Assembly (NCBI GenBank): GCA_035574235.1
Contig: DATLZA010000060.1
Coordinates: 2,231 to 66,230, forward strand
Origin: Planctomycetota bacterium
Lineage (GTDB): Bacteria; Planctomycetota; MHYJ01; JACPRB01
Length of the DNA stretch: 64,000 nt
Reading direction: 5' to 3'
Shown: positions 1 through 64,000 of the stretch, piece after piece
How positions within the stretch are numbered: the stretch's first letter is position 1
Layout: the number at the start of each line of letters is the position of its first letter
Notes under the pieces: generated by a model
Database searches by the model: none
Seen by the model: only the letters and a program-made list of their open reading frames with translations
What the model was told of the DNA's origin: nothing
Made by a program: the position numbers and the translations under genes

Positions 1-71
1 GGCAGGTTCCCGGGAAAATGAGTCTCCCTACCAGGAATCTAGCATGCTTTAGGGCACCTATCAACTTCGGG

Positions 72-395
72 TTATCGGAGCTGAGCGAGGTCCATGCCTT
101 CGATCGAACGCGGATCTCGAAGCACGACCGCGCCCCCGCTACGCGGGGCGGCACCGTGCCGATTCGAACCACCTCACTCCACCCGGCACGGGTGGCGTGC
201 GTCCCCGAAGGGGTTCGCCGAGCAAGCCCGGGAAGCTTGCCCAGGAGCAGCTTAACATACCGATCAGGGAGATCGGGCGGGGCTTCGGTCGCCGTCAGGC
301 GATCGCGCGTGTCCACCGCGCCCGGTCGTCGCGACGGCAGGTACAGCAAGGAAAGGGCTCCGCCAACCGATTGAGACGGCCCTGCGGAGTACTGC
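72..395. repeat. Copy A of a diverged ~325-nt direct repeat; candidate structured ncRNA or element of unknown family
   Basis: Aligns collinearly with 4172-4497. Long identical blocks include cgcggggcggcaccgtgccgatt and ccccgaaggggttcgccgagcaag. Hairpins are conserved: CCCCGC-TAC-GCGGGG at 134-148, CCCC-GAA-GGGG at 203-213, CCGATC-AGGGA-GATCGG at 260-276. The ORFs over it (18-374, 197-415) are Arg-rich, and similarity to copy B switches reading frame, so it is not coding. Strand undetermined. Confidence 0.8.
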
Positions 396-438
396 CCATC
401 CCCTCATATGGATGATCGTAATCACCTTCCGCGGATTT

Positions 439-684
439 CTATCCGTAAGTGTCGCCAATTAACTTAAGGGCAACGTTACAGTTCGGGCAACGGGCTTTGA
501 CGAATTGCTCAATCTCGTTTCCCCAGAGGAGACTAATTGCGCTCAAGCCCAGAGCCACGAGTGGATTGGACAGTCGGATACCGAAAAGAATCGCCACAAC
601 GACGCCGAGGCCCTTCACCGTACCTGTGGCTGTTACGTCGTACACCAACCGACACGCCTCACATCGAGCATATGCCTTCGCCAT
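439..684 (-). CDS. 81-aa membrane protein: N- and C-terminal CxxC pairs (zinc-ribbon-like) flanking two hydrophobic helices; last gene of the Ubl operon
   Basis: ORF MAKAYARCEACRL...ARCPNCNVALKLIGDTYG. CEAC and CPNC motifs sit at the two ends. Two hydrophobic stretches: GLGVVVAILFGI and LVALGLSAISLLW. Same strand as the E1 gene and 61 nt downstream of it. No family recognised. Confidence 0.6.
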   Translation of the reverse strand: MAKAYARCEACRLVYDVTATGTVKGLGVVVAILFGIRLSNPLVALGLSAISLLWGNEIEQFVKARCPNCNVALKLIGDTYG

Positions 685-745
685 AAGATCACCCTTTCAA
701 TCGTTACGGCTGGAATTCCATTCGCTTGGCCGACGACGAGGGAGC

Positions 746-2221
746 TCAGCCCATAGGCTTCTCCTTTCGCCTCGCACGTTTGCCGTTGCGCGAATGCTGC
801 TGATTTCGGCCGCGGCGTGCCTTCTCCGCCGCCGTATGGCAAATGACCGTCCCCGGATGCCCTCCGGCCTCGCCCAGACCTACCAGTTGGCCAAGAGCAC
901 AGTCGGATCGACAACTGCCGTGATCAAGATCAACATGGCCAGTAACGAAGTGATAATTCTGGCCACCGGGATTTCCTATTCCGCTCGGGGCGACGACCAA
1001 CGATAGAAACTGCAGAATCTCTAGAGACGCGGTTGCAACGCTAAAGGCGAAGACGTTCTGTCGGCTTTTCACCGGATGGTCGCTCGGAAGCGATTGGATG
1101 TACGTCGGATCCTCAAAATGTCCCTCGCGTTCGGCCTGCACCAGGCCTGCATCGTACTGCGCGAGACACTCTAAACAGCGCCTGCCGACTGTGGCGATGT
1201 GAGCCTTCCAATCCGCCCCGCGCATCCTCCCGCTCGGTTTTCGGGAGACATAAATCCCCCCATCTACCACTGGGATCAGATGCGCGTACGCGATGAAGTT
1301 TAGGACGCTTCGCGGCCAAGGCCGATCGACACAGCTGAAAAGAACGTCGCAGTCGAGAGCGATCCTGTAACCATCGTCCTCGCAAACGCTCAGTTCGTGC
1401 TCATTCGCCTCGAACTCTTCAATAACTGCGCTCTTTCGGATCGCTTCCGCCGAAATCGAAACTTTAGAGCGATGAGCCTCGGCGTCCATCGGATATGCGT
1501 GCAGCGTGCGGTCGAGGTTGAACCGCTCAATGGACTCGAAGTCGATCAACTCGATCCTGCTAATTCCGGAGCGTGCCAATGTTTCAGCGATAATGCTTCC
1601 CACACTCCCCAACCCCACGATACCTACACGGATGCGGCTAATGATTCCCTGGGTTGCCGGGCCCCAAGCAGAAATTGTCCTATCGAGCTGCTGCCCGAAC
1701 TTCGGCGTTGGAAGCAGATGTTCGGCGAGTGTGATAGCAAGTCTGTCGCCAATGACCCGAACGCTCTCACACCAACTATGGATATAGGTTCGCCGCCCGG
1801 TGCGATTCCAGAAGCGCGCACTCCAGGCACCATCGAGCGCGCCGAGGGTAAGCCCAAGCAGGGGGAGTCCCGTGGCCGAAAGAACCGCCGGTGCCATCCC
1901 CTTTTCGGCTTCCACATCAGGGCGGCTCATATTTTGCCAACCCTGCCAGGGATGACTATGCATGAACGCAAGACCCCCACCCGCCTTCAGCGCCGCGGAA
2001 AGTGCCCTTTCGAAAAATCCCGGATGGAATTCGGCATTCCCATGTACGGACCTATCACCTTCCTCAGGAAGAACGACTGAATGAAGAAGAGCTGTAATGC
2101 GCCGCTTACCGCGGCTGGGGTACCAAATTCCGAAGCAGAGATCCTCCTGGCCGTCTGACCGCGCCAAATGGGCGATGGCGGCCTCGTGCACCGCTTCCGT
2201 CAACGCCGTGCTATACCTCAT
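746..2221 (-). CDS. JAB/JAMM metallopeptidase - ThiF/MoeB-type E1 (ubiquitin-activating-like) fusion protein
   Basis: N-terminal part has a JAMM-like motif, FMHSHPWQGWQNMSRPD. Central part has a Rossmann glycine loop (VGIVGLGSVGSIIAETLARSG) and paired Cys motifs (CLEC ... CRSDC) typical of ThiF/MoeB/E1 folds. Start placed at the internal ATG at 2221, which overlaps the E2 stop by 1 nt (TGATG). The longer ORF to 2320 would overlap the E2 gene by 100 nt. Confidence 0.8.
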   Translation of the reverse strand: MRYSTALTEAVHEAAIAHLARSDGQEDLCFGIWYPSRGKRRITALLHSVVLPEEGDRSVHGNAEFHPGFFERALSAALKAGGGLAFMHSHPWQGWQNMSRPDVEAEKGMAPAVLSATGLPLLGLTLGALDGAWSARFWNRTGRRTYIHSWCESVRVIGDRLAITLAEHLLPTPKFGQQLDRTISAWGPATQGIISRIRVGIVGLGSVGSIIAETLARSGISRIELIDFESIERFNLDRTLHAYPMDAEAHRSKVSISAEAIRKSAVIEEFEANEHELSVCEDDGYRIALDCDVLFSCVDRPWPRSVLNFIAYAHLIPVVDGGIYVSRKPSGRMRGADWKAHIATVGRRCLECLAQYDAGLVQAEREGHFEDPTYIQSLPSDHPVKSRQNVFAFSVATASLEILQFLSLVVAPSGIGNPGGQNYHFVTGHVDLDHGSCRSDCALGQLVGLGEAGGHPGTVICHTAAEKARRGRNQQHSRNGKRARRKEKPMG

Positions 2222-2583
2222 CACATCGTCGCAAAGAGGTGATTGATAAACGCAAGGTACGCCTTTACAGTCCGACCGTCTTTGCCCCAGTTGGTGTACG
2301 GTCGGCTCAGATACTGCCAATCGGAACCAAAATCACTTGCGGCCACCCGACCCGGGTGGGAATCCGCGCTGGGGTTAAGCGGAAAAAGGCAAGGTGAAAG
2401 ATGTGGCCCGCTCGGCGGAATCCTTGGGAATTCGGGAGGCGCCACGAAGCCGAGAAAGATCTCCGTCCCGATAAACCGGCCGGCCATCACGATATAGCGA
2501 AAGACAGTACGCGCATCGCGCCTTTCCTCGGGCTTGTACCCAAGGAGACGGAGCTCTGTCTCGAACTGCTCCCGGCCTTCCAC
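2221..2583 (-). CDS. Small E2 (UBC-like) protein, prokaryotic E2 family-E-like
   Basis: 120 aa with a single cysteine in the context PPSGPHLSPCLFPLNP. Sits between the Ubl and the JAB-E1 fusion, which is the published multiubiquitin / Prok-E2 / JAB-E1 neighbourhood. GTG start overlaps the Ubl stop by 1 nt (TAGTG). Family call rests on motif and context, not on an HMM run. Confidence 0.6.
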   Translation of the reverse strand: MEGREQFETELRLLGYKPEERRDARTVFRYIVMAGRFIGTEIFLGFVAPPEFPRIPPSGPHLSPCLFPLNPSADSHPGRVAASDFGSDWQYLSRPYTNWGKDGRTVKAYLAFINHLFATM

Positions 2584-2840
2584 TAGGACACCGGTACAGG
2601 ACCGATGAAGGCCGTAATGAATTTCTGCTTCTCGTGGATTTGAATGGGCTCGTCCATCTTGTCTTTGTAGGAGGTCTGATCTTTGCCCCGAATCTCGATG
2701 AGATACCTCTGCTCAGGGTCGAGTCCGGCGTTCTTGACGATTTGGCGAGGCGTCAACTGGTGGGATGAAGTCTCCTGCGGCTCACCGTCCACCGTGTAGT
2801 CGAACACGACCCCCTGCCCCTTCTCGTTCGCACTGGACAT
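2583..2840 (-). CDS. Ubiquitin-like protein, multiubiquitin-domain type (single domain)
   Basis: Sequence VVFDYTVDGEPQETSSHQLTPRQIVKNAGLDPEQRYLIEI...IQIHEKQKFITAF fits the multiubiquitin beta-grasp pattern. First gene of the operon. ATG at 2840 is preceded by GGAGGA (2848-2853); the ORF-track ATG at 2855 is the alternative. C-terminus is PVPVS, with no Gly-Gly. Confidence 0.65.
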   Translation of the reverse strand: MSSANEKGQGVVFDYTVDGEPQETSSHQLTPRQIVKNAGLDPEQRYLIEIRGKDQTSYKDKMDEPIQIHEKQKFITAFIGPVPVS

Positions 2841-2858
2841 ATTCGAATCCTCCATACT

Positions 2859-2919
2859 GTTGTAATTCTACAACAACACCTGGAGGCCTGTCAAGGAGCC
2901 GTTGTATTTTTTCTACAAC
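2859..2919. promoter_or_regulatory. Two palindromic operator-like sites sharing GTTGTA/TACAAC half-sites in the divergent intergenic region
   Basis: GTTGTA-ATTC-TACAAC at 2859-2874 and GTTGTA-TTTTTTC-TACAAC at 2901-2919. A third TACAAC half-site lies at 2994-2999, with an imperfect left half at 2979-2984. Confidence 0.7.
2865..2894 (-). promoter_or_regulatory. Sigma70-like promoter of the Ubl-E2-JAB/E1 operon
   Basis: Minus strand reads TTGACA (plus 2889-2894), then an 18-nt spacer, then TAGAAT (plus 2865-2870). The -10 lies inside the 2859-2874 palindrome. Confidence 0.55.
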
Positions 2920-2959
2920 GCCCGGAAGTGCCGATTGGCGCTATTTTTTCGAATAACGC

Positions 2960-2987
2960 TTGCCTTTTTGTCGGCTCAGTGTAGTAT
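2960..2987 (+). promoter_or_regulatory. Sigma70-like promoter of the HTH/ImmA regulator pair
   Basis: TTGCCT (2960-2965), 16-nt spacer, TAGTAT (2982-2987). The TACAAC half-site at 2994-2999 is at the predicted transcription start. Confidence 0.45.
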
Positions 2988-3036
2988 CTTGAATACAACA
3001 CTTCTCCCCAACGTTATCGGGATAGAGGACTAGCCT

Positions 3037-3411
3037 ATGGCAAAAACTGGTAAGTTTGGGGCCTTCTTCAAGGAATGCCGAATTGCCTTGGGCATCACCC
3101 TGCGGGAATTTTGCGAGAAGCACGGCCTGGACCCGGGGAATCTGAGCAAGCTGGAAAGGGGTCTACTGCCGCCTCCGCAATCGCGCGAGAAGCTCGAGGA
3201 ATATGCCGCGGCACTTCAACTGAAGAAGGGCAGCACCCAATGGCGCGACTTCTTCGATTTCGCCTTCGTGGAACAGGGCCGAATCCCGGACCATGTAATG
3301 GCGAAAGAGGAGTTGGTGAAGCGACTTCCGGTCCTATTCCGCACCATGGCTGGGAAGCGGGCTACGCCCAAGCAGCTTGACAAGCTCGTCAAGATGCTTC
3401 AGGATCCGTAA
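3037..3411 (+). CDS. XRE-family helix-turn-helix transcriptional regulator (CapH-like)
   Basis: N-terminal FKECRIALGITLREFCEKHGLDPGNLSKLERG matches the HTH_3/XRE pattern. Divergent from the Ubl operon and immediately upstream of an ImmA-like peptidase. Confidence 0.8.
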   Translation: MAKTGKFGAFFKECRIALGITLREFCEKHGLDPGNLSKLERGLLPPPQSREKLEEYAAALQLKKGSTQWRDFFDFAFVEQGRIPDHVMAKEELVKRLPVLFRTMAGKRATPKQLDKLVKMLQDP

Positions 3412-3440
3412 CGCGCCATTTGGCGGAGAGAGGGAGGGGT

Positions 3441-4067
3441 ATGGGGAAACTCCCCGTACCGGTGCTGTCCTACAACGCAATCGCGCGGGAAGCCAATAAC
3501 TTCCTGCGCCAGCACCACCCTTCAGGCTCCATCCCTATCCCCATTGAAGAGATCATCGACCTCAAATTAAAGCTCGATATCTTTCCGATGCCGGGACTGC
3601 TCAAATCGATCGACATTGACGGGTTTACGACCTCGGATCTGAAGTGCATCTGCGTCGACGAATTCGTCTACTCCAGCCGGCCCACCCGCTATCGGTTTAC
3701 GCTGGCGCATGAGTTGGGCCACATCATCCTGCACCAGAAGATCTTCGAACTCGCCAAATTCCGCACCGTGGCAGAATGGAAACGGTTCTACAAGAACATT
3801 CCGGAGGAAGATAGAGGCTGGCTGGAGTACCAAGCCTACGCCTTTGGTGGCTTGGTACTCGTTCCATCGGCCGCTCTTGGCCCAGAATTCGAGAAGTGCG
3901 TGGCGACTGTGAAGCGAAAGGGCGGGGCTCTACTGAAGGATGCAGAGGTCACCCAATACTTTGTCGAGGACTGTCTTGCCGATGTGTTCCAGGTATCTCG
4001 CGAAGTCATCTCCAAGCGCCTCGTCAAAGACGGGCTGGATCGCCAAATTCCAGGCGCGAGGAAGTAG
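3441..4067 (+). CDS. ImmA/IrrE-family zinc metallopeptidase (CapP-like)
   Basis: HEXXH motif HELGHIILH, followed by EYQAYAFGGLVLVP as in ImmA/IrrE. ATG at 3441 is preceded by GAGAGAGGGAGGGG. The ORF-track start at 3420 is a TTG. Confidence 0.8.
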   Translation: MGKLPVPVLSYNAIAREANNFLRQHHPSGSIPIPIEEIIDLKLKLDIFPMPGLLKSIDIDGFTTSDLKCICVDEFVYSSRPTRYRFTLAHELGHIILHQKIFELAKFRTVAEWKRFYKNIPEEDRGWLEYQAYAFGGLVLVPSAALGPEFEKCVATVKRKGGALLKDAEVTQYFVEDCLADVFQVSREVISKRLVKDGLDRQIPGARK

Positions 4068-4171
4068 CAAGGAGATCGGACCAGCCCCCCGCCCCTCCTT
4101 TAGAAGGGACTGTCAACACTGAACTTGCCGTTTGGAACTCGTGACGGGTGGAGGTGGCTTGCGACAGCGTC

Positions 4172-4497
4172 GGACAATCGGAGGTGAGCGAGGTTCGTGC
4201 CGTCGATAGAGCGTGGCTCCCGGAGGAACTCCGCGCCCCCGCGACGCGGGGCGGCACCGTGCCGATTTCGCCAACCGCATGCCACCCGGCACGAGTGGCA
4301 TCCCTCCCCGAAGGGGTTCGCCGAGCAAGGCCGGGGTGCTTGCCCAGGAGGAGCCTACCACCCCGACAAGGAGTCGGGCAGGGCTTTGGCCGCCCGAGGG
4401 CAGCCGCGCGTGTCCGCCGCGCGCGGTCATCGCGACCGCAGGTACTGCAAGGGAAAGGGGCTCCGCGGACCGGTCGAGACGGCCCTCCAGAGTACGA
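4172..4497. repeat. Copy B of the diverged ~325-nt direct repeat; candidate structured ncRNA or element
   Basis: Collinear with 72-395. Hairpins are retained with compensatory changes: CCCGAC-AAGGA-GTCGGG at 4362-4378 versus CCGATC-AGGGA-GATCGG in copy A, and ATGCCAC...GTGGCAT at 4279-4301 versus ACTCCAC...GTGGCGT at 176-198. Confidence 0.8.
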
Positions 4498-4581
4498 CAG
4501 GAATAGCTTTCTCGGTCTCGTCAATCTGCACGGATTGCCGTAACAGGCGGTTTATCGCGTTTTACGGCCTCCAGCGGCCGG

Positions 4582-4630
4582 GGCGCGGCGCGTCAGTGTT
4601 GACGGAGCGCCAACACTAACGCGCCGCGCC
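4582..4630. repeat. Long near-perfect inverted repeat (20-bp arms, 9-nt loop)
   Basis: ggcgcggcgcgtcagtgttg-acggagcgc-caacactaacgcgccgcgcc, with 19 of 20 arm positions complementary. No U-tract follows on either strand, so it is not a classical intrinsic terminator. Confidence 0.85.
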
Positions 4631-4874
4631 GACGACCGACGCGGCGGGCACCACGCGCTTCCGTCACCGGAGCCTTCGCCACCGTACCCTTGGCTCGCGA
4701 ACACGTTCGCGGGTGGTCCGAGGTCACGATGGCAAGCCGGATTATCGGGTGCGGCAACGGGGCTGGGGGATGGGTTTGGTGGAGGGTGGCGTTCGGGCCA
4801 TTCGTCCATCCTGCGGGCAAGACGGGCGAGCGGCCCGGCCCCGGCACCTGCGCCGGGGCCAGACCCTCGTTGAG

Positions 4875-5393
4875 CTACTGACCGTTGTTCCGCCAGATGC
4901 CAGTGTCCTTCTCGGCTTCGCTGACCATCGTCTGGAATCGCCGCCAAGCGGCACGACCGTCGCCGAAGCGGACGAGTTCCTGGAGCTGGCGCTCCGTGAA
5001 GTACCGGAGGTACTGCGGCTCGTGGTGCTGCCGAAGGAAAGCCTTGATCGGCTCAGGCAGCTCCAGGAGCTTGATGTATCGCCCCACCCGGTTGACCGGC
5101 TCCCCGAGGAGGAGAGAAAGGCCCCGGAAACTACGCATCCGGCGCTCCTTCATCTCCCGGGCGTAGAACTCGGCCCGTTCCAGGGGGGTCTTCTGGCGCT
5201 TGAGGACGGTCTGGTACTGCTTCCAGACCTTCTTGTCGATGCTGCCCAACCCCTTGAGGACACCGGGTTTGGGCCCGACGACGAACTCCTTGCGCCGGTC
5301 GACCGACCGGCTATAGTAGGGCGTGATGTCCCGGAGGGGACGGCCCTCCGACAGGGGAGGTTGTTTCGTCGGGAGTAGCCGAAGGCCCACCAT
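4875..5393 (-). CDS. Hypothetical protein with a ParB/KorB-like HTH segment
   Basis: 172 aa with balanced, Lys-containing composition, unlike the surrounding Arg-rich spurious ORFs. The segment VGRYIKLLELPEPIKAFLRQH resembles the ParB-family HTH region. The N-terminal ParB domain is not evident. Confidence 0.5.
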   Translation of the reverse strand: MVGLRLLPTKQPPLSEGRPLRDITPYYSRSVDRRKEFVVGPKPGVLKGLGSIDKKVWKQYQTVLKRQKTPLERAEFYAREMKERRMRSFRGLSLLLGEPVNRVGRYIKLLELPEPIKAFLRQHHEPQYLRYFTERQLQELVRFGDGRAAWRRFQTMVSEAEKDTGIWRNNGQ

Positions 5394-5458
5394 CCCGACC
5401 CCGCCGGGCGCTTCCGGACGATCTTCCGGCAGATGGCTCGGATCTCGTTCCCGGCGTC

Positions 5459-5704
5459 ATGGCCGGGCGGCGCGGAGCGCGGCCGGCGATCCTCTCCGCG
5501 CGGGGGTCTCTCGGAAAGGCGGAATTCCTGGAGCTCAAAGACGCTCTCGGGTTCGCCCAGGGCGACCTGAGCGTCCACGCCCGGAAGCTCGAGGATGACG
5601 GCTCTCTCGCCGTCGTCAAGGACTTCGTCGGACGCATGCTCCGCACCACGTTCAAGATCAACCCGGGGGGCGGCAGGCGCTCGTCCGCCATATCCGTCCG
5701 CTGA
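5459..5704 (+). CDS. Short winged-helix transcriptional regulator-like protein (HTH_34-like), possibly degenerate
   Basis: FLELKDALGFAQGDLSVHARKLEDDGSLAVVKDFVGRMLRTTFKIN follows the winged-helix pattern (L..L...l.lt.GnLs.Hl.kLe..Gyv...k.f.gr..rT). Start uncertain; short and atypical at both ends. Confidence 0.4.
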   Translation: MAGRRGARPAILSARGSLGKAEFLELKDALGFAQGDLSVHARKLEDDGSLAVVKDFVGRMLRTTFKINPGGGRRSSAISVR

Positions 5705-5875
5705 AGAAAATCATGGGAGCGCGGCGGTCTCCCTCCGAGGAGGCGTTCGACAGGCCGCGGGAGATCCTTCGCTGAGATCACGGTTCACGGTGCCCCTGCG
5801 GCCCCCGCGGGCCGGTTCAAGCGGCCACGCAGGGTAAGCCCCACGTCCCCGAACCCCGCCCCAAGGACGCCCCCG

Positions 5876-6697
5876 TCACGGAGAGGGGAAAAATCCCAAG
5901 TACACGTTCGCCACCGCGAGGCCGTTGTGCACGAAATGGGCGAACATCGGCGGATAGAGGCTCCCCGACCGCTGCCGCAGCCATCCGAAGTACAGCCCGA
6001 GCGGCACGTGCGTGAAAAGCGAAAGCACCGAGAGGTGCAGAATCGCGAAGCCCACCGACGAGAGGACCAGCGCCTCCCCCTTCCCCACATACCTCTCCAG
6101 CACCCCATAGACCACACCGCGGAAGGCCACCTCCTCGAGGACAGGAGGAACGACACAGATCAAAAGAAAGACCCAGACGAAGCCCTCCTCCTGGAGCGAC
6201 AGCATCCTGTCCGCCGCCGGCAATCCGAACAGCGCCTGCATCCCGGAAACGAAGCCGCAGACGAAGGCGAAGACCACCGCTCCGACCGGCACGAGCGCCA
6301 AGTATCCCCGCAGGCCGAATCCCGGAGCGCTGAAGAGCCCTTCCAGCGCCCTTCGGTGGCGGCGCGCCGCGGCGGCCGTGGCCGCCCCCATGAGGACGTC
6401 GCCCGCCAGAAGCGCCCTTCCCTCCGTCCCCCCCAACCGCGCCACCAGAGCCGTCACGGCCTGCACGCCCAGGAGAACCGCGTAGAAAACGATAACGGTC
6501 CGGATCTCCCGCCACTCGACCTCCGCTCTCCGCAGGCGCTCGAGGAGCGTGTCCTCGACCCGGGGCGGCGGATCCCCCGTGCGATGCCCGCAGTGGGCGC
6601 AGAACAGCCCTCCGGGCTTCAGCGGATGCGCACAGGCGGCGCAAGCAACCGGCGGCGGGCCGGGTTCGGGATCCGACGCGTCCATCGACTCAGGCAA
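5876..6697 (-). CDS. CPBP-family intramembrane glutamic endopeptidase (CAAX protease / Abi family) with N-terminal zinc ribbon
   Basis: EEVAFRG motif, later FAILH and HFVHN motifs, and multiple TM segments. The N-terminus has CAACAH...CAHCGH. Confidence 0.75.
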   Translation of the reverse strand: MPESMDASDPEPGPPPVACAACAHPLKPGGLFCAHCGHRTGDPPPRVEDTLLERLRRAEVEWREIRTVIVFYAVLLGVQAVTALVARLGGTEGRALLAGDVLMGAATAAAARRHRRALEGLFSAPGFGLRGYLALVPVGAVVFAFVCGFVSGMQALFGLPAADRMLSLQEEGFVWVFLLICVVPPVLEEVAFRGVVYGVLERYVGKGEALVLSSVGFAILHLSVLSLFTHVPLGLYFGWLRQRSGSLYPPMFAHFVHNGLAVANVYLGFFPSP

Positions 6698-7307
6698 GCT
6701 CGCCGGAAATCCGGCGCGCGCGATACCCGGCCGAGACGGCCGTCAGCAGACCCCCGACGACGATGATCTTGATGAGGATTCCTTGGTAGAGGGTCTTGGG
6801 CTCCACGATCGCGCTCACGACCACCACGGTCAGGAAAATCAGAAGCGCGCTCAGCGCGGCCGCGAAAGCGTTCCGCCGGGCCCATATCCAGAGGCCGAAG
6901 TAGACGGCCGTCAACACGAGGTTCACGACCAGATTCGCCACAACCATGCGCCGGTCGTATTCCACGGCCTCCGCCCACGTCATGCCGATGCGCTCTTTCA
7001 TCACCCGGTCGCGCTCTTCGGGATCGATCCCCGCCATGGCGGCCTCGGCATTGCGGATCTGGGCCTCCACCTGAGACTTCTGGACCATGTAGATGACGAC
7101 GCCGCTCACCAGCGTCAGGATGGCCACCGCCAGAATATAGCGGCGCCCCTTCCGCGCCGCTTCAAGCTGTCGGCCCCCTTCTCGAAGAGCCTGCGCCCGA
7201 ACGGCGGCCTCCTCGAGCTCCTCCGGCGACGTTCCGACCCTGTGGCCGCACCGGGCGCAGAAGTTCTCACCCTCGGCGACCGCCGAACCGCATTCCGGAC
7301 AGTTCAT
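6690..7307 (-). CDS. Zinc-ribbon membrane protein, hypothetical
   Basis: Starts MNCPECGSAVAEGENFCARCGH, followed by a coiled segment and several TM helices. Start moved to the ATG at 7307. The 3' end overlaps the CPBP gene start by 8 nt. Confidence 0.6.
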   Translation of the reverse strand: MNCPECGSAVAEGENFCARCGHRVGTSPEELEEAAVRAQALREGGRQLEAARKGRRYILAVAILTLVSGVVIYMVQKSQVEAQIRNAEAAMAGIDPEERDRVMKERIGMTWAEAVEYDRRMVVANLVVNLVLTAVYFGLWIWARRNAFAAALSALLIFLTVVVVSAIVEPKTLYQGILIKIIVVGGLLTAVSAGYRARRISGELA

Positions 7308-7510
7308 GACCGGAATTCTATCCCGACGGAACCCCAACGGGTCGGAAAATCGTCGCACGTCCCCACCCCCGGACGAGCGAAGCGAACCCGGGGCGCTTGC
7401 CCAGGAGATCGGGAGCTCTTCGGGGGCGATGGCGCTCCGCGCCCCGAGGCACGGGGGGACGGAGGCTCCCGTCCACGGCGTCCCACCCTGCCGGCCGATT
7501 CCCCCCTCCC

Positions 7511-9181
7511 TTACGGCTTCTCAAGAAGAAGAAGATGGGCGTCGCGCCCTCCCCCGGGCTCCTTCTGAATCGCATTGAGCACCGGCGTGGGAGTGGCCTC
7601 CGGCTCATCGTCGCGCCCCTTCGTGCGGCCCACGACGACGATCCCCCGCCCCGTCGGCCAGAGGCGCGCATTCTCGTATCCGGGCAGGTAACTCGAGAAA
7701 AGGAGATTCTCGAACCCGGCGTCATAAACGACGACGCATTCCCCGCCGTACCCCCGCCCGCCGCCGGGATAACGGTAGAAGGCCCCCGGCGTCTGCACCA
7801 GGACCGAAGCCGCCGAACCCGCCACCGCCACCGCCCCGTCCGGACAAACCTGGATCTGCCGGATCCGGGCCCCGTTCGGAGACCCCGCCTTGCGGGCGTC
7901 GCTGAAATCAGCCGGAAAATAGGCGACCCAAAGAACGTGCGACTTCGCCTCGAGCGACGAACCGTCGATGCGGACGATGTGCGCCAGCGAATTGGCGCCC
8001 TTCATTCCGGAGCCGTCCATGCTCCACGGGGCCGGCGGCACGCCGCGCGCCGCGTCCGTCGGCTGACGCGCAAAAACGCTGTTCCCGCCGTCGGACCACC
8101 CGCCGACATAAAGATCCCCGTCCGGTCCCCGGTCGAGCGCCCGAACCGACGAGTCCGCCACAAGACCCTGCAATCCTGGGGTCACACCGTCCCGGAGACT
8201 CCGGGGCGCCCATTCCCAGAGCTTCCACACCCTGCGTCCTTCCCGATCGAACTTGTAAAGATACGGCTGCCTCCAGGGCTCCTTGCCGGTGTGCGTGTTC
8301 CGGTCGCCCCCGAAATAGGCCGATCCGTCATCCGGATCCACCGCCAACCAACGGGCCTGCCCTCCGCCGGCCATTTCGGAAAGACGCTTCCAGGAGGATC
8401 CGCCGGGAGCCACCTGAATCAACCCCCGCACGTCCGCGTACACGAAGCCCTCGCGATCCGTCCAGATTTCTTCCGGCGGACGCCCCGCTCCCTCGAAAAC
8501 CCAGGCCCACTCGGCCTTCCCTTCAAGGGACATCCGGCAGATGAAAACGTCCCCCGGACAGGACACCCCTTCGTACTCATAAGGCCCCGTCGTCCGTGAC
8601 GCGTTCTTTCCGGGCGGCTCGGACGCCGGGGGGACCGTCCGAACGGTCGGCGGAACGGCGCGGAAGGCGGCCGTCGCCCGCCCGGCCAGAAGAAAGGCGC
8701 GGCCGTCGGAACTCACCGTCGCCGCGCTCAAACTCGCCACCCCCCAGTCGAATCGAAACACCTTCCGCAGGTGCGAGGCATCCGGGGCGTAGAGCGCCAC
8801 CATGCCGGCGATGTCGGGATTCTCGGGACGCAGGAACGGGCGGCCCCGGGAATCCGTCCCGAAAGCCTTCAATCCCCTGTGTTCTCCCCGCCCCCACACG
8901 ACGGCCGGAACCGGAAACGAAGGACCCCACGCGTTCCCGAAGGCGACGATCGTGCCGTCCCCAAGAACCCGGACGGCGAAGAATTCTTCATCGGAGGGGC
9001 CGCCCAGATAGGTGGCGGCGACCGGCTTCATCTTGGGGCCGCGGCTCGCCCGCTCCGTATATCCCTCGAAGCGCCCCTTCCGGCGGACCTCCTGACCGGC
9101 CTGCGGGGCCGCAAAGGCGACCGCCGCCCCGAAAACCAAACATCCGATTCCGACCTGCCTCATGCGATCCCGTCTCCTCAT
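7511..9181 (-). CDS. Secreted beta-propeller-repeat (SBBP-like) protein, hypothetical
   Basis: A signal-peptide-like segment (MRQVGIGCLVFGAAVAFAAPQA) follows the internal ATGs at 9181 and 9163. Recurring GG.SD/GGD..G motifs, for example YLGGPSDEEFF and LYVGGWSDGGNSVF. The upstream part of the 671-aa ORF is Ser/Arg-rich and unlikely to be translated. Confidence 0.55.
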   Translation of the reverse strand: MRRRDRMRQVGIGCLVFGAAVAFAAPQAGQEVRRKGRFEGYTERASRGPKMKPVAATYLGGPSDEEFFAVRVLGDGTIVAFGNAWGPSFPVPAVVWGRGEHRGLKAFGTDSRGRPFLRPENPDIAGMVALYAPDASHLRKVFRFDWGVASLSAATVSSDGRAFLLAGRATAAFRAVPPTVRTVPPASEPPGKNASRTTGPYEYEGVSCPGDVFICRMSLEGKAEWAWVFEGAGRPPEEIWTDREGFVYADVRGLIQVAPGGSSWKRLSEMAGGGQARWLAVDPDDGSAYFGGDRNTHTGKEPWRQPYLYKFDREGRRVWKLWEWAPRSLRDGVTPGLQGLVADSSVRALDRGPDGDLYVGGWSDGGNSVFARQPTDAARGVPPAPWSMDGSGMKGANSLAHIVRIDGSSLEAKSHVLWVAYFPADFSDARKAGSPNGARIRQIQVCPDGAVAVAGSAASVLVQTPGAFYRYPGGGRGYGGECVVVYDAGFENLLFSSYLPGYENARLWPTGRGIVVVGRTKGRDDEPEATPTPVLNAIQKEPGGGRDAHLLLLEKP

Positions 9182-9440
9182 CGCCGCCCGAATCCGCCGG
9201 CGATCGCGATCGATGAACCCTCCTGAAGACTTCTCTAGGACGATATTCGGAGATCGCCGATTCCTGACAGGGAAACCGCGGAACGTCAGGGCGCAGGATA
9301 CCGTCGGCGCTGGCGCCGGAACCGCACGCGCCCGCAGGCCGGACACCGCCACTTCTCCTGCTTGTGCGGCCGGTGACGCTCGCACCGCATCTTCGCGCGA
9401 CATCGTGGACAAACCATCGGGCCCCCGTATAATGCCCCCC

Positions 9441-9836
9441 ATGGCCGACGCCGTCCGGGAGCTTCCCTCCGAGGAAAAAGTCCGCGAGCTGACCGCGAAA
9501 CCCGACCTCACCCCCGAAGAGGCCAACCGCTACGGCGACCTTTTCTTCGAAGCCGGCAAGTTTCCCCAGGCCATGATGTTCTACGAGCGCTCCCGCGATC
9601 CCGAACGGCTTGCCCGCGTCAAACGGCTCGCCGTCGAAAAGGGCGACGCCTTCCTCCTCCACGGCGTCACCCGCCTGGTCCCGGATCTGGTCAGCCCCGA
9701 GGAATGGAAAGCCGCCGGCGACCGCGCCTTCCAGGCCGGCAAGTTCCTCTTCGCCCGCGACTGCTATGAAAGGGCCGGCGACGCCGAACGCGCCCAGGCC
9801 GCCCGCGAGGCGTGGCTGAAGATCTTCGCGGCCTGA
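9441..9836 (+). CDS. Small hypothetical protein with TPR-like helical repeats
   Basis: MADAVRELPSEEKVRE...YGDLFFEAGKFPQAMMFYERS...AFQAGKFLFARDCYERAGD. TATAAT at 9428-9433 puts the predicted transcription start at about the ATG at 9441 (leaderless). The ATG at 9432 is the alternative. Confidence 0.5.
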   Translation: MADAVRELPSEEKVRELTAKPDLTPEEANRYGDLFFEAGKFPQAMMFYERSRDPERLARVKRLAVEKGDAFLLHGVTRLVPDLVSPEEWKAAGDRAFQAGKFLFARDCYERAGDAERAQAAREAWLKIFAA

Positions 9837-10652
9837 TCAGCCGTTGACGAGTTCCCCGGCCCGCCGGGCCGCCCGCACCACCGTCTTGATCAGCGTCACC
9901 CGCAGGCCCCCCGCCTCGAGCTCCAGCAGCCCGTCGATCGTGCAGCCCGCCGGCGTCGTCACCACGTCCTTGAGCTTGGCCGGATGCTCCCGGGTCTCCA
10001 GCACCATTCGCGCCGCCCCCAGCATGGTCTGCGCCGCCAGCTCCGTGGCGATCTCCCGCGGCAGCCCTGCCGCCACGCCGCCCTCCGCCAGCGACTCCAG
10101 CGCCACGTACATGAACGCCGGACCGCTCGCCGAAAGCCCCGTCACCGCGTCCATGTACTTCTCGTCCAGCACCAGCACCCGCCCGAGGGCCGAAAAAATC
10201 TCCTCCGCCAGCGCCAGATGCTCCCGCTTCGCGTGCCGCCCCGCGCAGATCCCCGTCATCCCCGCCCGCACCAGACACGGCGTGTTCGGCATCGTCCGGA
10301 TCACCGGCACCCCGTCGCCCAGCCCCCGCTCGATGAAGGCCGTCGTCACGCTCGCCGCGGTCGAAATCACCACCTGCCGGCGCCCCACCGCCTTGCGGAT
10401 CGCCCCCAGCACCTCCTTCATCGCCTGCGGCTTCACCGAAAGGATGATCACGTCTGCCTCGCGCGCCGCCGCCGCGTTGTCCGTGGTCATCCGGATCCCG
10501 TGGAGCTTCCCCTTTCGCTCGCACGTCTCCCGATGCTTGGCCGTCGCCACGACCTGCGACGGCGACACGACCTTCGCCTCGAGCAGAGCCTTGACGAGCG
10601 TCTCCCCCAGCTTCCCCATCCCGAGCACCGCGATCTTCTTCCTGCCGAGCAT
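9837..10652 (-). CDS. proC: Pyrroline-5-carboxylate reductase
   Basis: KIAVLGMGKLGETL NAD(P)-binding N-terminus, then RTMPNTP and SASGPAFMY...VTTPAGCTIDGL motifs typical of ProC. Confidence 0.9.
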   Translation of the reverse strand: MLGRKKIAVLGMGKLGETLVKALLEAKVVSPSQVVATAKHRETCERKGKLHGIRMTTDNAAAAREADVIILSVKPQAMKEVLGAIRKAVGRRQVVISTAASVTTAFIERGLGDGVPVIRTMPNTPCLVRAGMTGICAGRHAKREHLALAEEIFSALGRVLVLDEKYMDAVTGLSASGPAFMYVALESLAEGGVAAGLPREIATELAAQTMLGAARMVLETREHPAKLKDVVTTPAGCTIDGLLELEAGGLRVTLIKTVVRAARRAGELVNG

Positions 10653-10756
10653 CCTGCCCTCCGGTATTGGCGAGCGCCAAATCGTAGCACAACCCCCCCG
10701 CCCCGGGAAGGCCGGAGAACGCCGCGCCGGACCCGCAGTATAATAATCAGCCCCCC

Positions 10757-12733
10757 ATGAACGCGAAGCCGCTGGCCGCCGGAGCCGTCGCCGTCCTCCT
10801 GGCCGGGTGCCCCTCCCCTTCGCCCGCGCCGGCGCCCGCCGCGCCCCCCGGCTTTCACCAGCCCGATCCCGTCCTCCTCCCCAATCTCTTCCTTTGGACC
10901 GACACCTGCAACGTCTGGATCCTTCGGGACGGCGAAAACGCCCTCCTCATCGATCTCGGAGACGGAAGCGTTCTCGACCGCCTCGGCGAGATCGGCGTCC
11001 GAAACGTGGAATGGGTCCTTTTCACCCACCACCATCGCGAACAGGTCCAGGGCGCCCCCCGCCTGCGCGGTCGGGGCGCACGCCTCGCGGGCCCCGAAGC
11101 CGAACGCGAGCTCTTCGAACAGCCCGCCACGTTCCGCCGCATGAACGTGCGCCTCGGCGACCGGTACACCGTCCACGGCTCCAGCTACGTCCGCCCCCCG
11201 GTCGAGCCCATCCCCCTCGACCGCGGCCTGCGGCGCATGGATACCTTCTCCTGGCGCGGCCGCGAATTCTGGTGCCTGGAAACCCGCGGCAACAGCCCCG
11301 GCGCTCTGTCGTACCTCCTCCGCGAAAACGGCCGCTGGCTGGCCTTCTCCGGCGACGTCATGCTCGAGGGCGCCCGCCTGCACACCTGGTTCGACTCCGA
11401 ATGGGACTACGGCTTCGCCGCCGGCCTCCACGCCCTGGCGGGATCGGCCGCGCTCCTGGAGGGATTCCAGCCCGCGTGGCTCCTGCCCTCCCACGGGCCC
11501 CCCGTCCCCGAGCCCGCCTCCCAGCTCGTGGAGTTCCAGAAGAAGCTGCGGCGCCTCGAGCGACTCCTCGTCCGCGGCTACGACGTCCACACGTTTTCCG
11601 CCGTCCACCAGGATCGCGTCTCCCGCCCCGCGGCCGTCCCCCACCTCTGGCGGACGCTTCCCCATCTCTACAAACTCCGAGGACCCAACTTCTTTCCCAA
11701 CTTCAACGTCATCCTCTCCGACCAGGGCCGCGCCCTCCTTTCCGACTGCGGCCTTCTCGACGAAGCTCTCCTCGACCGCACGCTCGAGGGGATGCGCGGG
11801 ACGCTCGGCCTGAAGGCGATCGACGCCGTCATCGTTTCCCACATGCACGGCGATCACTTCCTCCAGGCGCCCTATCTCCGCAAGAAATACGGCGCCCGGA
11901 TTTGGGCCCTGGACCGAATGGGCCCCGTCTGCGAGCGCCCCGAACACTTCGACTACGCCGCGCCCATCCAGGCCTATGGGCACAAACTCGACGGACAGCC
12001 GATCGAACGCGTCTCTTTCGACCGACTCTTCCGCGACGGCGAAAGCTTCGAGTGGGAGGGCTTCCGGTTCACGATCGACTGGATGCCCGGCCAGACCGAG
12101 TTCGCCCTCGCGCTCCGGGGCGTCATCGACGGGAAAACCGTGGTCTTCACGGGAGACAACATCTTCGGCGATCCGGACAACCCCGACCACACCGGACACG
12201 AAGCGGTCGTCGCCCGCAACAGCTCGGTCCTCGAAGAAGGCTACATTCTCGGCGCCGAATACCTCCGCCGCGTGAAGCCGGATCTCCTCGTGGGAGGGCA
12301 CTCCTACGTCATGGATCGCCCCACCGCCCTCATCGAACGATATCGCCGATGGGCCTACGCCCTGCGCGACGCCTTCCGCGAAACGCTCGCCGGCGACGAC
12401 TACCGGTACGCCTACGACCCGTTTTGGGTCCGGGCGGAACCCTACCGGGTGCGGCTCCGCCCCGGAGGATCCGCCGAAATCGCGCTTCATGTGCGCAACT
12501 TCCGAACCCGCCCGCAGCGGCACCGCATCGTTCCTCACGCACCGCCGGAACTTTTCACGGAACCCCGCGTCCTCGAAGGGGAACTTGCGGCCGAATCGCG
12601 CCGCCCCTTCCCCCTCCGCGTGCACGCCTCTCCCGAGGCCTCCCCCGGCGTCCGCCTCGTGGCCTTCGACGTGACCCTCGACGGCCGCCGGTACGGCCCA
12701 TGGTTCGATGTCATCGTCGAGATCCGCCCCTGA
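10757..12733 (+). CDS. MBL-fold metallo-hydrolase lipoprotein (two beta-lactamase-fold regions)
   Basis: Lipobox LLAGC at the N-terminus. Canonical HxHxDH (VSHMHGDHF) in the second half and a degenerate FTHHHREQ in the first. Confidence 0.7.
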   Translation: MNAKPLAAGAVAVLLAGCPSPSPAPAPAAPPGFHQPDPVLLPNLFLWTDTCNVWILRDGENALLIDLGDGSVLDRLGEIGVRNVEWVLFTHHHREQVQGAPRLRGRGARLAGPEAERELFEQPATFRRMNVRLGDRYTVHGSSYVRPPVEPIPLDRGLRRMDTFSWRGREFWCLETRGNSPGALSYLLRENGRWLAFSGDVMLEGARLHTWFDSEWDYGFAAGLHALAGSAALLEGFQPAWLLPSHGPPVPEPASQLVEFQKKLRRLERLLVRGYDVHTFSAVHQDRVSRPAAVPHLWRTLPHLYKLRGPNFFPNFNVILSDQGRALLSDCGLLDEALLDRTLEGMRGTLGLKAIDAVIVSHMHGDHFLQAPYLRKKYGARIWALDRMGPVCERPEHFDYAAPIQAYGHKLDGQPIERVSFDRLFRDGESFEWEGFRFTIDWMPGQTEFALALRGVIDGKTVVFTGDNIFGDPDNPDHTGHEAVVARNSSVLEEGYILGAEYLRRVKPDLLVGGHSYVMDRPTALIERYRRWAYALRDAFRETLAGDDYRYAYDPFWVRAEPYRVRLRPGGSAEIALHVRNFRTRPQRHRIVPHAPPELFTEPRVLEGELAAESRRPFPLRVHASPEASPGVRLVAFDVTLDGRRYGPWFDVIVEIRP

Positions 12734-12770
12734 CGCACGATCCTGGACCCCGCCGGAGGGCCGATCTATC

Positions 12771-15650
12771 ATGGGCCCCGCCGTGTCGCGAACGGTTTTC
12801 CTGACCGCCGCCCTCCTGGCCCTTCCGCTCGGGGCCCAGGAGCCGCCCGCCGTCCCCGAGCGGATCCCGTGGACTTCCTCGCGCCTCACGGGATCTCCCG
12901 AGCCGCCTCCGCCCCTTCAGGCGGTGCGCGTCTTCCCCCACCTCTCCTTCCGCCGGCCCGTCCACCTCGTGCCCTTCCCCGACCACTCCCGCTACGTCCT
13001 CGTCGAGGAAGAGGGCAAACTCTGGACCTTTCGAAACGATCCGGCGTGCGAGAAACGCGACCTCCTCATCGACCTGCGCGCCGAGATCCGCGGCCTGGAA
13101 CGCGTGGAGGGCTGCAAAGGGGTCGCCTCCAGCTATGCGCTCGCGTTCGATCCCGACTTCGCGCGCAACCGCCGGTGCTACGTCATGTACGTCCTGGCCT
13201 CGAAGGACCGCCGCCCTCTCCCCGAAGGCTCGCGCGTCTCCCGCTTCCGCGTCACCGACACCGACCCGCCGCGCCTCGACCCCGCCGGCGAAGAAGTCCT
13301 CATCACCTGGCTCGCCGGCGGTCACAACGGCTGCGACCTCCAGTTCGGAAACGACGGGTACCTCTACATCTCGACGGGCGACGCGACCGATCCGTCGCCT
13401 CCGGACCGGCTCCGGACCGGCCAGAACGTGAGCGACCTCCTCTCCTCGATCCTCCGCATCGACGTCCGCCGCTCCGAGGGCGGCCGCCCCTACGCGATTC
13501 CGCCGGACAACCCCTTTGTGAACGTCCCGGGCGCCCGCCCGGAGATCTGGTGCTACGGGCTGCGCAATCCGTGGCGCATGAGCTTCGACCGCTCCACCGG
13601 CCACCTCTGGGTGGGCGACGTGGGCTGGGAACGCTGGGAACTCGTCATCTGCGCCGAACGGGGCGGCAACTACGGCTGGGCCGTCATGGAAGGCCCTTCG
13701 CCGTGCCTGCCTTCGGCCCCCCGCGGCCCCACCCCCATCCTCCCCCCGGCCGACGCCCTGCCCCACCCCGAGGCCGCCTCCATCACGGGCGGATTCGTCT
13801 ACCGCGGGCGGCGCCTGGCCGACTTCCGCGGCTGGTACTTCTACGGCGACTGGGAGACGCGCCGCGTCTGGGCCAACCCCGTCCGCGGAAACGCCCTCGG
13901 CGAACGCCGCGAAGTCGCCCGCACCGGCGCGCGCATCGTCGCCTTCGCCGAAGAGGCCGACGGCGAACTCCTCCTGCTCGACTACGAAGGCGGGGGCATC
14001 TACCGCCTCGAGCCCCGCGACGCCTCCGCCCGCAACGCCGAGTTCCCCCGCCTTCTGAGCGCCACGGGCCTCTTCGCCTCGGTGCCGGACCAGAAGCCCG
14101 CCCCCGGCGTCGTCCCCTACACCGTCCGCGTCCCCCGCTGGGCCGACGGCGCCGCCGCCCGCCGCTTCATCGCGATCCCCGGCCGCGACCCCATCCGCCA
14201 CGTGGACAAAAACCAGGCCTGGCCGCGCGAGAGCGTCTGGCCCCGCGACAGCGTCCTGGCCAAAACCCTCGCCCTCGACGGCCGGAACCTCGAGACGCAG
14301 ATCCTCCACTTCGACGGACAATCCTGGAACGCCTACAGCTACGTGTGGAACGAAGCCCAGTCGGACGCGACGCTGGCCCCGGCCCAGGGCGCGGAAATCG
14401 ACCTCGGAGGCGGACGGCGCTGGCGCGTCCCCGCCCGCGCGGCGTGCCTCACCTGCCATAACCCCTGGCCCGGCTACGCGCTCTCCTTCACCCCCGCGCA
14501 GCTCGATCTCCCGTGGGCCGGAAACGGACCCTCCCAGCTCGAGGTCTTCCGGCGGTGGGGATTCCTGCCAACGCCGCTTCCCCGCTTCAAAGCCCTGGCC
14601 GATCCGGCCGACCCGGCCGCCCCCCTCGACAGCCGCGCGCGCTCCTACCTGGCCGTCAACTGCTCTCCCTGCCATCGCTTCGGCGGCGGCGGCTCGGCGC
14701 GCATCGACCTGCGGCACGACATCCCTCTGGAGGACTGCCGCATCGTCGGCGAACGCCCGGTCCTCGGCGCCTTCGACCTGCCGGATCCCTACATCGTCGC
14801 CGGCGGCGATCCCGCCCGCTCCGTCCTCCTCTACCGCGTCTCCAAGCTCGGCCACGGACGGATGCCTCACCTGGGCTCCGAGGTCGTGGACCCCGCGGGC
14901 GTCGAGCTCCTGAGCCGGTGGATCGCGTCGCTGCCGCCCGGTCCCGTTTCTCCCCCGGCCCAGTCCGCCCGCGCCGAAGAGCGCCGGGCGCTGGAACGGG
15001 CCCGGGCCGGCGAGACGGACTCCCTCCCGCGCCTTCTGGCGACCCCGAGCGGAGCGCTCGACCTGCTCGTGACGCTTTCGGAACTCCCGGAAGGCGTCCG
15101 CGGGGAGGCCGTCCGCCGGGCGCTGGAGCTCGCGCCCGGCCCCGTGCGCGACCTCTACGAACGGTTCGAGCCGCCGGAACGGCGCCGCGAGCGGCTGGGC
15201 CCCTCGGTTCGCCCCGAGCGGATCCTCGGCCTTTCGGGCGACCCCGCGCGGGGACGCTCGCTCTTCGCCAACCCGTCGCTTCAGTGCTCCCGCTGCCACC
15301 GCGTCGGACCCGGACCCGAAACGCTCGGCCCGGACCTCTCGGGAGTGGGCTCGCGCCTGGGACGCGCCCGGATCCTCGAGGCGATTCTCGATCCCTCCCG
15401 CTCCGTGGACCCGAAGTACGCCGGCGTCACGCTCCGCACCCGCCGGGGGGACGTCCTCAGCGGGATTGTCGTGCGGCGCGACGAGCGCGAGCTCATCCTG
15501 CGCGACGTGGAAAAGGAAATCCGCCTGGCGACCGGCGAAATCGAGGCCGTGGCCCCTCAGGCGAAGTCCCTCATGCCCGAAGGGCTCCTCCAGCACCTGA
15601 CGGCGCAGGAGGCCGCGGACCTGCTCTCCTTCCTCGAATCGCTGCGATAA
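12771..15650 (+). CDS. PQQ-dependent sugar dehydrogenase (glucose/sorbosone dehydrogenase fold) fused to three c-type heme-binding motifs
   Basis: Signal peptide after the ATG at 12771. GGHNGCDLQFGNDGYLYISTGDA and GLRNPWRMSFD are beta-propeller motifs. CxxCH sites: CLTCH, CSPCH and CSRCH. Confidence 0.8.
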   Translation: MGPAVSRTVFLTAALLALPLGAQEPPAVPERIPWTSSRLTGSPEPPPPLQAVRVFPHLSFRRPVHLVPFPDHSRYVLVEEEGKLWTFRNDPACEKRDLLIDLRAEIRGLERVEGCKGVASSYALAFDPDFARNRRCYVMYVLASKDRRPLPEGSRVSRFRVTDTDPPRLDPAGEEVLITWLAGGHNGCDLQFGNDGYLYISTGDATDPSPPDRLRTGQNVSDLLSSILRIDVRRSEGGRPYAIPPDNPFVNVPGARPEIWCYGLRNPWRMSFDRSTGHLWVGDVGWERWELVICAERGGNYGWAVMEGPSPCLPSAPRGPTPILPPADALPHPEAASITGGFVYRGRRLADFRGWYFYGDWETRRVWANPVRGNALGERREVARTGARIVAFAEEADGELLLLDYEGGGIYRLEPRDASARNAEFPRLLSATGLFASVPDQKPAPGVVPYTVRVPRWADGAAARRFIAIPGRDPIRHVDKNQAWPRESVWPRDSVLAKTLALDGRNLETQILHFDGQSWNAYSYVWNEAQSDATLAPAQGAEIDLGGGRRWRVPARAACLTCHNPWPGYALSFTPAQLDLPWAGNGPSQLEVFRRWGFLPTPLPRFKALADPADPAAPLDSRARSYLAVNCSPCHRFGGGGSARIDLRHDIPLEDCRIVGERPVLGAFDLPDPYIVAGGDPARSVLLYRVSKLGHGRMPHLGSEVVDPAGVELLSRWIASLPPGPVSPPAQSARAEERRALERARAGETDSLPRLLATPSGALDLLVTLSELPEGVRGEAVRRALELAPGPVRDLYERFEPPERRRERLGPSVRPERILGLSGDPARGRSLFANPSLQCSRCHRVGPGPETLGPDLSGVGSRLGRARILEAILDPSRSVDPKYAGVTLRTRRGDVLSGIVVRRDERELILRDVEKEIRLATGEIEAVAPQAKSLMPEGLLQHLTAQEAADLLSFLESLR

Positions 15651-17859
15651 GCGACGCCAGCCCGAAGATCGCCGCCGCCAGCGCCGACGCCGCCCCCGCG
15701 CCGACCGCGGCGGGCTCGAACGAGAACTTCACGACATGCTCTCCCTCCGGAAGCGCGACCGCCATGAGCGAATGATCGGCGCGGCGGATCGGAACCTCCC
15801 GGCCGTTCGCCCGGCAAACCCATCCGCGGTGGTGGTTCTCGCTCACCACAAGGACCGCCGGTCGGAGGCATCGAACGCGAAACTCCAGGCGCCCGGCGCG
15901 CTCGACCGATCCTTCGGGTTCGCCCTCTTCGAATCCCTCCAGGGGCGCCTCGAGAAGGACGACCCGGCCCGGATCGAACGACGGATCGGCCAGGCGCCGG
16001 AGACGGTCGGCCGGATCGGGCCTCGCTTCGACGCGCCCCACGAGCCACGCCCGCGGCAGGGCATCCAGCGCCACTTCGCCCCCCGGCGTGAGCGCCGCGC
16101 GGACTCCGAGAAGCCGAAGCGCCCTCGGGGCGTCCAGATCGAATTCCACCGAAGCCTCGCCCGTGCGTCCTCCGAGCGCCTCCGCCAGCTCCGCGTAGGT
16201 CCGGGGAACGAGGCTTTGAAACCCTTCGGGCGTCGGGCGTCCGTACAAGGCGAGATAGTTGCGGAACCCGCGGCGAAGGTAGGCGCTCTCCAGCGTCACG
16301 ATGGATCGCTCCTCCCGGGGAAGACGCGCGAGCGCCGGCGGCTCCGGCGGCAATCCCTCGAACGCCGGGTTGTAGGCCAGGAAGCCCGGGAGAAGATCCG
16401 CCAGAATCGCCGCGAGAAGCGCCGCGGCTTTCCAGGCCGGCCGGAGCGCGAGCCGCGCCGCGGCGAACGCGGCCGCCGAGGCCACGGCCGCGACCGCCAG
16501 CGCCCGATAGGCGGAGTTGCTCAGCGAAATCCAGGTCGCTCCGCGCGCCAGGCCGACCAGCCCCACGAGCGCCGTCCCCGCGGCGCCCGCAACGACGAGC
16601 CTTCCCCATCGGCGGTCGATTCCGCCCGCCAGCGCCCGATCCGCTCCGAGCGCCGCCAGCGTCGCCGCCGCGAAGGCGAAAAGAAAAAGACGATGGGGAC
16701 GGAGAAACTCGAGGCCCGGAATGAGCGTCTTGAGAGCCCACCAGGCGGGGAAAAGCGTCGCCGCCGCCAGCGTCCCCAGGGCCACCGCCGCCGCGAAGCG
16801 CCCCCGTCGGCCCGCGTGAAAGGCCAGCACCAGCGGCGCCAGCCCCATGTATCCCTGGAACTCGAAGAAACTGAGGCCGAACCACGGATGGATCACATCC
16901 GCACGGTCCAGGGGACTTCCGAACGCCCGCGGCCAGAGGAGCGTCAGAAGCAGTCCGGGCGTCCGCCACGGACGCGGAAAAGCGGACGCGTCGCCGTACG
17001 CCGTCTTCTGGGAGGCGGCCAGGCTCTCGAGGAAGGGCAGAAGCTGAATCGCTCCGAACCCCAGGCCCGCCCCCCCGAAAAGCGCCGCCGCGCGGAGCGT
17101 CCACCGGACGCCCACCTGAGGGAGACGGGCCATCGCATAGAGCGCCGCCCAGACAAGCGCCAGGAAGGAGAGCTGCGGGTGGCTTCCGAGGAAAAGCGCC
17201 GCCCAGAGCGCCCCCGCGGCGAAGACCCACCCCGGCGCGCGCCGCTCGAAGCCCCGGTGGAGCGACGCCGCCAGGAGAGGAAGAAGAGACGCCGCCACAG
17301 GACCGGCGCCGTACTTGAACCACACCATCTGCTGGCCGCACAGCATCCAGACCGCCGCCCCCAGGAGGCTCGCCGCCCCCGACGCCCCGAGCGTGCGCCC
17401 CCACGCGAACATCGCGGGACCCGAAGCGAAAAAGTGAAGCAGGATGAAGAGGTCGAGCGCCAGAAACGGAGGCAGCGCCGCGTAGGAGAGGATCCGGAGC
17501 GGATGGAACGTCCCCACCTGCGGATCCCCCAGGATGGGGACACCGCAGAGAAGGTCGCTGTTCCAGAGGAGAAGGCGCCCTTCTTCCTGAAGCGCCCGCG
17601 CCGCCGCCACGGCGTGGACGGCGTTGAACTCGACAATGTCCTGATGAAGCCGGTTTCGGAGATGCGCGTCCGTCGCGCCCGGCGGGCCCCAGGGTTCGCG
17701 CGCGGTCAGGAATTCCGTGGGAACGAACGTCTTTCCGGCGAAAAGGACATCCCGGCCCACGAGAATCGTGAGCGCGAGCGAAAGCGCCAGGCACGCCCCG
17801 AGGCTTTTGTCCTTCACGGCCGGCCCGAGGATTGTACGTTCCGGCGGGCCGCGGACCAC
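15571..17859 (-). CDS. Large polytopic membrane protein, YfhO/glycosyltransferase-like
   Basis: 762 aa with more than 10 hydrophobic segments in the N-terminal 500 aa and a soluble C-terminal domain. Overall architecture resembles the YfhO family. Convergent 80-nt overlap with the preceding gene. Confidence 0.55.
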   Translation of the reverse strand: MVRGPPERTILGPAVKDKSLGACLALSLALTILVGRDVLFAGKTFVPTEFLTAREPWGPPGATDAHLRNRLHQDIVEFNAVHAVAAARALQEEGRLLLWNSDLLCGVPILGDPQVGTFHPLRILSYAALPPFLALDLFILLHFFASGPAMFAWGRTLGASGAASLLGAAVWMLCGQQMVWFKYGAGPVAASLLPLLAASLHRGFERRAPGWVFAAGALWAALFLGSHPQLSFLALVWAALYAMARLPQVGVRWTLRAAALFGGAGLGFGAIQLLPFLESLAASQKTAYGDASAFPRPWRTPGLLLTLLWPRAFGSPLDRADVIHPWFGLSFFEFQGYMGLAPLVLAFHAGRRGRFAAAVALGTLAAATLFPAWWALKTLIPGLEFLRPHRLFLFAFAAATLAALGADRALAGGIDRRWGRLVVAGAAGTALVGLVGLARGATWISLSNSAYRALAVAAVASAAAFAAARLALRPAWKAAALLAAILADLLPGFLAYNPAFEGLPPEPPALARLPREERSIVTLESAYLRRGFRNYLALYGRPTPEGFQSLVPRTYAELAEALGGRTGEASVEFDLDAPRALRLLGVRAALTPGGEVALDALPRAWLVGRVEARPDPADRLRRLADPSFDPGRVVLLEAPLEGFEEGEPEGSVERAGRLEFRVRCLRPAVLVVSENHHRGWVCRANGREVPIRRADHSLMAVALPEGEHVVKFSFEPAAVGAGAASALAAAIFGLASLIAAIRGRRAGPRPPAPSGAGGALRA

Positions 17860-17923
17860 CGGATCCTTGCAGATCCTTCGGCGAAGGGGAAAATGGAAAG
17901 CCGTTCATGGAATCGCATCGAGG

Positions 17924-18823
17924 ATGGAGGCTCCCGTGAAAATACTCCTTCTGGCGATCGTTCTGGTCGGATCGGTGCAGGAACGCCCTCCCTCTCCTCT
18001 CACGGGACCCCGCGTCGAGCTCTGGCCGGAAGGCGCGCCCGGGGCCGTGGGCCGCGAAGAGGCGGATCGCCCTTCTCTTTCGATCTACGCGGCGCCTCCG
18101 GACAAGGCGTGCGGCACGGCGGTCGTCGTGTGTCCCGGAGGAGGCTACGGCATGCTTGCGCTCGACCACGAAGGGCACCAGGTGGCCCGGTGGCTCAACG
18201 ACCGCGGCGTCAGCGCCTTCGTTCTTCGATACCGCATCGCGCCCCGCTACCGCCATCCGGCGCCGCTCCAGGACGTTCAGCGGGCGATCCGCTGGGTCCG
18301 CTCCCGGGCCGGAGAATACGGCGTGGACCCCGCGCGGATCGGCGTCTGGGGATTCTCCGCGGGAGGGCATCTCGCCTCCACCGCCGCCACGCACTTCGAG
18401 GACGGACGTCCCGAGGCCCCGGATCCCGTGGAGCGCGTCTCCTGCCGTCCGGATTTCGCGATCCTCGTCTACCCGGTGATCACCCTCCGCGGGCCGCACG
18501 CGCATCGGGGGTCCCGGAAGAACCTCCTGGGGGATCGCGAGACCGACCCGGCGCTTCTGGAGGATCTTTCGACCGAAAACCGCGTGACGCCCCGAACGCC
18601 GCCCGTTTTTCTCCTGCACACGACGGGGGACAAGGGAGTTCCGCCGGAAAACAGCATCGACTTCTATCTCGCCTGCCGCAAGGCGGGAGTGCCGGCGGAG
18701 CTTCACATCTACGAAAACGGCCCGCACGGGTTCGGACTGGGAGGCAGGGATCCGGTGCTCTCCACCTGGCCCGACCGTTTGGCCGACTGGATGAAGGCGC
18801 GCGGCCTTCTGGAGAAGCGATGA
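17924..18823 (+). CDS. Alpha/beta hydrolase (esterase/lipase-type), secreted
   Basis: Signal peptide MEAPVKILLLAIVLVGS. Oxyanion VVCPGGGY and nucleophile elbow GFSAGGH. Start moved to the ATG at 17924. Confidence 0.75.
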   Translation: MEAPVKILLLAIVLVGSVQERPPSPLTGPRVELWPEGAPGAVGREEADRPSLSIYAAPPDKACGTAVVVCPGGGYGMLALDHEGHQVARWLNDRGVSAFVLRYRIAPRYRHPAPLQDVQRAIRWVRSRAGEYGVDPARIGVWGFSAGGHLASTAATHFEDGRPEAPDPVERVSCRPDFAILVYPVITLRGPHAHRGSRKNLLGDRETDPALLEDLSTENRVTPRTPPVFLLHTTGDKGVPPENSIDFYLACRKAGVPAELHIYENGPHGFGLGGRDPVLSTWPDRLADWMKARGLLEKR

Positions 18824-19782
18824 TCCATCCCGACGCGGTTTCGCTCATCGGCCGAACGCCCGTGGTCGAGCTGGCCCGGCTGACGCGGGGCCGGCGCGGA
18901 TCCCTCTTCGCCAAGATCGAGTATCTGAGCCCCGGGTTCAGCAAGAAGGACCGGATCGCGCGGCGGATCGTGGAGGACGCGCTGGCGGCGGGCCGGCTGC
19001 GTCCCGGGGACACGGTGGTCGAGCTGACGAGCGGAAACACGGGAACGGGGCTGGCCATCGTCTGCGCGCTCCGGGGGCTGCGGTTCGTGGCGGTGATGTC
19101 GGCGGGCAATTCCGTGGAGCGCCGGCGGATGATGGAGGCCCTCGGAGCGCGCGTGGAGGTCGTGCCCCAGGCGCCGGGCTCCCCGCCGGGCCGGGTCTCC
19201 GGCGAGGACCTGGCGCGGGCGGAGCGGCGGGCGGAGGAGCTCGTGCGGGAGCTGGGGGCGTTCCGGGCCGATCAGTTCGCCAACCCCTCGAACGTGCGCG
19301 CCCACGAGGAAGGCACCGGCGAGGAGATCTGGGCGGACCTCGGAGCGCGGGTGACGGCGTTCTGCGACCTGGCGGGCTCCGGCGGCACGTTCGTGGGCGT
19401 GGCGCGGGCGCTCAAGCGCCGGAAGCCTTCGGTGCGCTGCTACGCGGTCGAGCCCGCCTCGGCCCCTTTCCTGGCGGGCCGGCCGGTGACGGATCCCCGC
19501 CACCGGCTCCAGGGCGGCGGCTACGCGCGCCCGCTGCCGCTCTGGGACCCGGCGCTCGTGGACGGCTACCTGGCCGTGACGGACGAGGAGGCGATGCGGT
19601 GGGCCCGCGAGCTGGCGCGGCGCGAAGGAATCTTCGGGGGCTTTTCGACGGGGGCGAACCTCGCGGCGGCGATGCGCCTTTTGGAGCAGGCGCAGGGGGA
19701 TCCCGAGCCCCCGGGGATCGTTTTTCTCGTCAACGATTCGGGCCTCAAGTACCTGAGCACGGATCTCTGGGAGGCCCCGTAA
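18820..19782 (+). CDS. cysK: Cysteine synthase / PLP-dependent beta-replacement enzyme (CysK/CysM family)
   Basis: PLP-lysine motif SPGFSKKDR, plus TSGNTG and GSGGT loops. The ATG overlaps the upstream stop (ATGA). Confidence 0.8.
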   Translation: MIHPDAVSLIGRTPVVELARLTRGRRGSLFAKIEYLSPGFSKKDRIARRIVEDALAAGRLRPGDTVVELTSGNTGTGLAIVCALRGLRFVAVMSAGNSVERRRMMEALGARVEVVPQAPGSPPGRVSGEDLARAERRAEELVRELGAFRADQFANPSNVRAHEEGTGEEIWADLGARVTAFCDLAGSGGTFVGVARALKRRKPSVRCYAVEPASAPFLAGRPVTDPRHRLQGGGYARPLPLWDPALVDGYLAVTDEEAMRWARELARREGIFGGFSTGANLAAAMRLLEQAQGDPEPPGIVFLVNDSGLKYLSTDLWEAP

Positions 19783-19842
19783 GGATTCTTCGCCCCCAGG
19801 GGTCGTCATGATATCCTGAAAAGCCGCTTGGAGGGTCGGATC

Positions 19843-20817
19843 ATGAGATCGCTGATCGGACTTATGGTGGTCGCGCTCGCCTCGCCCCTGGCCTCCGCCG
19901 CGGGCGGCCCTCAGGAGAAACTCCGGGCGCTCATCATCGACGGGCAGAACAATCATGGAGCCTGGCCGAAAACGACCGCGATGATGAAGAAATATCTTGA
20001 GGAGACGGGGCTCTTCACGGTGGACGTGGAGCGCACGGCCTTCACCTGGAAGGGCGGCGATCTCGTCAAGCAGTACCCCGTGCCGGGGAAGGAAACGACG
20101 GATCTTCCGCAGCCCAAGGCGGACCCGAACTTCAAGCCCGATTTCTCGAAATACCGGGTTGTGATCTCCAATTTCGGCTGGAACGCCGCTCCCTGGCCGG
20201 ACGAGACGCGCGCCGCGTTCGAGGCGTACGTCCGCAACGGCGGAGGCCTCGTCATCGTCCACGCCGCCAACAATTCGTTCGGCGACTGGCCGGAATACAA
20301 CCGCATGATCGGACTCGGCGGCTGGGGCGGCCGCAACGAGAAGACGGGGCCCTACGTGTACTTCGACGCCTCCGGCCGCGAGGTGCGGGACACCGCCCCC
20401 GGTCCCGGCGGCGCGCACGGTCCGGAGCACGAATTCCAGATCGTGATCCGCGACGCCTCCCACCCGATCACGCGGGGGCTCCCCGAGAAGTGGATGCACG
20501 CCAGGGACGAGCTCTATGACCGCCTGCGCGGGCCGGCCGAGAACATGAAGATCCTGGCGACCGCCTGGTCGGATCCCTCCAAACGCGGCACCGGGCGGCA
20601 CGAGCCCATGCTCCTGACGGTCGAGTACGGCAAGGGGCGCGTCTTCCATACCCCGATGGGTCACGCGGATTATTCGATGGAGTGCGTGGGCTTCATCGTC
20701 TGCTTCCAGCGCGGGACCGAATGGGCGGCGACGGGCCGGGTCACGCGGACCGACGTCCCGCCCGATTTCCCCGCGGCCGACAGGGTGAGCGTCCGAAAGT
20801 TCGCTGCGAACCGATAG
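19843..20817 (+). CDS. ThuA-domain (trehalose-utilisation-like) protein, secreted
   Basis: Signal peptide MRSLIGLMVVALASPLASA. LIIDGQNNH...GGGLVIVHAANNSF...GRVFHTPMGH matches the ThuA pattern. GGAGGG lies 8 nt upstream of the ATG at 19843. Confidence 0.7.
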   Translation: MRSLIGLMVVALASPLASAAGGPQEKLRALIIDGQNNHGAWPKTTAMMKKYLEETGLFTVDVERTAFTWKGGDLVKQYPVPGKETTDLPQPKADPNFKPDFSKYRVVISNFGWNAAPWPDETRAAFEAYVRNGGGLVIVHAANNSFGDWPEYNRMIGLGGWGGRNEKTGPYVYFDASGREVRDTAPGPGGAHGPEHEFQIVIRDASHPITRGLPEKWMHARDELYDRLRGPAENMKILATAWSDPSKRGTGRHEPMLLTVEYGKGRVFHTPMGHADYSMECVGFIVCFQRGTEWAATGRVTRTDVPPDFPAADRVSVRKFAANR

Positions 20818-20826
20818 GGAGATCCC

Positions 20827-21852
20827 ATGAAACCTGCGGAGCCGACGCTCGACCAGTGGCGCGATCTTTACGACGCGGCGGCCGCGTTCCGGGACCTGGC
20901 GCCCTGGCGGTGGATGTCCGACGGGGAGCTTTTCGCCGTCCGGCATCCGGAAACGGGGGAAACCCTTTATTGCTGCGTGCTCGGGACCTTGGGGGAAGTC
21001 CTGGGCATGCTCGTTTATCCGGGCGCGAACGGCTATCGCTTCTACCGGAGGATGCAGCGGGAGGAGGTGCAGCCGACCGATCCGGATATCCTTCTCTATC
21101 TGCACACGCTGAATGTCGAGTTCCACGACCGCGCCGCGCTGGACGCCCGGGATCGCAAAGTCCTCAAGGAGCTGGGACTCTCCTTTCACGGTCCCCGGGC
21201 GTGGCCCCTCTTTCGCAGCTATCGGCCGCTTCTGTATCCGTGGTATCTTTCGGAGCAGGAAGCGTCGTGCCTGACGGTGGCGCTCCGACAGGCGCTGGAC
21301 GTCTGCCGCCGCGCCGAGAAGAACCGGAAGCTCTTCGAAGCGCCGGATGGAAAAAGCATTCTGACGCGGGTGGAGTCCGGCGCGGACTGGTCGGACGTCT
21401 GGACGGCGCCTCCTTCGGAAACGGAGGAGCCGCCGCGGCTCCCGCCCGTGCCGGAGAAGGATCTCGAACTTCTTCGGAAGGCCCCCGGCGTTCGATCCGC
21501 GACCTGGGAGGCCGATTTCACGGCGGCCCCGGCATGGATCCGCCCCGGGCCGGTGGTCCGTCCGTACCGGCCCGTGCTCTGCATTCTGGCCGACCACGAC
21601 ACGGGAAAGGTCCTGGCGGCGGACCTGGAGGAGCCGGACGACCCGCCCCGCGTTTTTCGCGACCGGTTCCTGAAGTGGGTGAACCTGAAGAGTCCCCGGC
21701 CGCGCGCCCTTCGGGTCCGCAAGCCGGCCGCCTTTGCCGCGCTGGAGCCGGTGGCGGCGGCGCTCGGGATCGAGATCCGTCTTCAGCCCCGCCTGCGGGC
21801 GGTCGAGCCGGCCCTGGCGAGCCTGCGGCAGCATATGAGCCGGCCGTCGTAG
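20827..21852 (+). CDS. Conserved hypothetical protein
   Basis: 341 aa with normal composition. No motif I can assign. Confidence 0.5.
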   Translation: MKPAEPTLDQWRDLYDAAAAFRDLAPWRWMSDGELFAVRHPETGETLYCCVLGTLGEVLGMLVYPGANGYRFYRRMQREEVQPTDPDILLYLHTLNVEFHDRAALDARDRKVLKELGLSFHGPRAWPLFRSYRPLLYPWYLSEQEASCLTVALRQALDVCRRAEKNRKLFEAPDGKSILTRVESGADWSDVWTAPPSETEEPPRLPPVPEKDLELLRKAPGVRSATWEADFTAAPAWIRPGPVVRPYRPVLCILADHDTGKVLAADLEEPDDPPRVFRDRFLKWVNLKSPRPRALRVRKPAAFAALEPVAAALGIEIRLQPRLRAVEPALASLRQHMSRPS

Positions 21853-21883
21853 TCCGGAAGGAACGGCCGCCCCCGCGAGGCTC

Positions 21884-22318
21884 TTAGTCCGGCGGCGTCG
21901 TCAGAGGCAAAGGCTTGCCTTCTTGTACGAGCCGGACGCCGCGCGCAAAGAGAGTATGGAACCGGGATTCCGTCATCCCTGTGGCCATGTCGGTCGCCAC
22001 GCGACGCCGCGAGATCACGGTCACCTTGGTGGTTCCGGAATCCACGGATTCCACCCAGACGCCGACCACGGAGCCCGCGGACACGTAGTTCGCGCCGATC
22101 GTCGTGAGCATGTACCCGCCCTCTTTATGTTCCTCGATGGCGTCGGCGCGCTCCCATCGCAGGACGGACCGCGAAAGGTTCCAGGCCTTTTCGAGATCGA
22201 CGGGATACACCTGCGCGGTCCCCTCGCCCTTCTCGCGGGCCACAAGCACCGCGTTGACGCCTCGAACGCACCCCGCCAGGATCACCAGCACGCCGATTCC
22301 CAGGAACGTCTGCCTCAT
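21884..22318 (-). CDS. Hypothetical lipoprotein
   Basis: N-terminal MRQTFLGIGVLVILAGC lipobox. Confidence 0.6.
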   Translation of the reverse strand: MRQTFLGIGVLVILAGCVRGVNAVLVAREKGEGTAQVYPVDLEKAWNLSRSVLRWERADAIEEHKEGGYMLTTIGANYVSAGSVVGVWVESVDSGTTKVTVISRRRVATDMATGMTESRFHTLFARGVRLVQEGKPLPLTTPPD

Positions 22319-22456
22319 CGGACCTCCTCATAAATCTCCGTTTCCAGGAAGTCAGCCCATCCGTGCTGCTCTCGACCGCGGAAATGGCATCACGCCGCTC
22401 GAACGCCCGGGGACTGAGCCGCGCGGAACGACGTGAAAAAGGGCGAAGAACGAAAA

Positions 22457-22529
22457 TGGGCGCTACAGGACTCGAACCTGTGACCTCTTGGGTGTGATCC
22501 AAGCGCTCTACCAACTGAGCTAAGCGCCC
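22457..22529 (-). tRNA. tRNA-Val (anticodon CAC)
   Basis: The reverse complement folds as GGGCGCT-TA-GCTC AGTTGGTA GAGC-G-CTTGG ATCACAC CCAAG-AGGTC-ACAGG TTCGAGT CCTGT-AGCGCCC-A. CCA is not encoded. Confidence 0.9.
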
Positions 22530-22593
22530 GTGAGCGATCGCTCCCAGTGTAGTGAACGACCCCGCCCAAATCAAACTCTTTGCGGGGCTTCGA

Positions 22594-23343
22594 TCAGAGC
22601 ACCTCGAGATGCTCGACGTGCTCGCCGCGGAAGCTCCTCAGATGCCCCGTGTCCAGCCGCAGAATCACCCCGTCGATCGGATCCACGTCCTCCACCGTCC
22701 CCTCGACGGACCGTCCGGCCTCCTTCACCCGCACGCGCCGGCTCAGAATGAACGAGCGCTCGCGCCAGGCCTTGCGGAAATCCTTGAGCGATCCTCCGAG
22801 CCGTCCGTACCAGTCCTCCACCGCCTCCAGAAGCGCCCGCGCCGCGGCCTCGCGCGAGACGCCCGGCCCGAGCGACGCGGCCCCGACCCCCGGCGGATGG
22901 GCGTTCACGTTCAGGCCGATCCCCAGCACGAAAAGATCCGGCCGGCTTCCGACGAACCGCGCCTCGACCAGAATCCCCGCGAGCTTGCGCCCGCCGAGCA
23001 TGACGTCGTTCGGGAACCGGATCCGCGCCTCCTTCCCCGCCACGTCCGCCGCCGCCAGCGCCCCGACCGCCGTCACGAGCGGCACCCGGTCAAGATCGAT
23101 CTCCGGACGCAGGAGAATCGAGCAGAGAATCGCCTTCCCGCGCGGCGCCACCCACGAGCGTCCGAACCGCCCGCGCCCCGCCGTCTGCTCCTCGGCGAAA
23201 ACCACGGTCCCCTCGGGCGCCCCCTCCAGCGCCTCCTTCCAGGCCAGATCGTTCGTGGACGCGCAGACGTCCACGCACACGATCCGCCGTCCGACCACCC
23301 GCGTCCGCAGGCCCGACCGGATCCCCTCGGGCGTCAGCCGCAT
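22594..23343 (-). CDS. birA: Biotin-[acetyl-CoA-carboxylase] ligase, class I (no HTH)
   Basis: GRGRFGRSW signature and overall BirA catalytic-domain pattern. Overlaps the nadC 3' end by 10 nt. Confidence 0.85.
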   Translation of the reverse strand: MRLTPEGIRSGLRTRVVGRRIVCVDVCASTNDLAWKEALEGAPEGTVVFAEEQTAGRGRFGRSWVAPRGKAILCSILLRPEIDLDRVPLVTAVGALAAADVAGKEARIRFPNDVMLGGRKLAGILVEARFVGSRPDLFVLGIGLNVNAHPPGVGAASLGPGVSREAAARALLEAVEDWYGRLGGSLKDFRKAWRERSFILSRRVRVKEAGRSVEGTVEDVDPIDGVILRLDTGHLRSFRGEHVEHLEVL

Positions 23344-24155
23344 AGCTCGAGAGAAAGATCCGCCGCCGGCGCCGAATGCGTCAGCGCCCCCACGCTCACC
23401 CGATCCACCCCCGTCCGCGCCACCGCCGCCACGTTCGAAAGCGTCACCCCGCCGGACGCCTCCAGTTCCAGACGCGGCTTGATCCCCCGCACCAGCTTCA
23501 CCGCCCGGCGCAATCCGCTCACCGCGAAGTTATCAAACATCAGGACGTCCACCGGGAACGTCGCGAAGAGAAGCGCCTCTTCGAGCGACTGGGCTTCGAT
23601 CACGATCGGAAGCCCGCGCACCGCCAGCCCGTACACCTTTTCGCGCAGAGCCTCCGGATCCCCCACCGCGCGGATGTGATTGTCCTTGATCATGACGCCG
23701 TCGTGGAGTCCCATTCGGTGATTGTGGCCGCCCCCGCAGCGGACCGCGTACTTCTCGAGCTCCCGGAGCCCGGGCGTGGTCTTGCGCGTGTCGTAGACGC
23801 GGACGGGCCGCGCGCGCTCGACGAAGCGGCGCGTGAGCGTGGCGATGCCCGAAAGACGCTGAAGAAAGTTGAGCGCCGTGCGCTCCGCCGAAAGGAGGGC
23901 CCGCAGGGGCCCCGACACGCGGGCGACCTCCGCCCCGCGGCGCAGGCGCGCGCCGTCCCGCGCCCGCGCGGACATCCGCGCCCCGAGCTGCCGGAACGCC
24001 TCCGCCGCGGGCTCCAGCCCGCAGAGGACCAGATCCTGCCGCGCCAGAATCACGCCCCGCCCCCGGGCGCCGCCCACGATCGGGGCGGTGCGGTCGCGGA
24101 ACGCGCCGTCCTCCGCCAGCGCGCGGCGGACGAGCGAACGGAGCGTCTCGGTCAC
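23334..24155 (-). CDS. nadC: Nicotinate-nucleotide pyrophosphorylase (carboxylating)
   Basis: [39 protein letters not shown] and IKDNH motifs. GTG start at 24155 overlaps the sucD stop (GTGA). The upstream part of the 524-aa ORF is antisense to, and overlaps, sucD. Confidence 0.9.
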
Positions 24156-25048
24156 TTCCCTCTGCCGTCCAGCACGGCCTTCATCGTGCGGCCGATGTCG
24201 GCGGGACTTTGCACGCAGGTCGCCCCCGCGGCCCGGAGCGCCTCGTACTTGGCCGCCGCCGTGCCCTTGCCGCCCTGGATGATCGCCCCCGCGTGGCCCA
24301 TCCGCTTGCCCGGGGGAGCCGTCTGCCCCCCGATGAAGGCCACCACCGGCTTTTTCATGTTCCGGGCGATCCACTCGGCGGCCTCCTCCTCCATGGATCC
24401 CCCGATCTCGCCGATCAGCACGACCGCCCGCGTCCCCGGATCCTCGTTGAAGAGCTTGAGCACATCCACGAAGTCCGTCCCCTGCACGGGATCCCCGCCG
24501 ATCCCCACGGCCGTCGACTGCCCCAGCCCGAGCGCCGAAAGCTGCCAGACCGCCTCGTACGTGAGCGTCCCGGAGCGCGACACCACGCCGATGTCGCCCG
24601 GCTTGTGGATGTATCCGGGCATGATCCCGAGCTTCGTCTGCCCCGGCGTGATGAGACCCGGACAGTTCGGGCCGATCATCCGCGTGCGGGTGTCCTTCAG
24701 GAACGCCCGCAACCGGACCTCGTCCACGATCGGGATCCCCTCCGTGATGCAGACGACCAGCTCGATCCCGGCCGCCGCCGCCTCCATCACCCCGTCGGCC
24801 GCCGCCGCCCCGGGAACGAACACGACGCTCGCCGTGGCGCCCGTCTTGCGGACCGCCTCCTCCACGGTGTTGAAGACGGGGACCTTCACGCCCTTGCGGG
24901 ACTCCCACGTCGTGCCGCCCTTCCCGGGCGTCACGCCGGCCACGACCTGCGTGCCGTACTCCAGCATGCCGTTGCCGTGGACGGTGCCGGCCTCGCCCGT
25001 GAGGCCCTGAACGAGAACCCGCGTGTTCCGATCGACCAGGATGCTCAT
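24152..25048 (-). CDS. sucD: Succinyl-CoA synthetase alpha subunit
   Basis: [18 protein letters not shown]...GHAGAII matches SucD throughout. Confidence 0.95.
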
Positions 25049-26259
25049 CGCCGCAGCCCCGCCGCCTCGATCGCCTTGCGCGCCCCGTCGGCCATGTCCG
25101 CCGCGGCCACGATCTTCAGCCCGCTCGCCTTCAGAATCTCCCGGCCCGCCTCGACGTTGGTCCCCTCCAGCCGCACGATCACGGGCACCCTCACCTCGAC
25201 CTCCTTGACCGCGTCCACGATGCCCTGGGCCAGGACGTCGCAGCGCAGGATCCCGCCGAAGATGTTGATGAAGACGGCGCGGACGGAAGGATTCGCCAGG
25301 AGGAGCTGGAACGCCTTCTTCACCTGATCCTTGTTGGCGCCCCCGCCCACGTCCAGGAAGTTCGCCGGCGCGCCCCCCGCCTGCTGAATGATGTCCATCG
25401 TGGCCATGGCCAGCCCGGCGCCGTTGACCATGCAGCCGATGTTCCCGTCCATCGAGACGTAGTTCAGCCCGTGCCGATGAGCCTCGTGCTCGAGCGGATC
25501 TTCCTCCGAAACGTCCCGGAGCGCCTCCAGCGCCGGCTGCCTCTTGAGCTCCAGCGCCCGGTCATCGATCGCCATCTTCGCGTCGAGGGCCAGCACCTGC
25601 CCCTGCCGCGTGACGACGAGCGGGTTGATCTCGACGAGCGTGCACTCGCGCTCCACGTACAGCCGGCCGAGCGCCGGGGCCATGCGGACGAACTGCTTGA
25701 ACGCTTCTCCGGAAAGCCCCAGGCCGAAGGCGACTTTGCGCGCCTGAAAGGCCTGCAGCCCGTAGCCCGCGTCGAAATGCTCCTTGAGGATCGCCTCGGG
25801 CGCGCGCGCGGCCACCTCCTCGATTTCGACGCCCCCCTCGCGGCTGGCCATGAGCACCGGCCGGCCCGCCCGGCGGTCGAGCACGATGCCCAGATAAAGC
25901 TCCCGATCCACTTCGCAGCCAGCTTCGACGTAGACGCGCCGAACGACCCGCCCCTGCGGTCCCGTCTGGCGGGTCACGAGCGGATATCCCAGGATCTTCG
26001 CCGCGATGTCGCGCGCCTCGGAGGCGGAACGGACAACCTTGACGCCCCCCTGGAGGCGCACGGTCTTGAGGTCCTTCTCGTAGACCGTCCCCTTGCCGCG
26101 CCCGCCCGCATGGATCTGGGACTTGACCACGGCCACCGGGGCCGAGAGGCGCGCGAAGGCGTCGGCGGCCTGCTCGGGGGTTTCGGCCACGTGCCCCGGA
26201 AGGACCGGCAGGCCGTGGCTACGGAAGATTTCCTTCGCCTGAAACTCGTGGAGATTCAC
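25045..26259 (-). CDS. sucC: Succinyl-CoA synthetase beta subunit
   Basis: [12 protein letters not shown]... ATP-grasp N-terminus and the GGIxRCD motif. ATGA overlap with sucD. Confidence 0.95.
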
Positions 26260-26599
26260 TGGAGCTCTCTTTCCGGCGCGCCGGGGCCGGCTGGATGCCG
26301 CCCTTCATGCTGGGCGTGGTGATCCGGTCCTCCATGACCTTTCCCGGCTTGAACTTGACCACCTTGCGCTCGGGGATGAAGACCTCCTGCCGCGAGCGCG
26401 GGTTCCGGGCGATGCGGCCCTTGCGGTCGATGACCTCGAAGACGCCGAAGTTCCGGAGCTCGACCTTGTTGCCCTGAACGAGGGACTCCACGATCATGTC
26501 GAGCGTCCCCTGAACGACGCGGCGCGTGGAGGCGATCTCCAGCTCGTACTTCTCGGCCAAGGTCCGGACGATGTCGTTTTTCGTCAACGTCGAGCCCAC
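26219..26599 (-). CDS. HU/IHF-family DNA-binding protein
   Basis: LTKNDIV...ELRNFGVFEV..RKGRIARNPRS..EVFIPERKVVKFKPGK is the HU/IHF arm pattern. Start tentatively the GTG at 26599 with GGAGG upstream; the ORF-track ATG is 26656. The tail overlaps the sucC start by 41 nt. Confidence 0.75.
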   Translation of the reverse strand: MGSTLTKNDIVRTLAEKYELEIASTRRVVQGTLDMIVESLVQGNKVELRNFGVFEVIDRKGRIARNPRSRQEVFIPERKVVKFKPGKVMEDRITTPSMKGGIQPAPARRKESSSESPRVSGEGNLP

Positions 26600-26659
26600 G
26601 GCGCCTCCGTGGAAATGGGACGGGCCTATTAGAGCCTTCGCCTCGCGGGGCGTCAAGGA

Positions 26660-27346
26660 TTACGCCGAGCCGAGCACCTCGAGCATCGAGTGAAGCCCCG
26701 GCCGCGCCCGCGCGACCCAGCGCGCCGCCTCCAGCGCCCCGCGCGCGAAGATGTCCCGCGAGCTCGCCCGGTGGACGATCTCGATCGAGTCTCCGATCGA
26801 CCCGAAGAGAACCCGGTGCTCCCCCACGACGTCCCCCGAGCGCACCGCGTGCACGTTCGGCCGCCGGCCCGTGGCCGCTTCGATCCGCTCGGCCAGCGTC
26901 TTGGCGGTCCCGCTCGGGGCGTCCTTCTTGAACCGGTGATGCGTCTCGACGATGTCGATGTCGTAGTCCTTCCCCAGCACGCGCGCCACCTCGGGAACGA
27001 GCTTGAACAGGAGATTCACCCCCACGCTCGTGTTGGACGAGAGGACCACGGGGATCGCGCGCGCGGCCTCGGCGATGCGCGCCCGCTGGGCGTCCGTGAA
27101 GCCCGTGGTGCCGATCACCGCGGGCGTCCCCGACCGCACGCATTCCGCCAGCCGCTCAAGCGACGCCTCGGGCGTCGAGAAATCGACCAGGGCGTCCACC
27201 TTCTTCGTGAGCGACCGCGAAACCTCCAGGCCCGGCGGCGCCGGCGCCACGTCGATCGCCTCGGCCACCTCGATCCCCATCTCCCGCGCCAGCCGCAGCA
27301 CCGTCTGGCCCATCCGCCCGCAGGCGCCGTTCACCGCGATCCTCAT
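26660..27346 (-). CDS. dapB: 4-hydroxy-tetrahydrodipicolinate reductase
   Basis: MRIAVNGACGRMG..., ETHHRFKKDAPSGTA and HRASSRDIFARGAL motifs. The ATG at 27346 overlaps the upstream stop (ATGA). Confidence 0.9.
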   Translation of the reverse strand: MRIAVNGACGRMGQTVLRLAREMGIEVAEAIDVAPAPPGLEVSRSLTKKVDALVDFSTPEASLERLAECVRSGTPAVIGTTGFTDAQRARIAEAARAIPVVLSSNTSVGVNLLFKLVPEVARVLGKDYDIDIVETHHRFKKDAPSGTAKTLAERIEAATGRRPNVHAVRSGDVVGEHRVLFGSIGDSIEIVHRASSRDIFARGALEAARWVARARPGLHSMLEVLGSA

Positions 27347-28431
27347 GCCAGCCCCTCGAGCGCCTGATCCAGGCGCACGTGCCCCTGCACCACCTCGATC
27401 GCCCGGGCGATCTTCTCCCGATCCGAGGGCAGGATCTTGAAGTTCCCCGCGTGAATCTCCGCCGCCACCGTGTAGACGTCCGTCTCGACCTGAACCACCG
27501 GAATCGCCGTCCGCTTGAACATCCGAAGCACCGTGTCCGACAGCTTCCCTCTCCCCGCCACCACGACCGACGCCAGCGTGAAATCCTTCCGGCCGCTGAT
27601 GAACATGGCCGACAGGCCCGCCACGAGGATGTCCTCCCGGTCCGCCGGGCACAGCAGCGTCACCACCCCCGAAAGCTCGTCGAGCGCCGTCCCCGCGCTC
27701 ATCGCCCCGAGCACGAGCTTGCCGAGCGGCTTGCCCATCTCGCCCTCGGCGTTGAGGACCTTCCCGCGGAACCGCTCCTGGAGATCCAGCATCGTCGCCC
27801 GCGCCAGGTCGTTGTCGTAAGGAATCACGCCCAGGAGCTTCACCCCCATGAGGTCCAGCACCCGGCGCATCCACTTGTCGATCCGCTCCAGCTCGTGCGG
27901 GTACGCCTTGTTGACGATGACCCCGAGAAGTTCCACCCCCGCCCGCTCGAAGTAACTCTTGTTGAGGATCACCTCGTCGGTGGGCTGGCCCACGCCCCCC
28001 GAGGCCACCAGCACCACCTTCGCGTTCAGAAGCTTCGCCAGAAACGCGTTCGAAAGCCCGAACGCCGCCCCCGCCGCCGCGTTGCCGGTTCCCTCGATGA
28101 CCACCAGATTCTTGTTCGCCGCCACCCGCGCGTATCCGGCCTTGATCTTCTCGAGCACCCCCTCCCGCCCCTCCTGAGAAATCCACGCGGTCGGGAAGCC
28201 GTCGTAGCAGACCGGCCCCATGTCCCGCACGAAGGCCGGAATCCGGCATGCCTCCTTGATGAGCGCCACGTCATGGTCGATCTTCTCGCCGGCGAACTCC
28301 ACGGACCCCTTGCCGACCGGCTTGATGTATCCGATGTCGCGCACCTGACGGGCGAACGCCGCCGCCATGCCGAGCGCCAGAACGGTCTTCCCCTCGTTGT
28401 GGCGCGTCGAGGTGATGAAGAGGTTTTTCAC
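27343..28431 (-). CDS. P-loop (CobQ/Pta N-terminal-like) plus DRTGG-domain protein
   Basis: MKNLFITSTRHNEGKT N-terminal nucleotide-binding loop. The C-terminal half resembles the DRTGG domain seen in the N-terminal region of phosphotransacetylases. Confidence 0.6.
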   Translation of the reverse strand: MKNLFITSTRHNEGKTVLALGMAAAFARQVRDIGYIKPVGKGSVEFAGEKIDHDVALIKEACRIPAFVRDMGPVCYDGFPTAWISQEGREGVLEKIKAGYARVAANKNLVVIEGTGNAAAGAAFGLSNAFLAKLLNAKVVLVASGGVGQPTDEVILNKSYFERAGVELLGVIVNKAYPHELERIDKWMRRVLDLMGVKLLGVIPYDNDLARATMLDLQERFRGKVLNAEGEMGKPLGKLVLGAMSAGTALDELSGVVTLLCPADREDILVAGLSAMFISGRKDFTLASVVVAGRGKLSDTVLRMFKRTAIPVVQVETDVYTVAAEIHAGNFKILPSDREKIARAIEVVQGHVRLDQALEGLA

Positions 28432-28528
28432 GCCGCGGGATTACACCACAAAAAAGCGGTGAACACAAGAAAGTGCGACCCGCCCGCGACGGCTTGCCCT
28501 CCCGCCGGCCGGACGCGACAATGCCGGC

Positions 28529-29386
28529 GTGGCGACGCTGATTCCCGCTCCCGCCTTCGACCTCGGCCGCACCCTCGAAAGCGGACAGTTCTTCCGCTTC
28601 GCCCCCGCCGGCGGCGGCGCCTATTACGTCCACACGGCGGGCCGCCTCCTCCGGGCCCGCCAGGACGGCGACCGGCTCCGCATCGAAGGCGCTCCCGCCT
28701 CCTTCGCCCGCCGATTCTTCGCTCTCGACCACGACGGAGACGCCGTCGCACAGACCCTCGGACGCGATCCCGCCCTTCGGCCCGCCCTGGACGCCGTTTC
28801 CGGCCTGCGCATCCTCCGGCAGGACCCCTGGGAATGCACCGCCGCCTTCATCGTCTCCATCTGCTCGAATATCCCCCGCATCGCCCGGACGATCGAGGCG
28901 CTCGCCCGCGCCTGGGGACGCCCCGTGCGTCTGGACGGATTCGCCTCCCGCGCCTTCCCGGCGCCCGGCGCCCTCGGCGACGAACGCGCGCTCCGACGCC
29001 TGGGACTCGGATTCCGGGCTCCGTACCTCGTGGAGACGGCGCGCCGCGCGGCCGCCGGATTCCTCGACGGATTGGACCGGCTTCCCTACGACGCCGCCCG
29101 CGAACGACTGATAGAACTTCCGGGGGTGGCCGAAAAGGTCGCCGACTGCGTGCTCCTCTTCGCGTACGGCCGACTCGAGGCCTTCCCCGTCGATACCCGC
29201 ATCCGCCAGGCTATGCGAACCCTCTTTTTTCGGCACCGGGCGGCATCGGACCGCGAGATCCGCGCCTTCGCCCGCGAGCGGTGGGGCCCCCTGGCCGGCT
29301 ACGCCCAGCAGTACCTCTACGCGTGGTGGCCGCGCGCCCGCCGCCGGATCAGTTCTCCAGCCCCGCCGGCCGCCGCCCCAGCGTGA
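28529..29386 (+). CDS. 8-oxoguanine DNA glycosylase / HhH-GPD base-excision enzyme
   Basis: ILRQDPWECTAAFIVS, then HhH LPGVAEKVADCVLLF followed by FPVDTR (catalytic Asp context). GTG start. Confidence 0.75.
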   Translation: MATLIPAPAFDLGRTLESGQFFRFAPAGGGAYYVHTAGRLLRARQDGDRLRIEGAPASFARRFFALDHDGDAVAQTLGRDPALRPALDAVSGLRILRQDPWECTAAFIVSICSNIPRIARTIEALARAWGRPVRLDGFASRAFPAPGALGDERALRRLGLGFRAPYLVETARRAAAGFLDGLDRLPYDAARERLIELPGVAEKVADCVLLFAYGRLEAFPVDTRIRQAMRTLFFRHRAASDREIRAFARERWGPLAGYAQQYLYAWWPRARRRISSPAPPAAAPA

Positions 29387-30605
29387 CCCGAACCGCCCGC
29401 GCCTGCCCTCCGCGCTCCACCTCGATCTCGACCTCCTCTCCCTCCAGGAAGCTTCCGATGAGATCGACCGAATCCGTGGGAGTCGCCACCGGGGTTCCGG
29501 CCACCTTCCGAACCACGTCTCCGCGCCGCAGGCCCGCGGCGTCGGCCGGCGTTCCGGCGATCACCTCCACGATCACCACGCGACCGCTCTCCTCCTGCTC
29601 CACCCGGATTCCGCAGAACCCCTTGGGACGCAGGCGCGCGACCCCGGCCGGCACCCGACCCCACACCTTGATATGGCGATCCCTCCCGATCGTCACCACG
29701 CAACGGCCCCGCGGATCGACGGCCACGGCGCGCACGGGCCCCTGATGATGCGCCAGCACCGTGGGCGGAGATTCCCCGCCCGCGTCGAAAAAACGAAGCG
29801 CCCCGTCCTGCGAACCGGCCGCCCAAAAACGGCCGTCCGGCGAAAGCTGCGCGGCGGTCAGCGCCGCCGACTCCGGAACGCAAACCACCTCCCGCGCGGG
29901 AACGCCCACCCCCGCCTCCCAGACCAGAACGGACCGGTCCCCCGCCACCCATCCCCGCCGACCGTCCGGCCGGAAGCCCACCGCCAGCCATCCCTCCTCG
30001 GCCACGGCCGGCCCCGGCTCTTCCCGCCATCGATCGGTGCGGAACACCCGGAGCCCCGCCCCGGCCAGGGCGGCCCTCGAACCGTCCCGCGAAAACGCCG
30101 CCGCGACGAAGACCGCGCCCCCCGATCCCACGGCGCGCAGCTCCCGCCCTTCCTTCGCGTCCCACAGGCGCGCCGTGCCGTCGTGCGAGGCGGTCAGAAG
30201 CCGGCGGCCGTCCGGATGAAACGCGAGCGCCGCCACGTACGCCCGGTGTCCCGCCAGCGTGCGCCGAACCCGCCCCTCCTCGAGATCCCAGAGAACGACC
30301 CCTCCCTGGAACCCTCCGGCCGCCAGCATCTTTCCGTCCGGAGAGAAAGTCACGCTCAGGAGATTTTCGGAAGCCCCGCGCAGGCGTGCGACTTCCTTCC
30401 AGGCCTGCGTGCCGTAGAGCCGGACCTCCGTTCCACAGGCCACCGCCAGGAGGCGTCCGTCCGGACTGAACTCCGCCCCGTACGGATCCCAGAGAGGAGC
30501 GATCGTGCGCTGGAGCCCCACCTCGGACGGCTTGAGCGGCTGCGGGGGGATCCCGACATCCGCCGCCGCCAGGAGCGCGGCGACCCACGCCGGTCCGAGT
30601 CTCAC
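29349..30605 (-). CDS. WD40-repeat protein with C-terminal PDZ domain
   Basis: Repeats such as FSPDGRLLAVA, FSPDGKMLAAGG and FHPDGRRLLTASHDGTARLWD. C-terminal PDZ: GIRVEQ...VIAGTPADAAGLRRGDVV. GTG at 30605 overlaps the upstream stop (GTGA) and is followed by a signal-like segment LGPAWVAALLAAA. Confidence 0.75.
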   Translation of the reverse strand: MRLGPAWVAALLAAADVGIPPQPLKPSEVGLQRTIAPLWDPYGAEFSPDGRLLAVACGTEVRLYGTQAWKEVARLRGASENLLSVTFSPDGKMLAAGGFQGGVVLWDLEEGRVRRTLAGHRAYVAALAFHPDGRRLLTASHDGTARLWDAKEGRELRAVGSGGAVFVAAAFSRDGSRAALAGAGLRVFRTDRWREEPGPAVAEEGWLAVGFRPDGRRGWVAGDRSVLVWEAGVGVPAREVVCVPESAALTAAQLSPDGRFWAAGSQDGALRFFDAGGESPPTVLAHHQGPVRAVAVDPRGRCVVTIGRDRHIKVWGRVPAGVARLRPKGFCGIRVEQEESGRVVIVEVIAGTPADAAGLRRGDVVRKVAGTPVATPTDSVDLIGSFLEGEEVEIEVERGGQARAVRVTLGRRPAGLEN

Positions 30606-31567
30606 TTCCGGCCTCGGGCGAAGACGCGCATCATCCCGTCCGTGCCCGCCACAACGAGGCGCCGCCCGTCCCCCGAGAAGGCCAGGCGGGAGTTGTTGCC
30701 CACCTGCGCCGCAAGCGTCACGAAAGGCTTGCGTCCGGTCAGATCCCACACGCGCAGCGATCCGTCGGCTCCCGTGGAAGCCAGATGGCGCCCGTGGGGG
30801 TGAAACGCCACGTAGCTCGTTCCTCCCGGGTGCCCCTCCAAAACGGCGCGGCGCTCCCAGCCGGAGGTCTCCACGAGCGCCAGCCCCCCTTCCGGCAGCG
30901 GAAAGGCGACCCAGCGGCCGTCGCGCGAGGCGGCCACGGTATGCACATATCCGGCCGCCAGGCGCTTGACCTCGGCGCCGTCCTGGATGTTCCACACGCG
31001 GAAGGTCTCGTCGGCATGACTGGCCAGAAGGAAGCGTCCATCGGCCGCGTAGGCGAGCGTGTAGGTGGCGCCGGCGGGGGCGGCCAGCGAGCGGACCTCG
31101 CGGCCGGTGGCCACTTCGAAGATCTTCATCAGGCCGTCCGCGCTACCGCCGGTAGCGACGAATCTCCCGTCCGGGGAGACGGCGACCGCTCAGGCGTAGC
31201 CCGCGTGGGCGCGGACGGAGTTGAGGAGCCGCCCCGTGGCGGTCTCCCAGATCCGGACCGTGCCGTCGTATCCGCTGGTGGCCAGGAGGCGCCCGTCGCG
31301 GCTCCAGCCCGAGTCGTGGATGTTGCCGTCGTGGGCGGCCAGCACGCGTTCCCGGGCGGGATCGGCCGCGTCGAAAAGCCGCACGCGGTTTCCGGCGTAG
31401 ACGGCGAAGGTGTCGCCCGCGGGGCTCAGCGACGAAGCCCGCTGGGGACCGCTGGAGCGGACGAGTTCGAAAGTGGAGGGGTCGATCGCCTCGCGCCGCC
31501 ACGAGGAATCCGGCAGGGCGCCCAGACCGCCGGCCAGAACGCCGGCGAGGATCGGCAGATGTTTCAT
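30602..31567 (-). pseudogene. WD40-repeat protein interrupted by one in-frame TGA (31190-31192)
   Basis: ORFs 31190-31567 and 30602-31129 are in the same frame. Translation across the gap reads ...RAHAGYA*AVAVSPDGRFVATGGSADGLMKIFEVATG..., a continuous WD40 blade. N-terminal signal peptide MKHLPILAGVLAGGLGA. Confidence 0.6.
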
Positions 31568-31638
31568 CGCTCTCTTTTCATTATACTTATCGTGAGAGGT
31601 GCAAGAGGACGCCTTTCGTCTTCCGGTGGATTCCGACC

Positions 31639-32640
31639 ATGCCGCTCATCTCCATCCTGATGCCCGTCTATAACGCCGCCGGGACCCTCCGAGCGGCCCT
31701 GCAATCCGTGCTGGCGCAGAGCTTCAAAGAGTGGGAGCTCGTGGCGGTCAACGACGGATCGACCGACGCGTCCCTGGAGATCCTGGACGAGGCGGCGCGC
31801 CGGGACCGGCGGATCCGGATCCTGACGGGGGCCCACGTGGGCCACGTGGAGGCGCTGCGGTCGGCCGCCACGCTGGCCGCGGGACCGCTCCTGGCGCGCA
31901 TGGACGCCGACGACGTCATGCATCCCCGGCGTCTGCTGCTTCAGCTCACCCGCCTGGACTCGCCGCCGGCGGTGGACGTGGTGGCCACGCGGGTGCGGGT
32001 CCTGGGCCGCACGGGCGAAGGGATGCGCCTCTACGTGGACTGGCAGAACCGGCTCCTCTCGCACGACGACATCACGGCGAATCTCTTCGTGGAGAGTCCC
32101 CTGGCGCACCCCTCGGTCCTCATGCGGCGCGACAAGTTCGAGCGCGCGGGGGGCTACCGGGACCCGGGCTGGGCGGAGGATTTCGATCTCTGGCACCGGC
32201 TGCGGGAATGCGGCGCGCGGTTCGAAAAGCTGCCCCGCACGCTCCTCTCCTGGCGGGACAGCGACCGGCGCCTGACGCGGACGCACCCCATGTACTCCGA
32301 GAAGGCCTTCTACCAGGCGAAGCTTCACTACTTCAAGCGCCATCCCCTGGGCCGGGGCCCCGTGGTCGTCTGGGGCGCGGGCCCCATCGGGCGCCACTGG
32401 GCGCGGGACCTCCTGCGCTCGGGCATCGAGGTCCCGTACGCGATCGACATCGACCCGCGCAAGGTGGGCCGAACGATCGCCGGCGGACGGGTTCCGGTCC
32501 TCTCCGTGGAGGAGGGCCTGGCGCGGCGGGCGGGCGTGATCCTCGGCGCGGTGGGCTCGCGGGGCGCGCGGGACACGATCCGCGAGCGTCTGGCCCGGGA
32601 GCGCCTGGTCGAGGGGCGCGACTATCTTTTCGTGGCCTGA
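31639..32640 (+). CDS. Family-2 glycosyltransferase with C-terminal Rossmann-like domain
   Basis: ISILMPVYNAAGTL...AVNDGSTD...RMDADD are GT2 motifs. C-terminal VVVWGAGPIGRH glycine loop. Confidence 0.8.
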   Translation: MPLISILMPVYNAAGTLRAALQSVLAQSFKEWELVAVNDGSTDASLEILDEAARRDRRIRILTGAHVGHVEALRSAATLAAGPLLARMDADDVMHPRRLLLQLTRLDSPPAVDVVATRVRVLGRTGEGMRLYVDWQNRLLSHDDITANLFVESPLAHPSVLMRRDKFERAGGYRDPGWAEDFDLWHRLRECGARFEKLPRTLLSWRDSDRRLTRTHPMYSEKAFYQAKLHYFKRHPLGRGPVVVWGAGPIGRHWARDLLRSGIEVPYAIDIDPRKVGRTIAGGRVPVLSVEEGLARRAGVILGAVGSRGARDTIRERLARERLVEGRDYLFVA

Positions 32641-32654
32641 GCTTCCTTTTCCCG

Positions 32655-32683
32655 TTGTCACCCCCGATCGCGGTCGCTATAGT
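32655..32683 (+). promoter_or_regulatory. Sigma70-like promoter of the SRP RNA gene
   Basis: TTGTCA (32655-32660), 17-nt spacer, TATAGT (32678-32683). Confidence 0.6.
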
Positions 32684-32689
32684 AGGGTC

Positions 32690-32970
32690 GGCGCGCTGGG
32701 CCGGGGAAGTAGCGGTGCCTCCGCCCGAAAGGGTGCCTCAACCCGCTTCAGAGGGGTCGACCGCTTCCCCGAGGCCGTCCGGCGTGTGCAGCGCACGGGC
32801 ACGTGGCGTCGATCCGGGCGTCCGGTGCAACTTGGGTGCGGTGAACCCCGCCAGGTCCGGAAGGAAGCAACGGTAGCCGATTGCCCTCGTGTGCCGCCGG
32901 GTTGCGTCCGGGGAGCCGGCGACCCGGAAGCGGGCCCATGTTGGGACGGTCGAAGGGAAGCTGCGCGCCT
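32690..32970 (+). ncRNA. ffs: Signal recognition particle RNA, long form with Alu domain (Bacillus-type scRNA-like)
   Basis: Domain IV core CCAGGTCCGGAAGGAAGCAAC...GTGTGCCGCCGGGTTGC at 32851-32905. Alu-domain-like GGGGAAGTAGCGGTGCC at 32703-32719. The 5' GGCGCGC-TGGGCC pairs with the 3' GGGCCCA...GCGCGCC (32963-32969). A T-run follows. Ends are approximate, within about 10 nt. Confidence 0.8.
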
Positions 32971-32976
32971 ATTTTT

Positions 32977-34239
32977 TTATTCCGGCTTCGGGAGCTCCAC
33001 CGGCCGGGGCACTTCCGTCACGGGCGCCAGGGACGGCACGTCCTTGTCCGCGGCGATCCCCAAGTCCTTCATCCGCCGCGCGCGCGAAAGAACGTACCGC
33101 TCGAGGGACGCCTGCGCCGCGTTGAAGTGCTCCACCGTGTTGAAGACCGCCTCGCGAAGCTTGGAAAGATGCCGCGCCCAGACCTCCACGCTCTCGAAGA
33201 GCTTGCGCCCGAGATCGGCCACCTCCTGCGCGTTTCTCGCCAGCCGCTCCTGGCGCCACCCGTAGGCCACCGCCTTCAGGAGCGCCACGAGCGTCGTCGG
33301 CGTGGCCACGACCACCCGCTGGGCCAGAGCCTCCTCGAGGAGGTCCGGGGCCTGCTGGACGGCGGCCGCCAGAAACGGCTCCCCCGGCACGAAAAGCACC
33401 ACGAACTCCGCCGACTGCGCGACAAGCTCCCAGTAGCGCTTGCCCGACAGGACCCGCACCCGCTCCCGAAGATGGGCCGCGTGCCGGCGGAGCGCGGCCT
33501 GGCGCGCCTCCTCCGCCGGAGCCTCGAGCGCTTCGAGATACGCCGAAAGGACCGCCTTCGCGTCCACGACGATCTCCCGCCGGTTCGGAAGGTGCACCAC
33601 GAGATCCGGCCGCAGGGTTCCCCCTTCCCCCTCGGCCGCGGCCTGCTCGGTGAAATCGCAGTGCTCCGAAAGGCCCGCCAGCTCGACCACCCGCCGGAGT
33701 GTGATCTCGCCCCAGCGGCCCCGCACGTGGGGCTGCCGGAGCGCCGAGACGAGGTTCCCCGTCTCCAGCCGCAGCTTTTCCTGCGTCGCCGCCACGGACT
33801 GAAGCTGCTGCGCCAGCTCCCCGTACGCCTTCTGGCGCTCGCGCTCGAGGGTGTCGGCCTTTTCCTGGTACCGGCGGAGCGACTCCTGAATGGGTTTGAC
33901 GAGATCCTCGACCGCCTTCTTGCGCAGCTCGATGTCCCCGGTCGCCTGCGCAAGGTAGCCTTTCAACGTCTGCTCGGCGAGTTTGAGAAACGCCTCGTTG
34001 TTCGTCCGGAGCGCCTCGCCGGCCATCGCGCGGAAGGCGTCGGCGAGTTTGCGCTCCGCCTCCTCGAGAAGGCGCTTCTGCTCGGCCCCATGGCGCTCGC
34101 TTTCGGCCAGGCGCTCCTCCAGCCGCGCGCGCTCCTCCCCCGCCGCCGCGCGCAGCTCCGCCTCCCGGGCCTTGCGGATGAACCACGCCACGGCCGCTCC
34201 CGCCGCCGCCCCGACCGCCGCCCACGCGAGTTCCATCAT
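32977..34239 (-). CDS. rmuC: DNA recombination protein RmuC
   Basis: N-terminal TM segment, long coiled-coil, and a C-terminal PD-(D/E)xK-like region (RPDLVVHLPNRREIVVDAK) typical of RmuC. Confidence 0.8.
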   Translation of the reverse strand: MMELAWAAVGAAAGAAVAWFIRKAREAELRAAAGEERARLEERLAESERHGAEQKRLLEEAERKLADAFRAMAGEALRTNNEAFLKLAEQTLKGYLAQATGDIELRKKAVEDLVKPIQESLRRYQEKADTLERERQKAYGELAQQLQSVAATQEKLRLETGNLVSALRQPHVRGRWGEITLRRVVELAGLSEHCDFTEQAAAEGEGGTLRPDLVVHLPNRREIVVDAKAVLSAYLEALEAPAEEARQAALRRHAAHLRERVRVLSGKRYWELVAQSAEFVVLFVPGEPFLAAAVQQAPDLLEEALAQRVVVATPTTLVALLKAVAYGWRQERLARNAQEVADLGRKLFESVEVWARHLSKLREAVFNTVEHFNAAQASLERYVLSRARRMKDLGIAADKDVPSLAPVTEVPRPVELPKPE

Positions 34240-37082
34240 GCCCTCCCTCCCGGCGGCCGCGCCGCCTCCACCTCCACCATCCGCCCCCTCCGGAGATCGA
34301 TCAGCCGGAAGCGCGGCCGCGTCCCGGGGAAAATCCTCCGCGCCGCTTCCGTGTAGAGATCCCGGATCAGCTCGTACTCCCCGGGTTCGAGCATCTTATC
34401 GGTCTTGTAGTCCCCCACGTAGAGAATTCCGTTTTTCCGGTAGACCACGTCCAGGACGCCCTGGACGACCTGGCCGCCCCGCGGAAAGAGAAACGGAAGC
34501 TCCCGCGCCAGGATCTCGGAAGAGGCCAGCTCCCGGAAGGCCTCGCTCCGGAAGAAGCGCTCCAGAATCCGGGCCGCCTCGGGCGGAACGCCCTCGGGCA
34601 CCTCGGGGCGCGAAAAATCGAGCGCCTCCAGGACACGGTGGCAGACGCGGCCGATCTCGATCGCCTCCTCGGCCGGCGCCCGCGGCTCTCCTTCGGAGGT
34701 CTCCTCGAGCCGCGTGGGACTCGTGAACCGCTCGGGCACGGACGCCCGCCGCTCGCGCGCCCGCCAGCGGGCCGCCAGACCCTCGAAGTCCGGACGCTCC
34801 GGCTCCGCCGGCGCGGGCGGCGCCGTCAGGACCGGCCGCCGGTACGGCACCCGCGTCACGCGGGCCTGCCGCTCGAGATCGGGCAGCAGCATCGAAAGGT
34901 AAGTCTCCCCCCGGACCCGCACCCCTCCCGTCAGCACCAGGACCTCCCGCGCCCGGGTCATGCCCACGTAGAGGATGCGCCGCAGCTCCTCCCGGCGGCG
35001 CTCGCGGTCCAGCCAGGACAAAGCCGCCCCGCCCGCGTCGCAGACCGCCCCCAGCCGAATCCCCCGCGTCCGCGTGGGCCAGTCGTAGCGCACCACGGGC
35101 TCCCCGCGCGTCCCGCCGAATTCGCGGTGAAGGTCCGGAAGAAACACCACCGGAAACTCCAGTCCTTTGGCGCGGTGAATGGAAAGCACCCGAACGGCGT
35201 CCAGGGTCTCGTCCGCCAGGGGACTCTCGCCTTCCTCCTCCAGCTCCCGGATCGCGCGGCCGGCCCGGACGAGAAACTCGCGAAGCGTGCCGCCTTCCTG
35301 CGCCTCGAAATCCGCCGCCTTGCGGCGAAGTTTGAGGAGGTTGGCCACGGCCTGCTCGCCGTGGTAGCCCGCGCGGGCGATCTCGAGCGCGTAACTCTCC
35401 TCGAAGATGAGGTCGATGAGCTCGGCCACGCCGCGGCGCCCGGCTTCCTCGTTCCAGCGCCTCAGGAATCCGAACAGCGGCAGATCCGACGCCCTCCGGT
35501 AGTCCAGTTCCCGGCGCCGCTCGTAGAGCTCCTGGTCGGAAAGCGCGCCGTACGGGGACCGGAGCACGGCCGCCAGCGCCACGCGATCGTGCGGATAGGC
35601 GACCGCCCGCAGGAGATTCACGAAATCGACCACTTCCGGCGTCCCGTAGAAATACTTCTCGCCCTCGATCACGTAGGGAATCCCCCGGCCGCGAAGCGCC
35701 TCGAGATACAGATTCGCGTCCGACAGCGCCCTCAGGAGAATCGCCACGTCCCGGTAGCGCACGTCCCGCCGGGAGGCGATCCACCCCGCGATCGCCTCGG
35801 CCTCCGCCTCGCGGGCCTCTTCCGCCCCCGCGTCCTCGATCAGGATCGCCTCGATCGTGGGCTCCGGGAAAGCGGGCCGGCGTCCCTCCGGGCACTCCAC
35901 GGGCTCATAGGCCGGCTGAAGCTGCCGGTGGGACGCGATGAGCCGGCCGAACACCTCGTTGACGAAGCTCAGGATCCTGCCGTGGCTCCGGAAATTCGTC
36001 CGCAGAACCGCCCGCTCGCCGCCTTCCTCGAGAATGCGGTCCACGAACCGGTGGTAGGCCACGATGTCCGCCCCGCGGAAACTGTAGATCGACTGCTTGG
36101 GGTCGCCCACGACGAGGATGCGGCCGGGAGCCAGCCGCCCGTCCGGCCCCTCGGCGAGCTTCTGGAGGATCGCGCCCTGAAGCGGATCCGTGTCCTGGAA
36201 CTCGTCCACGAGAATGAACCGGTAGCGGTTCCGCAGGAACTCCAGAACCTCCGGGAACTCGGGATTGGAAAGAAGATCGTGAACCAGCGCGAGCATCGCG
36301 TCGAAGGTCACGTACCCGGCGCGCAGGTAGTCGCGCCGGAACTCGCGGGCGAATTCGGAAACGAGCGCCGTCGCGCGACCGACGAGCCCCTCGTCGATCG
36401 AAGCCATGTCCCGCGCCAGGCGCCACGCGCTCTTTTCGCGAGGCGACGCCCCGGCGCGGCACCGGGCCGGGACCGGCGCCTTTCCGGTCAGGGCGTCGGC
36501 CAGGGCCGGAGCGGCGAGGGCCGCCTCCCGGGCGAATTCCCGCAGGGTCGCCGCCCCGTCTCCGGGCTCGTCGAGCGGCACGCCGAAAGACGAAAGCCCC
36601 CAGGCCAGCTCGCGCAGCGTCTCGAGGTCCACCTTCGAGAGGACGGTCTTCCACGCGCGCGGCCGGCGCGCGGCCGATCCCAGCTCGCGGTCGAGCCACC
36701 GGGGCCAGGCGCGCTCGAAGCGGACGCGGAACACGGCCCCCTCGTCCACCCGGAAGTCCGGGGCCACGCCCGCCTCCACGGGAAAGCGCCGCAGGACGTG
36801 GGCGCAGAAGCTGTGGATCGTCCCGATCTCCGCGCGGTCGAGGGCGGCCGCCCGCCCTTCCTCTCCGAGACGCCGCCGGAGGCGCTCGCGCAGCTCGGTG
36901 GCCGCCTTCTCGGTGAACGTGAGGGCGAGGAGGTTCTCCAGGGGCAACCCCTCCACGACCACCTTGTGGACGATCTTGTCCACGAGAAGCGTGGTCTTCC
37001 CCGTTCCCGCGCCCGCCGTGACGGCGAGATTCCGGGTCGATGCGATGACGCGGTCTCGCTCCGCCTGGTCCCCGGGACGCAT
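34236..37082 (-). CDS. addA: UvrD/AddA-type ATP-dependent helicase-nuclease subunit A
   Basis: Walker A AGAGTGKT, UvrD-family motifs (DEFQDT, VGDPKQSIY) and a C-terminal nuclease-like domain (GVLDVVY...YVGDYKT). Confidence 0.8.
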   Translation of the reverse strand: MRPGDQAERDRVIASTRNLAVTAGAGTGKTTLLVDKIVHKVVVEGLPLENLLALTFTEKAATELRERLRRRLGEEGRAAALDRAEIGTIHSFCAHVLRRFPVEAGVAPDFRVDEGAVFRVRFERAWPRWLDRELGSAARRPRAWKTVLSKVDLETLRELAWGLSSFGVPLDEPGDGAATLREFAREAALAAPALADALTGKAPVPARCRAGASPREKSAWRLARDMASIDEGLVGRATALVSEFAREFRRDYLRAGYVTFDAMLALVHDLLSNPEFPEVLEFLRNRYRFILVDEFQDTDPLQGAILQKLAEGPDGRLAPGRILVVGDPKQSIYSFRGADIVAYHRFVDRILEEGGERAVLRTNFRSHGRILSFVNEVFGRLIASHRQLQPAYEPVECPEGRRPAFPEPTIEAILIEDAGAEEAREAEAEAIAGWIASRRDVRYRDVAILLRALSDANLYLEALRGRGIPYVIEGEKYFYGTPEVVDFVNLLRAVAYPHDRVALAAVLRSPYGALSDQELYERRRELDYRRASDLPLFGFLRRWNEEAGRRGVAELIDLIFEESYALEIARAGYHGEQAVANLLKLRRKAADFEAQEGGTLREFLVRAGRAIRELEEEGESPLADETLDAVRVLSIHRAKGLEFPVVFLPDLHREFGGTRGEPVVRYDWPTRTRGIRLGAVCDAGGAALSWLDRERRREELRRILYVGMTRAREVLVLTGGVRVRGETYLSMLLPDLERQARVTRVPYRRPVLTAPPAPAEPERPDFEGLAARWRARERRASVPERFTSPTRLEETSEGEPRAPAEEAIEIGRVCHRVLEALDFSRPEVPEGVPPEAARILERFFRSEAFRELASSEILARELPFLFPRGGQVVQGVLDVVYRKNGILYVGDYKTDKMLEPGEYELIRDLYTEAARRIFPGTRPRFRLIDLRRGRMVEVEAARPPGGRA

Positions 37083-37124
37083 GCCCCCTTCCCTACGATC
37101 GAAGTTCCCGAACCGATCCCGCCC

Positions 37125-40004
37125 CTATGCCTCCGGCGTCGCCCGGCGCTCGTGCTCCTCGGCCCTCCAGCGGGTCGGGAGGTGCGACTTGCGGCACATC
37201 GTCCCGTACGGACAGGTGCCGCAGTGCCAGCCCACACGGATGGGAAACTCCCCGCGCGCCACGCGATCCAGAAGCCGCGCCAGGAGCGCCTCGAATTCGG
37301 CGCGCCGATCCCAGAGGGCGCCGTCGAATTCGAGAACGCCGTCCTCTCCGCGCGCCATCTCCTCGAGGAAGTAATACACGAACCGCGAGCGGCGCCGGTC
37401 GGCCCCCGGGAAGCGCTCCGCGGCCATGACGAAATAAAGAGGCGCCTGAAGGTATCGGCCCTTCTTGAAGACGCCCGTCTCGATGGAATCCGAGTAGCGG
37501 CTCCGGCTGCGCTTGTAGTCCACGACGCGGAAGGCGCCCCGGTCGTCCAGATCCAGGCGGTCGGCGAAACCGCGGAAGGCCACCGAGCGGCGCCCGCCCA
37601 CGGCCAGGGGAAGTTCCCCCCGCAGCTCCGTCTCGAAGTCCCGCGGCTTGAACGTCGAGACGTCGTCCGCCCGGACGAAGGCCTCGAGCACCTTCCGGAT
37701 CGCTTCCTTCTCCACCTCCCAGAGGACGGGATACCGGATCGCGCGGGACTCCTCCACGCGCCGGAATCCCTCCTCGAGCGCCCGGGCCAGGTCGCCTCCC
37801 CGGTAATAACGCTCCAGGATATCGTGGTAAAGGTTCCCCGCGTCCAGCGCCGTCAGGGCCGTCTCCCCCTCCGGCTCTTCGAGCTCCTCGAGATCGAGGA
37901 TCTGCGAGGCGAAGTAACGGAACGGGCAATCGGCCAGGCGTTCGAGCGCCGTGGGGGAGAATCCCGCGGCGGCGACGGCGTTCCAGTACGGTCCCGCGTC
38001 GATCGTTCCGTCATAGGGCGTCAGCGGCCCGCGCGACTCGATCGCCCGCAGGAAAGAGAGCCCGTTCACGAGCATGGTGACGTCCCAGCCCAGCGCCCGG
38101 CCCAGCGCCTCGCCCTGGCCCGTGCGCAAGGACGCTTCCCGGGGCGTCAGAAGCTCGAAGGGCGTCTCCCGGAGGCGCTCGGCGGGCCGGCGGGGCACGG
38201 GGCGGACCGGACCTTCGGGAAGGAAGCTCGAGGGGATCTGAAGTCGGCCCTGTTCGTCGGAGCGCTGGTAGGAAAGGACGATTTCGTCGGCGGATCGCCG
38301 GAGCAGGAAGAAAAGAAGCGTCTCCTCCTCGTAGCCGCGGAGCTTGCGGGGAAAGCGGCACCCCAGGCGGGCTTCGAAGCGGGCGCGGACGGCGTCGCTG
38401 AAGAAAGGATCCTCGAGAATGAAGCGCGGGAAGACGCGCTCGTTGAGTCCCAGGACGACCAGAGCGCGAAAGGAGAGGCCGCGGGCGGCCATAGCGTCGA
38501 GCACCTGGACGCCGGCGGCGCCGCCGGCGGGCTCCGCGAGCCGGGCGAGCTGTTCGAGGAGAACCTCGAGAGGCTCCTCGAACGCCAGTCCCTCGAGGGC
38601 GGCCAGGCCCTCGACGGCGGCTTCGACGCGCGGGTCGGGGTGCAGGAAGCGGCGCAGGCGCTCGAGCGCCCACGAGGCGAAATCCGCCCAGCCGCCGGTC
38701 GGAGGCGGAGGAGCCTCGAGCAGTCCCCGGACGGATTCCCAGAAAAGGTCCACTTCCGAGCGCGGCAGGACGAACGGGCGCTTGCCGGCCCGGGCGCCGC
38801 GGTCGCACACGTAGTCCTTCCCGGCGGCCCCGCCGAGGCGGCGGCGCCAGACGTCCGCCCCGCGGCCGATGCCCATGAGACGCGAAGCCTGGTCCCAGAG
38901 ATCCGGATCTCCTCCGGGGCGGCGGAAGAAGGGCGAGCGCAGGAGGTCCAGGACGTCCGCGCGGTCGAAATCCTCGAGCGAAAAAAGCAGGCGGGCCGCC
39001 TTGACGCGCGGATCGCGGTCCAGCCGCCGGCGGGCGCTGGACGTGTAGGGGATCCGATGTTCGCGGAAGACGGCGTCCACGAGGTCCGCGTACGGCTCCA
39101 GCGTCCGCGCGACGACTCCGATTTCATCGTAAGGGATTCCCTGGTCGGCCCATCGGAGGATTTCCTTGGCCGCCGCCCAGACTTCGTCGTGGGCGCCGGA
39201 GGCCGAAATCTGCGAGACCTTAGGCCGGGGCTCGTCGGCGGGAAGGTCGCGCCGGGCGCGCGCCAGGGGGGCGATGAAGGCGTCCAGGAACTCCCGCGCG
39301 TAGGCGTACTCCGGCCGGTCCTCGCAGGGAAAGAAGCACGTCACCTCCGTGCGCCGGCGGACCTCGCGGAAGAGATCGATCTGGTTCTGGTCGAGCTCGT
39401 AGAAGCCGTAGTAGAGGACGTGGCGGAGCGAGCCGAGGAAAGCGGACGCGGGAGCGTGTTCGGCGGCGCGGCGGATGACGTCGGCGCGCACATGGAGTTT
39501 GCGGCGGCGGAGCTCTTCCGAGTAGCGCTTGTAGAGGGACAGAAGCTCGGCCAGCTTGGGGGCCTCCTCGAGTCCCAGTTCCTCTTCGGCCAGCAGGGCG
39601 AGGGCCGCATCCGGTTCGACCGCGGCGGCCTTGAGTTCGTGGAGGGCGCCGACGAGGGCGCCGGGCGAATGGGCGCGGGAGAGGTAGCGTTCGCCGGCGA
39701 AATGGCGGCGGAGGATCGCGCGCAGGAGGCGGGAGGGGACCAGATCGTCCAGAAGAACGCGGGCTCCCTCGGGGGCGGATTCCTCGTACAGGCGGCGCGC
39801 GAAGGAGAAGAGGTTGAAGAACCGCGCGGCGGCGAACCCCTCCGGGACCGCCTCGAGGGCCAGGAGTTTGAGTCGATCGGCCAGCCGCCGCGAGGGGGCG
39901 ACGACCGCCAGGGGAGCCAGGGGCTCCTGGCGCCGCAGGCGGCGGAAGGTCTCGACGAAGGCGCTCTCGAGCGCCGGGCGGAAGGGGCCGACGACGAGGT
40001 CCAT
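37125..40004 (-). CDS. addB: AddB-type helicase-nuclease subunit B (PD-(D/E)XK nuclease with Fe-S cysteines)
   Basis: C-terminal GFADRLD...VVDYK nuclease motif and CGTCPYGTMC (CxxCx5C) cluster, as in AddB. Adjacent to addA. Confidence 0.7.
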   Translation of the reverse strand: MDLVVGPFRPALESAFVETFRRLRRQEPLAPLAVVAPSRRLADRLKLLALEAVPEGFAAARFFNLFSFARRLYEESAPEGARVLLDDLVPSRLLRAILRRHFAGERYLSRAHSPGALVGALHELKAAAVEPDAALALLAEEELGLEEAPKLAELLSLYKRYSEELRRRKLHVRADVIRRAAEHAPASAFLGSLRHVLYYGFYELDQNQIDLFREVRRRTEVTCFFPCEDRPEYAYAREFLDAFIAPLARARRDLPADEPRPKVSQISASGAHDEVWAAAKEILRWADQGIPYDEIGVVARTLEPYADLVDAVFREHRIPYTSSARRRLDRDPRVKAARLLFSLEDFDRADVLDLLRSPFFRRPGGDPDLWDQASRLMGIGRGADVWRRRLGGAAGKDYVCDRGARAGKRPFVLPRSEVDLFWESVRGLLEAPPPPTGGWADFASWALERLRRFLHPDPRVEAAVEGLAALEGLAFEEPLEVLLEQLARLAEPAGGAAGVQVLDAMAARGLSFRALVVLGLNERVFPRFILEDPFFSDAVRARFEARLGCRFPRKLRGYEEETLLFFLLRRSADEIVLSYQRSDEQGRLQIPSSFLPEGPVRPVPRRPAERLRETPFELLTPREASLRTGQGEALGRALGWDVTMLVNGLSFLRAIESRGPLTPYDGTIDAGPYWNAVAAAGFSPTALERLADCPFRYFASQILDLEELEEPEGETALTALDAGNLYHDILERYYRGGDLARALEEGFRRVEESRAIRYPVLWEVEKEAIRKVLEAFVRADDVSTFKPRDFETELRGELPLAVGGRRSVAFRGFADRLDLDDRGAFRVVDYKRSRSRYSDSIETGVFKKGRYLQAPLYFVMAAERFPGADRRRSRFVYYFLEEMARGEDGVLEFDGALWDRRAEFEALLARLLDRVARGEFPIRVGWHCGTCPYGTMCRKSHLPTRWRAEEHERRATPEA

Positions 40005-40086
40005 CCGGGTAAGTGTACGCGACGGGCGTCTCTTCCGGGCAGAATACGTCGCGCGCCGGAGCCGTCAAGAAAGCGGCGCGCGTCCC

Positions 40087-40326
40087 TCAGCAGGCCCGCC
40101 GGTCGGCGCGGCCTTCCTTGGCCTGGAGGAGCACGTCCTCGAAGGGAAGACGGGTGAGGTCTTCGAGGCAGGTGAGATTCGTGCAGAACCCGGAATTGCG
40201 CAGGACGTCCGTGACGCGGTCCGGCGTGTCGTAGACCTCGCCGCAGGACGGGCAAATGATCGAAGCCGATCCGCCGTGCGTATCCACCGATCCCCCGGTC
40301 GCGTTCATGCCCCTCTCCTCCCGCAA
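40087..40326 (-). CDS. Small Cys-containing hypothetical protein
   Basis: 79-aa ORF containing ICPSCGEVYD and a later FCTNLTC. High GC3, consistent with local coding bias. No family recognised. Confidence 0.35.
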   Translation of the reverse strand: MREERGMNATGGSVDTHGGSASIICPSCGEVYDTPDRVTDVLRNSGFCTNLTCLEDLTRLPFEDVLLQAKEGRADRRAC

Positions 40327-40474
40327 AAGACACGGAAATTTTGCCTCCGGCGGATTTCGAGATCAAGGAGAAAATGGACGCCCCGGAAGATCTCTTGAAA
40401 ACCCGGCCGGGAAGGATAAACTACGGAACGTTCGCGGCCGTCCGAGGCCCGCGGAGCCCGCCGTCCTCGGACCC

Positions 40475-40551
40475 GTGCCCGTAGCTCAACTGGATAGAGC
40501 GTCTGGCTACGAACCAGAAGGCTGCAGGTTCAAGTCCTGCCGGGCACACCA
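40475..40551 (+). tRNA. tRNA-Arg (anticodon ACG), CCA encoded
   Basis: GTGCCCG-TA-GCTC AACTGGATA GAGC-G-TCTGG CTACGAA CCAGA-AGGCT-GCAGG TTCAAGT CCTGC-CGGGCAC-A-CCA. Confidence 0.9.
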
Positions 40552-40574
40552 CCTCGACGCCGTCCGCCGCGGCT

Positions 40575-41993
40575 TCAGTCGGGCACTTTGTAGGACGCCT
40601 TGCGCCGGGACCACCAGATTCTCCATTCCTGGAAGGTCGTCCACTTCTCCCGCGTGATGGACTGCAGCGCCCTGAAGATCTCGGCGCGCATCTCGTTCAG
40701 CCGCGCCGCCGCGGCCGCCCGGTCGCCCACCCCGCGGTCGTCCCGGTAGGGTCCGGCCTGCTCCCGCTTGATCCACTTCTCCACATCCTCCCCGAGGTCG
40801 ATCAACGGCTCGATCGATTCTCGGCGACGCATCGCGCCCGCGGCGGCCACGGCCGCTTTGGCCACCCGTATGGGATCGGCCCGGAAGTGATGGTGAATCG
40901 TGGGAAGCGCCTCCTCGTCGCCCAGAGCGCTCCATCCCTCCAGAACCGCGGCCTGCACTTCGGGTTCTTTCTGGTTCGGCCCGCCCATCGCCCCGCGAAG
41001 GATCGCCGCCGCCGACGGGCGGAACCTCCCGAACTTCCCCAGCGCCCGGGCCGCCGCCGCGCGCACCCCCGGCGACGGATCCCCTCCCATGAGAATCTCA
41101 GCCAGCATCTTCAGCGTCTTCTCGTCCTGAACTCCCGCCAGTTCCGAGACGGCCGCGGCCCGGACCGGAGGCGCGGGATCCCGGAGAAGTTTCCGGAAAC
41201 GCTCCATCGCCGCTTCAACCTTCCGCGCGCGCATCTGGGCTACGGCCGCCTCGTCGACCGCCGCGCCGCCCTGCGCCAGGACGGCGATCTCCTCGCCCTC
41301 CAGCGCCCGGCCGTAGAGCCGGATGTCATCCAGCTGGCCCTGAAAGCCGCCGTGCATTCCCCCGTATCCGAACGTCAGCGGATCCGCCGAAACGGCCGGC
41401 GTTCCAGACCTTGCCGCGGAGGCGCCGAGGGATCCGTTGACGTAGACCAGGGCCGTCTGGCCCCGAACCGCACAGGCGACATGGTGCCAGGCATCCAGAC
41501 CGATGGGCGCGGAGCTCAGGAGGTTGACGATGGATTCCCCCGCTCCATTGTATTGTTGGAAGAGGATGCGGCGGGTGCCGGGCTCCAACCAGACGCCGAA
41601 CTGCCGCAGTTGCAAGTTCCCCTTTCCTACAAAGCGTACCCAGTCGGAAGGCGCCGCCGTAGCCCGAACCCAAAAGGAAACCGTAAAGTCACCGATCAGC
41701 CGCAGTGCCGGAGCGTCGGGAACAACAACCTGCGCGTTTCCCCCGGGAAACGTCATGCACCGGTCGTTCGGAAACTTGAAGGTCGGTCGAGTGCCGGGGA
41801 GAGGACCCACGGTCGTGGCGCCGTTGCGATACGTTCCGGGATGGGCGCCCGTCACGTCGGCGGCCACGCCGTCCGGCGGGGGATCCGCCTCGTCCCCCCT
41901 CCAGTACCCCACGAGGTCCTGTCGCACGGACGTCGCCCACGAGCCCGCCGCGACGGCCGCCCAGCCCGCGAGAATGCCTCCGATCAAGCCCAT
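40575..41993 (-). CDS. LamG/concanavalin-A-like lectin domain protein with C-terminal HEAT-like repeats
   Basis: LamG hallmarks: FTVSFWVRA, WHHVACAV, LVYVNG and LDDIRLYGRAL. The C-terminal half has HEAT/PBS-like repeats (DPAPPVRAAAVSELAG, DPSPGVRAAAARALG). Start moved to the ATG at 41993 (MGLIGGILAGWAAVAAG). Confidence 0.7.
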   Translation of the reverse strand: MGLIGGILAGWAAVAAGSWATSVRQDLVGYWRGDEADPPPDGVAADVTGAHPGTYRNGATTVGPLPGTRPTFKFPNDRCMTFPGGNAQVVVPDAPALRLIGDFTVSFWVRATAAPSDWVRFVGKGNLQLRQFGVWLEPGTRRILFQQYNGAGESIVNLLSSAPIGLDAWHHVACAVRGQTALVYVNGSLGASAARSGTPAVSADPLTFGYGGMHGGFQGQLDDIRLYGRALEGEEIAVLAQGGAAVDEAAVAQMRARKVEAAMERFRKLLRDPAPPVRAAAVSELAGVQDEKTLKMLAEILMGGDPSPGVRAAAARALGKFGRFRPSAAAILRGAMGGPNQKEPEVQAAVLEGWSALGDEEALPTIHHHFRADPIRVAKAAVAAAGAMRRRESIEPLIDLGEDVEKWIKREQAGPYRDDRGVGDRAAAAARLNEMRAEIFRALQSITREKWTTFQEWRIWWSRRKASYKVPD

Positions 41994-42009
41994 GGCGCGT
42001 GCGCTCGCC

Positions 42010-43170
42010 TCATCGCCGTCGGAGGACCGCAACCCCCAGAAGCGCCGCCGCCAGGGCCGGCCCCGCCGGCGCCGGACCCGACGTTCCGCACCCGCAGCGG
42101 CCATCGACAAGACCTTCTTCGTGGTCGTTGGTCCGGGGCGGGTACGGCTGAACCTGCAGGGGACCCACCGTGTTCGAGACCGCCGATCCCAGCCCATTGA
42201 CCGCCAGGACCCGGTAGTAATAGACCTCCAATGGGTTCACGTTGGTATCCGTGTAGCTGTTGGACGTGTACGATGTCGCCACATCGGCCCACGGTCCCCC
42301 CGAGGCGAGGGCCCGCTGGATCGTGTAGCCGGGGATATTGGGGTCCGGGGCCGGCGTCCACGACAGATCCACCCGCATGATCCCCGCCGAGCCCGTCAGC
42401 GACGGAGCCGCGGGTTCCGTATAGCCCCGGTAGAGGGCGTCGACCTCGCCGGCGCTCAACGCGCGCGCATAGAGCCGGACGTCGTCGATCTGTCCCTGGA
42501 AGCCCTGATGAAACGCCGCCGCGCCGATCGTGAGCGGGTCGGACGAGGTCCCCGGCGTACCGGTCCGCGTTCCCGTCACGTGAAGCGCTCCGTTGATGTA
42601 CATCCGCGCCGTGCCGCCCTGGATCTGACAGGCGATGTGGTACCAGCTGTTTGCCCCCGTCTGAAGCGTGCTCGACAGATTGAGGATCGCATTACCGGAC
42701 GCATCGTATTGTTGAAAAAGGATCCGCCCGTCGCTCCCGGCCCATTCCCAAACCCCGAAGTTGCGCTGAGTGGAGTTTCCTTTGCCGACCATCCGCGCCC
42801 AGTCCGACACGTCCCCGGTCTTGCGCATCCAGAAGGCGACCGTGAAATCGCCGGTCACACGGAGGGCCGGCGCGTCGGGAACCGACACGTGGGCCGCCGG
42901 CTGCGCACCCCCCGCGAAGGTCATGCAGCGGCCGTTCGGAAACGCGAAGGCCGCCGGTGTGCCCGGGAGCGGCCCCACGGTCGTGGCGCCGTTCTGGTAG
43001 GCGCCGTCATAGGTCCCCGCGGAGTCGTCCGCGACGTTTCCCGGCGGCGGATCCGCCTCGTCTCCCTTCCAATAGGCCACAGGCCCCTGCTGCGCTTCGG
43101 CGGTCCAGGCCGCCAACATCGACGCGACAATGGCCGGCCAGAACGGCGCCGCCCTCCCCGGTCTCGCCAT
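42010..43170 (-). CDS. LamG domain - fibronectin-III-like protein with Cys-containing C-terminal sorting-signal-like tail
   Basis: Paralogous N-terminus to the neighbouring gene: VAYWKGDEADPPPGNV...NGATTVGPLPGT. LamG motifs FTVAFWMRK, WYHIACQI and IDDVRLYARAL. FN3-like LSWTPAPDPNIPGYTIQR...YYYRVLAVN. Tail is GRCGCGTSGPAPAGPALAAALLGVAVLRRR. Confidence 0.7.
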   Translation of the reverse strand: MARPGRAAPFWPAIVASMLAAWTAEAQQGPVAYWKGDEADPPPGNVADDSAGTYDGAYQNGATTVGPLPGTPAAFAFPNGRCMTFAGGAQPAAHVSVPDAPALRVTGDFTVAFWMRKTGDVSDWARMVGKGNSTQRNFGVWEWAGSDGRILFQQYDASGNAILNLSSTLQTGANSWYHIACQIQGGTARMYINGALHVTGTRTGTPGTSSDPLTIGAAAFHQGFQGQIDDVRLYARALSAGEVDALYRGYTEPAAPSLTGSAGIMRVDLSWTPAPDPNIPGYTIQRALASGGPWADVATSYTSNSYTDTNVNPLEVYYYRVLAVNGLGSAVSNTVGPLQVQPYPPRTNDHEEGLVDGRCGCGTSGPAPAGPALAAALLGVAVLRRR

Positions 43171-43311
43171 ACCCGCACCCCCGGATGTTCTATTCTCCTC
43201 TTTATTCTTCCATCCCGGGGAAACCGGGTAAGAAATTATGATTCCATGTGAATTCGAGGGAGGACGGGATGAGGGCAATGCCTTATGAGAACGGCCGGGG
43301 TGGGAGAACGC

Positions 43312-44079
43312 TCATTCCCCTCCGGCCAGCCGGTAGACGAACTCCACCGTTTGCGTCTCGCCCGCCGCGACCTTGACCCGCGCCGTCGCCGGCTCCGCCT
43401 TCACCGTGCTTGTCTCGTGCAGCACGGAAATCTCGTACTCCCCGGGAGGAAGCCCCCGGATCGCGAACGTCCCGTCCGGTCCCGTTACGGCATGGAACGG
43501 ATGCTCCAGGACGTGCACGTACGCCACCATCCAGGGATGAAGGAAACACCGAAGGTCGATCTTGAACTCGGGACTCTTAAAGACCTTGTGGAGCTTCATC
43601 CCCTTGACCGGCATGCCGTCGTTGAACGCCCGGTTGTTGCGGGGCGAACACATCACGTTATGCAGCGTTGCGTCGCTGTTGCGGATCTCGAGCGTCTGGC
43701 CCGCCATGACGGCGACCACGTGGGGCGTGTAGACGCACGCCACCTGATCGAGAACCGCCGGCTCCTTCGGGGGATCGAACGTTCGGCCCTCGAGTCCCTT
43801 GCTGACGTACACGAGGACGTTCTGGAGCGTCTCGTCGGCGCCGTTCCTGCCGAATACCCAGCGCTCGTCGGGCGGCGCCTTCCCGCCGCAGGCCTCCTTG
43901 CAGAAGGCGTGGCCCAGCACCTGGGTCAAAGGCGGCGTTTCGGGTTTCCGGCCCTTCCACTTGACGATGCCGGTCACGGTCGCCGTCCCCTGGCCCGCCG
44001 CCGGAGCAGCCGCCTCCTGCGCGCCCGCCGACCCGCAGAGTCCCACCCCCGCCGCCAGAATCGCCGCCCATCGTGTCAT
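43312..44079 (-). CDS. Cupredoxin-like (possible type-1 Cu site) plus carboxypeptidase-regulatory-like domain protein, secreted
   Basis: Signal peptide MTRWAAILAAGVGLCGSAGA. GQTLEIRNSDATLHNV ... CFLHPWM gives a His...Cys-x2-His-x2-Met arrangement. C-terminal GTFAIRGLPPGEYEISVLHE. The ORF-track start at 44097 is a TTG. Confidence 0.55.
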   Translation of the reverse strand: MTRWAAILAAGVGLCGSAGAQEAAAPAAGQGTATVTGIVKWKGRKPETPPLTQVLGHAFCKEACGGKAPPDERWVFGRNGADETLQNVLVYVSKGLEGRTFDPPKEPAVLDQVACVYTPHVVAVMAGQTLEIRNSDATLHNVMCSPRNNRAFNDGMPVKGMKLHKVFKSPEFKIDLRCFLHPWMVAYVHVLEHPFHAVTGPDGTFAIRGLPPGEYEISVLHETSTVKAEPATARVKVAAGETQTVEFVYRLAGGE

Positions 44080-44093
44080 GGATCTTCTCCGGC

Positions 44094-45509
44094 TCAATCC
44101 CGAGGGGCTCGCTTGGCGCCCTCGGCCACCCGGCCGGCGGGCACGATTCTCCAGACCGATCCCCGTTCGCTCTCATACGGATTCCATGTGCCGTACTGGC
44201 TCGGGGCGCTCGTCACCAGAATCTCGCCCTCCTCGTCCTCGCCCCCGGCCGTGAAATTCAACCGGGTGTCCAGCAGCTCCTGGAGGTGCCACTTGCCGGC
44301 CTCGTCCCGCGCCAGGCCCCACAGCCTCCCCGTCCCCCAGTCGCCCAGGAAATAAATCCCCTCGAGCTCCGGGGCCGCCTTGCCCCGATATACCCCCATC
44401 CCGATCACGCAAATCCCGTCCGTCGCGTGGTTGTATTCGGCCACCGGCAGCACGCCGACCACGGGAGTCTTCACCCCCTGCTGCTCCAGCTCCAGCGGAA
44501 ACGGATGCACCCCGCACATCCGGTTCCACCCGTAGTCTTCGCCTCCCTTGGAGGAAGCCGGCTGGAAATTCACCTCCTCCCAGTGGTTCTGCCCGATGTC
44601 GGCGATGTAAAGATCGCCCGTCTTGCGGTCGAACGAGAACGTCCACGGGTTGCGCAGCCCGTAGGCCCAGATCTCGGGCTTGGCGTGCTGTTTGATCCGC
44701 GAAAACTCCAGCTCGCTGACCCCGAAGAGCACCATCAGCTTGGGCTGCGCGGCCTTGACGAAAGGGTTGTCCTGAGGAACCCCGTAGGTCAGATGCCCCG
44801 TGGGACGGACGTCGATCCGCAGCATTTTTCCCAGCCAGGTGCCGAGATTCGGACCCACATCCAGGACGTCCCCCTCCCATCCGCCGTCGCCCACGCCGAT
44901 GTACAGATACCCGTCCGGCCCGAAGGCGATCTTGCCCCCGTGATGGTTGACGTACGGATAATCGATCCGGATCACGGGACGGGCGGTGGTCATGTCGGCC
45001 TTGTTCGGATCGCCGGCGGAGACCTTGTACTCGACGACGAAGGTGGCCCCGTTGAACCAGAGATCCGCGTAGCTCACGTAGAAGAGGCCGTTCTCCTTGA
45101 ACCGGGGATGAAACTCGATGGCGTAGAGACCGCATTCCAGGAACTGGAAGAACGTGTTGGCCCGGTTGTCATAGAAGGGCTCCGGGAGGACCTTTCCCGA
45201 ACGGTCGATGATGCGGATGGTGCCGGGACGCTCGCACACGAACAGCCGGCCCGTGCCGTCGCGCGGGCTGGCCACGTGAACGGGATCCACGAAGCCCCCG
45301 GCCACCTCCACGAGTTCCACCTTCACGCCCGACTTGGCTCCCGGCAGCCTGCCCCCGGGGCGCGCCACCTCGATCCGGACCGGCTCGGCGGACTCGACCA
45401 TCAGAGACTTCCGCGGGGCGGACTTCGGCGCCGCGGCGGGCGCGGCCCCCGACGCGCATCCCCCCAGAAACGCCACGACGCTCGCCGCGAAGGCGACGGT
45501 CTGCTTCAT
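44094..45509 (-). CDS. PQQ-dependent sugar dehydrogenase (glucose/sorbosone dehydrogenase family) lipoprotein
   Basis: Lipobox FLGGC. HHGGKIAFGPDGYLYIGVGDGG and YGLRNPWTFSFD motifs. Start moved to the ATG at 45509. Confidence 0.8.
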   Translation of the reverse strand: MKQTVAFAASVVAFLGGCASGAAPAAAPKSAPRKSLMVESAEPVRIEVARPGGRLPGAKSGVKVELVEVAGGFVDPVHVASPRDGTGRLFVCERPGTIRIIDRSGKVLPEPFYDNRANTFFQFLECGLYAIEFHPRFKENGLFYVSYADLWFNGATFVVEYKVSAGDPNKADMTTARPVIRIDYPYVNHHGGKIAFGPDGYLYIGVGDGGWEGDVLDVGPNLGTWLGKMLRIDVRPTGHLTYGVPQDNPFVKAAQPKLMVLFGVSELEFSRIKQHAKPEIWAYGLRNPWTFSFDRKTGDLYIADIGQNHWEEVNFQPASSKGGEDYGWNRMCGVHPFPLELEQQGVKTPVVGVLPVAEYNHATDGICVIGMGVYRGKAAPELEGIYFLGDWGTGRLWGLARDEAGKWHLQELLDTRLNFTAGGEDEEGEILVTSAPSQYGTWNPYESERGSVWRIVPAGRVAEGAKRAPRD

Positions 45510-45678
45510 AAGACGTTCCTCCCCCGAGTTCCCTACGTGATGTAGTTCCCCGAACCGGGCCGTTCCGGTAGCCGAAACGCACGCCAAGGTATCCGCGCCT
45601 CGCGAAGGGCGTCAAGAAATTGGTCCGAACTTACCGCGGCCGCGTCCCCACGGGTAATAAGCGCAGGAGGGACGATCC

Positions 45679-48600
45679 TTGCAACGCGCGGGCGATCATG
45701 GTACCACTGGGACTGCCGTGGAGGTGACGCGCCGGTCGTTCCTCAAGGTTTCCGCCGCGGGCGCCCTCGTCACGCCCCTCGGCTTCGATCTCTCCCCCGC
45801 CCTGGCCGAGGCCCGCCGGTTCAAGATCGCCCGCACGACCGAAACCCGCTCGATCTGCCCCTACTGCTCCGTCTCCTGCGGCGTCATCGTCCACACGCGC
45901 GGCGACGGCAAGAACACCCAGCGACAGATCGTCCACGTGGAAGGCGACCCGGACCACCCGATCAACCAGGGCACGCTCTGCCCCAAAGGCGCCACCCTCA
46001 AACACTACGTGGACAACGACCGCCGCCTCGTGCGCCCCCTCCATCGCGCCCCCGGGGCGCGGGAGTGGACCCCGATCTCCTGGGACGAGGCCGTCGACCG
46101 CATCGCCCGCCGGATCAAGGCCACGCGGGACGCGACCTTCGTGGCCCAGGACGCGCGCGGCCGGCGCGTCCACCGCCTGGAGTCGATCGCCGCGATCGGC
46201 GGATGCACGGACACCAACGAATTCAACTGGCTCTTCCAGAAAACCGCCCGCGCCCTCGGCATCGTCCACCTGGAACAGCAATCGCGGATCTGACACGGCC
46301 CCACGGTGGCGAGTCTCGCCCCCACGTTCGGCCGCGGCGCGATGACCAACGGATGGACCGACATCCGCAACGCCGACGTCATCCTGGCCATGGGCGGCAA
46401 CCCCGCCGAGAATCACCCCTGCGGCTTCAAGTGGGCGATCGAGGCCAAGAAGAAGCGCGGCGCCCGGCTCGTCTGCGTGGACCCGCGTTACAACCGCACC
46501 GCCGCCGTCAGCGACGCCTTCGTCCCGATCCGCTCCGGCACCGATATCGCCTTCCTGGGCGGCCTCATCCGCCACGCGCTGGAAAACCGCCGCTTCCATG
46601 AGGAGTACGTCCGGCTCCACACGAATGCGCTCTTCCTGCTCGAACCCGGCTCGGAGTTCGACCCCCGGGAAGGCGTCTTCGGAGGCTTCGACGGGACCCG
46701 CTACGACCGCTCCCGCTGGAGATACCGCCTCGACGACAAGGGCTTCGCCCGCCGGGCGGCGTCGCTCGACGATCCGGACTGCGTCTTCCAGCATCTGCGG
46801 CGCCACTTCTCGCGCTACACGCCCGAAGTCGTCGCGGACATCTGCGGCTGCTCCCGTGAAGACTTCCTCAGGGCCGCCGACATCGTCACGTCGACCGGCA
46901 CCCCGGACCGCGTGGGCACGATCCTGTACGCCCTCGGCTGGACCCAGCACTCGACGGCCGTCCAGATCATCCGGTCCGCGGCGATCCTGCAGCTCCTGCT
47001 CGGCAACGTGGGCCGCCCGGGCGGGGGCGTGAACGCCCTGCGCGGCCACGCCAACATCCAGGGCGGCACCGACCACGGCGTGGCCTATCACGCGCTGCCC
47101 GGATATCTTCGGATGCCCGAACCGGACGACCGAACGGCGGCGGACTACCTGCGTCGCCTGATCCCGCCCGCCCTGTCTCCGACCTCCATGAACTACTGGG
47201 CCCACGCCGACCGCTTCTTCGTCTCCCTCATGAAGGCCCTGTACGGCAAGGCCGCCACGGCGGAAAACGACTGGGCCTACGACTGGCTCCCCAAAGTCGA
47301 CGGCAACTACTCGTGGGTCTACATCTTCGACCGCATGTATCGCGGCCAGATCCGTGGGTTTCTCGTCTTCGGCATGAACCCCGTGGCCAACGGGCCCAAC
47401 TCCGAAAAGATCCTCGCGGCCCTCTCGAAGCTGGAATGGATGGTCGTGGCCGAGGCCTTCGAAACGGAAACCGCCGCCTTCTGGAAGGTCGCCGGAGACA
47501 ACCCCCGGACCGAAGTCTTCCTCCTCCCGGCAGCCATCTTCGCGGAAAAGGACGGCTCGTTCACGAACTCCTCCCGCTGGGCTCAGTGGAAGTACAAGGC
47601 GGCCGACCCGCCGGGGCTGGCCAAGACCGACCAGGAAATCCTCGCGCGGATCTTCCTGCGCCTCCGCCAGCTCTACGCGGCCGAGGGAGGCGCTTTCCCC
47701 GATCCGATCCTGGGGCTGGACTGGTCGTACAAGAATCCCTTCGAGCCCTCGCTCGAGGAAATCGCCCGCGAGATCAACGGACGGGACCTGGCGACGGGCC
47801 GGCAGCTTTCGGGATTCGCCGAGCTCAAGGCGGACGGGACCACCGCGTGCGGCAACTGGCTCTACTGCGGAAGCTTCACGGAAGCCGGCAATCTCATGGC
47901 GCGGCGCGATCCCCGCGACCCTTCCGGGCTGGGCCGCTACGAGGGCTGGGCCTGGAACTGGCCCATGAACCGCCGCGTCCTCTACAACCGCGCCTCCGCC
48001 GACGCCCAGGGACGTCCCTGGGATCCCTCGCGGCCGGGCATCGTCTGGGACGGCTCCCGCTGGATCGGCGACGTGCCGGACCTGCGCCCCGACGCCCCCC
48101 CCGGGACGCTCGACGCCTTCATCATGCTTCCGGAGGGAGTCGCCAAGCTCTGGGCGCCCGACTTCGCCGACGGTCCCTTCCCGGAACATTACGAGCCGGC
48201 CGAACATCCGGTTGATAATCCCCTCCACCCGAAACGCACGACGAACCCGGTCGCCCCGATCCTCACGAGCGACCTCGACAGGCTTGGAAGCTCCCGCGAG
48301 TACGATCTCGTGGCCACGACCTTCCGGCTCACGGAGCATTTCCATTACTGGACCAAGCACGTGGCCCCGACGGCGCTCCTTCAGCCCGAGTTCTTCGTCG
48401 AGATCCCCGAAGAACTGGCCGCCGCGCGCGGGTGGCGCAACGGCGACCGCGTCCGCGTCTCGACCCCCCGCGGATCCGTCGAGGGCCGGGCGCTGGTGAC
48501 CCGCCGGATCCGCCCCCTGAAGGTCGCCGGCAAGACGGTCTGGCAGGTGGCGCTTCCCATCCACTGGGGCTTCACCGGCCGGACGGACAAGGGACGCGAC

Positions 48601-48702
48601 CGCGGACCCCTCGTCAACCTCCTGACTCCGTCGGTGGTGGATCCGAACTCGTTCACCCCCGAGTACAAGACCTTCCTCGTCAAGCTGGAGAAGCTGCCGT
48701 GA
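45679..48702 (+). CDS. fdnG: Formate dehydrogenase-N/O-type catalytic (alpha) subunit, selenocysteine-containing, Tat-exported
   Basis: Twin-arginine signal TRRSFLKVSAAGA. 4Fe-4S motif CPYCSVSCG. ORFs 45679-46293 and 46306-48702 are in the same frame. Read-through gives EQQSRI-U-HGPTVASLAPTFGRGAMTN, the conserved FdnG Sec context. TTG start with AGGAGGG 7 nt upstream. Confidence 0.9.
46291..46326 (+). promoter_or_regulatory. Selenocysteine UGA codon (46291-46293) plus downstream SECIS-like stem-loop
   Basis: UGA is followed by CACGGCCCCACGGUGGCGAGUCUCGCCCCCACG. Core hairpin is GGCGA-GUC-UCGCC at 46308-46320, with the loop about 20 nt from the UGA. The arrangement resembles the one I recall for E. 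coli fdnG. Confidence 0.7.
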
Positions 48703-50240
48703 GCGGCGCCCTCGAGATCGCCCGGATCTCCGCGGCCGAGCCGCGGGCGGCGGTGCGCGCGGACGAGCAGCTCTGCATGCTCATCGACACCACCACCTGC
48801 ATCGGCTGCAAGGCGTGCGAGGTGGCCTGCGTGGAGTGGAACGACCTCAAGCTCGAGCCCGAATACGGCGAGCGGATCCTCCATTCCTATCAGACGATGC
48901 CGGACATGACCCCGGCCTTCTGGAACCTCATCCGGTTCGACGAAATCGCGGTGGACCGGGACCGCCGGCCGCTTCTCCCGGCCGCCGCGGAGGCCGCCGG
49001 CGACGCGGGCGTCATGATGCTCATGCGCAAGGACATGTGCATGCACTGCGCCGAGCCGGGGTGCCTGATCGCCTGCCCCGCCGAAGGCGCGATCGTTCAG
49101 TACACCAACGGCATCGTGGACTTCCGCCAGGACCACTGCATCGGGTGCGGGTATTGCATGACCGGATGCCCGTTCAACATCCCGAAATTCGACGGCGAAT
49201 CGCGCCGCGTCTACAAGTGCACGATGTGCAGCGACCGCGTGGCTCACGGGCTGGGCCCCGCGTGCGTGAAAGCCTGCCCCACGGGCTGCCTGGAGTTCGG
49301 GACCAAGCGCGAGATGCTCCGGCGGGCCGCCCGGCGGGCCGAACAGGTCCGGACCGAGGGCTTTCCGAACGCGGGCGTCTACGATCCCGCCGGAGTGGGC
49401 GGCACGGGCGTCGTATACGTCCTCCACCACGCCGATCGGCCGGAGCTCTATGGAGCCCTTCCGGCGAATCCGCGAATCGACCCTCAGGTCGCCTTCTGGA
49501 AGGGTCCGCTCAAGTGGCTCGGCGGCCTTTCGCTCGGGGCGTCGCTGGCCGCGGCGGCGGTCCATTACCTCGTGGCCGGACCCCGCCGCACGCGCCCGGC
49601 CGCGGCGGCGCCGGCCCGCGAAATCGTCCGGTACACCGCCTTCGAGCGCGCGCTCCATTGGACCGTGGCGGCGACGTTTCTCTATCTCGCTCTGACGGGC
49701 CTGGGGCTCTTCACCCCCAAGCTGGCGTGGTTGCTCGACCTTCTGGGCGGCGGCCAGACCGCGCGCGCGTGGCACCCGATCGTGGGAATGGTCTTCGTCG
49801 CGGCGGTGCTCGGACAGTTCGCCCTGTGGTTCCGCGACCTTCGCCTGACCGGGCAGGACGTCGCCTGGCTTCGGAAGATCCGCGACTACGTGGCCGGCCG
49901 CGACGAGAAGGTCCCGCCGTCCGGACGCTTCAACGCGGGACAAAAGCTCCTTTTCCGGGCGCAGGTCTTCCTGGCCGCCGTCCTCCTGGCCAGCGGAGTG
50001 CCGATCTGGTTCCCGGAGGAATTTTCCCGCGGCCTGCGGCTTTGGTCGCTCGGGATTCACTCCGCCGGCGCCGTCGCGGCGATCCTCTCCCTCGTCGTCC
50101 ACGTGCACATGTCCGTTTTCGTCACCCGCGGCGCGCTGCGCGCCATGACCGAGGGGAAGGTCACGGAGGACTGGGCCCGGCACCACCATGCCGCGTGGGC
50201 CGAGGAGAAGCTCGGCCCTCCGGAACCTCCCCGGGGATAG
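48699..50240 (+). CDS. Formate dehydrogenase iron-sulfur (beta) subunit fused to cytochrome b556 (gamma) subunit
   Basis: N-terminal ferredoxin-type motifs: CIGCKACEVAC, CMHCAEPGC, CIGCGYCMTGC and CTMCSDR...CVKACP. Then a TM anchor. Then an FdnI-like four-helix region starting RYTAFERALHW, with His-containing helices. One uninterrupted frame. GTG start overlaps the fdnG stop (GTGA). Confidence 0.75.
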   Translation: MSGALEIARISAAEPRAAVRADEQLCMLIDTTTCIGCKACEVACVEWNDLKLEPEYGERILHSYQTMPDMTPAFWNLIRFDEIAVDRDRRPLLPAAAEAAGDAGVMMLMRKDMCMHCAEPGCLIACPAEGAIVQYTNGIVDFRQDHCIGCGYCMTGCPFNIPKFDGESRRVYKCTMCSDRVAHGLGPACVKACPTGCLEFGTKREMLRRAARRAEQVRTEGFPNAGVYDPAGVGGTGVVYVLHHADRPELYGALPANPRIDPQVAFWKGPLKWLGGLSLGASLAAAAVHYLVAGPRRTRPAAAAPAREIVRYTAFERALHWTVAATFLYLALTGLGLFTPKLAWLLDLLGGGQTARAWHPIVGMVFVAAVLGQFALWFRDLRLTGQDVAWLRKIRDYVAGRDEKVPPSGRFNAGQKLLFRAQVFLAAVLLASGVPIWFPEEFSRGLRLWSLGIHSAGAVAAILSLVVHVHMSVFVTRGALRAMTEGKVTEDWARHHHAAWAEEKLGPPEPPRG

Positions 50241-50247
50241 CCCTCCG

Positions 50248-50976
50248 GTGAGCGACGTGTGGGACCGCCGGATCCGGCGCGCTGCCGAGCTCGAACGGGA
50301 GTGGCCCTTCGCCGCGGACCTCCTGCGCTTCTACCGCGAACTGGCCGCCCTCCAGCGGGAAATCGCGCGGCAGGATCGGGCCGTCGCCCTGCGCCGCCTG
50401 ATCGCCTGGACGGCCGGGCGCGCGCCCGCGGCGGCCGCGGCCGAGGCGCGGCTCTGGGAGAACGATCCCGAAGGCCGCTGGCGGGAAGAGGAGTCGCGCC
50501 CCCACGCCCGGGACGGTTCCTGCCGGGATTGCGCCTCGCCTCTTTATCACTTTCTGCGCGCGGCGCTCGGCCAGGCGTTCGCCGCCGGCGCTCCGGCGGC
50601 CTCCGAACCCCGCGGAGAATCCCCCTGCTGCGGCGCGCCGCCCGGAGCGGCCGTTCTGCGCGAGGACCCCGAAGCCGGGGCCCTGCGGCGGTCGCTGCTT
50701 TGTTCCCGATGCGCGAGCGAGTGGGCCTTTCCGCGGATTCTGTGCCCGCGCTGCCGCGAGGAGCGACCGGAGAGGCTCCCGCGCTACGCGGCCGACGAAA
50801 TCCCCTGGGTGCGGATCGAAGCGTGCGACTCGTGCCGCCGGTACCTCAAGGCCATCGATCTCTCCCGGAATCCCGGAGCCGACCCCCTGGTGGACGAGCT
50901 CGGATCGACGCCGCTCGATCTGGCGGCCCGCGAGCGCGGATACGAGAAGATCGCCCCCAACCTGGCCGGGCTGTGA
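50248..50976 (+). CDS. fdhE: Formate dehydrogenase accessory protein FdhE
   Basis: Cys pairs CCGAPP..., CSRCASEW, CPRCRE and CDSCRRYLK match the FdhE rubredoxin-like motifs. GTG start at 50248 is tentative. Confidence 0.75.
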   Translation: MSDVWDRRIRRAAELEREWPFAADLLRFYRELAALQREIARQDRAVALRRLIAWTAGRAPAAAAAEARLWENDPEGRWREEESRPHARDGSCRDCASPLYHFLRAALGQAFAAGAPAASEPRGESPCCGAPPGAAVLREDPEAGALRRSLLCSRCASEWAFPRILCPRCREERPERLPRYAADEIPWVRIEACDSCRRYLKAIDLSRNPGADPLVDELGSTPLDLAARERGYEKIAPNLAGL

Positions 50977-50983
50977 CCCGGCG

Positions 50984-52105
50984 TCAGGCGGCCCGCGTCG
51001 CCGGCGGACGCCGCATCGCGTACCGGATCCAGAAGTAGACGTGGGGATCGAGAATGTCGAGCTCCCGCGATTCGGCGTCCCACTCCACGGGGCGGTGCTC
51101 GGGATTTTCGAAGATCTCGTTCCACTGGTTGAGCGCGCCGAGCAGATCGGGTTTCTCGCCCTGCACCAGACGGGCCGCGCGCTCCCGCAGCTCCTCGTAG
51201 CCGAACTTCATCCGCGGCGGGTCCAGAGCGATCGCCCGCGTCAGCACTTCGTACACGTCGCCGCGATCCTCGTCGGAGAACCCGTAGACCTTGCGCTCCG
51301 GGCCGCGCCGCCGCGGCCCCTGCCGGAGCTTGGCGAGAACCGTGTCGTTGACGTAGGAGCGCGCCGCCCGATCCAGGACGGCCCGCCGGTCGATCTCTCC
51401 AAGCCCGAACGCCCGCGGCGGCCCCTCTCCCGAAACTCCCAGAACGCGGCACGTTTCCAGGCACAGCGTGTGCATGATCTGCGGCGACGTCAGCGCTTCC
51501 TCCGCGAGCCAGGCGAGCACTTCGCCGCTCGGCCGCAGTCCGACCTTCGGGAAGCCCAGATGGCCGATCTTCATGAGATCCTGCGCCGTCCAGAACCCGA
51601 GGTCGATCGAGTAGACGCGACCGCTCAGATCCGGATTGGAACGGACGGGATCGTCCTCCCGGTGGGGCAGGCTCAGGATCACGACCGTGACGCCTTCGTA
51701 GGCGGCGCGCTTGATCTGGCGGCAGATCTCGCGCTGAACCTCCCGATCCACGTAGTGGAAGTCGTCCAGCACCAGCGGCAGACGGCGCCGCCGGAGCGCC
51801 TGAAGCGCGTACTCCATCGGATTGACGCGCACGCTCTGCGTCAGGCGCCCCCCCGCCTGGTCGAAGGCCTGCATCCAGAGATCCTCGGGCCCCCGGATGC
51901 GGCCGCCGGGAATCACGACCTGGTCGCGCCCGAAGCGGCGCTCGCAGAGCGTGGTCTTTCCGGTCTTGGAGGCCCCCACGATCGAGACGATCTTGCCGGG
52001 CTGCGCGAGCGCCTCGTCGAGCTGGCGCTCGAACTTGCCTCCCTGCGGAGCGACGTAGGTCTGCGCGGGAAATCCGTCCGGGATGAAAACGTCTACAGGA
52101 CGCAT
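50984..52105 (-). CDS. P-loop NTPase (AAA/ATP-binding) protein of unknown function
   Basis: Walker A GASKTGKTT and Walker B LPLVLDDFH. The C-terminal ~170 aa are unassigned. Confidence 0.6.
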   Translation of the reverse strand: MRPVDVFIPDGFPAQTYVAPQGGKFERQLDEALAQPGKIVSIVGASKTGKTTLCERRFGRDQVVIPGGRIRGPEDLWMQAFDQAGGRLTQSVRVNPMEYALQALRRRRLPLVLDDFHYVDREVQREICRQIKRAAYEGVTVVILSLPHREDDPVRSNPDLSGRVYSIDLGFWTAQDLMKIGHLGFPKVGLRPSGEVLAWLAEEALTSPQIMHTLCLETCRVLGVSGEGPPRAFGLGEIDRRAVLDRAARSYVNDTVLAKLRQGPRRRGPERKVYGFSDEDRGDVYEVLTRAIALDPPRMKFGYEELRERAARLVQGEKPDLLGALNQWNEIFENPEHRPVEWDAESRELDILDPHVYFWIRYAMRRPPATRAA

Positions 52106-52166
52106 GCCGAGGGGCCGGCCGCCCCCTGAGTGAGCCCGCGGGGCGCCCGGGAGTTACGGCCGGGGT

Positions 52167-53519
52167 TCAGCGCCGTTCGACGAACTCGGCCGATCCCCCC
52201 GAGGCGGGAGGTTCGCCTTCCACGCGCACGTCTCCGAGCACGTTGGCCCCTCCGTGCGACGGATCCCAGACGCCCTCGTTGGCCAGCCGGATCGCGTACT
52301 CGGCGCGTTCGGCCAGGGAGGGCGCCTCGTCCGGCAAACGCAGCGCCAGCCGGTAGACCCCGGGAGCCAGCGTCCGCGGCAGCGCCAGGCGCGCCGCCAG
52401 CGCGATCTCGGCCCCCGGTTCCCACCGGCGGGGATCGACCGAAGCCAGCCGGGCCGCCCGGCGGCTTCCTCCGCCGATCAGAACCGCCTCGACCGGCCGC
52501 CGGTTGAACGGCGCGGCGAAGCCGACGTTGCGGATCCGGGCCGAAAGCCGGAGTTCCCCGCCCGGGGGCGCCTTCCCGGTCCAGGTCGCCTCCCGCAGGA
52601 CCAGCCGGTACCCCAGGCGCTTTCGGACGGCGCCGTCATACCCCTGCTCCCGCCAGGCGCGGCGGACGTCGTCCGAATACCGCCAGTGCAGAAACGATCC
52701 GCGCAAAAGTTCAAGCTCGGTCACGAACTCGGCTCCGGTTCCGCGCGGCGGCCCGTCGGTGGTCTCGAATCCCACGGGAACGAACCGCGCGTCCTGCGCC
52801 AGCCATTCCTTCCAGGTCCGCACCGGCTCCTCGTACGTCCCCATGTCGTTGGGGCCGGAAAAGAAGGCGTCGTTGTGGTGTCCGACGCGGGCGCGGGGGG
52901 TGGGTTGAAACGCCTCCCCCGGAGTCAGGGGCCCGCCGACGCTTTCCTGCTTGAAGCGAGGAGTGCGGACCTGGACCGAACGCGACGCCGGCAGCGCCGC
53001 CAGGATCGCCTTCAGGATATCCCGCCGGTGCTCCGGAGCGTCCAGCCCGTGGGTCGAACCGTGCCATTCGCCCCAGGCGCCGATGAAGCCGGCCTGGAGC
53101 ACGGCGATGACGTCCTGGTGGGTTTCCAGGACGGGCTTGAGCTGCGAAAGATGGGCCAGAACGACCGCCTTCGGCGCGTCCGGCCGTCCCAGGTTCTCGC
53201 TGTAATAAAACCGGAGGACCACTTTGATTCCGGCGGCCCGGACCGACCGGAACCCTTCCCCGAGCCGCGCCAGAAACTCCTCCGGAATCGGTCCGCCGCG
53301 CCAGTCCGCCAGACACACCCCCGCATAAGCGAGCGCGATTCCCCGGGTTCTCAGGAATTCCCAGGGCCGGGGCTTGAGCAGATCGATGAAGTAAATCATG
53401 CCCCGCTCGGGATTGGGAAAGTCTTCTTCCGAAGGAGCGAACGTGCGGGTTATCTCGTCGCCGGAAACGGGGGCCGTCAGAATCGCGGCCGCAAGACAGA
53501 ATACCGCGGCGGGCGGCAC
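52167..53519 (-). CDS. DUF4874/DUF4832-type glycoside-hydrolase-like protein, secreted
   Basis: FPNPERGM..., LRFYYS, GFIGAWGEWH and VGHHNDAF motifs characteristic of the DUF4874+DUF4832 pairing. Confidence 0.6.
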   Translation of the reverse strand: MPPAAVFCLAAAILTAPVSGDEITRTFAPSEEDFPNPERGMIYFIDLLKPRPWEFLRTRGIALAYAGVCLADWRGGPIPEEFLARLGEGFRSVRAAGIKVVLRFYYSENLGRPDAPKAVVLAHLSQLKPVLETHQDVIAVLQAGFIGAWGEWHGSTHGLDAPEHRRDILKAILAALPASRSVQVRTPRFKQESVGGPLTPGEAFQPTPRARVGHHNDAFFSGPNDMGTYEEPVRTWKEWLAQDARFVPVGFETTDGPPRGTGAEFVTELELLRGSFLHWRYSDDVRRAWREQGYDGAVRKRLGYRLVLREATWTGKAPPGGELRLSARIRNVGFAAPFNRRPVEAVLIGGGSRRAARLASVDPRRWEPGAEIALAARLALPRTLAPGVYRLALRLPDEAPSLAERAEYAIRLANEGVWDPSHGGANVLGDVRVEGEPPASGGSAEFVERR

Positions 53520-53549
53520 GCTCTCATTTTAAGGACCGTCCTCTCGGTT

Positions 53550-54416
53550 TCAAGCCCGCGGCCCCGACGCATCCCGAGAGACCGGACCCCGTCTCTCCTC
53601 GCCAAGCACCTCCAGCACCGCCCGGTTCCATCCCTCGGGACCGGCGCCGTCCGCCCGCCGCAAGCCGGGCACCTGCGCCGCCAGCTCGGAATCGAAGCTC
53701 CCGTCCGGTTTCCGAACCGCCACGGGCACGTCCACGGCCGAAAGAAGCGGGAGATCGTTCGGGCTGTCTCCGAGTCCGAGGGTGCGGATCGGCCCGAGCT
53801 TGCGCTCGAAGAGTTCCCGGAGGAGGCGGACCGCGCGGCCCTTGTCCGTGGCGCCGTGAAGGTGCCAGTAGCGCCCGCCCCGGGTGATGCGGAGCCCCCG
53901 CGACGCGGCCCACGCGGCCAGACCCGCCGCATGCCGCTCCTCGTCGGCCAGGAAACGGAAGGGCTCGTCGAATTCGCGCCGGGCGGCCAGCCGCGCCAGT
54001 TCCAGCGGAAGATTCGTTTCGCGGGCCACCTCCTCGGGGGTCATGTCGCTGAAGCCTCGGACCGCTCCGCCGGTTCGACGCTTGAGCTCGGCGAAGGCCT
54101 CGAGGATCCGTTCCCGGCCGCAGGACAGGGGCAGCAGCGCGTACGTTCCGCGATCCTCCCAGGGGGCCGCCCGTTCGTCGAAGTACCCGCGGGGCGCCCC
54201 GACGGCCGCGCCGTCTTCGGGAACGAAGGGATCCGGGAATCCGAGAAGCGCCTGGACATGGAGGATCTCGGCGGCGGTTTTGGAGCTGCACGGCACGAGG
54301 GGGATCCCGCGCCGCCGGAGCTCGGCCAGCGCCGGCCGGGCCGCCTCGAACGAATAGGTGCGCGCCTCCAGAAGGGTGGCGTCGAGATCCGTGAAGACGA
54401 CCCAGCGGGCGCTCAT
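53550..54416 (-). CDS. HAD-IIB phosphatase of the mannosyl-3-phosphoglycerate phosphatase (MpgP/YedP) family
   Basis: VVFTDLDATLL (DxD nucleophile), CSSKT and GLGDSPNDLPLL motifs. The ATG at 54416 overlaps the upstream stop. Confidence 0.8.
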   Translation of the reverse strand: MSARWVVFTDLDATLLEARTYSFEAARPALAELRRRGIPLVPCSSKTAAEILHVQALLGFPDPFVPEDGAAVGAPRGYFDERAAPWEDRGTYALLPLSCGRERILEAFAELKRRTGGAVRGFSDMTPEEVARETNLPLELARLAARREFDEPFRFLADEERHAAGLAAWAASRGLRITRGGRYWHLHGATDKGRAVRLLRELFERKLGPIRTLGLGDSPNDLPLLSAVDVPVAVRKPDGSFDSELAAQVPGLRRADGAGPEGWNRAVLEVLGEERRGPVSRDASGPRA

Positions 54417-55648
54417 CCCGCGCGCTCCCAGCGCTCCAGAAGCGTGGGCTTGAGCTCCTCGAAAAGCCGGGCCTGCTCGTCCACCAGCCGGTCGGCCTGG
54501 GCGGTCGTCATGTCCCGGGTTTCCTGGACGAATCCCGCCACGCGTCCGAAGTAGAGCGGCACGAGCATCTCGACGAGCTGCGGGCGGTCGCCGGACCAGC
54601 GCTGGAAGGCGGTGGCGAAGTCGTAGACGACGTGGACCCAGAGCTCGGGCGGAAAGCTCCACTGTTCCGGTTCCTGCCGGGCGATCTCCTGGAGGCGGGC
54701 GAACCGCTCCTCGCCCACGACCTGGCGCCACACGGCCCCGAAGTGCTCCAGCCCTTCGCGGTACCGCCGGCAGAGGCTGGGCAGGGAGACCTCGACGGGC
54801 TCGGGCTCGATCTCCTTGACGGCGCCCACGAGAGGGACCGGCTCGCTGCCGCGGATGTTTTTCCACACGCTCTCGTAGCGCTTCATCATTCCGAAGAGGG
54901 TGCCGACGACCTGGCGGAACATGGGTCCCAGATGCGCCGCCGGATCCTTGGGATCGTGGATCTTGCTCCCCAGGAAGGTTTCGCAGACGCGCATGCCTTC
55001 GCAGATCGCGATCGTCGTCATCCAGATGTCGATGCCGAATTTCGCGACGTCGGTTTCCCAGACGTCCTCCTGGGTGAGGCGCTTCATCATGCGGGGAGAA
55101 AGCCCGAAGTCGCCGCCGATGGGCTGGCGGAGGCGCTTGCCGTAGAGGGCCTGGGTCAGGGAGCGGGCGATGTGGTTGGTGATCGTGGCGTCGTACTTGT
55201 GGCGCACGTAGAAGGGGCTGACGAAATCGTATCCTTCGGTCAGGACGGGTTCGACGACGGAGCGGACCCACTCCGGAGTGATGGAGCGCAGGTCGCTGTC
55301 GAAGACGGCGCAGGCCTTGGCTTCCAGAAGGAGCGCGCCCTCGAAGATGCAGCGGAGGCTGGTGCCCTTGCCCGGGACTCCGCGGTAGATCGTCACCACC
55401 TTGTCCACGCCGCGCGCGAGCTTGGTCTTCTGGGCCACCTCGCGGGTGTAGTCGGTCGAGCCGCCGTCGGAAACGATGAGGAGCAGGGCCTTGCCGGGGA
55501 AATACGTGCTCAGCCCCTCCGCCGCGGCCTTCATGACGTGGGAGATGGTGCGCTCGCTGTTGAAGGCGGGGATGCCGACGACGACGTCGGCCCAGCCGAT
55601 TTCGGTGAGCCGGTTCCGGGCCCACTCCCGAAGCGCGGTGTCGAGCAT
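54413..55648 (-). CDS. GT-A fold glycosyltransferase (GT2-like), candidate second sugar-transfer step of the cluster
   Basis: VVVGIPAFNSERTI...VSDGGSTD...FDSDL motifs, with a C-terminal helical domain. Confidence 0.65.
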   Translation of the reverse strand: MLDTALREWARNRLTEIGWADVVVGIPAFNSERTISHVMKAAAEGLSTYFPGKALLLIVSDGGSTDYTREVAQKTKLARGVDKVVTIYRGVPGKGTSLRCIFEGALLLEAKACAVFDSDLRSITPEWVRSVVEPVLTEGYDFVSPFYVRHKYDATITNHIARSLTQALYGKRLRQPIGGDFGLSPRMMKRLTQEDVWETDVAKFGIDIWMTTIAICEGMRVCETFLGSKIHDPKDPAAHLGPMFRQVVGTLFGMMKRYESVWKNIRGSEPVPLVGAVKEIEPEPVEVSLPSLCRRYREGLEHFGAVWRQVVGEERFARLQEIARQEPEQWSFPPELWVHVVYDFATAFQRWSGDRPQLVEMLVPLYFGRVAGFVQETRDMTTAQADRLVDEQARLFEELKPTLLERWERAG

Positions 55649-56856
55649 TCCTTGTTGTCCTCCTCCACGGCGTTGCGCAGCCGATCCAGGAATTCCGGGA
55701 TCGCGCTGGTGACGCGGTTCCAGTTCGGAATCAGCGGCGTGCCCAGGGGGTCGTCCAGCACCGCCCGGGCCGCCGCGTCGATCGAGACGGCGAACGTTTC
55801 CACGGCGATGCCCTCGGCGTGGCGGTCGAAGTGCAGCCCGTTGATGAGGGCGTCGTCGTTGTACTTGCGGATGGCTTCCTGGGCTTCCCGCAGGTAGGCG
55901 GCCTTCACGCTCTTGAAGAAGCCGTCGGAGATCGCCACCCCCTCGCTGGCGAGCGTGCGGAAGAGGTGCTTGGCGATGTCCGTGGCCATGCGGTGCAGCC
56001 CCGCCTCCGGATTGTCCTTGGAAAGGTCCTGATGCTTGTGGTCGTAGGTCTCGCAGATGTCCACCTCGCAGATCCGTCGGGGAGCGCAGTTGCGGAAGAC
56101 CTCGGAGAGAACCCCCACTTCCAGGCCCCAGTCGCTGGGGATGCTGATGATGCGCGCGAGGTCCGTGGTCATGGCGAACTCGCCCGCGAGGGGATACCGG
56201 AAGCTGTCCAGGAACACGAGGATGGGCAGGTATCCGGCCAGCTTCTGCAGGGTCCGCACCAGCGGCGTCATGAAAAGCCGCGTCACCCGACCGTTGAAGC
56301 GGTCCGTCACGCGCGCGTAGTAGCCCTTGGCGAATTCGTAGGACATGCTGGTGTTGGCGACCGGGTAGCACAGGCGGGCCAGAAGCTCCCGGGAGTAGGT
56401 CAGGATGTCGCAGTCGTGCAGGGCGATGGCGTAGCTCTTCTCGTCGGAGAGGATGTAGCCCATGCCCATCCAGACGGAGCGCCCCTTGCCGCGCGGCCCG
56501 GCGGAGATGTTGTTCTGCGCCAGGAGCTGATAGAGCTCCGCCATCCGCGGTCCGTCGTTCCAGATGATGCGGGTGGGCGTGGGCATGTCCCGGAAGAACT
56601 CCTGCGTGCGGCGGAACTGCGCCTCGTCGGCCCGGTCCAGGACGAGCACGATCTGGCGCAGGTACTTCACCTGCTTGAGGTGCTCGACGATGCGGGGCAT
56701 GGCGGGCCCCTCGAATTCGGACCAGAGGCTCGGAAGCAGCAGCGTCACCGGCTGCTGGCGCTGGAACTTCTTGAGCTCCGCCTCCATCTTCTCGAGCTTG
56801 GTGCCGGGAAAGCGGTGCAGCGTGCTGATGACGCCGGTCTGGTAGAAGTCGCTCAC
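55531..56856 (-). CDS. gpgS: Glucosyl-3-phosphoglycerate synthase-like glycosyltransferase (GT81-like)
   Basis: GKGRSVWMGMGY..., HDCDILTY, GRVTRLFMTPL and PLAGEFAMT...WGLEVGVL parallel the GpgS motifs GKGEALW, DSDL, GGRVTEL and PLSGEYA...GYGVEIG. The ORF's low-complexity tail overlaps the next gene by 118 nt, so the true 3' end or the neighbour's start is uncertain. Confidence 0.65.
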   Translation of the reverse strand: MSDFYQTGVISTLHRFPGTKLEKMEAELKKFQRQQPVTLLLPSLWSEFEGPAMPRIVEHLKQVKYLRQIVLVLDRADEAQFRRTQEFFRDMPTPTRIIWNDGPRMAELYQLLAQNNISAGPRGKGRSVWMGMGYILSDEKSYAIALHDCDILTYSRELLARLCYPVANTSMSYEFAKGYYARVTDRFNGRVTRLFMTPLVRTLQKLAGYLPILVFLDSFRYPLAGEFAMTTDLARIISIPSDWGLEVGVLSEVFRNCAPRRICEVDICETYDHKHQDLSKDNPEAGLHRMATDIAKHLFRTLASEGVAISDGFFKSVKAAYLREAQEAIRKYNDDALINGLHFDRHAEGIAVETFAVSIDAAARAVLDDPLGTPLIPNWNRVTSAIPEFLDRLRNAVEEDNKECSTPRFGSGPGTGSPKSAGPTSSSASPPSTASAPSPTS

Positions 56857-56907
56857 GGGAACCTCCCCTCCGGGACGGAATCCGTCCGCCGACGGACGAC
56901 TTTTATA

Positions 56908-58116
56908 TTATCGCCCGCGCTCCCGAAGCCACGTCAGGAGCACGAGCGCGTCGCGCAGATTCTGCGTGATGAGGAAATTCCGCCGGACGTGCTCGCGGCC
57001 TTCCTCGCCCATCCGCGCCGCCAGGTCCGGGTTCTCCAGGAGCGTGTAGATGCGGAAGGCGGCCCCCTCGACCGTGCTGACGAGATATCCGGTGACCTCG
57101 TGCAGCACCTGGGTGGGAATGCCTCCAGCCAGCCCGCCCACGACGGGTTTGCCCTTCCACATGGCCTCCGTGACCGTCAGCCCGAATCCTTCGCGCGTGG
57201 ATTTCTGGACGATCACCGCCGCCGCCCGCTGAAGGGCGTTGATCTCGCGATGGGCCGTGGGCGGCAGATCCAGGATGAAGATGTCGCGATCGGCTTCCGC
57301 CGCGGCCCGCACTTCCGCCAGGACCGCCGCCCCTTCGGGGTCGTCCGTGGCGCCGCCGCCCGCCAGAACGAGCGTGCAGTCCACGTGACGGCGCAGAAGC
57401 TTGAAGGCCTTGATGACCCCGACCGGGTCCTTGAAGCGGTCGAACCGCGACACCTGCAGCACCATGGGGCGGTCGGGCGGAATCCCCAGACGCTCGACGG
57501 TCGAACGCACCTCCGACTCCGAAAGCTCGATGTTCTTCTCGGAAAGGGGATCGATCGATGGATACTCGACGATCTGGGGAATCGACAGCCGGCGGGCGAA
57601 CTTGGGAAGGGTGAAGATCGCCGCGTCGTACCGGACGACGTACGAGCGCAGGAACTCCCAGAATTCGCGGTCCGGGTGCGAAAGGTCGATATGGCATCTC
57701 CAGATCCAGGAGGCCCCGGAACGGCGCTTCTCGACGAGCGCGGCCGGCTGGGGATCGTGAATCACCACGGCCTCCGCCCCGAGATCCATGCGCTCCGCGT
57801 TGGCGCGCACGCAGTCGAGGTAAATCTGCCGCATCTGGGGCGTCAGCAGAATCCCGCGGCCCTGAAGCGCGTTGTGGAAGGCCTTCGTCACCGCGAAGAA
57901 TTCCTCGGTGCCCGCGATGACGTCCCAGCGAGGACGCAGCCCCACGTCCTCCTGAAGCGGGATCAGGCGATGCAAAATCTCCGCCACGCCCCCGCCCAGC
58001 CGCGTGGAATTGACGTGCAGAACCTCCAAGCCCCGCAGGGGCTCCGCCAGCCGATGAAGAAGATCCACCGTGCCCGGAAGGGTCACCTCCCGATAGCGCT
58101 CCAGGAGGGTCCCCAT
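56908..58116 (-). CDS. treT: Trehalose synthase TreT-like GT4 glycosyltransferase
   Basis: HVNSTRLGGGVAEIL, RWDVIAGTEEFFAVTKAFHNALQG and EGFGLTVTEAMWKGKPVV match the TreT/GT4 pattern. The ATG at 58116 overlaps the upstream stop by 1 nt. Confidence 0.7.
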   Translation of the reverse strand: MGTLLERYREVTLPGTVDLLHRLAEPLRGLEVLHVNSTRLGGGVAEILHRLIPLQEDVGLRPRWDVIAGTEEFFAVTKAFHNALQGRGILLTPQMRQIYLDCVRANAERMDLGAEAVVIHDPQPAALVEKRRSGASWIWRCHIDLSHPDREFWEFLRSYVVRYDAAIFTLPKFARRLSIPQIVEYPSIDPLSEKNIELSESEVRSTVERLGIPPDRPMVLQVSRFDRFKDPVGVIKAFKLLRRHVDCTLVLAGGGATDDPEGAAVLAEVRAAAEADRDIFILDLPPTAHREINALQRAAAVIVQKSTREGFGLTVTEAMWKGKPVVGGLAGGIPTQVLHEVTGYLVSTVEGAAFRIYTLLENPDLAARMGEEGREHVRRNFLITQNLRDALVLLTWLRERGR

Positions 58117-58769
58117 CAGGCCCCTCCCCCCGAAGCGTCCAGAACGCGCAGGAGGTCGCGGCGCAGATGCTCCAGATGGAGGCGGTACGGATTGACCCTG
58201 GCCAGCGCCGCCGCCAGCGGCGCATCCCCGAGCTCCTCGGCCACCCACGCCACCAGCGTTCCATGCCGCCGCCCCTGGCGGAACGCGTCTTCGAAGAAGT
58301 GGTAATAGAGCGCCTCGGGCGGCGCCCGGCGCAGGCCTTCCCGCAGATCCTCTCGGGTGCGGATTTCCATGCCCGCGGGCACCGCCACGACGTGCCCGCG
58401 GATGAAGTCGAAGGGATCCCCGAACAGCGCCCGCGGCGCGAACCCCAGCTCCTCGATGTGGTCCTCGATCTGGGTGACCAACTGCCGGCGCAGCGCTTCC
58501 ACGTCCGGCAGCGTGAAGGGATCCAGAACCGCCAGACGCTCGCTCAGCACCCGGTCGCGGACCTGCTCGGCCACCCAGGTGGCGAAGTCGTTGGGATACC
58601 GGTCGTGGCGGTACTTGCCGCGCAGGTAGTAGCTGTGGGTGTGGTAGTAGATCGAGGCGGCGTCCACCTCCTCGAGGTGGTCGAGCAGCTCCTGCTCGCC
58701 CCGGGCGCGGCGATTGAGGATCTCCCGAACCTCGGCGCAGGTCATCAGGACGTAGGGCTTGGGGGGCAT
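58116..58769 (-). CDS. DUF5752-like protein (commonly adjacent to TreT-type glycosyltransferases)
   Basis: IYYHTHSYYLRGKY...YPNDFATWV and ALYYHFFEDAF repeats. The family call is from memory of this context, not an HMM. Confidence 0.5.
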   Translation of the reverse strand: MPPKPYVLMTCAEVREILNRRARGEQELLDHLEEVDAASIYYHTHSYYLRGKYRHDRYPNDFATWVAEQVRDRVLSERLAVLDPFTLPDVEALRRQLVTQIEDHIEELGFAPRALFGDPFDFIRGHVVAVPAGMEIRTREDLREGLRRAPPEALYYHFFEDAFRQGRRHGTLVAWVAEELGDAPLAAALARVNPYRLHLEHLRRDLLRVLDASGGGA

Positions 58770-58832
58770 GCGCGCCGGCGCGGCCTTCGAAGCCGCCCCT
58801 GCGAGCGTTGTACCGGACCGCTCGGGGTCCCG

Positions 58833-59795
58833 TCAAGACCGATCGCCGCGCGTCACGAGCACCGGAACGGGGGCGGACTGCACGAGCCGGCTGGTCTTGG
58901 AGCCCAGAAGCGCATGGCGGAGCGCCCCGTGCCCGCGGACGCAGAGCGCCACCAGGTCCGCGCCGCGGCGCCGGACGGCGCGCAGAAACTCCTCCGGAAA
59001 CGGTCCGCGGACGAAGAGCGCCTCGGCGCCGCGAACGCCCGCGCGCTCCAGGCGCTGGGCCAGCCGTCCGAACCGCCGGACGAGATCCCTTCGCAGGCGC
59101 TCCAGCGCCCGCTCGAGGGCCAGGATCTCGGGCGTCCGCCGGACCGCCCCCCACAGGTCCGCATGAAGCCGCTCCATCTCCTCGATCTCCTGGGCGCAGT
59201 GCACCAGAAGGATGGACGCCTCCGCCTTCCGGGCCACGAACCGCGCCAGGGGAAGCGCCCGCTCGGCGGCCGCCGATCCGTCCAGGGGCACCGCGATCCG
59301 GCGGATCCCCCGGCGCGGCGGCCGAGCCCACGCGGGCACCACCAGCAGCGGGAGATCCCCATGGTGAAGGAGGTTCTCCGTCGTACCCCCGAGCAGGCGG
59401 CGGCGCAGCCTCCCGCCCCCGCGGGTGGTCACCGCCACGAGGTCGCACCGTTCGTCCCTCGCGATCTCCAGAAGCGTTCCCGCCGGGGATCCGACCCGCA
59501 CCACCGTCGAGGGACGCGGACGCAGGGACCCCGCCAGCCGGGCCAGATACTCCTCCGCGGGATCGTCGAGAAAAAGGGGCATCGACAACGCCCCTTCCGC
59601 GGACGGCGCGGCGACCGGCACGAGCACCCGCGCCAGGACCAGCTCCGCCCCGGGCGCCACCGCCCGCACCCAGGGGAGGGCCCGCTCGGCGGCCGCCGAT
59701 CCGTCCAAACCTACCAGCACGCGGCGGATCACGCCTCCATCTAACCCTTCCCGAAGCGCGGCGTCCAGCCTCGAATTCGAAACCCTTACGGCCAC
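58833..59795 (-). CDS. Universal stress protein, tandem UspA domains
   Basis: Two copies of the pattern RVLVGLDGSAAAERALP ... LLGGTTENLLHHGDLPLLVV / LLGSKTSRLVQSAPVPVLV. Confidence 0.8.
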   Translation of the reverse strand: MAVRVSNSRLDAALREGLDGGVIRRVLVGLDGSAAAERALPWVRAVAPGAELVLARVLVPVAAPSAEGALSMPLFLDDPAEEYLARLAGSLRPRPSTVVRVGSPAGTLLEIARDERCDLVAVTTRGGGRLRRRLLGGTTENLLHHGDLPLLVVPAWARPPRRGIRRIAVPLDGSAAAERALPLARFVARKAEASILLVHCAQEIEEMERLHADLWGAVRRTPEILALERALERLRRDLVRRFGRLAQRLERAGVRGAEALFVRGPFPEEFLRAVRRRGADLVALCVRGHGALRHALLGSKTSRLVQSAPVPVLVTRGDRS

Positions 59796-59866
59796 ACGAA
59801 AGACCTCGACCCGGCCGGGTCCCGCGCTATAATCCTCATCGCCGGGACCAACCGGGGGGAAGGCCC

Positions 59867-60211
59867 TTGAGCAACAAGGTGGATTTCGGCACCTCGTCGT
59901 TCAACATCCGCTCCAAGAAGATCGAAGTGCGCGGTGAAGTAGACTTTCACACCGCCCCCAAGCTTCGGGAGCAGATCCAGGCTACCCTTGAGAAGAAACC
60001 CCAGGTCCTCATCATCAACCTTTCGAAAGTTACCCGCATGGACAGCGCGGGGGTGGCGGTGCTCGTCGAAGGCATCCACATGGCGCGGCGGGAAGGCGTG
60101 ATCCTCTCCCTCCAGGACGTCAGCCGCGCGGCCCGATCGGTCCTGGAGCTCGCCCGCGTGGACAAGCTCTTCCAGGTGTCCGGCGGCAACTACCTGCCGC
60201 CGCCGACCTAG
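59867..60211 (+). CDS. STAS-domain protein (MlaB / anti-sigma-factor-antagonist-like)
   Basis: VRGEVDFHTAPKLREQI...LIINLSKVTRMDSAGVAVLVEG is the STAS pattern. TTG start at 59867 after GGGGGGAAGG. TATAAT at 59828-59833. Confidence 0.7.
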   Translation: MSNKVDFGTSSFNIRSKKIEVRGEVDFHTAPKLREQIQATLEKKPQVLIINLSKVTRMDSAGVAVLVEGIHMARREGVILSLQDVSRAARSVLELARVDKLFQVSGGNYLPPPT

Positions 60212-60215
60212 ACGC

Positions 60216-61007
60216 ATGGTCCCCGCCAAGCCCGGCCTGCCGGCCCCGCTGGCGAGCTTCCTCGGGCACGCCGGGGGAATGGCCCACCTCTTCGGACGAA
60301 CCCTCTACTGGGTGTTCGTGGGACCCTTCCGGGACCGCACCGAGCACCGCCGCCACGTCTTTCCCCTCATGGAAGCGATCGGCAACAAGTCCTTCCCCAT
60401 CGTCGCGCTCGTGGCGCTCCTCATCGGAATCATCCTGGTCCTCCAGACGGGGTACCTCCTCGAAAAATACGGACAGATCCGCCAGGTCTCGGGCCTCGTG
60501 GCGGTCTCCATGACGCGCGAGCTGGGACCGCTCATGACCGCGATCGTCCTGGTCGGCCGCGTGGGCGCCGCCTTCACCGCCGGCCTCGGAACGATGACGA
60601 TTTCCGAGGAAGTCCTGGCCCTCCGAACCATGTCGATCGACCCCGTGGGATACCTCGTCGCGCCCCGGTTCATCGCGATCCTCGTCATGCTTCCCTGTCT
60701 CACCGTCTTCGCCAACGTCGTGGGCATCGCGGGCGGATGCCTCATGGCCACGACCTATGACCTGGATCCATGGGCTTACGTGAGCGACTCGCTGGACTTC
60801 CTCACCCTCCAGGATCTGCTGAGCGGCGTGGTCAAGTCGGCCCTCTTCGCCGTGGTCATCTGCATCGTGTCCTGCCACATGGCCTTCCGCGTCGAAGGCG
60901 GGCCCGAGGGCGTGGCGCGCAACACGATGGTCTCCGTCGTCTGCTCCCTGGTGCTCGTCATCCTCGTGGACGGTCTAGTCACCGCATTCCTGCGCGGTCT
61001 ATCCTGA
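60216..61007 (+). CDS. mlaE: Mla/Ttg2-type ABC transporter permease
   Basis: MlaE pattern: multiple TM segments and RELGPLMTAIVLVGRVGAAFTAGLGTM. Confidence 0.85.
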   Translation: MVPAKPGLPAPLASFLGHAGGMAHLFGRTLYWVFVGPFRDRTEHRRHVFPLMEAIGNKSFPIVALVALLIGIILVLQTGYLLEKYGQIRQVSGLVAVSMTRELGPLMTAIVLVGRVGAAFTAGLGTMTISEEVLALRTMSIDPVGYLVAPRFIAILVMLPCLTVFANVVGIAGGCLMATTYDLDPWAYVSDSLDFLTLQDLLSGVVKSALFAVVICIVSCHMAFRVEGGPEGVARNTMVSVVCSLVLVILVDGLVTAFLRGLS

Positions 61008-61010
61008 CCG

Positions 61011-61802
61011 ATGGCCCTGATCGAGCTGCGCGGAGTCCGCAAATCGTTCGGCGCCAAGACGGCGCTCGACGGGATCACCTTCTCCGTCGAGCAGGGGACG
61101 AACTTCGTGATCCTCGGAGCGTCGGGCGGCGGCAAGTCCACGCTCCTCAAGATCATGATCGCCGCCCTGAAGGCCGACGAGGGCGAGGTCCGGATCGACG
61201 GCGTGGATCTGACCCGGGCGGACGAACGGGAGCTGCGCGCCGTCCGGCGCAAGTTCGGCGTCCTCTTTCAGGACGGAGCGCTCCTCAACTCCCTGACGGT
61301 GGGCGAGAACGTGGCCCTCCCCATCCGCTACCACACGGACCTGCCCGAGGAGACGATCGACATCCTCGTGAAGATGAAGCTGGAGCTCGTCGGGCTGCGC
61401 GAGGCGGAGGGGAAGCTTCCCTCCCAGATCTCCGGCGGCATGCGCAAGCGCGCCGCCCTCGCCCGCGCGATCGCGCTCGATCCGCTCATCGTCTTCCACG
61501 ACGAACCCTCCAGCGGCCTGGACCCCGTGGCCACGGGCGTCATCAGCCGCCTGATCGTCGATCTCAAGGAGAAAATGGGCCTCACCAACGTCGTCATCAC
61601 CCACGACATCCAGAGCGCCTTCGAGATCGCCGACCGGATCGTGCTCCTCCACCGCGGGCGCATCGCCGCCGAGGGCACGGTCCCGGAAATCCTCAAGAAC
61701 GAGGATCCCCTTGTGCGGCAGTTCATCACCGGGAGCGTCGAGGGACCCCTCGAGGCGCGGGGTTCGGAGATAGACTATTACAATGATCTCCTCAACCTGT
61801 AG
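61011..61802 (+). CDS. mlaF: Mla-type ABC transporter ATP-binding protein
   Basis: Walker A GASGGGKST, signature ISGGMRKR and Walker B IVFHDEPSSGLD. Confidence 0.9.
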   Translation: MALIELRGVRKSFGAKTALDGITFSVEQGTNFVILGASGGGKSTLLKIMIAALKADEGEVRIDGVDLTRADERELRAVRRKFGVLFQDGALLNSLTVGENVALPIRYHTDLPEETIDILVKMKLELVGLREAEGKLPSQISGGMRKRAALARAIALDPLIVFHDEPSSGLDPVATGVISRLIVDLKEKMGLTNVVITHDIQSAFEIADRIVLLHRGRIAAEGTVPEILKNEDPLVRQFITGSVEGPLEARGSEIDYYNDLLNL

Positions 61803-61805
61803 GCC

Positions 61806-62810
61806 ATGAGCGTCAAGGCGTCCGAGATCCGGTCCGGGCTCTTCGTCGTCCTGGCGACGGGCGCGCTGTGCGTCCTCGTCTTCTCGGTGGGCGACTTCCG
61901 CGCCCGCTGGCGCCCCTCGGCCCGTTACCACGCCTTCCTCCCGGACGCGAAATTCCTCAAACCGCACGACGCCGTGACCTACGGCGGACTTCGCGTGGGC
62001 CTGGTCAAGCGCGTCGAAGTGGCCCCCGAACGCTTCGGGACCGTCCGCGTGACGGTCGAGGTGGACCCCGAGATTCCCGTGCGCGAGGACTCGGTGCTCG
62101 TCCTCAAGCAGGACGGAATGCTCGGACCCAAGTATCTGGAAATTTCCCCCGGAAGCCCCCAGGCGCGCCCCGCCTCCCCCGGGTCGGAACTGGCCGCCCT
62201 CGTCCCCCCGGCCCTCACGGACCTGACCTCCGCCGTCGAGAAGCCCCTCCAGCGGATCGACCGCGTGCTGGAACATCTGGACCGGATCCTGGGGCTGCCC
62301 GACAATCAGAAAAACCTCGCGGATCTCCTGGCCGAAGCCCGCGCGATGCTCGGCTCCCTGCACGCCGAGATCCGCCGCGTGGGGGCGCTCGCGGAAGAGA
62401 CCGGCCGGGAAACCCGCGAGCTGCTCGCCGAAGTCCGGGGCGCCGTCCGGGACGCCCGCGCGCCGCTCACGAACGCCCTGCGGAACGCGGAAGCGCTCTC
62501 CGAAAAACTCTCCACCCGCCTGGACGACCTGACCGGCCGGTTCGCCCGCGCCGCCGAAGCCCTCGAAAGGCTCCTGCGCGACGCCGACGGACTGGTCGTC
62601 GAGAATCACAAGAACGTGTACGAGACGATCCGCGCGCTCCGGGACACGGCCTACCACATGGAGCAGGCCTCCAAGCGCATCCGGGCGAATCCCTCGATCC
62701 TCCTTTTCGGCGCCGAGGAAACGCCGGAAGAGCGCCGCCGCGCGGACGAGACCGAGCTTCGCCTCCGCGGCCGCGCCCGCCGCTACGACAAGGAGCCGCC
62801 CGGCGAATGA
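61806..62810 (+). CDS. mlaD: MCE/MlaD-family substrate-binding protein with extended helical C-terminus
   Basis: N-terminal TM segment and MCE domain (GLRVGLVKRVEV...), followed by a long coiled region. Confidence 0.8.
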   Translation: MSVKASEIRSGLFVVLATGALCVLVFSVGDFRARWRPSARYHAFLPDAKFLKPHDAVTYGGLRVGLVKRVEVAPERFGTVRVTVEVDPEIPVREDSVLVLKQDGMLGPKYLEISPGSPQARPASPGSELAALVPPALTDLTSAVEKPLQRIDRVLEHLDRILGLPDNQKNLADLLAEARAMLGSLHAEIRRVGALAEETGRETRELLAEVRGAVRDARAPLTNALRNAEALSEKLSTRLDDLTGRFARAAEALERLLRDADGLVVENHKNVYETIRALRDTAYHMEQASKRIRANPSILLFGAEETPEERRRADETELRLRGRARRYDKEPPGE

Positions 62811-63655
62811 AGCGCTCCGCCCTCCTCCTCCTGGCCGCCGGCTGCGGGACCTACTCCCCGCTCGACTCGCCCTTCAACCGCGGCGTGGAGTTCTACGACC
62901 AGGGGCGCCTCGCCGACGCGATCCGCGAGTACAGGCGCGCGCTCGAGGACGACCCGGACCACTACCGCGCGCGCTTCAACCTGGCCGTCTGCTACCACGA
63001 CCTCGGCAAGCTCGACGAGGCGGCGGCGCTCTACGAGGACGTCCTCCGGCGCCGCCCCGACAACGCCCGGGCCCTGGTGAGCCTCGCTTCCGTGCGCGCC
63101 GAGCAGGGCCGGGACGAGGAAGCTCTGGCGCTCCTGCGCCGCGCGGCGGAGGCGGACCCGGACAGCGGGTTTCCCCGCTCGTGCCTGGGGGCCTTCTACG
63201 AGCGCAAGGGCGACCCCGAGCTCGCGCTGGCCGCCTACCGCGCCTCGGTCGAGGTCGAGCCCTCCCACGCCGCCGGGCATGCGGGGATCGGACGGATCCT
63301 TCTTTCCCGCGGAGAGATCGCCGGCGCGTGCGCCGCGTTCGACGCCGCCCTGGCCGCGGACCCCGACGACGTGGCGGTCCTCCTGGGCGCCGCGGAGGCC
63401 CGGGAGCGGGCGGACGATCCCCGGGGCGCGGCGCGGCTTCTCGAGCGGGCGCTCGTCCATACGCCCGACCGGGGGGACCTGTGGCTGCGGCTGGCCGGCC
63501 TCTATGAGTCGCAGGAGCGCCTCGAGGACGCGGTGGCCGCGCTGTGGGAAGCGCGGGCGCGCCGGCCGGAGCTCGCTCCGGAAGCGGGGGCGCGCCTTCG
63601 ACGGCTTTACCTGCGGCTGGCGGAACGCGAAGCCGCCCCTACGCCCCCGAAATGA
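62807..63655 (+). CDS. TPR-repeat lipoprotein
   Basis: Lipobox LLAAGC. Repeated TPR pattern: AIREYRRALEDDPDHYRARFNLAVCY and similar. The ATG overlaps the mlaD stop (ATGA). Confidence 0.8.
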   Translation: MKRSALLLLAAGCGTYSPLDSPFNRGVEFYDQGRLADAIREYRRALEDDPDHYRARFNLAVCYHDLGKLDEAAALYEDVLRRRPDNARALVSLASVRAEQGRDEEALALLRRAAEADPDSGFPRSCLGAFYERKGDPELALAAYRASVEVEPSHAAGHAGIGRILLSRGEIAGACAAFDAALAADPDDVAVLLGAAEARERADDPRGAARLLERALVHTPDRGDLWLRLAGLYESQERLEDAVAALWEARARRPELAPEAGARLRRLYLRLAEREAAPTPPK

Positions 63656-64000
63656 TCCAGTCCGCCGCGCGGGCCAGGTCGTCGGCCACATGGTCCGCTT
63701 CCGCGCCGGCCGCCTCCGCCTGCCTCCCATGGCCCGTGCGGACCAGCACCGTGCGCGTCCCGGCCGCCTTCCCCGCCTCGAGGTCGCGGGGCGAGTCTCC
63801 GACGGTCACGCAGCGGGCGAGATCCAGATCATGCTCGCGCGCGGCCTGCTCGAGAAGTCCCGGCCGGGGCTTGCGGCACCCGCACTCGAGGGCATACGCC
63901 TCGATCGTCCCCTCGGGATGATGCGGGCAGACGTACAGGCCGTCGAGGCGCGCCCCCTCGGCCGCCAGGAGCGCCGCCAGCCGCAGGTGAATCGCCGCCA
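63639..64000 (-). CDS. gmhB: HAD-IIIA phosphatase, D,D-heptose 1,7-bisphosphate phosphatase (GmhB)-like; 5' end outside the window
   Basis: Manual minus-strand translation gives ...LDGLYVCPHHPEGTIEAYALECGCRKPRPGLLEQAAREHDLDLARCVTVGDSPRDLEAGKAAG...ADWIISGA*. CPHHP...C.CRKP and VGD..D are GmhB-type motifs. Not in the ORF track because it runs off the edge. Confidence 0.65.
   Translation of the reverse strand, partial: AAIHLRLAALLAAEGARLDGLYVCPHHPEGTIEAYALECGCRKPRPGLLEQAAREHDLDLARCVTVGDSPRDLEAGKAAGTRTVLVRTGHGRQAEAAGAEADHVADDLARAADWIISGA

Follow-up and report, generated by a model that had tools for sequence, protein, structure and literature searches.

What do the four tightly packed minus-strand genes near the start of this window (the whole 64-kb stretch of DNA that was analyzed) encode, and do they act as one system? 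A sequence-only reading had taken them for a complete ubiquitin-like (Ubl) conjugation operon of Bil- or Bub-like type with a role in defense, composed of a Ubl, an E2, and a JAB-E1 fusion and followed by a membrane zinc-ribbon gene. Standard annotation names the first three genes "hypothetical," "hypothetical," and "ThiF family." The features on which the analysis rests are, in window coordinates:

448 to 4092, both strands: span of the mobile cassette, with six genes (gene 4, JAB-E1, E2, and Ubl, followed divergently by the CapH-like and CapP-like genes)
439 to 684, minus strand: gene 4, an 81-aa protein, lineage-specific accessory (open reading frame; sub-threshold zinc-ribbon Pfam matches only)
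746 to 2221, minus strand: gene 3, JAB/JAMM peptidase plus ThiF/E1 adenylation domain, BubCD-like, 491 aa, ATG at 2221 (Pfam, PDB, hhalign)
JAMM residues of gene 3 (491-aa numbering): E26, H88, H90, S99, D102
ATP site of gene 3 (491-aa numbering): G-x-G-x-x-G, R238, K253, D299
Cys4 motif of gene 3 (491-aa numbering): C349, C352, C437, C441
2221 to 2583, minus strand: gene 2, E2-like and BubB-like, Prok-E2_E lineage, 120 aa, GTG start overlapping the Ubl stop
2583 to 2855, minus strand: gene 1, BubA-like Ubl with one beta-grasp, multi-ubiquitin family (open reading frame, Pfam, AF2/Foldseek, homologues)
2856 to 3036: divergent control region
2859 to 2874: palindrome 1, GTTGTA-N4-TACAAC, operator-like
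2901 to 2919: palindrome 2, GTTGTA-N7-TACAAC, operator-like
TTGACA at 2894, 18 nt, TAGAAT ending at 2865, minus strand: near-consensus sigma-70 promoter of the Ubl operon (11/12 positions match)
3037 to 3411, plus strand: CapH-type XRE-family helix-turn-helix (HTH) repressor, 124 aa (Pfam HTH_31, 5.9e-7; HTH_3, 1.2e-5)
3420 to 4067, plus strand: CapP-type ImmA/IrrE (M78) zinc metallopeptidase with HELGH (Pfam Peptidase_M78, 1.8e-13; PADLOC capP, 8.6e-11)

All four minus-strand reading frames lie where they had been placed. Successive genes of the triad share a single base (2583 for TAG/GTG and 2221 for TGA/ATG, both read off the sequence), and 61 nt separate the JAB-E1 stop (746) from the start of gene 4 (684). 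The motifs previously pointed out (HSHP...S..D, CLEC, CRSDC, a lone Cys in PPSGPHLSPCLFP, and a CxxC pair at each end of the 81-aa protein) are likewise present. Ubl, E2, and JAB-E1 genes follow one another in the same order in essentially all of the 85 related loci with enough flank, and this recurrence argues that the arrangement is not due to chance. The interpretation originally attached to these genes thus stands for the Ubl/E2/JAB-E1 module itself, which homology to solved Bub proteins places in Aravind's "6E"/Bub lineage; as detailed below, it does not stand for the catalytic cysteine, the completeness of the operon, or the antiphage activity ascribed to Bub, and it missed the regulators.

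Gene 3 is a JAB-E1 fusion. Pfam ThiF matches it at an E value of 1.9e-23 and Prok-JAB at 13.5 bits, below the gathering cut-off of 25. [quoted passage not shown] Alignment with full BubCD by hhalign extends over 381 columns (probability 99.6%, E 5.7e-25) and sets Tyr374 of the E1 crossover loop opposite the catalytic Y370. The JAMM, Cys4, and most ATP-site residues are invariant in 80 or 81 of 81 family members, and the first Gly of G-x-G-x-x-G is kept in 72. Tyr374 is present in all 81 and is the predicted E1 catalytic residue; across the crossover region of the same 81 proteins, no Cys is conserved besides the Cys4 motif.

For gene 2, the AF2 model (pLDDT 85, pTM 0.79) has a UBC/E2 fold: nearly all of its top 50 Foldseek matches are UBC/E2 enzymes, Citrobacter BubB among them (9eae_C; TM 0.54/0.51). 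The window protein itself gives no match to Pfam Prok-E2_E, and its membership becomes visible through its homologues, 29 of 40 of which do match (best 4.9e-7). Aligned as a family with BubB, at about 20% identity and a modest probability of 72.5% (E 3.2e-5), the E2s bring their W-S-R motif onto that of BubB, with Ser93-Arg94 opposite Ser333-Arg334. P57, G59, S93, and R94 do not vary across 76 sequences, and Ser93, within the invariant W-S-R-P motif, is the predicted catalytic residue.

These alignments bear directly on the catalytic chemistry. A canonical Bil-like thioester cascade, as first implied, would have the E2 act through the Cys in PPSGPHLSPCLFP and the E1 through a Cys of its own. 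The window E2 does have a single cysteine (Cys65, in the loop after the third strand) and the E1 has four invariant ones, yet the 75 other E2s of the family have R, H, L, S, or P in place of Cys65, so that its proposed catalytic role falls away, and the CxxC...Cx3C arrangement of the E1 is typical of a structural zinc site in ThiF/MoeB-type enzymes, with no further conserved crossover cysteine. Bil, moreover, has separate JAB and E1 proteins and an E1 with tandem adenylation domains. In the closest solved relatives, Bub biochemistry proceeds by Tyr/Ser oxyesters and JAB processing, BubCD and BubB work without cysteines, and BubCD Tyr370 and BubB Ser333 are the experimentally proven catalytic residues (PMC11601596). 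We consider the thioester scheme very improbable. Because the invariant E2 Ser93 and E1 Tyr374 align with the Bub catalytic residues, Bub-type oxyester chemistry is predicted instead; the homology of the two residues to their Bub counterparts is shown by these alignments, and the chemistry would follow from it.

Gene 1 is a beta-grasp Ubl. Its start is more likely ATG 2840 than the upstream end of the frame, since a GGAGGA Shine-Dalgarno sequence lies 7 nt upstream and the resulting 85 aa equal the length called for the Ubl gene of an 83%-identical relative (locus L091). The window protein matches Pfam Multi_ubiq weakly (E 0.039; 14.6 bits against a gathering cut-off of 24.5), and the same model matches 15 of 28 members of the family (best 1.1e-15). 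A plasmid BubA, through its third beta-grasp domain, matches the family Ubls at 1.7e-11. With the AF2 model (pLDDT about 80 to 90 over residues 31 to 90), the top Foldseek matches were bacterial multi-ubiquitin proteins and BubA (8u38, 9d5b, 9cd2, 9ea8_B; probability 0.84 to 1.00, rmsd about 2.5 A). The window Ubl ends ...FIGPVPVS-stop, and the lack of a terminal glycine, already remarked upon, proves to be a conserved trait: the family motif is G-[PE]-T-P-V-[SA], and among 73 unique Ubls, 51 stop exactly at its S/A, 15 carry short extensions, and 7 are fused to the E2, with the junction exactly after ...PVS. We know of no demonstration that a C-terminal Ser or Ala serves as an E1 substrate in Bub. 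A Ser/Ala-ending Ubl challenges the near-universal rule of a C-terminal glycine.

The triad is accompanied by regulatory genes that the earlier coordinates, 439 to 2855, left out. Two functionally linked plus-strand genes encode the HTH protein, transcribed divergently from the Ubl operon, and an M78 peptidase whose probable start, ATG 3441, gives 208 aa, as in the L091 counterpart. Similarity to the solved CapH and CapP structures was not found at the sequence level for either protein, and assignment relies on family-level models (PADLOC capH, weak at 0.0036, in addition to those listed above); the HTH-then-M78 order, the HExxH, the divergent position, and the operator-like palindromes all fit a CapH/CapP-type regulator pair. 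About 60 of 82 related loci (~73%) have an HTH/M78 gene or gene pair upstream of the triad, mostly in divergent orientation, and it is this pair that forms the conserved fourth component. Within the 64 kb, the GTTGTA/TACAAC pattern is confined to two occurrences in the control region (zero expected from 100 shuffles), and the promoter -10 element overlaps the first palindrome. Both palindromes are kept at the equivalent place in L091/L092 and are absent from the other 90 loci.

Gene 4, suspected from the outset to lie outside the described core, is indeed absent from the 85 related loci, and no homologue was found in species-representative genomes; just 5 clusters among 1.84 billion representatives match at E <= 1e-3. 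In the protein, a CxxC at the N terminus and a CPxC at the C terminus make up a split zinc ribbon on either side of a hydrophobic hairpin whose Asn/His-Pro turn is conserved; C8, C11, P41, G55, C66, P67, and C69 are invariant among 7 sequences. It sits after JAB-E1 in the closest relative, L091/L092, and in L094 a homologue directly follows CapH/CapP homologues without the Ubl operon. This membrane protein is a real but rare accessory that travels with CapH/CapP homologues.

Positions 448 to 4092 align end to end with 224-3869 of L091 at 83% DNA identity; the flanks of L091 differ from those of the window and include an IS3-type transposase fragment. The G+C content is 55 to 59% in the cassette and about 67 to 73% elsewhere in the window. 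By these sequence criteria, the 3.65-kb cassette is a mobile, horizontally acquired unit. Mobility, foreign G+C, and CapH/CapP-type control tell against a biosynthetic function (sulfur carriage, or small-molecule or peptide synthesis, of ThiS/MoaD-ThiF or MccB type) in place of protein conjugation. Such a function might be read into sub-threshold NCBIfam and PDB similarity of the Rossmann core to ThiF, MoeB, TcdA, and MccB, into the MoeB/ThiF-like Cys4 zinc motif, and into a non-Gly C-terminus reminiscent of MccB substrates. The NCBIfam matches, however, all fall far under their cut-offs; neither the cassette nor related loci contain a rhodanese, sulfurtransferase, or cofactor-pathway gene; and the E2-fold partner and an intact JAMM peptidase are strictly co-conserved. 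A biosynthetic role is therefore hardly to be expected.

Judged by homology, Type I of the Bub (bacterial ubiquitination-like) pathway, Aravind's "6E" (6E.1), comes nearest among known systems, ahead of Bil, and the cassette appears to belong to a large, unnamed sister group of Bub that does without the DUF6527 protease. Type I Bub, described by Ye, Gong, Chambers & Corbett, consists of BubAB, BubCD, and BubE and is associated with CapH/CapP (PMC11601596). The DUF6527/PF20137 serine protease BubE is found in all 544 described Bub operons, a set that was itself defined by BubE. A phmmer search with a plasmid BubE (E <= 10) gave no match in any open reading frame of the window or the 85 loci, PF20137 is absent from the precomputed Pfam annotations of 7 neighborhoods, and the genes that follow the E1 in related loci share no recurrent family. 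The description of the operon as complete is doubtful on this account.

We put at roughly 0.7 the probability that the locus is a stress-inducible, Bub-lineage ("6E") protein-tagging cassette of a BubE-less subfamily, operating as follows. A CapH-type repressor would bind at the operon promoter, on the two overlapping GTTGTA-N-TACAAC palindromes. By analogy with CapH/CapP pairs, which are characterized by ssDNA-activated cleavage of the repressor, DNA damage or phage infection would activate the CapP-type M78 peptidase, which would cleave the repressor and so allow transcription. The E1 domain would then adenylate the 85-90-aa Ubl at the carboxylate of its C-terminal serine (...GPVPVS), and the Ubl would pass as an oxyester to Tyr374 of the E1, then to Ser93 of the E2, and finally onto target proteins. 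In relatives, the JAB domain may cut Ubl-E2 fusions or short C-terminal extensions; at the window locus, since the Ubl is encoded already mature and BubE is absent, it most likely removes the tag from targets.

The output is probably either defense against phages and other mobile genetic elements or a DNA-damage stress response, as the genomic context suggests. Neighbors in other loci include type I restriction-modification (R-M), Mrr, AbiTii, Fic, an OLD-family ATPase-nuclease, NERD, integrases, and transposases, a "defense island" context judged qualitatively from a handful of loci. The same Bub-type machinery might instead serve a general DNA-damage or stress response, or stabilize mobile elements by addiction, with no antiphage role. 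CapH/CapP-type regulators respond to DNA damage (PMC13373217, PMC11601596), the cassette occurs beside IS elements or integrases, with family members on actinobacterial plasmids, and protection against phage has not been demonstrated for Bub, so that the earlier statement that Bub has been shown to act in antiphage defense is incorrect (PMC13373217). Classical defense neighbors (type I R-M, AbiTii, Mrr, and an OLD-family protein) in several loci weigh against this alternative, as do the related Bil and CBASS Cap2/Cap3 modules, which are proven immune components, although a stress role is still compatible with them; we regard this alternative as rather unlikely. The tight CapH/CapP-type link offers an induction handle, DNA damage, with which to ask whether Bub-type systems serve immunity or the stress response.

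The subfamily occurs in at least 519 species-representative genomes from many bacterial phyla and some archaea, a number comparable to or above the 137 BubCD sequences that define Type I Bub; no relatives of the subfamily were found in IMG/VR or GenBank phages. More tentatively, it may represent a BubE-less third type of Bub with a mechanism of its own, with a free Ser/Ala-terminal Ubl, a Tyr/Ser oxyester relay, a zinc-site E1, and the JAB domain as the only eraser. The Ser terminus or the S-R-P active site could then direct an acceptor chemistry or a class of targets other than those of Gly-terminated Ubls, and the rare 81-aa protein could be a membrane-acting effector or anchor of such cassettes.

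Bacterial Ubl conjugation has only lately been opened to experiment, through Bil, CBASS Cap2, and Bub, and the cassette can be set against each. Bil (BilABCD, Types I and II, the bacterial ISG15-like system), in which protein conjugation is proven to act against phage, likewise has Ubl, E2, JAB, and E1 in one operon and no E3. [quoted passage not shown] Similarity to Bil was detected only at the level of the beta-grasp fold. Given its separate JAB and E1 and its thioester cysteine, Bil is the more distant comparison, and the likeness to it proposed earlier gives way to Type I Bub. Type II CBASS Cap2/Cap3 shares the E1 Rossmann core (PADLOC E1-E2 models, 7e-12, local only), a JAB partner, and a divergent CapH/CapP-type repressor/protease pair. 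It differs in that Cap2 fuses E2 to E1, has catalytic cysteines, and acts on the C terminus of the CD-NTase and not on a Ubl; the window cassette lacks a cyclase or effector gene.

With Type I Bub the cassette shares a single-domain, homodimer-type E1 that carries the JAB at its N terminus, a crossover-loop Tyr in line with the catalytic Y370, a cysteine-less UBC-fold E2 (as a family) whose W-S-R motif aligns, at modest probability, with the catalytic S333, a multi-ubiquitin-family beta-grasp Ubl, the order Ubl-E2-JAB/E1 (some subfamily members even keep the Ubl-E2 fusion), and frequent CapH/CapP regulators, the latter in about 73% of subfamily loci versus 31% in Bub. Beyond low identity (about 24% for the E1 and 20% for the E2) and the missing BubE, the differences are these: (i) Bub has a Ubl-E2 fusion (BubAB) cut by the JAB after a conserved C-terminal Gly, whereas about 90% of subfamily loci, like the window, encode Ubl and E2 separately, with the stop codon exactly at the processing site; (ii) Ser or Ala (G-x-T-P-V-S/A) takes the place of Gly at the end of the mature Ubl; (iii) the E1 retains a CxxC...Cx3C motif that BubCD is without; and (iv) the E2 has S-R-P in place of the S-R-H of Type I BubB, in which the His lies two residues after the catalytic Ser. 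The active-site environment of the E2 thus differs from that of Type I BubB, where a His and an Asp accompany the invariant Ser: the His is Pro here, and a counterpart of the Asp is not evident in the 72.5%-probability alignment. The family includes natural cases of gene fission, with the break exactly at the protease site, and because it keeps the oxyester Tyr/Ser while dropping the DUF6527 protease, it tests which parts of Bub are essential.

The four minus-strand ORFs that the sequence-only reading had described were all present in the window's ORF list, and their tight coupling was equally evident: TAG and GTG share base 2583, TGA and ATG share base 2221 (1-nt overlaps in both cases), and the 81-aa gene sits 61 nt beyond the E1 stop. 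Two plus-strand genes diverge from them:

439-684, minus strand, gene for an 81-aa protein
746-2221, minus strand, gene for the fused JAB-E1 protein
2221-2583, minus strand, gene for the E2-like protein
2583-2855, minus strand, gene for the ubiquitin-like protein (Ubl)
3037-3411, plus strand, helix-turn-helix (HTH) gene (Pfam HTH_31; PADLOC capH, 0.0036)
3420/3441-4067, plus strand, M78 peptidase gene (Pfam Peptidase_M78; PADLOC capP, 8.6e-11)

The overlap at 2221 places the start of JAB-E1 at ATG 2221, giving a protein of 491 aa. For the Ubl, the second ATG (2840) is the probable start, giving 85 aa; GGAGGA lies 7 nt before this codon, and the closest relative carries a gene of the same 85-aa length. 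The G+C content of the cassette region was 55-59%, versus ~67-73% in the remainder of the 64-kb window.

Only the ThiF domain of JAB-E1 was recognized by direct library searches (Pfam E 1.9e-23). The Ubl, E2, and JAB portions were sub-threshold, with nothing significant for the Ubl and E2 in Pfam, NCBIfam, or PADLOC, so the homology of these two proteins became visible only once family alignments and structure models were used. Among 28 Ubl homologues, 15 matched Pfam Multi_ubiq (best ~1e-15), and 29/40 E2 homologues matched Pfam Prok-E2_E. The models, built on alignments only 8 and 3 sequences deep, had a pLDDT of 85 for the E2-like protein and of 68 overall for the Ubl (core ~80-90), the latter being of moderate quality only. 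Foldseek matched the E2 model almost exclusively to UBC/E2 enzymes in the top 50, with Citrobacter BubB among them, and the Ubl model best to solved bacterial multi-ubiquitin proteins and BubA. BubA (Ubl), BubB (E2), BubCD (JAB-E1), and BubE (a DUF6527 protease) make up Bub, a published bacterial ubiquitination-like pathway. A search of PDB sequences with the E2-family profile did not find BubB, which was instead reached by hhalign and Foldseek with the E2 family and model (family profile versus BubB alignment, E 3.2e-5). For JAB-E1, the best PDB match was Citrobacter BubCD 9ea4 (E 6.3e-21 with the single sequence, 9.5e-33 with a 20-sequence profile). A complete Type I Bub operon, encoding multiubiquitin, ThiF-family, and DUF6527 proteins, was retrieved from an Enterobacter IncHI2 plasmid, and its full BubCD aligned with JAB-E1 at 99.6% hhalign probability across 381 columns. 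Relatives and models thus upheld part of the earlier interpretation, namely, the Ubl, E2-fold, and JAB-E1 assignments; its cysteine nucleophile and its likeness to Bil, another Ubl system, did not survive.

Cys65, the sole cysteine of the E2 and the nucleophile proposed earlier on the understanding that it would be conserved in homologues, is R, H, L, S, or P in the family of 76 E2s, and this candidate therefore fails. Invariant in the same 76 sequences were P57, G59, S93, and R94, and the E2 motif W-S-R-P aligns with W-S-R-H of BubB, whose Ser333 is an experimentally shown Ubl acceptor (PMC11601596). Across 81 JAB-E1 proteins, the JAMM residues, the Cys4 motif (CxxC...Cx3C), Tyr374, and the ATP-site residues were kept in 80 or 81, apart from the first Gly of G-x-G-x-x-G (72/81). 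The BubCD counterpart of Tyr374 in the alignment is Tyr370, the residue proven to form an oxyester (PMC11601596), and no further conserved cysteine was found in the E1 crossover region of these 81 proteins. Given the homology at Tyr374 and Ser93 and the missing conserved cysteine, the machinery looks like the oxyester chemistry of Bub rather than a thioester cascade, with E1 and E2 catalysis here predicted from homology.

Scanning one genome per species for sequence patterns identified 519 loci encoding relatives, hosted by Nitrospirota, Acidobacteriota, Planctomycetota, Chloroflexota, Actinomycetota, Bacteroidota, Verrucomicrobiota, Proteobacteria, CPR groups, and some archaea. The gene order Ubl-E2-JAB/E1 was essentially universal across 85 fetched loci, and the Ubl tail G-[PE]-T-P-V-[SA] was conserved in the family. 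Of 73 unique Ubls, 51 end exactly after S/A, another 15 extend a short way beyond it, and 7 continue into the E2 (...GPTPVS joined directly to DGPI...); a related protein, P0124, is a further Ubl-E2 fusion, with ...GPVPVS joined to RGNG.... The triad also occurs on actinobacterial plasmids, where the Ubl ends in PVA or DVA, the E2 motif is H-S-R, and PGAP labels both proteins “hypothetical protein.” On the simplest reading of these termini, the mature, activated Ubl would end in Ser or Ala, and the JAB domain would cut after this residue where needed, the stop codon having become fixed at the protease site in most lineages. Because the JAMM residues stay invariant also in loci whose Ubl needs no processing and there is no second protease, we infer that the JAB domain would also strip the Ubl from tagged targets. 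A distant version (~30% E1 identity) was found on haloarchaeal plasmids; in a Haloplanus plasmid (locus L098, 2176-4701), two small genes precede a longer, 587-aa ThiF-family protein and then a DEAD/DEAH helicase, which may represent a further archaeal variant of the operon type.

An HTH/M78-peptidase gene or gene pair lies upstream of the triad, mostly divergently, in ~60/82 loci. In the window, the 181-nt intergenic region carries two palindromes (GTTGTA-N4/7-TACAAC) that are conserved in the closest relative and have no other match in the window (0 expected); one overlaps the -10 element of a sigma-70 promoter (11/12 match) facing the Ubl operon. By analogy with the CapH/CapP switch, precedent for which is cited in PMC11601596 and PMC13373217, the repressor would probably keep the Ubl operon silent until the peptidase is switched on by DNA damage or infection.

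The 81-aa gene is real and conserved: C8, C11, C66, C69, P41, and G55 were invariant among 7 sequences. The protein is rare, with five clusters among 1.84 billion representatives and no relatives in a peptide-pattern scan of species genomes. No homologue was present in the 85 related loci, in agreement with the earlier view that this gene is outside the core. In L091/L092, the relative with 83% identity, it comes after JAB-E1, and in another locus (L094), which has no Ubl operon in the vicinity, a homologue comes directly after genes closely homologous to those for the window's HTH (6e-45) and M78 peptidase (1e-55). Rarity, absence from the 85 loci, and this pairing in L094 together identify the 81-aa gene as an accessory that moves with the regulator pair and not as a core conjugation component. 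In L094, the HTH/M78/81-aa genes (3428-5674) face a divergent operon of ~7 genes without Pfam annotation (1-3742, minus strand), which may be another uncharacterized system controlled by this kind of switch.

Window positions 448-4092 share 83% DNA identity with L091 224-3869, and the flanks are unrelated. Those of L091 contain a fragment of an IS3-type transposase and a pair of 169-nt inverted repeats (1-169 and 3881-4049, 98% complementary) that bracket the six-gene cassette; one repeat lies at the contig end beside the fragment, and the pair may be genuine terminal repeats or an artifact of assembly. A 47-nt piece of this repeat also matches window 7350-7396. Elsewhere, the triad adjoins type I R-M, Mrr, AbiTii, Fic, DUF1016, OLD-family, and NERD genes, integrases, resolvases, and transposases, an association judged qualitatively. 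Searches of IMG/VR and GenBank phages turned up no relatives, and a phage origin was therefore rejected. The cassette fits a host-borne, mobile defense or stress module; for Bub itself, phage blocking has not been demonstrated (PMC13373217).

Two direct copies of a noncoding element of ~330 nt (62-395 and 4165-4497, plus strand, 80% identical) flank the cassette ~50-70 nt from each end. In a Planctomycetales MAG (L087, 1374-1743), a third copy (~80% identical, with a ~70-nt insertion in one hairpin) adjoins a Fic gene. A search with a 1041-aa protein encoded in the window gave no close relative, leaving this MAG copy as the one hint at the host's taxonomy. Several GC-rich hairpins are conserved in the element, and 12 predicted pairs show compensatory changes; the element matched no Rfam family, and neither folding energy nor z-score was significant. 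A protein-coding nature was rejected, as no frame showed synonymous bias or any coding signal. The element could be a new structured RNA gene or a repeat used as an insertion site. Just outside the low-GC cassette, two adjacent, overlapping minus-strand genes (5876-6697 and 6690-7358) encode membrane proteins with N-terminal zinc ribbons, one with an Rce1-like CAAX protease domain; these are probably unrelated host genes. Farther along, Rfam gathering-level matches on the plus strand identified a SECIS_3 selenocysteine insertion element (46288-46346) and a large bacterial SRP RNA (32691-32968). The window also holds tRNAs for Val (22457-22529) and Arg (40475-40551); atypically long tRNA calls for Gly (8603-8695) and Asp (53873-53958) came from ARAGORN only and were not confirmed by Rfam.

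The published collection of 544 Bub operons is defined by DUF6527/BubE (PMC11601596). This protease was found neither in the window nor in any of the 85 loci and was absent from the Pfam-annotated neighborhoods examined, and no gene family recurred downstream of E1 in related loci. The 81-aa protein was considered as a degenerate BubE and rejected, since it has no DUF6527 match and differs in cysteine spacing and architecture. The cassette is not Bil-like, as had been suggested, but clearly homologous to Type I Bub, which its predicted working resembles. It differs from Type I in lacking both BubE and a fused Ubl-E2 whose Ubl part ends in Gly, in having Pro rather than His beside the E2 active site, and in its E1 zinc motif. 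With two defining Type I features missing (BubE and the Gly-terminated fusion), it is not filed there: the cassette is a BubE-less, Ser/Ala-terminated subfamily outside Type I Bub as defined.
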